Positions 1 to 43,874 of a DNA stretch of 43,874 nt are shown piece after piece (positions within the stretch are counted from its first letter, which is position 1; each line of letters opens with the position of its first letter). A program made the position numbers and the translations under genes. The notes under the pieces were generated by a model. It searched no databases. It was not told the DNA's origin and saw nothing but the letters and a program-made list of their open reading frames with translations. The stretch spans positions 711,902 to 755,775 of the forward strand of contig JALDTO010000215.1 of the NCBI GenBank assembly GCA_023515725.1, read 5' to 3'. This DNA comes from Amoeboaphelidium protococcarum X5. Taxonomy: Eukaryota; Fungi; Aphelidiomycota.

Positions 1-116
1 GCCAAATTAGTATTCTCCGGCCTATTCTCCGCTGCCAGCTCATAAGTCTCCTGAGCCCTTTACTGCAGATACAGATCGTTTTCTCGATGTCTCTATTGAG
101 TGGGTGATGATAGCAT
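1..116 (-). CDS. 5' end of a gene running off the window edge (partial, unknown product)
   Basis: ATG at 116; open to position 1 with TAR=Gln (MLSSPTQQRHRENDLYLQQRAQETYELAAENRPENTNL); no recognisable motif. Confidence 0.4.
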
Positions 117-554
117 ATTGTGTTGATGGTCAGGAAGTGAAAGAAAAGTTGTCAAATTTTTCCGAGCGTGTTATTAGTACTCGTGTCACACATCGCCCGC
201 GTCACACGGTCATGACCCGTTACGGCTTTTTCTTAATAAGTCCTAACTGTCGGAGAAAAATAAAAAGCAGAGTGAGGAGAAGAGTGATTAAAGGCAAGAG
301 ACCCGGTGATATTTGATGGAATTAGAGTACATTTTGTGTGTTAGAATTAAAGAAGTACAATACTAGCAGCTTTCCAATGTAACAGTGTTGTTTTCTATGA
401 CAGATCGCATGTGTGTAAAGAAAGAGCTTACTACAGTAGTTGAGAATGAGATTCCGAACGCGTATGATAAAAATGCGACATATACAGTAGTCTGTCTGTA
501 GACCAAAAAGTTCCAAACCATTACAAAAAGGGGCAATCGTTAATACCATTTGTC

Positions 555-559
555 AAAAA
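555..559 (-). terminator. RNA polymerase III terminator (T5) of tRNA-Cys
   Basis: TTTTT run 4 nt downstream of the tRNA 3' end on the minus strand. Confidence 0.6.
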
Positions 560-563
560 CTAA

Positions 564-635
564 AGGAAGGAGCGGGAGTTGAACCCGCGACCTCGGGATT
601 TGCAATCCTACGCTCTGCCACTGAGCTATCCCTCC
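564..635 (-). tRNA. tRNA-Cys(GCA), intronless
   Basis: Reverse complement folds as a cloverleaf: GGAGGGA/TCCTTCC acceptor, GCTC/GAGC D arm, loop TTGCAAA, GCGGG-TTCAACT-CCCGC T arm, U discriminator. Confidence 0.95.
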
Positions 636-905
636 GAGAATATAGCTAATCTTCCGCAGAAGGTTTCGTACACACGAAAATTCGGACTTTCAAAGCATTA
701 TATTTACAATGACTTGAAGCTATATTGTTACGTCTTCGAAGAATAAACTTTTAACGTTCATGTCATGTAACTGCTTATAGCAGTTTGAAATTAAACTTCA
801 GTGCGATTATCCAATGGCAGTTCTAAAGATGCTTTATTTCGAACTTCTCTGCCGGAAAGAAATAAGGTAGAAAACGACCAATCTGGACCATGAAATAAGT
901 TCTAT

Positions 906-3116
906 TCAGTGCTTTACAATTTCTAGTACAATATTTATGAGCATGGATGTAGCGTAAATGAAAATTAGAGTCAATCCGTACGTTCTCCATTTCTATGAAC
1001 TGCTTGAGAGCGCAGCCACCACTGAGATCATCAGAGACAGTAAGAGGGCACATGAGGAAACAATCAGTGTTTTGTTAATCTCGATCTCATACCAACTATG
1101 ACTGATATTGTAATATAGCGAGGATACACCAACACCAAGCAGAATGTTGAACAATGGGCCTCCAATACAAGCACCGATCGCCATACTTGCATAGCCTTGA
1201 CGCGCCACAGACAAGTTCGCAACAAAGTCTGCAATACTGTTCCCTATTGCATAAATGGTCAGACCAATCATACCTTGACTTATATTCATAATAACACCAA
1301 GAGCCAGGAGAAGAGCCATCAATTCATTGGCAATCTAATAAATCCAAACTATAGAAGAGAAGAAACACGAAAACGTGACCACAGTATGTAAAATGACAGA
1401 CTGTGGTATCTTGTAGGGATCAGTCCACACAACAATAGATATAAAGCACACCACAATGAAAGGTATCGCCGCAAATAGAGTCACGCCTAGAGTATAGAAC
1501 AAGAACAATGGCGCGCAGACTATTTAGATTAAAAGCAACCATCGATCCCATAGAAAATACATATCAGAGCCACCATAATCATCAGAGCGGGAGTCATCTA
1601 AAGATGGTAGAGGCTATGGAATACAAAGAGTGAGCATAATAAGTGGCACAACTGCCAAGATTGACACAAATTTACCAGCTACGGATAACTCTGCCCATTC
1701 GTACCTCACTGGTAAGAATACATCAAGAACACGTTCCACAGGAGGAGAAAAGCCATATTTCTGATTTTAAGGGAAAAGCTTTCTCCATAAGAATCTACCA
1801 AAACCAGATATAGTTCTAGATTCTAAAGCTTGATCATAACCTTAACCGCTTTGAGCATTATAATCACGCGAATTCGATAATAACAATCGCTCTGAAAATT
1901 TAGAATCAATAGTCCTTGTATCATCCTATTATTGCGAAGATGAACTCTCTGCAGGTAGAAATGAAGTATGACGACGATCGCTCCTATCATCAGATACATC
2001 AATTTAATGGCGCGTGTGGTCAACATCATACAGCTGATCAAATTCAACCAATAGACTATTACCCTGCTTTTAAAAATTACCATCTTTCTGCTACTGGAAA
2101 TCCTCAATCAGATCATCACCATCATTTGACAATGAGCGATAATGAGACAATGCTGGTCTCAATCTATACGTTCCAATAGCTTTGCCATACGCTCCAAACT
2201 TGTAAAAATATTTATCATGTATTATCGAATCTCTACCTCCATTATTCATAGTACCTTGGCCATTTAATGCTCCAATTACTTGATCATCTTAATCTTCATC
2301 ATCGTCGCCGCGATAAAATAATTTTCCCGCCTCCTCAATAAGTCTATTATCATCATGAATGTTCTAAGTCAACTCTACAAGTCCTCTTTGCTAGCCATAG
2401 CCGAATAAGGATTACACAAACTTCCAAATCTGCGAACCAGCAGTTACAACAATCACGTAACAAGCATAATAACAAGTAAGACATATCGCTTCAATCAAAG
2501 TAATCCTCTTATCAGCTATAACCACCAGAAGAAATATTACAGCAAATATGAAGAATATAAGATCTCTGAGATATGCCTTCTGCTGCAACTTAATCGATGG
2601 TCCATGCAAGAGAACGATCAGTCCAACAACGACAGTGTTGATAAACAGTCCGGCGCCCATCAATTCTCCCAGGACAAGTGTACTAGCATCGCTATTTATA
2701 CCAATGAATGAACCGATAACATCTGCGACGCCATTACCAAAAGCGAGGAAAGTCACGCCCATCACCGCGTCGCTGATCCCCTTTCCATTACGATTGACCA
2801 CATGAGGTAGATGGCGACTCAGCTGCTGGATCGATTAGATGGAGGCGGTCATAAAGTAGGATGCACAGACAGATATTGTGATAAAAAGAATACCAAGACA
2901 GAGAAGAATAGTTAAAATGTTCCACCTTGACTGGCAGAAATAGAGTTACAAATAATCGATTGCACCATCTGATGGACACTGGGCAATTATATAATCACAT
3001 TCCGAGATATCAGATGGCTTTGCAGATAGATTACATGACGAATCTTCAGCCTTGATATTTTATGATAGTAGTAGTAGAATGGCAGCGATAAGTGTAATAA
3101 TGAAGCATCTAGACAT
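906..3116 (-). CDS. Cation/Ca2+ exchanger (CCX/NCLX-type Na+/Ca2+ exchanger), 736 aa
   Basis: Single frame with TAR=Gln from MSRCFIITL (signal peptide) to TGA; alpha-1 repeat GVTFLAFGNGVAD and alpha-2 repeat GLTIYAIGNSIADFVAN...ACIGGPLFNILLGVG; many TM segments. Confidence 0.9.
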
Positions 3117-3511
3117 TATCACGATTAATTATCACTTTCACAGCGCAAAGTGAATTTAAAACGGTTGTCAGGAAGAAGAGATGAGTGAGAGATCGGATAT
3201 GTGTCAAGTCCCATGTCTCAAGCGATACTTGGTTAATAAAATAAATCGCGTCATTTCAGATATTGTATCAGTCTTTAGTATTGTGTAATAATTGGTAGTG
3301 TCAAAATTGGGAAGTGTCTGCCAAACTACGTGGTTGACGACCAATCAGCTTGCACCTAGCTTGCATAAGCAGCATCGCTTCCCACACCGGCTCTGCGATA
3401 AAAGGAAATCGCGCTCGCTCTTTCTTCTTCTCTCTTCTTCTTCAAGTCCTCATTGTAATTACAATCAAAGGCTATTTGTCTGAATTTACAGTCATAAGAA
3501 TTTAATTTAGT

Positions 3512-3704
3512 ATGTGCAGAAGAGTTACTTGTGATAAGTGCCACAAATACACCTGGGCAGGTAAGTGATGTCTCTAATTGTTTGATTATAAAATCGTATT
3601 ATCTATTGCGTGTACGTGTAGGATGCGGAAAGCACATTGATTCAGCTCTTGCCGGTTTGAAGGATGAAGAAATTTGCAAGTGTCCTCGTTAACAGGCTCA
3701 ATGA
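3512..3704 (+). CDS. Small Cys/His-rich protein, 43 aa, one intron (3561-3621)
   Basis: MCRRVTCDKCHKYTWAG|CGKHIDSALAGLKDEEICKCPRQQAQ*; GTAAGT...TAG intron restores the frame; ends in TGA. Confidence 0.8.
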
Positions 3705-4010
3705 CTAGGTTGTGTCTTGCTTTGAATGAAGTTTGGTTTGAGTTTGCTACGGTTGATATGTTGAAGTTGTGACTTGAATAAATGATTTAATACTGCTTGA
3801 TGTCCACCGCTCTGATAATGATTGCATCAGAAATTCTTTAAACTTTCCGTTTCAGTCATCACACTCGGCACACGGGCAGCCGACGCCTCTTTGATCGTTT
3901 CAGCTTTCACTGCTATACCGTACTTATGCAACTGCTGTCAAGCCTTTCTGTCACATACTCACACATATCTTTCTGCCTCTCTGTCACATTCTCTATAGAC
4001 TGCACTGATA

Positions 4011-5393
4011 ATGGTGGCTGTAGATTACAAGCGATACGTGAATATTGTAAATTCGCTGTGTTTCGATTGGAATTACAAGTATTCGTTCATACTTCCATTG
4101 CTTCTCCTCATGCTGGAGAGTGCGTCTTCGCTGCTCATCATTCGTAACGTACCTTACACCGAGATTGACTGGAAAGCTTATATGCAAGAAGTTGGGCAAT
4201 ATCTTGGTGGCTGTAGAGATTATTCTCTGATTAAAGGTGATACTGGGCCATTGGTTTATCCTGCTGGGTTCGTGTATATTTATTCTGTATTGTTTTAACT
4301 CACAGATGCTGGTTAGAATATCAGATTGGCTCAGTATGTCTTTGCATGTCTATACGTGGTATCTCTGGCGTTAGTTTACCGCATTAGCTGGCATATTAAA
4401 ATAGTCCCACCTATCATGCTCCCACTGCTTTCCATAAGTAAGAGAATACACTCAATCTATATGTTGCGAATGTTCAATGACCCTGTGGCCATGTTGTTCA
4501 TGTATCTTTGCGTTTTGGCACTAGTTAATAAAAAATACACTGTATCAAGTATTTTGTTGTCAGTAGCTCTATCAGTAAAGATGAACATTGTATTATTTCT
4601 TCCTGCGTTCATGATGATTGTCGCTGTGAACCTGTCTCCTCGGTCTCTAATTAAGCATTTGCTGATTATTGTTGCTGTTCAGTTATTACTCGCAGTGCCC
4701 TTCTTGACTAATCAAAGTCATGCCGTGAATTATGTTAGAAGCTCTTTTAATTTGGGGCGTGTTTTTGATTACAAATGGACTGTGAATTGGAAGTTTGTAC
4801 ATCCAGACGTATTTTACTCTTCCAACTTTCATTTATTGTTAGTCTCTGGCTGCGTAAGTCTATGGTGTTTGTTGGGTCATTTCGCATGGACGTAGCAGTT
4901 GGGTATAGTGAAATTTATTTACAGATTTCTTAATGCTCTTCGGCACGATGGTGGTGTTTAAATGGCCAGTATTGACGCGTTGAATATCGTTGCCATGCTC
5001 TCTTTATCCAATCTGGTCGGTATTTGTTTTAGTCGGTCTTTGCACTACTAGTTTTATTCATGGTATTTCTGGTCTCTTCCATTCTTAATTGCTTACTCTA
5101 TAAACGTCTTATTACCGAAATCTTCAGAGTCTGATTCTAATTAGCCTCAGTTTACTGTTAATCATCTAGTAGCATGGTCTTATGGCGTGACTGTCATATT
5201 CACTATCGAGTACTGTTGGAATGTCTATCCTGCCACTCCACTCTCATCTGCAATATTACTCTGCTGCAACTCTTTTGTTCTATTATGTGCATCTATCGCG
5301 TCAGTAGTTGATAGTAGGCGCAAATTTGTAGTTAGCAAGTCCAGTTAGTCGATAAGTCCTGCGACAACAATAACAAAGAGCAAACGAGTATGA
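4011..5393 (+). CDS. ALG3: Dol-P-Man:Man5GlcNAc2-PP-Dol alpha-1,3-mannosyltransferase, 460 aa
   Basis: Motifs [44 protein letters not shown]-like LSVKMN, WTVNWKF, RSLHYQFY (Q = TAG at 5049). Confidence 0.95.
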
Positions 5394-5460
5394 ATTAAAC
5401 GTGATCTAGCCTTTAATCAAATAGATTACTTGTATATATTCATTAACTTACAATTTATCA

Positions 5461-8400
5461 TCAATGAGCACTTTCAGGCACTAAGAGGAAGAGGTCATCC
5501 ATAGAATCAATAATGAGATCCGGCAGAGGGTTTGTGATCAAGTACGGCAAATCGTTATCAATGTGATTCATATCCAACAGAAGCTTTTGGATTCTCTATG
5601 TCTTTTGTGCACTTTCTTGATATGACTTATGACTAATATTTTACATCTCAAGAGCGTCCACATCCCCTAAATTCATAGTGTAATTAGAGTCGATCTAATA
5701 TAAGTGCTACCGTTAAGGAGACCAAGTGCTGACATTAGTTCTAGTTCTATGCACTGGCAAATTCTTAAGTCGTTATGAAGTGTATTGTTGCTAGTGAATA
5801 GTGGGAGATTAATCTCTCAAGTCTTTATGCTTTTTCAGAGATCCATGTAACTACTAGTCCAATTCAGAAAACTGTTATTCCACGTCAGCTCTGGTTCTAT
5901 TGCGATAAATACCCAGAACGACGCATTGATGCTCCAGAGACAGATGACGAAATACTTGAGCGAATGACATTCCAACGAAACGGGGCGATACACGTACACT
6001 CTTGAGTACAGATCCTACAACATTCAAATGATTACTCAAATCTCGCCATCTCTGATACCTGCGGCCACATAACAACTTGACAACATCTGTAATAGCCGGA
6101 GTCCTGAAAGCTTCAAATATCAATCCATCATACATATCACCGGTGAGTACTCGACCAGATGCATATACGGCAGAGTGTGCGTAATATCCAGGGTCCTCAG
6201 TGTTGACATGCGATTCATCCATACTCTCAGCAATCTGTGCATTGAACTAATTTGATTGAGAGAAATTTCCAGCCTTTTATGCAAAGTTTTCATCATCATT
6301 CTCCCATTCGCTAGGATTCGTATTCAATGCTCCCTCTGGCACAGTTCTCCTAAAGGTGAACTTTCGCATAGTGTACGTGATGTCAATAGGATTCATCTCT
6401 GGCGATATTTTTGACGTGAGCTTGGGCAGACATTCCAGCATTTCATGCTTAACCCGCATAAATTTGATATTATTCCTAGTGACAAGCTCCGTGATGACAT
6501 ACTTATCCTTGGTCATGAAATCGATCTGATGAGCTGTCATAACAGCAGCACTGTCCACAAAACGTTCATCATCGCCACCGTCAATTTTACTCTGCTCCAG
6601 AGGTTACTGCAGAACAATCACACAGCTGCAATCAAATAGACCAGCTTTAATGAGATCATTGCGCTTCAAAGATGACCCTTACATGAAGTATACATGAGGA
6701 AATACCGCTATAGATCTCCATTCGTCCTCAGATGGCAGTTGCGGACACAGGATTAGTATAGGAGTTAACTAGCTCTTATCAAGAAACGATGCCCTCACTG
6801 TGCACATAAATGTCCAAACTTCAAAGTTATTAGCGCATAATATAACATGACCTTTCAGTTTGTTGTAATTGCCAGAAAGTACTGCTTTATGTCCTCGTCC
6901 ATGTTGCACATCAGCATCGATATTAAAATCTTGATCAATTGACGCGTCAGCCAGTCTACTTTATTCGATGGATGGAATTTACTTGACCATATAACAAAAT
7001 GGAGATTGCAGATCGTTATCAATCACCAAATGATGTGGTGGACGCGGATGACCAACATATATATTTGCAGATTGCTTTGAATCTGCAGATTGATCCTCCA
7101 GATCTGCATCAACATTTACAGATTAAGAACCATCTGGCGATAGAGTAGGCAGAGAATCAGTACCGTATCTCAGTACTGCCAGACGAGACATAGATTTGGC
7201 AGGAGATGAAGCCGATTAAAACCTATTTGCCGTAGATGATGATGATTGCGGCGACTCTTAATGCAATTTGGACGAAGATCTACGATTAAGAAAGATACTT
7301 TCGGTGAGATTACCAGCATCAACAGCATCCGAGTCGAGTCCACCACTTTGACCAAACATGTCACATTAACAGCTGTCAGACTGGTGATTTTAACGCTGGG
7401 AATGTGAAGGGAACTATTAATCCAAATCGTCTTAAACATTAAACCATTTCTACCAGGTTGATTAAAATTACTCTTTATCAAGCCGCTCAATATCAGCCAA
7501 ATCTTCAATGCAAGAGCAAACAGAAATTATTTTCTCTACCAGGTCATTCTCCGGAAACATGAAATCAGGACCAGGATTAAGGACTAAATGCTCACAATAG
7601 GTATAAACAGTAGACTCATTATTAGGCGTCTTGATGTTGGCTTATGAAGCATTGATTTTCGCCGGAATACGAAACTTAACACCAATCAGAATTACTTGAA
7701 ATTCTGCATACAAGAACCAGCAGACATCACTATAGCGCTTGCCGCAAAATAGCCTATTAAACGGACTAAGTCTAATCACATTACATAAGCCGTCGCCGTA
7801 CTGAACTTACCAATTTTAGTTGTATTTCTTGAGACGAGGAGCAGAATGAATAAGATTTGTTATCAGAGCGCTGGCACCTTTATGAATGCAAGAGATACCT
7901 AAAATCATTTACTTGATACTGTTAACGCAAACCACTTACTTCACAAGAGGTCTTACGTGCAGATCAGTCTCTGGTCTGATGTTAAACGCGTAAACAGGCG
8001 TCTTGCTGCTAAATTTTCTAATTGACCAAACGCGCAAGACATTGCGGCGATCCTCTTCAATGCCATCTGATAAGTGGATACCTTTACTGCGATCAGCAAT
8101 CACAAAGCATGCAGATGCCTGACGTAGACTACAGCGCCGAAGATCATTCTCTTCCAATGCAGATCCTTGTATAAATGCTATACGATGTCTGTATTAAAGA
8201 GAGTTTAGCAATTATTTAATGTCGTGAGTTGGCTTATGAGGACTCAATATAACGATCTAGTAACTAGTAGTCTCCAATATACTATTGACTGTCTTAAAGC
8301 GAGACTAGAAGGCACCCAACTTATCAGCGTGCTAATTTCGATTATATTTAAAGTGCTTCTTCTCACTCAGGAGCGTCAGAGCTTAAGTGAGAATCTCGCG

Positions 8401-9585
8401 CACAAACTAATTCTAAGTGAAAGATAAACACACAATTACAAACGGAGATGATCCACCAACAAACGTTTTATGACCCTCCTTTTAACTTTTATAAGTTTCC
8501 ACAATACCACTGATAAGTGAAGGGAAGAATACAATGGCAATGATAATCATTACGACACAGAGAATACGACCCAACATCGTCTCCGGAGTGATATCACCAT
8601 AACCGACCGTAGCAGAGCTGATAATCACAAAGTACAGAGAGTCCACTATACCATAGTGAGGACCGCCAAACTACATCTCAAAGAACTGAAATCCACACAT
8701 CCACGTAAACACAAAAGCTGTAGTTCTCAATACGAAAACAATAATCTAACTCATCATTTGATTAAGAACAGTGGATCCCCGCAGTTGAAGTAGCAGTAAG
8801 GCATTCACAGCGGCTTACAAATTCCAAATACGCAGGAAATACGGCACCCAAATATGTTCACCATCCTTTAAAAAGGGAGTGACGATGAAGGGGACTATAG
8901 TAATTAAATCTATCAACGTGCCTAATCTGAATAAAGATTTAGGCTTGGTAACGATTCTAATACATGACAAAAGGACTTGAATGTACGCGAACACAAGCAG
9001 GGCGTAATATGATTGAGTAGTACGTGTTATATACCAAAATTTACGCGAGTTATCAGGCCAGGGACCAGAAGTCTCCATATTAATCAAGTATATGAGACAA
9101 ATCATCGTGTCAATAAGGATTTACGCAAGCAAAATGGCATAGAGAGAATGAATGTCATCCAAAAAGCGTTTAAATTTGCGAATAGTTGCGTAGCCAAGCA
9201 GACCTTCAGCACCATTCACCCTCACAACTCTTCTACTGCGATACTCTTCGCGTAATTTTTAAATTTATTGTACCTTCACCTGTTCAGATCGAGAGCCACC
9301 GCCAACACCACTTTAGGAGGCTGGATAATTGTCTTCAAACTTTCCATGACTCAGCCACACCAACAACCTTCGTATTGTATAAATACTACCGGCTATGAAT
9401 CCGCGTCCATTTGGCTACTCTAATTCCCTGCCCTCTTCAGGATTAGGAGTCCTCATATTATTTCGCATCCCAGTAAATACGGAAGCATCATGCAGATTAT
9501 CAACCACAGGCACCAGATTCTCCTATGACTATGATGTAATTGGTGGTGTGCTGGCGTGTCTTATTAAATTCCTAGCCTATTTCAT
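5461..9585 (-). CDS. Slo/BK-family (Ca2+/Na+-activated) potassium channel, 1374 aa
   Basis: One frame with TAR=Gln joins ORFs 8815-9105, 7936-8157, 6277-6558 and 5875-6222; K+ filter ATVGYGDITP near 8585-8615; RCK-type segments (QGSALEENDLRRC, GSSLKRNDLIKAG); C-terminal YLITNP motif. Confidence 0.88.
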
Positions 9586-9801
9586 ATTTCAATTAATTAA
9601 TAACAGTCAGATATAAATTAAATAAAATGCAATAAAAAAATAATTTATTTCAATTGAAATTGTGGAATATGAGGAATATGAGGAAAGTACATAGGGTATC
9701 ATAAGGAGATCTTCTAACAATAAGTCACCCCTGGACAAGTTCAATCAAAAGTCAACTAAAATATAACTATATGTATTAGGAAACGTGATTAATAAGTATC
9801 C

Positions 9802-10288
9802 TCATGATTATACAGTAGGCTATTTATCATCTGGTTGAGACTTGGAGTTCTTTCTTCCCTTCTTAGCTTTCCTTTCGGTTAGAGTGTCCATGTGCAATGC
9901 AATCAGATCTTTGTAGGAGCGCGCGAACTTGACGGCGTTCCTTGACGAGACCGAGGTGCCAATCTTCAACGACTTTGACTTTAATCTGAAGTAAGACGAG
10001 TAGTTCTTACTGTTGTCAGTCGTTGCTTCCGCCTTGCCTTTCAGAATCTTCCTCTTCTCTTTAAAGTCCATGCCTACATATCATTGATTGTGGTGTTTTG
10101 ATGAAAATTCCAGTGTAAATGTGGCGATTGAAATCATACCGCGTTTGCAAGTGATGTACAACGATTTGCTGTCCGCCTTCTTTTCTAAAATATTTGATAA
10201 TTCTAGCAAAAACTACTTTAATAACATAACTATTTTTAAAATCCATAATGTAACTAATTATTACCTGATCATTTGACACGGTCTTCAT
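9802..10288 (-). CDS. SRP14: Signal recognition particle 14 kDa protein; introns 10213-10264 and 10074-10139
   Basis: Spliced product MKTVSNDQ|FLLELSNILEKKADSKSLYITCKR|G...KIGTSVSSRNAVKFARSYKDLIALHMDTL matches the SRP14 pattern (QFLxEL...SxYIT.K; KIST.V...KF...Y..L...MD.L); both introns GT-AG. Confidence 0.85.
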
Positions 10289-10728
10289 CTTTATATTCGA
10301 AAATTTACGTTCCTCAACAAATCCCAAGAGCTGCGGTTGAATTCAATGGCGGTGGAAAGAAAAGAGTCAAACTTCTCTATCACGAAGAGAATATAAACCA
10401 ACTTCTAGGGATATTTTCATTAAGATTAACAATGAAATTTTTTCTTAGATGAGGTGATTTAGTATACTATATTTCAGTTATTATTAAATCTGCTTTGTAA
10501 AACAGGTTAATGTTGATCTTTGGTTGTTTGTCGTTTCAGACACCTCGATCGTCTCTCAGCTGTGTTTGTATTGGCTGTCTGATGATAAGGAGACAATTCT
10601 TCAACCCTTTCACTCTCTCTCTCTCTCTTAGCAATTCTTTTGTTTCAGTTCTATTTAACAAAATAGTTAAACTTTTAACTCAACTATCTCAGGCTTTTTG
10701 TCAATAAATCCTCTGAGTTTGTTTTGAA

Positions 10729-13485
10729 ATGTATACTGCGACAACTAAGTAGATATTATAACCTGTCGCTGAGGCTATCGCTGCTCTGATTGTTTTGAAT
10801 GCTGAGGCTGATGCAATTGGTGCTGGATTGCCAGATTTATCTGATGTTGCGCAGGTGGTGGATGAGCAGGCTAGGAACTTGGTTAAGGTTGGTATGGATA
10901 TGTTGAATCAGAATGCAGATGATCTCATGAAGAAGGAGATGCCACCCGCATGCCATGAAATCGAGATTTCCGTTTAGATACTGCTAGAGGCTGCCAGCGA
11001 AATAAAGTTTGACTCTTTCAGTAAAAAGGGACGTGCAATGTTGGTTGACGCTGCGAAAGGTATCTTGCAAGGAACCACTCATTTGCTGGATGCATATGAT
11101 GATGGCGAAGTTCGCAAGATTGTAAATTTGTGTGCATCCACCAAGACTGTGTTATCAAAGCTGGATTAGACATTTGAAGTTTAGTAGATTATTGCAATCA
11201 TTAAACCTGCGTGCTAGTAGTTGGTTGATCTCACTGCTCTGGCTAATAGGCGTGTCGATGAACTGCTCTTCCCAGCGCTGTAGACTCGCCTGCGTGATGC
11301 TATTTAGAATATTACCAAGACCTCTAATCTCGTAGTTTCATCAAGTAAGGCTGTGGCATAGAATTCAAAGAATTAGAGTATTATTCAATCTCGCTCAGTC
11401 TGCTTGAGTTATATCTCTGAACTGGTTGAGGAGATTTCGAAAGTTGTTTAGATCAGGGACTGGGTCGAGCCATCGTATTCTGATGTTATCGGATAACTGG
11501 TGAATAGTAGAGGCGATATACGTAAACAGTTGGGTGAAATTATGTAGTTTGCATAGGAAGGTAAGGTTGATGAATTGCAGTAAATTTTAGAGGCTTTCAA
11601 TTTTACTGCTGATGGACTTACTGAAAATGTTATTAATCTTGCAGAGTCTACTCGCCAACCAGCAGGCCCTGTCTTGAAATTCTTAGCAGACTAGTTTAAA
11701 GAGTAGTAGCAGGAGATATCATTGTTAAGTAATATGGTTGCCTCTGATCCTAGCAATGTTGCGAATTAGGAGTCGCTTTACAAGACATTACAGTACGCTG
11801 ATGCAGAATTGCAGGAAATTGCTAAATTGTCTGATTAGACGGTGGCTGCAGATTTACAAGATTCTGTCAATTAACTGAAAGACCACTAGATTAAACAGGC
11901 CAGGATTGGTGAGTTCTATGATAGTGTTAAGGAGGGAGGGGCTGAGTAAGCTGCGGATGAGAAAGTCAAGTTGAACACGGAAGTTTAGCGTTTGGTGTCC
12001 ATTCTTGATGAAGCTGCTCTGCTGAGTCCTGATGCTGAGACGTTCAACAATATTAGAAATGCTCAAAAGAGCGTAAAGCAAATGGCGCGCTTGGTAGAGG
12101 TTAGTGGCTTGGCCTCAGCAAGTCTTCCGAATGATAAGCAGTTAGGTGAGCATTTTAATGGAGTGGTTAAATAGTTTGAAGATGACGTGTAAAGATTGGA
12201 GAAGAATGTTATAAACAATGGCGCTCTGTTTCCGTTTGATGTTCTGGTTTAATCTAATTAGGACTATATCGATGCCCAGTTTGACAAGATTTAGACAGCT
12301 GTAGCTCAAAATGACGATAAGGCTCTGTTGGCTGCAGCTAGCAATATTGTCGCGTCCATGAAAAGAATGGTGGACTATTTGAAGTTTCAAATTGAGAATA
12401 CGAGCGATCCAAAGTACAAGTAGGAGTTGCAGTAGCGTTTATAGAAACTGGAGGGAGCTTTGAGTAATGCACAGTCTTTGAAAGATAAGCTGGAGTAGAA
12501 TCCCTCTGATGCTAGTGCTAGAAAAGCATTCATGTCTCAGTAGCAAACGTATAAGGATTTTAACAGCGATCTGCAGAAGCTCAGATTAGGTCAACAGTCT
12601 GATAATCAGACCGGCAAGTAGCAGAATTTTTCTATCCCCGAACCGATCACACCTGTCGTGGCAGTTGAACAGGAAGTCGACTCCTCTCAGGTTGATGTTG
12701 ATGACGGTCCTAAGATTGTAATTTAAAACGGTGAGGAAGTTGAAATTGTGAATAGCCCAGCGCCTGAAATATTATCAGAAGAAGAAGCCAAGTTAAATCC
12801 GATCAAGGCGGCTGCACAGGATCTGAAAGTGTAAGCATCACAATACTCTGCATCCGATAATCCTGTTGTTGAGCTGATGCAGCAACTGGCTCTTAAAATG
12901 GAGGCAATGTCAGCTTTGTACAAACAGAATACGCCTCAATCTAAAGCAGATATGATGAAAACTGTGCAAAATATGCAGGTTGATATTTAGCAATTGCTAT
13001 AGCATGGAAAGAATGTTAAGGATAACTGTACTGACAAGTCGCTGAAACTCTAGCTGAGTCAGGCTATGGAGAGAATGCAAACTCTGTCTGTCCAGTTGAA
13101 GATTGTGGCAGCAGTCAAGATTGCAGAACCGAAAGATATTGACAGTGAAAAGTAGCTGATTCTGTGCTCCCAAAACTTGATGGCAGCTGTAAAGTCCATG
13201 CTCAAGGCCTCCGAGGCTGCCAGTTTGAGAGCGTTCAAGACTACCGCGAATGTTGCTGTGGCCATGATCAAATTTAGGAAGGTATTGTATAAGAAGGGTG
13301 GCGGCATGAAGAGTCCATCTGTCAATAGTCCTATTGAACCATCTGCAGACAGCAAAGGCGGTAAAGACGTCAAGTCTGTGCTTGGTGCTTTGTCTAAGTC
13401 TAGTGGTAGTAAAGCAGCAGATACTAAGCCAGTTTCATTGTCATCTGCCGTCAAGGGCTTGAAGGTGTCTGGGAGTTAAAAGTGA
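10729..13485 (+). CDS. VCL: Vinculin (vinculin/alpha-catenin family), 918 aa
   Basis: N-terminus MYTATTKQILQPVAEAI...LPDLS...NLVKVG...KKEMPPA...KGILQGTTHLLDAYDDGEVRKIV closely follows the vinculin D1 head; tail has LSVQLKIVAAVK and CSQNLMAAVKSMLKASEAAS. Confidence 0.88.
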
Positions 13486-14408
13486 TGATGTTGATATTGA
13501 TGAATTGAAAAAAATTGATTGTGTCGTTTTTGGGATAAGTTTAGCTTAAAATTAGCTTTACATGATGTTTATTATACATCGTACGATATGCAAGTTGAAT
13601 GCTTGAAACATTTGATGATGTCAAAGTCAACGCGTAAACTCTATTTATATATACAGGCAGCGTTATGAATAGTACCAAAATCTTGTGATGTTGACTTTGA
13701 ATCAATCCCTCTAATAAAAATTTTGACACATACTTGAACTAGTTGTGTTAATAATTCATAACCGTTAACGTGTGATGCTCTTACGTTTGACTGTGATTCA
13801 ATGAACGTCTCGTTTGCCTTCAAATGATTAATGATTGTGATAGCTTCGTCTAATAAAATTTGAAGCATGTTACAAAGGATATCGCAAAGTAATATCATTT
13901 ACTAAAGTTCAGTTTTCATGCTTGACAAAGAAATTCAAGTGATTACTATGGCTTCATTGTCCACATTGTGACTCGTTGTGTCAATGAACAACGTAATGAA
14001 ACTTTTCTGAGAGATAACGCGTAAATCTCCCCAGTTATAATCGACTAATCAAGAAAATTTAAAGGCGGCACTTACGGCCTTGCTGCTATGAGATGTTTCT
14101 GATTTGAAACAATTGTGAAAGATCGTGAGCACAATAAGAGCTCTTCAAGTTGGATGGTTACAGTAATGGCTAATAACACTTGTGTAGATATTTGTAGTGT
14201 TAATTGTCGTGCTTTTATTTATGCGTTCACAAGTTAGTTTTTTATCAATGGTAATTCAGTTTGATACTTCAACGGATGGTGTTGTGCTACCTGATTTTCT
14301 CGTAACAATAGACGCGTCTTTTACTTCTGGTTCTATCAGCAAATAACACACCATTAGGTATTATTTCATTAAGGATTTTGCTTTCATAGTCATATGTAGA
14401 GAATTTTT

Positions 14409-17400
14409 ATGCTTAACATAAATATATCTTTTAAAGATGAAGTTGGCGTCACAGCAACTTTAAGTCGACTGTCGCGTGAAGAACGTTCTATTGTCCAGCA
14501 TCTCTGGCTGCAAGGTAGTAAGTTGCGCTAGATACCTGAAGTCGTTTTTACTCTTATAAATCTGAAGACTCTGGATCTTGGTGATAATCTTATTGATAAT
14601 GTGCCGGATAAGATTTCGCTGCTTTAATAGTTGACTCTACTGGATCTTTCATGCAATTCATTGTCACGGCTGCCTCGAGAGATGGCAAATTGACACGGCT
14701 TGACACTCTTTACCTGTCTGGAAATTTAATGCATCCAGACTTATGCTTGAACTTTTACAAAGATAGAGCTGGTGTTTAGTAGCTTTTAAGATTCTTTGCA
14801 TCCAACACACTTATTCCCAGAGCAAAGTTAATATCCAAGAGAAGTTGTGAGGATATGTCTGATTCCAATCTTGCCATTGATGCGTGTCATGGTCCTCTGG
14901 AAAGTCGTAAACAATTGGTCAAATTAACACTTCATCATCAAGATAATGACGATTCTCTTATAGATGCTGTCCGACTAGGCTCAGTTCCATTATGTCTACA
15001 AATTCTGGAACGTTCATCACATCTCGTTAAATCGAAATGTCAGAAGTCTGGGCTCTATCCGCTTCATATTGCTGTGATGAAAGATAAGCCCAAAATATTA
15101 AATGCTCTGGTATAATGTGATTTAGCAGTGGTGAACGCTCTTTCAGCACATCAGGATACTGCGCTTCATTAAGCTGCTATGCACAATCGTTTGACGTGCC
15201 TCGAGATATTGCTTTGTCACGATGCTGATATTGAAGCTCTTGATATGTATGGTAATACCCCTTTACTTGTGGCTGCGTCCCGAGGTCATTTGAAGATTTG
15301 TGATGTCTTAATCGCGACTGGTGCTAATATGGGCATCATTAATCAATGTGGTATGAACGTTGAGAGTATACTTCATGAAAGTGTTGGATAAGATGCTGCT
15401 TAGAAATCTCTGAATAGATGGCGCGAGATTACTTAGTAGAGGGTGATTGATTAATGCTGTGCTGATATACTGCTATAGTAGTTTGGTGTGAAATAACTAG
15501 TATTCCAGTCAGGTGGGTTAGATTTTAATCACAAGATCAGTGGTCTAGTCAATTGTATCCGACAAGCTTGGTTGTCTGAACAATAATCATCTGAAATTTT
15601 TTAGATTTGCCAACATCTAGGTCGACAATAAGCAGGTGCGCTGGAAATTCTATTAAATGCACTTGCGATAGGTTCTCTTGTTCGTTATTAACTGACAACG
15701 TCTGATGAGATGCGAGCTGAACTATACTAGTATTTCGAGATGGGATAGACTAGTGGCTCTCTAAATCCACTTTGTTTAATTGCAACTGCTAGATTGTTAT
15801 ACTTGGAACGTGGTGATGCTGCTAGAGTAGATTATTTGGCATTGATCTACAAATTTAAAACTATGGTAAGTGATGGTACTTACTAAGGTTGGCTGACTAG
15901 TTACGAATCTGAGTTATTGAAAGAGAACTTTGAAAGCATTCGCCATAATGTCCTCCTTGAGTAAATTTCTAATTCTAAAGAAAATGATTAGTAAAAGTCA
16001 ATCTTAACTCTTGATCAGTAGCTTCTTGAAGAATGGACTACGGTGGCGGAGGAGCTCAAGCTTTCAGATGTGCAAAGAAAGCCTATGAACGAACTCATGG
16101 GTCTGGTTGGCTTGGTGGAAGTCAAGAGATTAGCAATGAATCTTTTTAAAGATTGTATTTAGAACGCAAGGCTTCTGGAATAAGGATATTCTGAGGCTGT
16201 GTTTCCCATGTCTTTGAATTTCATGTTTGTCGGTAATCCCGGCACTGGAAAGACCTTGGTAGCACAACTATTTGCCCAGATCCTGCATCAAAGTGGAGTT
16301 CGGAGTAATGATAAATTTGTTAAAATGACTGCTGGTGAGGCTTTGAGGAAGGGCATTAAAGCTTTTGCTGCCGATTTGGCAAGTCTGACAGGAGGAAGTT
16401 TGGTAAGTCCACCATGCAACCTTAACGATGTATATAGAAAGAATCTTCAGGTGGAGGTTCTCAGCAATGTTGATGGTCTCTGGTATGCTGGTAACATTTT
16501 GAATGCTGACGCTAATTCCAAACTTTACTCTGTAAAGTATACTGATGACACTGTAGAGGAGAATATCTCCCACTAACGCATCAAGCCGCTCTCTCAGAAA
16601 GCTCATTTGGGTGGTGTTTTGTTCATTGATGAAGCTTATGATTTGAATCCGTCGTCTGATACAATTGGTCGCGCAATATTGTCTGAGATTATGTCTGCCG
16701 CTGAAGAGCATTATAACAAGCTGACTATAATTCTGGCTGGGTACAAGGATGATATTGAATAGAATCTATGTGATTTCAATATTGGTATGTTTTCGCGTTT
16801 TTAGTGGGTATCATTCAACGACTTTACCGAGCCTCAACTTGGTCAAATCTGGAGCGGTATGGTTGATAAAGCTGGAATTGGCATCGAAGGGTCGAAAGAC
16901 TAGTTCACTGCGGTGGTTTAGCGCCGACTTGGAAGAGGGATTGGATGTAAAGGCTTCTCGAATGCTCGAAGTGTCCGGCAACTATTCCATCGGGCTGTGA
17001 TGTCTGCCAAGTCGAAGTATCGCGATGGTCGTTTGACGATGTGTATTGAAGATGTTATTGGTGCGCGGCCTCTCCCGGAGAATATTCCAGAGCTGGCCTC
17101 AGCGCTTAACAGGCTAGATTTTTTGATTGGAATTGAAGATGTCAAGTAGTAGATTCGAAGCATCCTTAAGACGGCTCAAGAGAACTATGATAGAGAACTT
17201 CGACTAGAACCGACCGATTCCATATGCTTGAACAGAATATTCTGGGGACCTCCTGGAACTGGCAAGACTACAGTGGCTGAAATCTATGGTCAAGTTTTGG
17301 CATCTTTGAACTTGCTAAGTAAGGGCGACGTGGTTAAGAAGACTGCTTCAGACTTTATTGGGTAATATATTGGTCAGACTTAAACTAAAACTAATTCCAT

Positions 17401-19279
17401 TATCAAATTGGCTCAAGGGCGCGTTTTGCTTATTGATGAGGCATATGCTCTGCTCGGTAGCTCTGCTAACGAAAAAAGTTTTGGCCAAGATTGTATCAAT
17501 ACTTTGGTCGAGAAAGTTCAAGGGTATCCAGGTGAAGATATTGCTGTAGTATTGATGGGATACAAGTCGGAAATGTAGTAGATGTTGAGAAATTCCAATA
17601 GTGGTCTTGGCCGTAGATTCAACGAGTAGACGGCGTTTGAGTTCAAGGATTTCACTAATGAGCAGCTTTTTCGTATTTTTACTAATGTCTGTACCCAGCG
17701 TTAGCTATCTGCATCAGTATCAGTGAGAGTCCATGCCGTGCAAATTCTTGAAAAAATGAAATTGTTGACCAATTTTGGTAATGCTGGCTCAGTGAACAGC
17801 CTGATCTCTGAAGCTGTGTAGAGAATGATAGCTAGAGGTGAGAGTAGTAGAAAGTTGATCGAAACAGATTTGGAGCATGAAGAGGTCGCTATATTGGCTG
17901 ATAGCTTGTAGTCTATCAGCAGTTATCCTGAACTTTATAAGGAAATGATGAATTTGCAAAGGATTATCAGCAGGCGTAAACAGGAGGGCCGCAATCTGTA
18001 GGATCTCGTCGGCCATTTTGTCTTTATTGGATCACCTGGTACTGGTAAGACTACCGTTGCCAGATAGCTTAGTGTCATTCTCCATAGTTTTGGCCTAATT
18101 GCATCTCCTAAATTGGTAGAAACTTCTGCATATGATCTGGTGGCTAAATACGTTGGCCACACTAGTGCTAATGTTGCCGAGAAGTTGAAAGAAGCTAAAG
18201 GCGGCCTGCTCTTTATCGATGAAGCGTATGAACTGGGATAATCTCAGTTTGGGAAAGACGCGGTTGCAACTCTGGTAAGCTCCCTCACTAAACCAGAGTA
18301 CATGAACGGGAAAACTGTTGTGGTGCTGGCTGGATATACTAAGTAGATGCACTAAATGTTTGAGCTAAATCCCGGACTGAAAGGTCGATTTAATAAGTTT
18401 ATATAGTTTACCGATTGGAATGCTGAACGCTGTGTTGAGTTTGTTAAAGATCAGCTTGCGCAGCTAAAACCTGCTGGCCTTTTTATAGAGCCATCTGCCG
18501 AGACCTCGCTGTCTGAAGGATTTGCAGCGTTGTTAAGTAAACCTGGATGGTGCAATGGTAGAGATGCCGTGGAAATAGTCCGTAAGATTTTGTTTCAAAG
18601 AGATTTGCGTCTCAGTGATGCTGCTGATGATTCAATGTCTTCCGTTGTCAATGCGGATGTAAAGCTTGCATTCGATGAGATGTTGATGGGGCGGCCTATG
18701 GTTGATGCGACTACTAGAGTAGCTGACGATATAATGCAGTTTGGTGAAGCTGCTGTTTAAATTCGTGCAGATGTCAGGCAAAGTGCTGCATCTGGCTTAA
18801 ACTCACGTCCTTGGAATCAAGATTTGGATTCTATTACAAAGAACTGTGCGGCAGTCGCGTGTTAACTTGGCCTTGATGAATGCAATTCGGCGTTGCCAGC
18901 TTAAGATAAGAGTCTATTACTAGACCCTCTTGAACCAAGCTAGTGGGAATGTGACACTGATCGCGCCGCTGCTTAAAAGGATAAAGATGATTTGGAGAGT
19001 TGCCGACTCAGTATGGAAAATGCTCAGAAATTAGTAGCGGATGCAGTTTAGTAAAACATGCCCACAGAAGAGCTGAGCAGACTTGAACGCGAATTATAAA
19101 TAGCTGAGAAGGTCCTTAGTGAATTGAAAGAGAAACTTTTGCAAGAATAGAAATTGCGCAATGCTCTTAGAAGAATTGGTAAATGCGCAATGGGATATGA
19201 ATGGCTACGTGAAGGTAGCGGATATAGATGCGCCGGTGGCTCACATTATGTACACGATAATCAACTAAATGAAATTTGA
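14409..19279 (+). CDS. LRR - ankyrin repeats - three CbxX/SpoVK-type AAA+ domains (first with a Tudor-like insert) - C-terminal Cys/His motif; apparent 1-nt frameshift at ~14685-14690
   Basis: LRRs (LKTLDLGDNLI, LTLLDLSCNSL, LDTLYLSGN); ankyrins (GLYPLHIAV, TALHQAA, GNTPLLVAA); Walker A GNPGTGKT 16232, GPPGTGKT 17246, GSPGTGKT 18029, each with a hhIDEAY Walker B; C-terminal IGKCAMGYEWLREGSGYRCAGGSH; main frame open 14690-19279. Confidence 0.85.
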
Positions 19280-19620
19280 ATATTTGCAATATACTGTAGC
19301 AATAACCTTTATCATTTACATTTTTGCCCATTCACGTACCGCCTGTTGTTTCATTAGATCTTGCAAAGTTCTGCTGAACAGCAATCGGCGCTCTCCGCGT
19401 CATATCAAGTTGAAACAACTCAACTGCCCCTGATTCTATCAACCAGTATCGCTCCCGTGTGGATTGACTATCAGCCCATCAGTGGCTGAATGGATTAACC
19501 AGCTTCTGTCATCATTCTGATTTTTAATTAAACATCACTGCGCCACTGCTCTCTTGCTTCTTGTTGATCTCAAGTGAACTTGTAAATCGTAATAAAATCT
19601 TGTCAAATACTTATATAGCA

Positions 19621-21864
19621 ATGGAGAACGTACTGGTGGCCAAGATTAATTCGCTGCTGTAGGATAACAAAAAGGAACCTCGCAATTACGTACTGCTAGT
19701 TGATGGAAGTGGTTCCATAGCACGCACCGACTTTAATGGCCCGCTGAAGTAGTCACTAACTCGCCTATGTCAAAACCTACTGGCCTCTAACAAATCTGCG
19801 CAGATTGCGGTATATCAATTCTCAGATCATGTTTAAAATCAGATTGGCTTTACCAACAACGCTCCGGCCTTGGTGTCTGCGATCACTAATATGAGTTAGA
19901 TTGGTCATGGCACTGCCACGCTGAATGGTGTGATGGCTGCTCATGAACTCATCAAGACTTAGTCGCGTCTGAGCTCTTTAATCATCTTCACTGATGGAAG
20001 TCCAAATGAAAATCAAGAACCGTATGACTACATTAGTAGTTCGATGCCTGGTGTTGATGTTCTCGCAGTTGGTATTGGTTGTGTTGTTGAGTAGAATCTT
20101 CGCGCAATGACCACCAGCGGGGAGCTGTACTTGGTGTAGAATTTTGATGCTCTGCTTTTGATCATGGAATAGGCGTCTCAAGTAGTTCCGGAACCTCCTG
20201 TCAGCCTTATGCTCACTTGTGGCGAAGACTTTAAAGGTTCAGATTTTGTGAAGAAGATGAATCTAAAGGTGATTTTGTCCAATAAAGGTGATGAAGAGCT
20301 AGCTGGCGGATTCACACTGCAATTCCAAGAATGTAAATACTTTGAAAGTAAGACTGTGTTGATACCTGACACGATTCCTGGAGATGAATCTGTGGAGAAA
20401 GATGTGAAGTTGATCATTCGTCCTGGAGCTGATACGGTTGATTTCCCTGAGATGCTCAAGTACACTATATCCTATGGTCCGGGTGGCAAGTGGCAAGGCT
20501 GTGCCACCTTCATTACTGGCTTCTTGCGTGGTGAATTCTTTACGGATCTCAAGTACAATATTCTACCTTTTGGCGGTAAAGGTCAAGGTAAGAGTTCGCT
20601 GATGAACTCGCTGGCCACCTGCTTGTCCAAAGGCAACTTTGTATTGGACGCGTTCTCTGAGTAAAATCAGAGTGATCATGTCACTGAGAAGTATTCCAAA
20701 CTGGACATGAGCGACTTTATCAATGAGCCGGGATGTGAGAATCTTCCATTCGTATTCTATGATATCTGGGGCACGGATCATGATAATATGGAAGATATGA
20801 AGAATATGTTCAACAATATTATTCGCGGCATGGTACCTGTGGGGACGCATCGTTCCAAGTTGACTGACGTTGATATGACTGCGCGCTCACCTGAGAATCA
20901 TATCCACTGTCTGCTGATTGTCATCCGCCTTTCTGCTTATTTGGACGAGGAGTTGATGGAGCAGGTTGCGTAAATCTCAAAGAAGTGGGCACAACTTGAA
21001 CTAATTGGGCCTATCGTGGTAGTTACTGGTATTGATTAGACTGATGATGAGGGCGCTCGTGAGGAGAGCATGAGAGAGATGTTGAATCGTTTGCCTGTGC
21101 AGAGAGACGTGTTCTTTGTACAGAACTACTCAAAGTAGAGAACTAGAAATGCCAAGATTGATATCTAGATGCGTCAAATCTTGCTGGCCATCCGCTAGAA
21201 TGCTGAGAGAAATATGCAGATTATCAACAAGTTCTTCAATGTGTCTCCTCTTCGCCGTCAAGTGCAGTTTTAGTCCAATGTTCCATCTGCAGCTAATGCG
21301 TAGAATTAGTATGGGAATAGCAGCAACAATTATGTGAACGCACGTAGTCCATATAACTTTTCTGCTTCTAATGTGACTACAATCCATCAGAATGCGTTAC
21401 CAATCTCCGACTCTCGTTCATCTATGGATTCAGGCGTTGATTGTGCCAGCTCTGGTTTGAAGTAGATTTTGGTTGATTTGAATATTCAAGATGCGAATTC
21501 TTCTCTTCAAGGTGTAGAAATTGTTGATTTTCAAGGTCTTTCGCTGCAAGAGATTGTTGCAGAGCTGGAGCTTTTCGATGGATTCACGGCTGAAGAACGT
21601 CTGAAGATTGCCGAGTCGATTTACACTCAGTTGAATGCTCCTGAACAGGGAGCGTAATTAAAAGCATCTCAATGGAAGGATGTGATACCTCCTGGTCTGC
21701 ACAAATCATGTCTCGGTGCACTAGAAGCTAGTGGTATGACTCCTGAGAACTACAACGATGTTAGCTAGGATGAGATTTTATCGAATCTGAGGGATGACTT
21801 GGGATTCTCCAAGATTCAAGCCAACGCAATATCACGCGCTATTTTGTAGTATAAAGCGCTGTGA
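19621..21864 (+). CDS. vWA domain - beta-rich domain - IFI44-like P-loop GTPase - two SAM-like helical repeats, 747 aa
   Basis: MIDAS VLLVDGSGS, GTAT, IIFTDGSP, VLAVGIG; G1 GGKGQGKS (20572), G3 DIWG (20761), HIHCLLIV, G4-like VVVTGID, VQNY; single frame with TAR=Gln. Confidence 0.85.
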
Positions 21865-22090
21865 ATCTCTATTCAGACGGTCCTTTGAAATCGCACGAAT
21901 AGCAGAACTTTATTAATATTAGTGAAATGAAGTAATGAGTAATAAATAAATCAATCAAGAAATACCAATACGAGATTAAATTTTAATGTTGTCTGGATTT
22001 TCCCAGCACGTTTTGGCTAAGCCATCCAGAGATCAAACTCTCTCATCTCCTTGAATCACTAAGCCAATATAATTAAACTGTTTTCACATT

Positions 22091-22600
22091 ATGACAGCTT
22101 AGACTTTTGAAGACTTCTTTTAGCTATTCCTCAATCTGGATGTTTAGCGGTTTAATGGTTAAAGCCAGTAGCAGATTGTCGATTTCCTGAAGCAAGATCT
22201 CGATGGCAGAGGCTTAAAGTATAGCTTGCCCAGACTGCGAGCGTTCAGTCGCCATCTTGAGTAATAGTTATAATAGTAATAGCAAAGTATGACGGTTGAG
22301 ACTGATTTTATCAGCGAAGGTGATCCAACGCGTTCCGATAATGGTTACATGATGGTTGATGGTAAAGACTGGACATCATACCAAGATGCTACTGAAAATG
22401 GCAATCAACAGTAGAATACATCAACTGTGGCCGAGGGAGATTTGTCAAAGGAAGTCAATTTACTGCGTAATAAGTTGAGGCAATAGGAGGAACGAATATA
22501 AAAATTGGAGCAAGTTATTAGTAGATTTACTCATACTGAAGTCGCGTTCTAAACGTTCATCTCTAAACTTCATCACGGGTTGGCGCCAACTAAGAACTGA
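22091..22600 (+). CDS. Hypothetical protein, 169 aa: N-terminal SAM-like helical motif, Gln-rich linker, C-terminal coiled coil
   Basis: ATG to TGA open with TAR=Gln; Gln tract encoded by TAA TAG TTA TAA TAG TAA TAG CAA; heptads LSKEVNLLRNKLRQQEERIQKLE. Confidence 0.7.
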
Positions 22601-22729
22601 TTTGTTATTCAGACTGACTGACTGAGGACTTTGTATGAAGATCTTGCGTAAATGAAATAAAATCAACAATAAAAATGAAATGTAATAGTATTTGAATATA
22701 ACAATTATTCGTATTTAAAAGTGGACATT

Positions 22730-23629
22730 TCATTGCAGCAAAACTTGGCACAAATTTTACAAGTTACTAAACGTGTCAGGATCACCAACACGAATTTCTT
22801 TGAATGTAGAATCCAACTGCAGGTTAAACAAGTGATCAAACCGAGTATCAACTTTAACTGCTCCATTTCCAGCAACTAGAACTACTCCGATCAACTTGGC
22901 TAGAGACTTCTGTCTGGCTACGGCAACCTTCTCATTCACCGACTAACCGGGCTAATTCTTACGTGGCTGAGTATCAACACGACTACCACTGGCAAACAAG
23001 ACCCAAATGGCTTTCTTCACATTATCAATCTCTGATATGTCCGACACGAAATTGACATCAACGTTGAAATTCTATCTGATCAAACCAGTTAGAGACTAAA
23101 CATGAGAATCAGCGCAGTTACAACGATCAATATAAATCTAGAGTGGCTACGGTGAGAAATAATTCTTTACTTTAGAAAATGCACCAGTAACACCTGATTA
23201 TTTCTGAGACTATTTTACAGTTTGCGCATAGTTCATCGCATTTGATTAGCCATGATGAGGATTATGCTAGACTTGATAATTGTGGTGACTCTGATCTTGG
23301 TTCATCATCATCATTGGTGCATTGTGAGGATCTTCAAACTAAGATAACGACGCGTCAACACCAAGTTTAAGTACATTGCGCAACTGCTAGCTGAAATTCA
23401 TACAATTCTTCACTTCACTTTACAGAAAGGAAATTTCTTTAGACTATTATTATACTAATTGATACAGATCAGAATTGTCTTTCTATAAACTGCTAATGTT
23501 ATCCCGCTGTTGATCAAGGCGCGATTACAGCTAGTCAACTTTGGAGTTCAGCTAACTTATCTACTACTGTTACATAACACACGAACCTTTGCGCTAATCC
23601 TCATCTTCACTATTGACTTTGGTGGTCAT
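22730..23629 (-). CDS. Hypothetical protein, 299 aa: N-terminal coiled coil, Q/N/H-rich linker, C-terminal alpha/beta domain
   Basis: ATG 23629 to TGA 22730 open with TAR=Gln; includes track ORF 22757-22939. Confidence 0.7.
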
Positions 23630-23860
23630 TGTCACTATAATCTTCGTACAAACCCAGCCAAGCGCGGTAATCATTAAGCGCGCAAATCAGTAGATAAGTA
23701 CGATGTACTACTTTGCTCGTTTGATCGCCTAAATTCAGCTCAATTGTCTAAACTCGTCCCCACCGCTGTTTCGCAGTCTGAAATCCCATCAAACTGGAAG
23801 TGGAATAGCCATCAATAAAATATCATCATTCTAGTTGCTAATAAAAGTCTAACAGACATT

Positions 23861-24826
23861 ATGAACATTCATATAAATAATCTGGTTATAAAGTCTAGTC
23901 ATCAAGTAGAATTCTTTGAGGATAATGCAAGCGAACTGAATTTGAATGAGGATTTGTACGTCTGTAACAAGTGTGGACTCTACTTCCCCAGAGCCGAGTG
24001 GTTTCAAGTGCATCATTGTACACAAGCCGACTGGCCTACTAGCAATAATCGTAATTTGGTATATCAGCATGGATAAGAGTACAGGATATACCGAGTCTCC
24101 CCTTCAGATTATAAATTATACTGCCAGTGCCTATGTCTGCTGGGCAAGTCGTTCATGAAGGAAAAGACCACCTTCTTCTACCTGGAGGGATTCGATTTCT
24201 ATGTCACGTACTCTATGAAGGATAAATCTCTGCTCGGATTCTTCTCTAAAGAACTGGACAGTGTCGGTGGTTGGAATTTGGCATGTATAGTGGTGCTGCC
24301 ACCATATTAGAAGACTGGTATCGGGAAATTGATGATAGACTTGAGCTACTGGGTATCGCGTGCAGAGTAGAAGATTGGATCTCCAGAGAGACCATTGTCT
24401 AGCCTTGGTCGCCTCTCATATACTTCGTATTGGATTTCTCTTATAGTTCCATACATGTTATCTATAGTGTCGTAATCGGGAGATTCTTATGGTGCAGGAT
24501 AGAGGGGGAAATCAACGAGACGGCAGGCTCAAACTCAAATTACTGTAGCTGAACTATCTGCAGCGCTGTACATTTAACCTGATGATATTCTACTTGCACT
24601 CAGTCAATATGGACTTGTACAGCATGCAACATTGTAGAAAGATGTGGTGGTCACATGGGAAATGTTGCATTAAGTTGCTATAAAGTAACTAGATAAATGG
24701 AGATTATAGTTGCGAATTGAACCATCCAAAGTTAAATGGAATAATATCCCGTCAATTGTTGAATTTGACACGTTGGATACCCAATGGCAACAATTGTTAG
24801 AACTACCTGTAACTTTTGATTTGTGA
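23861..24826 (+). CDS. MYST-family histone acetyltransferase (catalytic domain only), 321 aa
   Basis: Zinc-finger-like LYVCNKC, YCQCLCLLGKSF, GFFSKE, NLACIVVLPPYQKTGIGKLMIDLSY (Q = TAG at 24308), GSPERPLSSLG. Confidence 0.9.
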
Positions 24827-25052
24827 AGGTCTATTATATGACAGCCGCTCGCCGAGAGTCATTAATTCAGTACGCTGATATATAATCATTACTTGGATCC
24901 AACATTGTTAAGTATAATTCAAATGCGATGTACTCAGCTCGTAGAAGTTATACGTATCAATTACGAAACTAACGTGTAGAGCCACCCCAAATACTTTAGT
25001 AGATATATTTAGCAGTTCATTTATATTAAGTGACTAATGGTCACTATTAACA

Positions 25053-25550
25053 TCATCGACGTTTACCTCTTTTACTCTTACTCTTTCCCTTTGACTTGTT
25101 CTTGTTCTGTTGAGTTTAATTGAGAGAGCCAGAAGAACCTTGTTGAGCAGAGCGCGCGTTTTCTTCACCGTCTTTTTATGAAGATGGGCCACTATTGTTA
25201 TTATTGATATTTTACTGCAGGGACATCGCCTTGGTCATTAGTGCTTCATATTTTGACAATTCGCTCTTCTACCGCAGTCTATATTTTAACACTCGAACAT
25301 CATTAGTGGCCCTCAACTTTATTCTGCCATTGACATATCTAATATTTGAACAGAGTCGTGTCTACACAAGGAAACGGGTATAGTAAGATGAATTGCCATG
25401 ATGTATATATACCAACAAAGTACTTACCCTGATGGGATCTTCTTTAATCAACTATAAAACTGCTTCTTCAAATAAATCAAACTTGGTAAATCTTGTGGAG
25501 TTAGAATGTCGCGTCTTGACCTATTATTAAGATGCTTAATCTGATGACAT
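25053..25550 (-). CDS. SRP9: Signal recognition particle 9/21 kDa protein, 143 aa; intron 25362-25427
   Basis: FTKFDLFEEAVLQLIKEDPIR|TRLCSNIRYVNGRIKLRATNDVRVLKYR follows the SRP9 pattern (F...L...DP...R...R...G...K.TDD...L.Y); basic tail KGKSKSKRGKRR*; absent from the ORF track. Confidence 0.8.
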
Positions 25551-25970
25551 TTTAAGTCAGCCTTTTCCGATGTTTTTATTATTGGTGATCGATCACACAG
25601 AACGATTTAGGAAGTAGTGATGAAGCACAGACAGACAAGACGGCGGACAAGAGTATGAAGAGCACCGGGAGGAAAGAGTAAAGAAGGATCTTCGGTCAAT
25701 CAAGTCGAGCGATCAATTTTCATTTTGAGAACGCGCGATTGGTCCCAAGCTGAAGAAAGTCGAAAGAAAAGAGAAAAGATTGGCACTTGTCAACAACGTT
25801 CATTTGAACTTCTCTGGATCTCTCGCTTTCTCTTTTAAATCTTTGTTACTTTGAAAGAGCAGAACGACCGTGTGTTAATGCTTAAACTCAAGTACAAAGC
25901 TTAATTATAATATTTGTCTTCATTATCATCAAAGTCTAGTAGGAATAGAATTATATTATTTAGAAGAATT

Positions 25971-28133
<2,163 letters not shown>

Positions 28134-28247
28134 ACTCTTAATAATTATATAGTAGCCGCCTACCACGATATTTAATTGTTTTTTCTTAAATTCGTATTAC
28201 TTTTGCTTGTTGTAGTGTTCCCCTAATTGAGAGAATATAAATTTATC

Positions 28248-28568
28248 ATGTCAGTGTAAGTGTTGTATTTTGCCGCGTTGAAGGATCTGACGCGTCCTCA
28301 GAGTGATGGTAAAGACGTTGTGGAATTAAATGTATTTGAGACTTCAACGCTGGGTAAATTGGTTTAGTATCTGGTGGATGTTAAATATACAGATCAAAGT
28401 TAGAGGCTTCTGGAAATGTTTTAATCTTGCATGGTGGCCGTGAATTGCGAATATGTAGATGGTACTGCGTTATAAATTTATAAGAATGGGGAATCTATAC
28501 CGTCATCCTGTATATAATTGAAAAAAAATGATGAGATTGCCTTTATAATGCCTGTGAGTGGAGGTTGA
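28248..28568 (+). CDS. MOCS2A: Molybdopterin synthase sulfur-carrier subunit (MoaD/ThiS fold), 106 aa
   Basis: MSVQVLYFAALKDL...MVAVNCEYV...DEIAFIMPVSGG followed directly by TGA; absent from the ORF track. Confidence 0.9.
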
Positions 28569-28612
28569 AATATTAAAATGATTTACATCTTTTTTAATTT
28601 ACAAAATAAGGT

Positions 28613-29431
28613 TCACTAAACTTTACTCTTGAGCATAGAGTCAATCACTTCTTTCACATCTTTAGGAATGTCTTGTTCGTGATACTCATCCACATTGCGG
28701 TAACTATTAATCTGGCCCTGACACTTGGGATGTCCACAAGCACATTCAAATGACCACAACGGATCCCAGTACCATTTGGTTGACACGTCGCCGTACTTTA
28801 GTTGGACTTCATGTCCCGGCTCGCCATCACTATTACCAGACTTATTGTACAGGAATGTCAACTCTTCACCGGCCTTGACAGGACGTATGGTCAACACATA
28901 GAAGTCGTCAGTGATCACACAGTTTGGCACACAGGAGTGATTGCAGTAACGAGCATTTGTTATGGGGAGAAGCCAGAGCCATCCTTCAGCGTCTAGTGGA
29001 TGCTCCGCGTATCTCTTCTGACCATGTTCAGTGGTCTACCCATAAACGCTCTCATATTTTGGTGGATCATAAATGTTCAACACATAACGACGATCATAGT
29101 CTGTAAGTTTCGGATCAGTGTATGCAACCAGCGGGCCAGCGAACCGCTACATTCGAGTCAACGCAGGTACATCTTCAGTACTGACCAATTTCAGACCACC
29201 ATACGACGTAGGTTCAACAGTTGATGGAAACAGCTCTTCCAAATCATATGGTCGCTTCTCAAACACTGTCGCCTCGTTCAAGTCACTGGAATTCATAGTC
29301 TCCACTCTTTTCCATGTCTAGGAGTCTTGCGGGATACTCTCTAATCCCAGAACTGACCATGATTTCTTTGGTTACTTGCTAGCTGGTGGTTCCTAAATCT
29401 CAGCAGAATTCTAGATTGTTGGCATTGTCAT
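28613..29431 (-). CDS. Stand-alone SET-domain methyltransferase with post-SET motif, 272 aa
   Basis: ARYCNHSCVPNC, RPVKAGEELTFLY, post-SET FECACGHPKCQG. Confidence 0.88.
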
Positions 29432-29673
29432 GCTTAATACTCAATTCAACCAGTTATCAACTAGAATTAGCTGGAGGATTAAGCTTTTTAGCCAGCGAGC
29501 GAACGGTGTTTCGACCTGGCGCGTTCGTGTCGCGTCTGAGCGAGGTTAAGGATTGATTTGAAGCTGAAACAGTACAGTTTATGGGTTCAAAGAGACTAAC
29601 GAAACAGTAAATAAATTGAAATAAACTATATACTCATCATTCAACAATTTTCATATCCACTAAATCATTTATT

Positions 29674-32670
29674 TCACTGCTAATCATCATAGGCTGGCGC
29701 TGGATCATTGAATCCCTGTTCAGCAAATGAGCCACCTTTCTCCATAGAACTTCGGCGATCGTAACGGCTGCCTGAGAACGATTGACGACCAGCAGCATTA
29801 TTATCGGCAGAAGGTGTCTGATCATTATCATCAAATGGAGCACTGTCCACCATTGGAGCAGAAGCCTGAATATTATCAAACATTGGAGCATCAGACTACT
29901 TCTTACCAGAATCCTTCTTGCCTTCACTCTTGGCGAATAGATCATCTTCGGACGCGCCATACGCCATGTAGGAAACTCTCTTCTTCAGAATCATTGTCGT
30001 GATGAAGCCAAAGACCAAGAATATTCCCAAAAGTAAATTGTCCAGCCAAAAACCAGACAACGTGTTGTTAGCATTCTGACAAGTGGCATCAACCATAAAC
30101 TGAATAGCCTCGGCCACAGGTTTACACTCGCCAAACTTTGGATCAGGATTACTTACAAAGAGATTATTGATCAACGAGCTTACTGCAGAGGATGCCAATG
30201 TCAACAAGTAGTTTTACACCCAAGTAGCAAAGTCATCTAATGCAGATTGCAGTTGGTTAGCCAAGTTCTTGACAACATTCAATGTGGACACTGCCAAATT
30301 TACCAATCCACTAACAGAGTCAGCCATGCTACGGATCGTGGCATACGCTTGCTCACTTTATGCAACCTGATTATTTTGCACAACCTTTATGTCATTTACT
30401 AGCGTAGTCACATTACTCTACAATTTGCTAATAGCCTGATTAGCTTGTCTGATAAACAAAACACGCCAATATGCATCATAGTAATCCGCAGTCAATAAAT
30501 TGTTGTTAGGATCTGATGGGCTACCAGTAACAACGGTTGGATCAAATGTGTTATCATTGGCATCAACTTTGTTCACAGCCAAAAATCCAAAAGTGTAATT
30601 AGTCCAGGATGAATTAACTGACAATGCACGGCTGTTGAACGCGTCCAATTTCTGCTACATGACAACTGCATTACCTTAATCAGCGGAGAAAGACGCAGCA
30701 GTCAGACCTTGCGCAGTATTATTAGCACCGTTCAAGGTATTATCAATACTGGTAGTGTTCACCAAAGTGGGAAAATCAAACTTGCTAGCATTGAAATTAG
30801 CAAAACTGGTGTTAACGGAACCAACTTATCCAGAGATATTCAAGCCAGAAACCAAACCGGATACATTAAGCGCCGACACTGATTTAGTCATGGCATCAAG
30901 TTAGCTAGCTCCAATCTAATTCAAAACTTTAATGGCATTGTCATCCTTAGAGTTAATAGAAGCATTGAACAGAGTATTCCCCTTGCGACAGCTATCCAAG
31001 AACAGTTAAGGATTAAAGCCAACAGTGACATTCTACAGGAATGAGGCATTAAAGTTCGCGTTGAACTCTGCACCAGTGTAGTCATGATTCAATAGTACGG
31101 GGATTGCATCACAAGCGACATTCAGTGGAGCACTTACAATGTAGAAGATGGAGTACTGCAGCCACACTATAGATGACATTAGAAGTACTGCCACTGGAAA
31201 AGTTATCATAAACGCCGGTCTCTTAGCAAAGGCACACATCTTGGTCAGTATCAGTGGAATCAGAATAATCGCCGCCTCAATGCCAAAAACCAATGCTCCA
31301 TACTATTTATAGTAGAAAGAAGCATCATCAAACGCAGAAGATGCCTGGCTTTGTATATTCTAAGCTGATACAGAAAAATCCGCTTAAGACTGATTGAAAG
31401 CACTGACTGAGCTATTCAGAGAGGCTCTCAATTAAGGAACAGTGGAATTGATCAGCGGCAGTATCTGCGCAGTGAAATTACTAGTCAGATTCGAGAAGGT
31501 GTTCGATATCTGATTCGAAGTATTCCTCACATCAACACCTTGGATCTGCTAGATAAAATCTGTAATGTTAGGCAGATTATTAAAGTCAGGCAAAGTGACA
31601 CTTCTTAGCGGACCAGATGATGGGAAATTAGGTACTGTCCAGTTGGTACCATTGAATTAGACAACTGACAACGCGTCCAATTAATCAGCAAAGCCATTAA
31701 AAGTTGCAGGTAGAGAGGAAACATTGGCTTTCAGGCTATCCAACTATGCCTACGTCTGATTAAGCTTAACGACAGCATTATCCAGATTAGATGCGATAGT
31801 GTTTAAATTAAAGGTGATGTTGTTCACCAGCAATGCCACACTCTGATTCAATTTAGTTGCCAAAGGTCCATTGCTCGCAGACATGTTGTACAGAATATTG
31901 GTCAAAGTATCCGCCGCAACATTAGGGGCATTAGCAATACCATTCAAGGAGTTGTTAACAAAAAGAGCAGCGTCCACAGTCAGAGCAGTGGTTCCCTGTT
32001 TGAATTGACCAATCGTGAAAGTCACATCATTAGAGAGAGCAATAAGTAGTGATGCAAAGGCAATGTTAAGGACTGCAAAAGCTCCAAAAGCACCAAATGA
32101 GATCTGAATCTCACGAAGACTATAGCCGCCTTTCTTTACATTCTTACCACCACAAGTATTGCAGCAGACACGCAAGATACAGAAGCCAATTATACCAACC
32201 GGCACCAGAACAGCCATAACGAAACCAATGAGTACAGCTTTGATAGCATTTCCAAAATACGGATCATTAAGTATGAGTTAAGCGCTATCGCCACTCACTC
32301 CAGTCTGAGGCAACTTGCCAATGAAGCTATTCTGGCTCACATTGCGGACATACATAATCATCGCTGTCAAGTCAGCAGGACGTTGAAAGCCAATGTAACT
32401 TAGCTAGATTTAACGTGCACCACGCCCCAAATACGTTGTGGATCTTCCCTTCAAATCTTGAGCAGATACCACCAGCGATCCAACATCAGTAGGCACATTC
32501 TCAGTAAAAGGTATTGCTGAGGCAGATCTCTTGAACAGGTGTCCAGCATTGTATTACTGAAATCGGTAGTTACCAGCATTTGGCACAGCCATGGCATAAT
32601 TTTATACTCCCAGCGAGATTGAGGCAAGCAACAGGCAAACATAGTTGATCGAATCGTACGAAATCAACAT
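29674..32670 (-). CDS. Prominin-like multi-pass membrane glycoprotein, 998 aa
   Basis: Signal peptide; TM followed by Cys cluster FCILRVCCNTCGG; two long N-glycosylation-rich loops; late motif CKPVAEAIQFMVDATC...LSGFWL before the last TM; five track ORFs share one frame. Confidence 0.75.
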
Positions 32671-32814
32671 TTTCAAACAATACTTCCAACCCACTAAACT
32701 GCAGTATTTATATATAGGGCGGATAAGATATTGTCTGTTTAGAGTATTAGAGCCTACGTATATTTATTGAGATAAAGTGGTCAAGTTCGGATGCTATGCG
32801 CGGATTGAGCACCC

Positions 32815-32828
32815 GTAGTCATGGTGAC
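32815..32828. promoter_or_regulatory. Possible RFX X-box upstream of the prominin-like gene
   Basis: GTAGTCATGGTGAC fits the degenerate consensus RTHNYYWTRRNRAC and lies ~145 bp upstream of the ATG at 32670; a chance match is possible. Confidence 0.25.
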
Positions 32829-32976
32829 AACGGTTATCTGGTGGAGCTCATCGGCGATTGGCTCCGTCATAAAGCGCCTGTCGTTGCCAAGTGTAGCTCT
32901 GGTTATACAAGGAAGTGGCAAATGGAGAAATAAAACAAATTAAAATACGGTAGAGATGTAACTTTATTATATAGAA

Positions 32977-33319
32977 TCACTCAGTAGCAGCAGTAGCTCT
33001 GGTGTAGATCACCAAACTGTGATGCTTACTCACACACTTGATGAGACCTTATGCTTCCAAGTACTCCAATGCCCTTCTGGCAACACTACCGTTGACGCGC
33101 AGACGATCAACAAGAACTGATGGGGTGATCAACTTTGCAGTTGGAATATCCTTCATCAGCTTATCCATGGTGTTCTTGTCCATGGTGACGGCGTTATTAG
33201 CCTTGTCCTTGGTCTTTCCCTTACTCCACTTCTTTTTCTTTGCTCCAGCCTACATAATCAATCAATCATTCAATAAATAATAATCTTAGTCATAATTATG
33301 CGCAATGATCGCTTACCAT
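32977..33319 (-). CDS. RPS25: 40S ribosomal protein S25 (eS25); intron 33250-33316 directly after the ATG
   Basis: M|[21 protein letters not shown]...[23 protein letters not shown]...IYTRAT; GTAAGC...TAG intron. Confidence 0.95.
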
Positions 33320-33400
33320 TTTATATATCTGTTATTAATCAAGTATATAGATACTTTTCGAGTGATGAGGTGGGTGCCGCCTGAAGGATCTCAAAGGCTG

Positions 33401-33723
33401 CGCAAAGCAAATCGAGCAACCTTAATCAACCTAAAGGGCGATACGCTTGGATCACGCGGCGACTGGATTTGAAAATGTGACAAAAGGCAAAATGATGGCA
33501 GCCACCACTGTTCTTCCCTTCAAACATATTATTCGCGTTGCTTGTGCTGAGCACACTCTATTCAGTAGTGGCGAGCTGGCATTACTTTGCGATAGATTAA
33601 TGGATCGTGGTCACATAATAACATTTTCGAATGTAATGTTTACCACCTTTCTCCATATTCTGTATCCTTCGCTAAGCCACTCTGTGGCCGTGAGTGTTGG
33701 GAGAAACCATGGAGAATATATTA
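33401..33723 (+). ncRNA. Probable U17/snR30 box H/ACA snoRNA (5' boundary uncertain; core 33594-33723)
   Basis: 3' hairpin closed by TTCTCC/GGAGAA, carrying m1-like ATATTC (33655-33660) and m2 AAACCAT (33704-33710); ACA-like ATA box 7 nt after m2; H box AGATTA at 33594; internal hairpin with TTCG loop. Confidence 0.6.
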
Positions 33724-34164
33724 TTGTCGTTTACTATATTAAAACCTGATAATTTTTGCAATTTTTTAATATCAATTGCTTGGAACGATTTACCGGCGAG
33801 TCTTGATATGTTCAATGTCTTTATTATTTCCTTACTCCATGCTCTGTCATTCAAATTAATGATGGTAAAATGAGTTCCGTGAAGTATAAACGTTCCAATG
33901 ATGAATTACGTATGAATAAGTTTTCAGAAGAGAATAAGCGTTCAACTAAATCACCTTCATAATGTATTGGACGCGATTTTACCAAAGGTTTTTTATCCAA
34001 ATAATATTAAAAAAATGTTCGCCAAGTAAGTCACAACTCTAATTGGCAAGACGATATTCAGAATAATTAGTGTGGAAACCAGGCAACTACAGATTTTAGA
34101 ATGGTTGAATGTTATTATTGAAACTCTAGACTCACCGCTCAGTTGAGTGCCGATTCACTACTTA

Positions 34165-36153
34165 TCAATTTGGCACTTTAAGAGGGGCATTGCTCAACAA
34201 CTTTGACCAGTTCATAGCTCTAGAATCTACAGAACCACCGTGCCTCAAAACTTCGTCGCGCAATAACCTTCCATTCATTTCCCATTAACCTATACTTGAG
34301 TTTTATGATGCAAAGAGCGATTAAAAAATCTAGTGAGCCAGAGTCCTGCTCCAGAGGTATGAGTAATATCCGGCTCCATAAGTGAAGAGATGTGTGAAGC
34401 TAGTCTCAGGGCCAGCTAACCGTGACGAAGATCTACCATTTCGAGACAGATTATTACCACCATAGAACTACTGCCACGTAGCTTAGTAAATAGAGGTAGT
34501 GTCCAACGTCAATGATTGCTCTTATGTCAATTCGTAATAATTTTGATCGAGCGCAGAGTAAAATAACTAAGATTTTAATTCAGAAGTAGCTTCCTTGGAG
34601 GACATGTATCCATACATGCCTTGTTATGACATTGCACGCGTTTACTACAAACTCCCGTCATCGAAGTTAAGTTGTGAATTCTATAGCTGTGCATAAAAGA
34701 TGGGTGAATTGACAAAGTACTCCATCAGAATAGATGGCATCTCGACAAAGTCCAATGCGCATCTGGAGCCGGCGACATGTTAATAATCAGTACGCGCCGC
34801 TATTGAATGCATTGCATGTCCCATCTCGTGTGCCAGAGTGACTATATTAGGCCATGTGAGGCGCGCCGGTCCATCAGTGGACTTTTCAAAGTTACAAACC
34901 AGCGTCAGGATTGGCAATTGTTTAAGGCCCACTCCTTATTACCATTTCAATCCTTCTGTCTCAAAGTCCGCTCTTAAGTCAGGACGGTAATGATCAAGAT
35001 CATTTTTCTATATCAATCGTGAACACCGGACAGTAAATTGGGATGGATGATTGATCTTGTCGACTTGATTATCACCGCTCAATCTCCGGCTAAATAGATC
35101 AAAGTAAATTGAGCCAACTTTAGCGTCACAATCAACATCAATAACGTCAGCCTTGATCACATCCTCATGCCAAGATTCGCCTGTAAACATTTCAGCAGGT
35201 CTGATAGCATAGCCATAAAGTAACTGAAACAGCGATGAAAGACTCTGCATGACATCTCCAATCTAGTAGGTACCATGGATCACGGGTCTCCGATGATGTA
35301 GCCCAATGTCGCGTCCATGCTCTCTTGTCACTCTGTCTAGAAATCTCTTAACTGTTTTCTTATTACCGGCCATTTTATCTTTCAGGTACAACTCAGAGTA
35401 GCTTTCATGATCCAGTAGATGAGCAATCTCGGACCTCAGCACAATGATATCATGAAGCATTTGAGATCTGGGATGCATGTGTTTTCGCCTAGGACGCTTA
35501 TATTAAGGAAGAGTATCTGACAAGGATGTGAATGCATGTCCAACCACATTTAATGCATTTGATAATTCAACAAATTTTTATCTCTTTTATGAAGACATTC
35601 GAACTCCACTCTTTTCAAAGTCATTAAGTAATAGCGCAGAAACTCTACTCGCGTCTGGATCTCGAACGGAACCAGATGATTGAGCCTACTTCAGAGCATT
35701 ATATAGGCCTTGATGTGTATTGAGATCATTTATTAGTGCACCTAAGATATTATAGCATTGATCAGCAGCATGGGTCCATTCAGGATCTGGATGAACATTT
35801 CTAATCAACTCGGCAGGATCAATGATGGAGCATATCATGTCAGAGAGTAAATCCATCTACCTAGGTACATTATGATACTAGTCTGGACGCGTTTACACTA
35901 TTTAATCGACTAGTTATAGAGATCGCTATAAAGTGCCACTTGCTTCACTGATCATGCGTTAACATGAAGTAAGATTAGACATTTTGAATAAGCCGCATCG
36001 TCCACTTTGACCAAGATAACGAGACCTATAATACGAAGAATCATTAAACACCCTCTTCAATTCTGATGATTATCCACTTTATAACTACGCGTAATATCGG
36101 CGATCTGCCTTAATGCATAGCTATTATACTCTTTAAGCTAGCCGCAAATTCAT
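34165..36153 (-). CDS. MIPEP: Mitochondrial intermediate peptidase (M3A, Oct1/MIPEP), 662 aa
   Basis: [57 protein letters not shown] (HEXXH), [25 protein letters not shown]. Confidence 0.92.
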
Positions 36154-36290
36154 CAGCGTGCAATTGCGATCAATTCACTTTCAAAAGGAGTGATAAAAAT
36201 ATCAGCCTAGTTTCTTAATTTCTCTCACGATAAATCAGATTCGTCACTTTAAGAAAATACTGAAAAAATAGTCAAGTGAAACGATACAGA

Positions 36291-36988
36291 ATGGAGAGTC
36301 AAGATATTAACAGTTAGAGGTATTAATCATAATTTCTTGATTGATATATATGTATATTTGAAATCTAACGTAAGGTAGTAGTAATATTGAGCGATTCACC
36401 AATTTTAGATTACAATCATAGCAACACTAGAGAATGGATAGCGCGTCATCAAACCAGTATTACGGAGATGATGAAGCTGATCCACAAGACGATGTGCTGT
36501 AGAGTATGGATAGCGCTTCATCAATTGAACTGGATATAATAAATACTAATCTGATGAATGGCCTAATTAATAACAAATAAGGCTCAGACTCTGACAGCTT
36601 GAGTTCAATCTAAGTGAAATAATCGCAATTGAAAGAACAGAAAGAGCCATTTTAGTTGAAACTGCCCGACCTGTCCTCAGGGAGAGTTAATAACAACAAC
36701 AAGTTATAATCTGGTTAACTGACTTAAATTCATCATGATAGAAAGAATAGTACAGCTGACAGTTAATTATCTTACAGTGGAAGTGACGAGCCGGGATCTG
36801 CGACATCACCATATATTGATAACTGGCGCGCTCAAGTATCTTAAAATAGACCTCGTGATTAAAAGAAGTTGGTTGAGAAGACTGGCGCATCTACAATTTC
36901 AGTCTCTAGGTAGCTTGAGACGCTCTCAATTCAAGAAGATGACATCAACCGCGTATCTCAATTGCAAAATGAAAGAATTCAAAAGTGA
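36291..36988 (+). CDS. Hypothetical low-complexity S/Q/N/D-rich protein (~212 aa); probable intron 36320-36378
   Basis: Exon 1 MESQDINSQ, GTATTA donor, CTAAC branch, TAG acceptor gives an in-frame join; open to TGA at 36986; no known motif. Confidence 0.55.
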
Positions 36989-37406
36989 ATGTATCATACT
37001 CCTCATTACTTGCTCCATTCTCCGCTCATTACTCCTATCCACCGATACTACTGTACATAGATATCAGTTCGGCAATATAAAAAAGACTGTTTCACACGGC
37101 CGAAGTCAAAACTTTATAATCTCAGCTTTGTTTGTTTCTCGTCGCCGAATCTCTCACATCTCCGAAAAGAAACATAACGCCTGTCTCTTTGACTGACCGT
37201 CTGATTGTTCTTCCACAGCCCATTCTGCTATAATTCATTCTCTCTTCTCTGTATTTCCCGATCTCAAACTCGAACGAAGTTGGTCAGTTTTGATTGTTGT
37301 CTCGTTTCATTGTAATAATAATTATAGTCTCATCATCATTGGTCTTGACACTAACATCTGCAATATAATCATCGTCACTAATCATCTTGTTATTACAGTT
37401 AGAATT

Positions 37407-39137
37407 ATGTCGGCAAGTCGTTAGAGTAAAGAGGCCAAGGATGTGCCTAGTGTCAGTGTCCAGGTTGCACAGAAGAATGATAATGCTCGTTCCCCGAATA
37501 GTCCGTCCATTTAGCCGCCCAGTGCCTCACCAAATATTGGCAGTATCCCTACTAATATTGTCAAGGCTTTGCAGCATCAGTCTGTGAATAAGCCCAAGTC
37601 TCCGGCAGAGTTCAAAGTGCACATTACCGAGGATGGAACAAAGTACAGTACGGTGGAGAGAATTTTGAAGGAAGTTCCTGCTCCTGTTGCGTATCTGCCT
37701 ACTGATGAGCAGTTTTACTCTAAACAACGTCCTGGTTATCCTAATCTGGAATTTCTGCGTCAACACTTTATTCATGAAGGTAGATTGACCACGTAGCAGG
37801 CACTATTGATCATTTAGAAGACCACCGAGATCTTGAAGCATGAATCTAATGTTCTTGATGTCGATGCACCTATTACAGTGTGTGGTGATATTCATGGTTA
37901 GTATTTTGATTTGATGAAGCTATTCGATGTTGGTGGTCAGCCTGGGGAGACGAGATATCTATTTCTGGGAGATTATGTCGATAGAGGGTACTATTCTATT
38001 GAATGTATGCTATATCTGTGGGCATTGAAGATGTGGTATCCGTAGTCTATATATCTGCTAAGAGGAAATCATGAGTGCAGACACTTGACTGATTATTTCA
38101 CTTTTAAGCTTGAGGTTAAGCACAAGTACGTTGAAAAGATTTATGAAAGTTGCCTGGAATCTTTTAATGCGCTTCCACTGGCTGCTATAATGAACAAACA
38201 ATTTCTCTGTATTCATGGTGGTCTGTCTCCGGAATTTACCACCATTGATGACTTGAAGAGTATCAATAGATTCAGAGAGCCACCTACTCATGGCTTGATG
38301 TGTGACCTGCTGTGGGCTGATCCTATTGAAGATTTTGGCAATGAGAAGACTAATGAGTTTTTTGTTCATAATCATGTACGAGGCTGTTCGTATTTCTTTA
38401 GTTATCATGCTGCATGTGCATTCATTGAGAAGAATGAACTGCTATCAATTATCCGTGCCCATGAGGCGTAGGATGCTGGCTACAAGATGTATAGAAAGAC
38501 CAAGACGACTGGATTTCCATCGCTTATCACCATCTTCAGTGCTCCCAACTATCTGGATGTGTACAACAATAAGGCGGCCATCTTGAAGTACGAGAATAAT
38601 GTGATGAATATCAGGCAGTTTAACTGCACACCTCATCCGTACTTTTTGCCTAATTTTATGGATGTGTTCACGTGGAGTATGCCGTTTGTATGTGAAAAGA
38701 TTACCGATATGCTGGTCTCAGTACTAAGTATTTGCAGTAAGGAGGAGCTGGAAGAGTTGGAGCAGAGTGCAGCAGATAAAAAGACTGATATCATTCCAGA
38801 GGAGGTTGAGGCTAGACGTAATGTTATCAGGAATAAGATCAAGGCGATTGGCAAGATGGCCAGGGTGTTTAATGTGCTGCGTGACCAGTCTGAGAGTATT
38901 ATGGAGTTGAAGAGTTTGATGGGAACCAAGCAGTTGCCGACTGGTTATCTGGCACTAGGTGCTGAGGGAATCAAGCGCGCTATCACCAATTTTGAGGAGG
39001 CCAAGAAGAGTGATTTGCAGAATGAGAGATTGCCTCCAATGAAGGGAGTAGTAGGAGAAGGTGATGAAGAATAGTCTAATAAGAACGACAGTACGAAACG
39101 CCAATAGTCTGGCGGCTCCTCCAAGTTACTAATATGA
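37407..39137 (+). CDS. CNA1: Calcineurin catalytic subunit A (PP2B), 576 aa
   Basis: [50 protein letters not shown], CaM-binding [14 protein letters not shown], autoinhibitory [16 protein letters not shown]. Confidence 0.97.
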
Positions 39138-39287
39138 ACAGTCAATGTTTGTATAAATATAGTGAGTTTAGACGTTTAATAAATAATGCTGTTAGTTGTA
39201 CAATGTGATTTTAGCTTTGATGTAAAAGAACTTTTATTGTTTTTCTCTCTTTTGATCTTCAACAGTGAACGCGATTATCATAATAGA

Positions 39288-42200
39288 ATGGTTAGTAGTA
39301 TCGGTAATAATAAACAGAAAGGCAGTAAAAAGGGTGGCGGTTCTGTGCTGAAGCGATTGAAGAGTAATCTCAAAGATTTGGGATTAATCGGTCCATAGAA
39401 AAAGTCTGGTGCCAGCAATAAGGGCACTAAAGCAGGTGATGGTGGACGTGATACTATATTGACTAAGCGCGAAAAATTGGCAAAACTTCATAATAGAATC
39501 AGTCCATTTGAGTTGAAAGTCAACAGATAGAAGCACCAGGTTCTCAATAGAGTGGTGAAAGGAAGTGTTGGTAAGCCCATGATATCGCGCAAGAAGGGCT
39601 ATGAGAATAGATCCAAGACTCTGCTACAGGAGTATAATCAGAAGGACAAGGTGTCATCATTTACTGATCGCAGATTTGGTGAAAATGACTCGAAGATGAC
39701 AGCGGAGGAGAAAATGTTGGCGCGTTTTGCCAAAGAGAAGAGACGGAAGTCTGAGCTGTATAATCTCGCTGACGGTAGTGACAGCAATGGTGATAGTGAC
39801 TATGATGAGGATGGTTTTGGTTCTGGTGCCGGCGGTCTGCTAGGTGAAGATTTGAATGATTTTCAGTTGACTCACTCTGGCAAACGGTTGAGCGAGTATG
39901 ATGATGCACGTCTGGCTTCTCATGATCCAAGATTAAATGATACGCATGATGGTGAAGGTTATGGCGGTGGTGGTGGTACGGATAATATTGACGCGTCTAT
40001 TGTTCGCGATTATCATTTTGGTGGATTCGCGCCGTCTGATCAATAACAATAATAGCAGTAAGATGATCCGAATTATAAGCCAAAAACATTCAAGGATGTT
40101 ATGCATGAAGTCATGGCTAAATCGAAATATCACAAGATGCTGCGATAGAAAGAGTAGGAAGAGAATGAGGATATGGTGTTTGAACTGAATGAAGAAGTTG
40201 ACGATATTCGCGATGTTCTACATGAAGCATCGCAGAAGAGATTGGCAGAGCAGGAGCAGTCTCTATAGGCTACCACGTCTAAAAAGATCGAAAACGAAAT
40301 TGAGGATTATGATATGTTTGTTAAGGAGTTGACTTTTGAGAAGCGGGCTAGACCGACTGATAGACTCAAGACTGAGGAAGAGCTGATTAAAGAAGAGGCT
40401 GACAGATTACGCTAGTTGGAGGAAGAGCGTCGCGCTAGAATGTTCTAATCCTCCTCCAAGTCTAAATGTGTTGGTGGTAGAAAGTACGACTCCTCTGTGG
40501 TGAAAGGAGGTGACGATTTGGAGATTAATTATCAGCTGAGTGACGTTTAAGATTCCGAAGATGAGGATGAGAATATGGAGGAGAGTGGAAATGCTCTGAC
40601 TTATAAAGACGGCAAGTTGATGAATGCTCATGAGCTATCTTTATCCTCTCACGCTAAATTGAGAATATAGAAAGAGCAAGATCTTCATACTGAAGAAGAT
40701 GACGATGAAGAGGAGGTTGATAGCGAAGATGATAGCGACTTTGATAGTGATTTGAATGACTAGGTGGATGAAGATCTAGGTATAAATGCTGATGCATCAA
40801 AGTCATTTGGTGGTGCAAAAGAGTCTGAGAATTCTAGTGAAGTTGAGTCTGTCAATGGAGAAGAATCGGATATTAATGAAGATGCTACTAATCATAGTGA
40901 GAGCGTGGATGAAGAAGAGGGGAAGAATTAATAGAAAGAACTCAACAAGTCCCACGTGCCGTATGTTTTGGAATGTCCGGAAAGCTTTGCCGGACTATAA
41001 TCTCTTATGGCGTAGTACAACGTGATCGATTAAGAAATTGCTCTGAAAAGATTAAAAGTATTGTATCATCCTTCTGTGAATCCGAATCATGGTGGGAAGC
41101 TTGAATTGTTGTTGAAGATGCTTGTTCAGCTGTATGATCTTAAATGCAAGACAAGTGAAAATGATGGTGATTGCAATGTTTTGGAAGAGCTGGACATGTT
41201 GGCCAACAATATTCATGATCTAGCTCTGAAGTATCCAGACACGATGTAAAAGATTGCATTTGCCAAACTGGAAAGGATGCAGAAATCATTGAGTAAAGTA
41301 TCAGTAGCTCTACCTAGCAATCTACCTGCCTCAAAATATAAGTTTATAGTCTCATTGGAGCACCTAATGTCCGCTGCGTTATTGACCAAGTTGTATTCAA
41401 TGACCGACTTTTATAACGCTGTTGGGACACCTTTGTATATGATCTACGCATAGTGGCTGAATAATTTGTGTCACAGAGTAAAGAATTTACCATCAGCGAT
41501 TGATAGTGGTGTCATGTCTCTGGTATTGCGTGAATGCCTGCACGGTTTAATCATCTGTCAGTCTCTTTATGGTTGTGTAATTGAGACTAAGAGATTTATT
41601 CCGGAAGTATAAAACTTTTTAAATACCATGATAAATGTAGTTGGCTCCAAGTATTTAGATGGTGCCGATTTGCATAAGTATGGTCCCTCATTTAGTAATA
41701 CTTAGCTCAAATAGCAATAGCGCCTGTCTCTTGATTTTGCTACTGAGTATATCGAGACCTTTGATACTCCTTTACCGCAGTTACTGATATAAAAGTGTCC
41801 ATTGGGTATAACAGAGTGCAAGTCTGTTTTGTTTAACGTATCCTTGCAATTGCTGTCCTCATATGCGAGTCTTTACGCGTCGAAGGAGACCAGATTGTAA
41901 GGAGATCTTGCCGATGGATAAACTTTATCTGACATTTTTGTGCATGTTCCAGAAGTTAATGGATTTCCCTTCAAGGAAGTTTTTGGTCCAGTTCAATAAG
42001 TTTTTTTGTAGTTGAAGAGTAAGTTCAAGGACGCTGGTATTGAATGCCGATAATTGTCCACGACGGTGAATGAGTTTACTGCGATAGAGACGGATTTGAT
42101 GAAGGTGAGATTGCGTAACTGTCATCTCATTGGCGTTCCTCAATGTACTAGGTTGCCTCTTTAGCTCCACAAATAGAAGCGTCATGCTGTACAGAAGAGT

Positions 42201-42479
42201 CTAAATCCTAAATTTAATGAAGCATTCAATCCGGATCGGAAATATGATCCTAATGCGGAAAGAGCTGAGGCGTAAAAGTTGAAATCATTGCATGCGAAAG
42301 AAATGAAGGGTGCAATGAGGGAGTTGAGAAAAGATGCTGCATTCCTTGCAAAGACTCGGTTGGAGTAGATCAAGGAGAAGGATGCTGAGTACAACAAGAT
42401 GATCAAGAGAGTATACGGCATAATTGGTAATGAAGTGGGGGAGGATCGACGCGAAAGTAAAAGGCATAAGGGAGATTGA
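39288..42479 (+). CDS. NOP14: Nucleolar protein 14 (SSU processome), 1063 aa
   Basis: SPFELKVNRQKH, DRRFGENDSKMTAEEKMLARF, LTHSG, VMAKSK, RARPTDRLKTEEE, KRFIPEV, KEMKGAMRELRKDAAFLA. Confidence 0.92.
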
Positions 42480-42629
42480 GTCGCTGACTGTAATAGCAAG
42501 ACGTCTTTTATTAAAAGAGAATTTTATGTATCCAAAATTTTCTAGCTAGGATGTTGAATCGAAAGCACGAAACTTCAGAAGTTTACTTTTGCAAAGAGAT
42601 GCAACCCATTCTTTGATAAATCAACCGCT

Positions 42630-43544
42630 TCAATCGGAGTGTCTTATTGAACTCAGTGCATGAAGCTCAAAGATACAATATGGAAAGAATCCTAAGAAAG
42701 TACCAACAATTGGAATAACAGCAACACTACCACCGTCAACTAAAAACGCCGTAACCCAAAGATAAACGAAGCAATATGTAGCAGCCAATAATCTAAAGAC
42801 GTTCAAAGTGATTTTAACGGACTTATCAGGGATCACGCATTGAAGTATCAGAGATGCTAACCATAAACCGACAATCACCAAAGTAGCAACAGCCAAATGT
42901 CTATATAAAGCACTGGGGTGCTCAAACGGATGCAAAAAAAGATAATTCTTGTGCGCTAATTCTTATCTCTCTATCTCTCTTTACCGTTCTAAATCAAGTA
43001 AGCTATTGCTAAGCAGATTACGAGTCTATGCAATACAATCACTCACAAAGTCATTAGTACTAGACATGAACTTAATGAGACGATGGGTAGTCTAACGTGG
43101 ATCATCTTGAGTACTCTCCAGAATATCCAGTACTTGCTCTGCTTCATAGCTACTACCGGTGACCTGAGTGACAAACTGGACCAGTTTTCTTGACGCGTCT
43201 TTATAATTAGCCCCTTAAGAGAAGCGCGCCATCAATTCACGCGAGTTCTCGGCCATACGTGGTGCCATTTATTTAGCATGCTCTATAATGGGATCCAGGG
43301 AGAAGGAGACACCATCCATGGTATTCTTGGCAATCTACTTGATAGCTTATATCACCATTTGATCACCACCAGTCATCTCATGCATCAGACGATTGAAGAC
43401 ATCCTTGTCATTAACAAAATCACCATTACGCAAGACGGAAGTGATATCAGATTTCATAAACGCCCCGATGCGCATGGATTGGATCGCAGGGAAGAAGCAA
43501 TTAGCCCACAACACTAACCATGAGAATAGAAGCGCGTAAAACAT
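42630..43544 (-). CDS. Telomere-adjacent hypothetical protein, 304 aa: signal peptide, helical region, ~3 C-terminal TM segments
   Basis: Track ORFs 43347-43544 and 42630-42935 lie in one frame joined through TAR codons; ends in TGA. Confidence 0.7.
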
Positions 43545-43731
43545 CTTAGCAGTGCAGTGGTTATATTTTTATTTCTAATATATGGATAGGGTATCGTTTA
43601 CTTTTACTAACTATGTGCAAGAAGACGACGAAGATAATCTGATCGTTCTCACCCTGTCTCCATAGTGGAAAATTTAGCCCCTTATAAATTCAGGAGTCGC
43701 CATTATTCACTTACAGTTCATTAATGACAAA

Positions 43732-43874
43732 AGGCAGGGCAGGGTAGGCAGGGTAGGGCAGGGTTCAGCAGGGCAGGGCAGGGACAGGGTTAGGGCAGGG
43801 TTAGGCAGGGTTAGGCAGGGCAGGGTTTAGCAGGGTTAGGGCAGGGTTAGGGCAGGGTTAGGGCAGGGTTAGGG
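43732..43874 (+). repeat. Telomeric repeat array, unit CAGGGTTAGGG with degenerate proximal copies
   Basis: Four perfect 11-mers at 43831-43874 run to the sequence end, G-rich strand oriented toward the end; variants (CAGGG, TAGG, TTAGG, TTCAG) lie proximally. Confidence 0.9.

Follow-up and report, generated by a model that had tools for sequence, protein, structure and literature searches.

Among the closest described counterparts of the locus analyzed here are the prokaryotic vWA-MoxR "ternary" conflict systems with effector-associated domains, in which the combination of a GIMAP-septin-like GTPase, a vWA domain and an AAA+ ATPase is a known theme (Kaur, Burroughs, Iyer, Aravind 2020; PMC7159879). 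In these systems, the genes for a vWA protein and an AAA+ ATPase stay linked to each other and to additional genes, and some of the systems possess GIMAP-septin-like GTPase domains. Small helical domains common to the core and neighboring proteins have been proposed as homotypic couplers. Moreover, the systems are patchily distributed and undergo turnover of paralogues and architectures (PMC7159879).

A cluster of four genes, g1 to g4, from the aphelid Amoeboaphelidium protococcarum shares the linked vWA and AAA+ genes, the GTPase type (in g2), the patchy distribution and the turnover. However, its host is a eukaryote, and its genes are separate and in at least one relative bear an intron. In addition, the AAA+ protein g1 is a triple SpoVK/CbbX/EccA-type protein with LRR and ANK repeats and not a MoxR, while the GTPase of g2 is joined to the vWA in one chain. 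The cluster contains no VMAP, iSTAND or recognizable enzymatic effector, and the helical motif of g2 and g3 is only marginally detectable.

Gene layout and genetic code

The window, which is the whole stretch of DNA analyzed, comprises 43,874 nucleotides. Its long frames are closed only by TGA, and TAA and TAG encode Gln in this Amoeboaphelidium DNA. The four genes are table-6 ORFs located between the genes for vinculin and a MYST acetyltransferase (MOZ_SAS), flanks that were assigned by Pfam on the orthologous loci L002/L003:

14409..19279, + strand: g1, table-6 ORFs, LRR-ANK-3x AAA+
19621..21864, + strand: g2, table-6 ORF, 747 aa, vWA-GTPase fusion
22091..22600, + strand: g3, table-6 ORF, 169 aa, small helical plus coiled coil
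22730..23629, - strand: g4, table-6 ORF, 299 aa, coiled coil plus alpha/beta

The sequence-only reading described three co-oriented genes and one convergent gene between vinculin and the acetyltransferase, and the coordinates bear this out, with the spacers of 341 bp (g1-g2) and 226 bp (g2-g3) exact. g4 converges on g3 across 129 bp. In so compact a genome, where genes are generally separated by short spacers, this adjacency means little by itself; the spacer between g4 and MOZ_SAS, for instance, is about 230 bp in L002/L003.

Domains of the four proteins

The first gene encodes an N-terminal LRR segment and a body with ANK repeats (E 1.7e-14), a helical linker, three AAA+ modules, a coiled coil and a Cys/His-rich C-terminal motif:

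14409..14690, + strand: N-terminal LRR segment, LRR_8/LRR_4 matches on a stop-free piece
14689..14690, + strand: 1-base deletion, G of relatives missing (alignment with L002/L003)
14691..19279, + strand: g1 body (table-6 ORF 14597..19279)
16088..17002, + strand: AAA+ module 1, TIGR02881 at 16088-16330 (model 3-81) and 16547-17002 (model 84-236)
17108..17869, + strand: AAA+ module 2, TIGR02881 E 1.1e-46 (read through TAA/TAG), Walker A/B in the translation
17927..18634, + strand: AAA+ module 3, TIGR02881 E 9.3e-43, Walker A/B in the translation

Thus the LRR, ANK and triple AAA+ content proposed earlier is supported by Pfam and NCBIfam, but not as a single uninterrupted gene. Because of the 1-base deletion at 14689/90, the frame ends at the TGA at 14691-14693, which detaches the LRR part from the body. 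The orthologues in L002/L003 are single frames of 1629/1628 aa with LRR_14/LRR_8. A contig from the source sample (depth 107) shows no difference from the window, and runs X5, X6 and X7 all have a G inserted behind 14689. The deletion is real and strain-specific, occurring in one strain only.

Each of the three modules consists of AAA plus AAA_lid_6, and their top NCBIfam matches are SpoVK/CbbX/EccA, at up to E 4e-13 on pieces of 57-70 aa and 149-162 bits when read through. Proteins of this type are chaperone-like remodelers. The g1 scores are far under the equivalog cut-offs (about 423-467 bits), and the protein differs from SpoVK/CbbX/EccA in having three modules per chain, N-terminal LRR and ANK repeats, and a C-terminal coiled coil and Cys/His motif. 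It also differs by a 72-aa insert that interrupts module 1 (16331-16546) and has weak Agenet/Tudor similarity, Agenet scoring E 3.1e-5, below the Pfam cut-off. The AAA-vWA pairing of the MoxR, CbbQ and midasin kind that had been suggested is not upheld, the g1 modules belonging to the SpoVK/CbbX/EccA clade instead. No member of that clade is known to pair with a vWA protein. As in NLR/STAND immune sensors, LRR and ANK repeats are joined to an oligomerizing P-loop NTPase. However, the NTPase of g1 is a classical-type AAA+ in triplicate and not a NACHT/NB-ARC STAND module, and the repeats are N-terminal.

The second protein is identical to the database protein P0011 (747 aa, of A. protococcarum origin). 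Its domain order is vWA, beta-sandwich, GTPase, linker and two helical repeats (family alignment; model m735f4803e0e0):

19690..20154, + strand: vWA domain, PF00092 71.8 bits, E 1.1e-18
20515..21234, + strand: GTPase, family profile E 3.4e-120, sole match in the genome
21466..21858, + strand: C-terminal helical repeats by repeat HMMs, rep1 about 21466-21636, rep2 about 21652-21858

The vWA is the top-scoring PF00092 match of the genome, with structural Z of 20-22 against the A domains of complement factor B/C2, collagen VI and vWF. Its MIDAS residues (DxSxS, T and D) are intact in the family alignment. From its sequence, the GTPase is classified as a septin/GIMAP-like TRAFAC type: the G1-G4 motifs are present, and the catalytic motifs of the cluster as a whole are intact by sequence. 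Against the PDB, the family profile matches septin-3 best (E 2.7e-9, 190 of 253 profile positions), followed by septin-9/-12, Cdc10, Toc34 and GIMAP. With the septin, GIMAP (AIG1) and Toc34 GTPases g2 shares G1, G2 (T), G3 (DxxG) and a septin-like G4 (T/A-x-x-D), while the domain context differs; no sequence taken singly reaches the Pfam thresholds for Septin or AIG1. Both helical repeats are kept in relatives (family alignment and repeat HMMs), and the rep1 HMM also matches the rep2 region in the L007 copy (iE 0.0015). SAM_TNK was touched only by the relative P0010.

While the vWA, the GTPase and the two repeats are as first read, membership of g2 in the IFI44 family is not upheld, since it lacks TLDc and Pfam reports the vWA alone. 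The putative likeness to the animal interferon-induced IFI44/IFI44L lies in two features of the g2 alignment, a GKS(S) sequence in the P-loop of the GTPase and a hydrophobic "IHC"-type strand after switch II. The language-model neighbors of g2 are animal G-domain clusters with MMR_HSR1 (score 0.96), which serves as a lead only. Besides lacking TLDc, g2 differs from IFI44/IFI44L by its vWA and beta-sandwich N-terminus and its two C-terminal helical repeats.

The small protein g3, which is intact in both homeologues, consists of a helical N-terminal part, a low-complexity linker and a coiled coil. It had been read as starting with the same repeat as g2, forming a homotypic adaptor domain. What the two proteins have in common is a 17-residue motif between the g3 N-terminus and rep2 (hhalign 84% over 17 columns), and the similarity is marginal (pairwise z 1.5; HMM E 0.005-0.04; rep2 motif E 0.011). 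The description of g4 as a coiled coil plus an alpha/beta domain agrees with its table-6 translation, in which an N-terminal coiled coil and a Q/H-rich linker precede a C-terminal alpha/beta domain (22733-23212), and with the flavodoxin-like fold of a homologue model (pLDDT about 90). A specific TIR/SEFIR assignment of the domain is not upheld, since Z of about 10 is tied with G domains and flavodoxins. Neither identifiable catalytic residues nor a specific fold family was found for this domain.

Copy number, selection and linkage in other lineages

In the 23.6-Mb genome, g1, g2 and g4 are single copy (g4 family profile E 5.6e-35). Between the homeologues, dN/dS is 0.22 for g1, 0.09 for g2, 0.23 for g3 and 0.17 for g4, and 0.05-0.085 for the housekeeping neighbors of the cluster. 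These ratios indicate purifying selection on each of the four genes and show no positive selection. The g2 family is rare, with 10 matches among 1.84 billion representatives, and variable, its vWA being present, degenerate or absent.

Members of the g2 family with 31-40% identity are also present on metagenome contigs that look eukaryotic, and it is the recurrence of the neighbors in other lineages, and not their adjacency, that gives the cluster its significance. Paralogue linkage elsewhere was indeed found: g2-like genes have g4-like neighbors in two additional lineages (L006, in three tandem copies, and L007/L008), and g1-like LRR N-termini as neighbors in two as well (L004 and L006). On L006 (6 kb, GC 0.51), the series begins with a g1-like N-terminus (HMM E 1.3e-5, z 9.1), after which come three genes of the g4 type (E 1e-7 to 6e-14), one g2-like gene with 31% identity (E 5e-71), a possible g3-like gene that is a reciprocal best match but not significant (E 0.2-0.3), and lastly a fragment with the C-terminal part of another g2-like gene. 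In L007/L008, the gene after the g2-like one is g4-like (E 4e-5) and convergent with it; the L007 copy is eukaryotic because it contains a GT-AG intron. In L004, a full-length vWA-GTPase (40% identity over 745 aa) and an LRR N-terminus resembling that of g1 (37% identity over 126 aa, E 1.4e-17) are in divergent orientation. The visible part of the g1-like genes in L004 and L006 covers their first 50-126 residues, the ANK-AAA body lying outside the view.

Paralogues stand in tandem in L004, L005 and L006, and in L005 a paralogue is the sole family neighbor, with no g1, g3 or g4 within 7.9 kb. A possible transposase-like ORF, recognized from a motif by eye and without a Pfam match, lies alongside the L005 paralogues. 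In L009, an amidase lies downstream of the g2-like gene. The GC of the metagenome contigs, 0.40-0.58, resembles that of known aphelids (PMC10608142). These relatives may all be aphelids, so the linkage could be partly inherited.

Possible functions of the cluster

Because the linkage recurs with changed gene order and orientation, and the metagenome contigs with g2-like genes lack vinculin and MOZ_SAS, the cluster is conserved and probably functional. Of the proposal that g1 to g4 act as a unit, the evolutionary linkage (L004, L006 and L007/L008) stands, whereas the homotypic g2-g3 link and the MoxR-type pairing do not. Since they recur as neighbors in distantly related uncultured eukaryotes, the four genes probably work together. 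Our tentative preference is for a functionally coupled cluster of aphelid-like eukaryotes with g2 as its hub, likely serving conflict or stress surveillance. This role is proposed because of the rarity and patchy distribution of the family, its tandem expansions and the strain-specific disruption.

A less likely explanation, but the most credible of the competing ones, is that the genes are functional and housekeeping-like: a septin-like GTPase scaffold with an adhesion-type vWA domain and coiled-coil partners, taken apart by the AAA+ protein, would serve cytoskeleton, membrane or life-stage remodeling (amoeboid, cyst or zoospore) and not immunity. Septins are the closest solved relatives of the g2 GTPase, g3 and g4 contain coiled coils, and the AAA+ type, the purifying selection and the vinculin gene next door would all suit such a role; the cluster proteins also have no match to known defence proteins. 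However, a family of 10 representatives is atypical for core cell biology, as are its expansions and variable vWA, the vinculin adjacency is missing elsewhere, and one cultured strain has apparently not been lost despite its disrupted g1.

It is rather unlikely that the genes are unrelated neighbors held together by microsynteny that closely related uncultured aphelids have inherited, with a chance LRR similarity added. The short spacers, the aphelid-like GC and the insignificant g3 similarity would fit, and generic LRR proteins of the A. protococcarum genome score up to 45 bits against the L004 LRR fragment. Yet the g1-like matches begin at the extreme N-terminus and take in non-LRR flanks, and all members of the g4 family that were found have a g2-family gene within about 3 kb. 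Moreover, the members stay linked while order and orientation change in every lineage and the housekeeping flanks are lost, at a g2 identity that indicates deep divergence. A cassette of selfish-element or viral origin that moves horizontally and lands in different eukaryotic genomes is improbable. It would account for the patchy distribution, the compact co-oriented arrangement and the possible transposase-like ORF, but searches of viral contigs and of bacterial and archaeal genomes turned up no relatives, both homeologous loci of A. protococcarum show synteny with housekeeping genes, and the nucleotide composition of the locus is similar to the remainder of the window.

Under the preferred reading of a coupled surveillance cluster, g2 would be a nucleotide-driven switch that dimerizes or oligomerizes on GTP like septins, GIMAPs and Toc GTPases, while its MIDAS vWA would grip a target or partner as its acidic ligand. 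The C-terminal helical repeats of g2 may dock the small g3 protein, and the coiled coils of g3 and g4 may recruit the g4 alpha/beta domain as an output or regulatory module. The g1 protein could form a pseudo-hexameric triple AAA+ unfoldase of the SpoVK/CbbX/EccA type, whose LRR and ANK repeats would sense a ligand and which would load, remodel or reset the g2 assembly. Overall, we infer that g1 to g4 represent a new conserved eukaryotic NTPase gene cluster with a conflict-like switch function, which in aphelid-like eukaryotes may provide a surveillance of conflict or stress resembling innate immunity.

Gene layout, genetic code and homeologous loci

With TGA as the sole stop, the window holds 69 reading frames of at least 150 amino acids, compared with 7 under the standard code. 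When TAA and TAG are read as glutamine, gene 2 of the cluster is identical to the database protein P0011, which falls in one cluster with two Amoeboaphelidium protococcarum entries labelled "hypothetical protein". The UAR-to-Gln code has already been recorded for this species (PMC5304391). Because of the in-frame TAA and TAG codons, genes 1, 3 and 4 were searched against databases as stop-free pieces, and gene 2 was searched whole by means of P0011. Family tests on genomes used searches that read through stops, and table-6 translations were handled in local scripts. The assembly that holds the window comprises 23.6 Mb.

Genes of the cluster
14409..19279, + strand: gene 1, LRR/ANK/triple-AAA+ gene
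19621..21864, + strand: gene 2, vWA-GTPase with two helical repeats
22091..22600, + strand: gene 3, small helical/coiled-coil gene
22730..23629, - strand: gene 4, coiled coil plus alpha/beta domain

The layout bears out the spacers of 341 and 226 bp that the sequence-only reading had noted between genes 1, 2 and 3. Together with the orthologous loci, it also confirms the observation of four genes between vinculin and a MYST acetyltransferase (MOZ_SAS). A long table-6 frame on the + strand (23246-23686) overlaps the 5' part of gene 4 on the opposite strand; it is taken to be just an open frame, because the orthologous gene models start MOZ_SAS about 230 bp beyond gene 4.

In the sequencing run X6, whose kind is unrecorded, contigs end 7 bp past the stop of gene 1 and resume 53 bp before the ATG of gene 2 (19287-19567). 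The gene 2 contig has a depth of 205 and those over gene 1 have 5-26, a difference of about ten-fold, contig depth being a poor measure. These breaks would fit separate transcripts, with that of gene 2 far more abundant than that of gene 1.

Two homeologous loci (L002 and L003) were obtained from the public A. protococcarum assembly GCA_023515745.1. In both, the order is SRP14, vinculin, gene 1, gene 2, gene 3, gene 4 on the opposite strand, MOZ_SAS and further genes. All four cluster genes are intact at each locus, with lengths at L002 and L003 of 1629 and 1628 amino acids for gene 1, 747 for gene 2, 170 and 169 for gene 3, and 299 and 300 for gene 4. Since this synteny takes in housekeeping genes, it is on its own uninformative about function. 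The dN/dS values between homeologues are 0.22, 0.09, 0.23 and 0.17 for genes 1 to 4, respectively, and those of the comparison genes vinculin, ProRS and MOZ_SAS are 0.05-0.085. The four are real genes, all under purifying selection, and genes 1, 3 and 4 evolve faster than their neighbors. The whole region is present twice in GCA_023515745.1, with a dS of about 0.2, and run X7 contains two variants per segment. In the window's assembly, only the L003-like copy of genes 2 and 4 is present.

The LRR part of gene 1 (14409-14690) is off-frame relative to the gene body, as the window is missing one G that is present in both homeologous loci (a 1-base deletion at 14689-14690). An independent contig from the source sample, at a depth of 107, is identical to the window, and no read-derived contig with the G was found there. 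The G is carried by a second sample labelled as the same species, by data under another organism label and by a biofilm metagenome. The deletion is real and fixed in the source strain, and it provides a naturally occurring allele of gene 1 that is null or lacks the LRR part. In this strain, gene 1 is either a fresh pseudogene or encodes a product without the LRR part.

Domain composition of the four products

The LRR, ANK and triple AAA+ domains claimed for gene 1 were all found, with the LRR part off-frame. Pieces of the gene match LRR and ANK (ANK E 1.7e-14). The gene also has three AAA modules, all with AAA_lid_6, and the best NCBIfam models for them throughout are SpoVK, CbbX and EccA.

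AAA+ modules of gene 1 (SpoVK model, stops read through)
16088-16330 + 16547-17002: module 1
17108-17869: module 2
17927-18634: module 3

Each of the three modules retains intact Walker A and B motifs, and a search of the genome through stops gave zero matches to the SpoVK model beyond them. Judged by these profiles, the modules belong to the chaperone-like SpoVK/CbbX/EccA clade. Their scores fall under the equivalog cut-offs, so that they are members of the clade and orthologues of none of the three named proteins. This is a different clade from the MoxR, CbbQ and midasin types with which the gene had been compared as a partner of vWA proteins, and that analogy is not sustained; AAA_5 matches pieces of gene 1 only at the P-loop (E 8e-4 to 0.025). 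Module 1 is interrupted between its Walker A and Walker B regions by a 72-amino-acid insert (16331-16546), whose Agenet/Tudor similarity is below threshold (E 3e-5; 24.8 bits, cut-off 27). At the C-terminus, a Cys/His/Gly-rich motif follows a coiled coil (19151-19276). The motif, which has no Pfam match and occurs once in the genome, is possibly a small zinc-binding knuckle.

The vWA domain claimed for gene 2 is borne out. It scores 71.8 bits against the curated PF00092 cut-off of 23.8, the top vWA match of the genome; its model matches solved vWA domains with Z of 20-22; and the MIDAS residues DxSxS...T...D are present in the alignment in both P0011 and another family member, P0013. A beta-sandwich (about residues 194-296) lies between the vWA domain and the GTPase, in which the G1-G4 motifs are seen in the alignment. 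A profile of the GTPase region matches septin-3 in the PDB (E 2.7e-9, profile positions 11-204, about 190 positions), followed by other septins, Toc34 and GIMAPs; a PDB sequence search with the single GTPase piece gave no match. Based on the profile matches, the domain is assigned to the septin-like group (septin/GIMAP/Toc) of the TRAFAC GTPases. A septin proper (PF00735) was considered and rejected, as none of ten family members matches Septin at E <= 0.01. Membership of gene 2 in the IFI44 family is not supported by its domain content: in P0001, which is 97% identical to gene 2, Pfam detects vWA families only, the TLDc hallmark being absent, and a vWA domain and beta-sandwich precede the GTPase instead. 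Language-model neighbors of the GTPase are unnamed animal G-domain clusters, a lead only.

Two related helical repeats at the C-terminus of gene 2 are kept in its relatives; compared pairwise, they stay below significance (z 0.9). A possible SAM-like nature is suggested by one divergent relative, P0010, which matches SAM_TNK (E 8e-6) as the sole SAM match; the window's complete repeat 1 has none. A PDB profile search with the repeats returned designed helical repeats only.

In the product of gene 3, a linker joins a helical N-terminal part to a coiled coil. The product had been read as starting with the same repeat as gene 2. As a shared domain this falls short, the pairwise comparison giving z 1.5, below significance, but a common motif of 17 columns stands, with an hhalign probability of 84% compared with 0.04-0.2% for controls. 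Among 1261 ORFs, three gene 3 orthologues are the top non-family matches of both repeat HMMs (E 0.005-0.29).

Gene 4 encodes a coiled coil and an alpha/beta domain of 130 amino acids. In the model of a homologue (pLDDT about 90), the fold is flavodoxin-like with three layers, and its fold list is flat, with MnmE/EngA G domains, flavodoxin, IRGQ and TIR all within Z 9.3-10.2. Foldseek with this model gave no match at E <= 0.001, and an atlas feature search with the domain was uninformative, with a score of at most 0.83. A TIR or SEFIR domain was considered and rejected: C-terminal pieces and relatives have no Pfam match, the TIR score (Z 9.5) is tied with other folds, and the family alignment has no invariant acidic residue. 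On this evidence, the domain does not appear to be a TIR. Nor does it seem to be a degenerate form of the gene 2 G domain; although G domains lead the fold list, the hhalign probability at the sequence level is 0.3%, and the P-loop is absent from the alignment.

Relatives and recurrent linkage

An exhaustive search with a 102-amino-acid piece of the gene 2 GTPase found 10 family representatives among 1.84 billion, and the corresponding contigs were then compared locally.

Metagenome contigs with gene 2-like genes
L006 (6 kb, GC 0.51): gene 1-like N-terminus, three gene 4-like genes, a gene 2-like gene, a gene of gene 3-like architecture, the C-terminal part of a second gene 2-like gene
L007/L008 (GC 0.58): gene 2-like gene, then a convergent gene with a gene 4-like domain (E 4e-5)
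L004/L010 (GC 0.41): full-length vWA-GTPase (40% identity, 745 aa) and an adjoining divergent gene 1-like gene
L005: two convergent gene 2-like paralogues; genes 1, 3 and 4 absent
L009: gene 2-like gene, then an amidase

The gene 1-like N-terminus at the end of L006 (HMM E 1.3e-5, z 9.1) covers the first residues and the pre-LRR cap, after which a GT-type intron starts. The three gene 4-like genes are in tandem (E 1e-7 to 6e-14), and the first gene 2-like gene is divergent and without a vWA domain. The gene of gene 3-like architecture is a reciprocal best match, yet at E 0.2-0.3. In L004/L010, the first 126 residues of the neighboring gene align without gaps to residues 5-130 of gene 1 (E 1.4e-17); for its LRR core, other LRR genes of the aphelid genome score up to 45 bits. 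The vWA exon of L007 is split by a canonical GT-AG intron (586-659), and the organism is therefore eukaryotic. Directly after the gene 4-like gene of L007, a gene opening with a coiled coil runs off the contig (3252-3401) and could be another member like gene 3 or 4.

Both paralogues of L005 have vWA-like N-termini that look degenerate: at 2521-2844 the MIDAS DxSxS is not evident by eye, and at 4574-6403 there is a weak vWA match (E 0.016). Beside them lies a partial ORF (7457-7894) with no Pfam match at E 0.05, in which a "PPNTT...D" stretch is, by eye, reminiscent of pogo/DDE-type transposases.

Neither vinculin nor MOZ_SAS is on these contigs. Genes 1, 2 and 4 are each single copy in the aphelid genome, and no gene 4-family gene was found away from gene 2-family genes. 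The members thus stay together despite changes in order, orientation and flanks, which looks like selection for linkage. For single-copy genes in a genome of about 20 Mb, it is very unlikely that this grouping recurred by chance. The proposal that the genes form a unit is upheld insofar as gene 1-like and gene 4-like genes recur beside gene 2-like genes, but L005 is without them and L009 has an amidase next to its gene 2-like gene. Scans of metagenome, genome and viral contigs gave no further gene 2-like loci, word-indexed searches returned close kin of the query or nothing, and collections of bacterial, archaeal and viral sequences yielded no relatives.

Functional interpretation

The four genes probably form a functional unit centered on the vWA-GTPase, as their recurrent linkage suggests. 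This much of the sequence-only reading survives; the MoxR pairing and IFI44 membership do not, and the homotypic adaptor, with its 17 columns, is marginal. By analogy, an immune role for the cluster is plausible. This reading derives from the cluster's rare and patchy occurrence, its tandem expansions, its variable architecture and a disruption specific to one strain, and from the prokaryotic vWA/AAA+/GTPase conflict systems with adaptor domains in adjacent genes (PMC7159879). The vWA-MoxR ternary systems have EAD pairs in adjacent genes, and a candidate counterpart here would be the short motif shared by genes 2 and 3 (17 columns, 84%). No third component of the ternary type (VMAP, iSTAND or FtsH) was recognized among the cluster products with Pfam and PADLOC; PADLOC returned coiled-coil or P-loop noise only, with no similarity to known defense proteins.

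A more specific proposal is put forward tentatively and is, in our judgment, rather unlikely to hold. The cluster would be a eukaryotic counterpart of bacterial NTPase-centered conflict systems, with its genes separate but arranged like an operon. The triple-AAA+ protein with its LRR and ANK repeats would sense and remodel, the vWA-GTPase would act as the hub, the product of gene 3 would be a small adaptor, and the coiled-coil/alpha-beta protein would supply an output module that diversifies. In aphelid-like parasitoids, the four together would work in innate immunity or cell death, and the alpha/beta domain of gene 4 would represent a new family of effectors or pseudo-NTPases.

To our knowledge, eukaryotes seldom have conserved clusters in which non-metabolic genes are functionally coupled, and none of this composition was found in the literature or family libraries searched. 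The system is tractable, as a natural frameshift drops the LRR part of gene 1 in one cultured strain and other strains are intact. If the four products cooperate, the design of an NTPase switch, a vWA domain, an adaptor and a variable output would extend beyond bacterial conflict systems. A lineage adjacent to Fungi would then have assembled it from other components, and functions would be provided for three families that now carry no more than the label "hypothetical protein".
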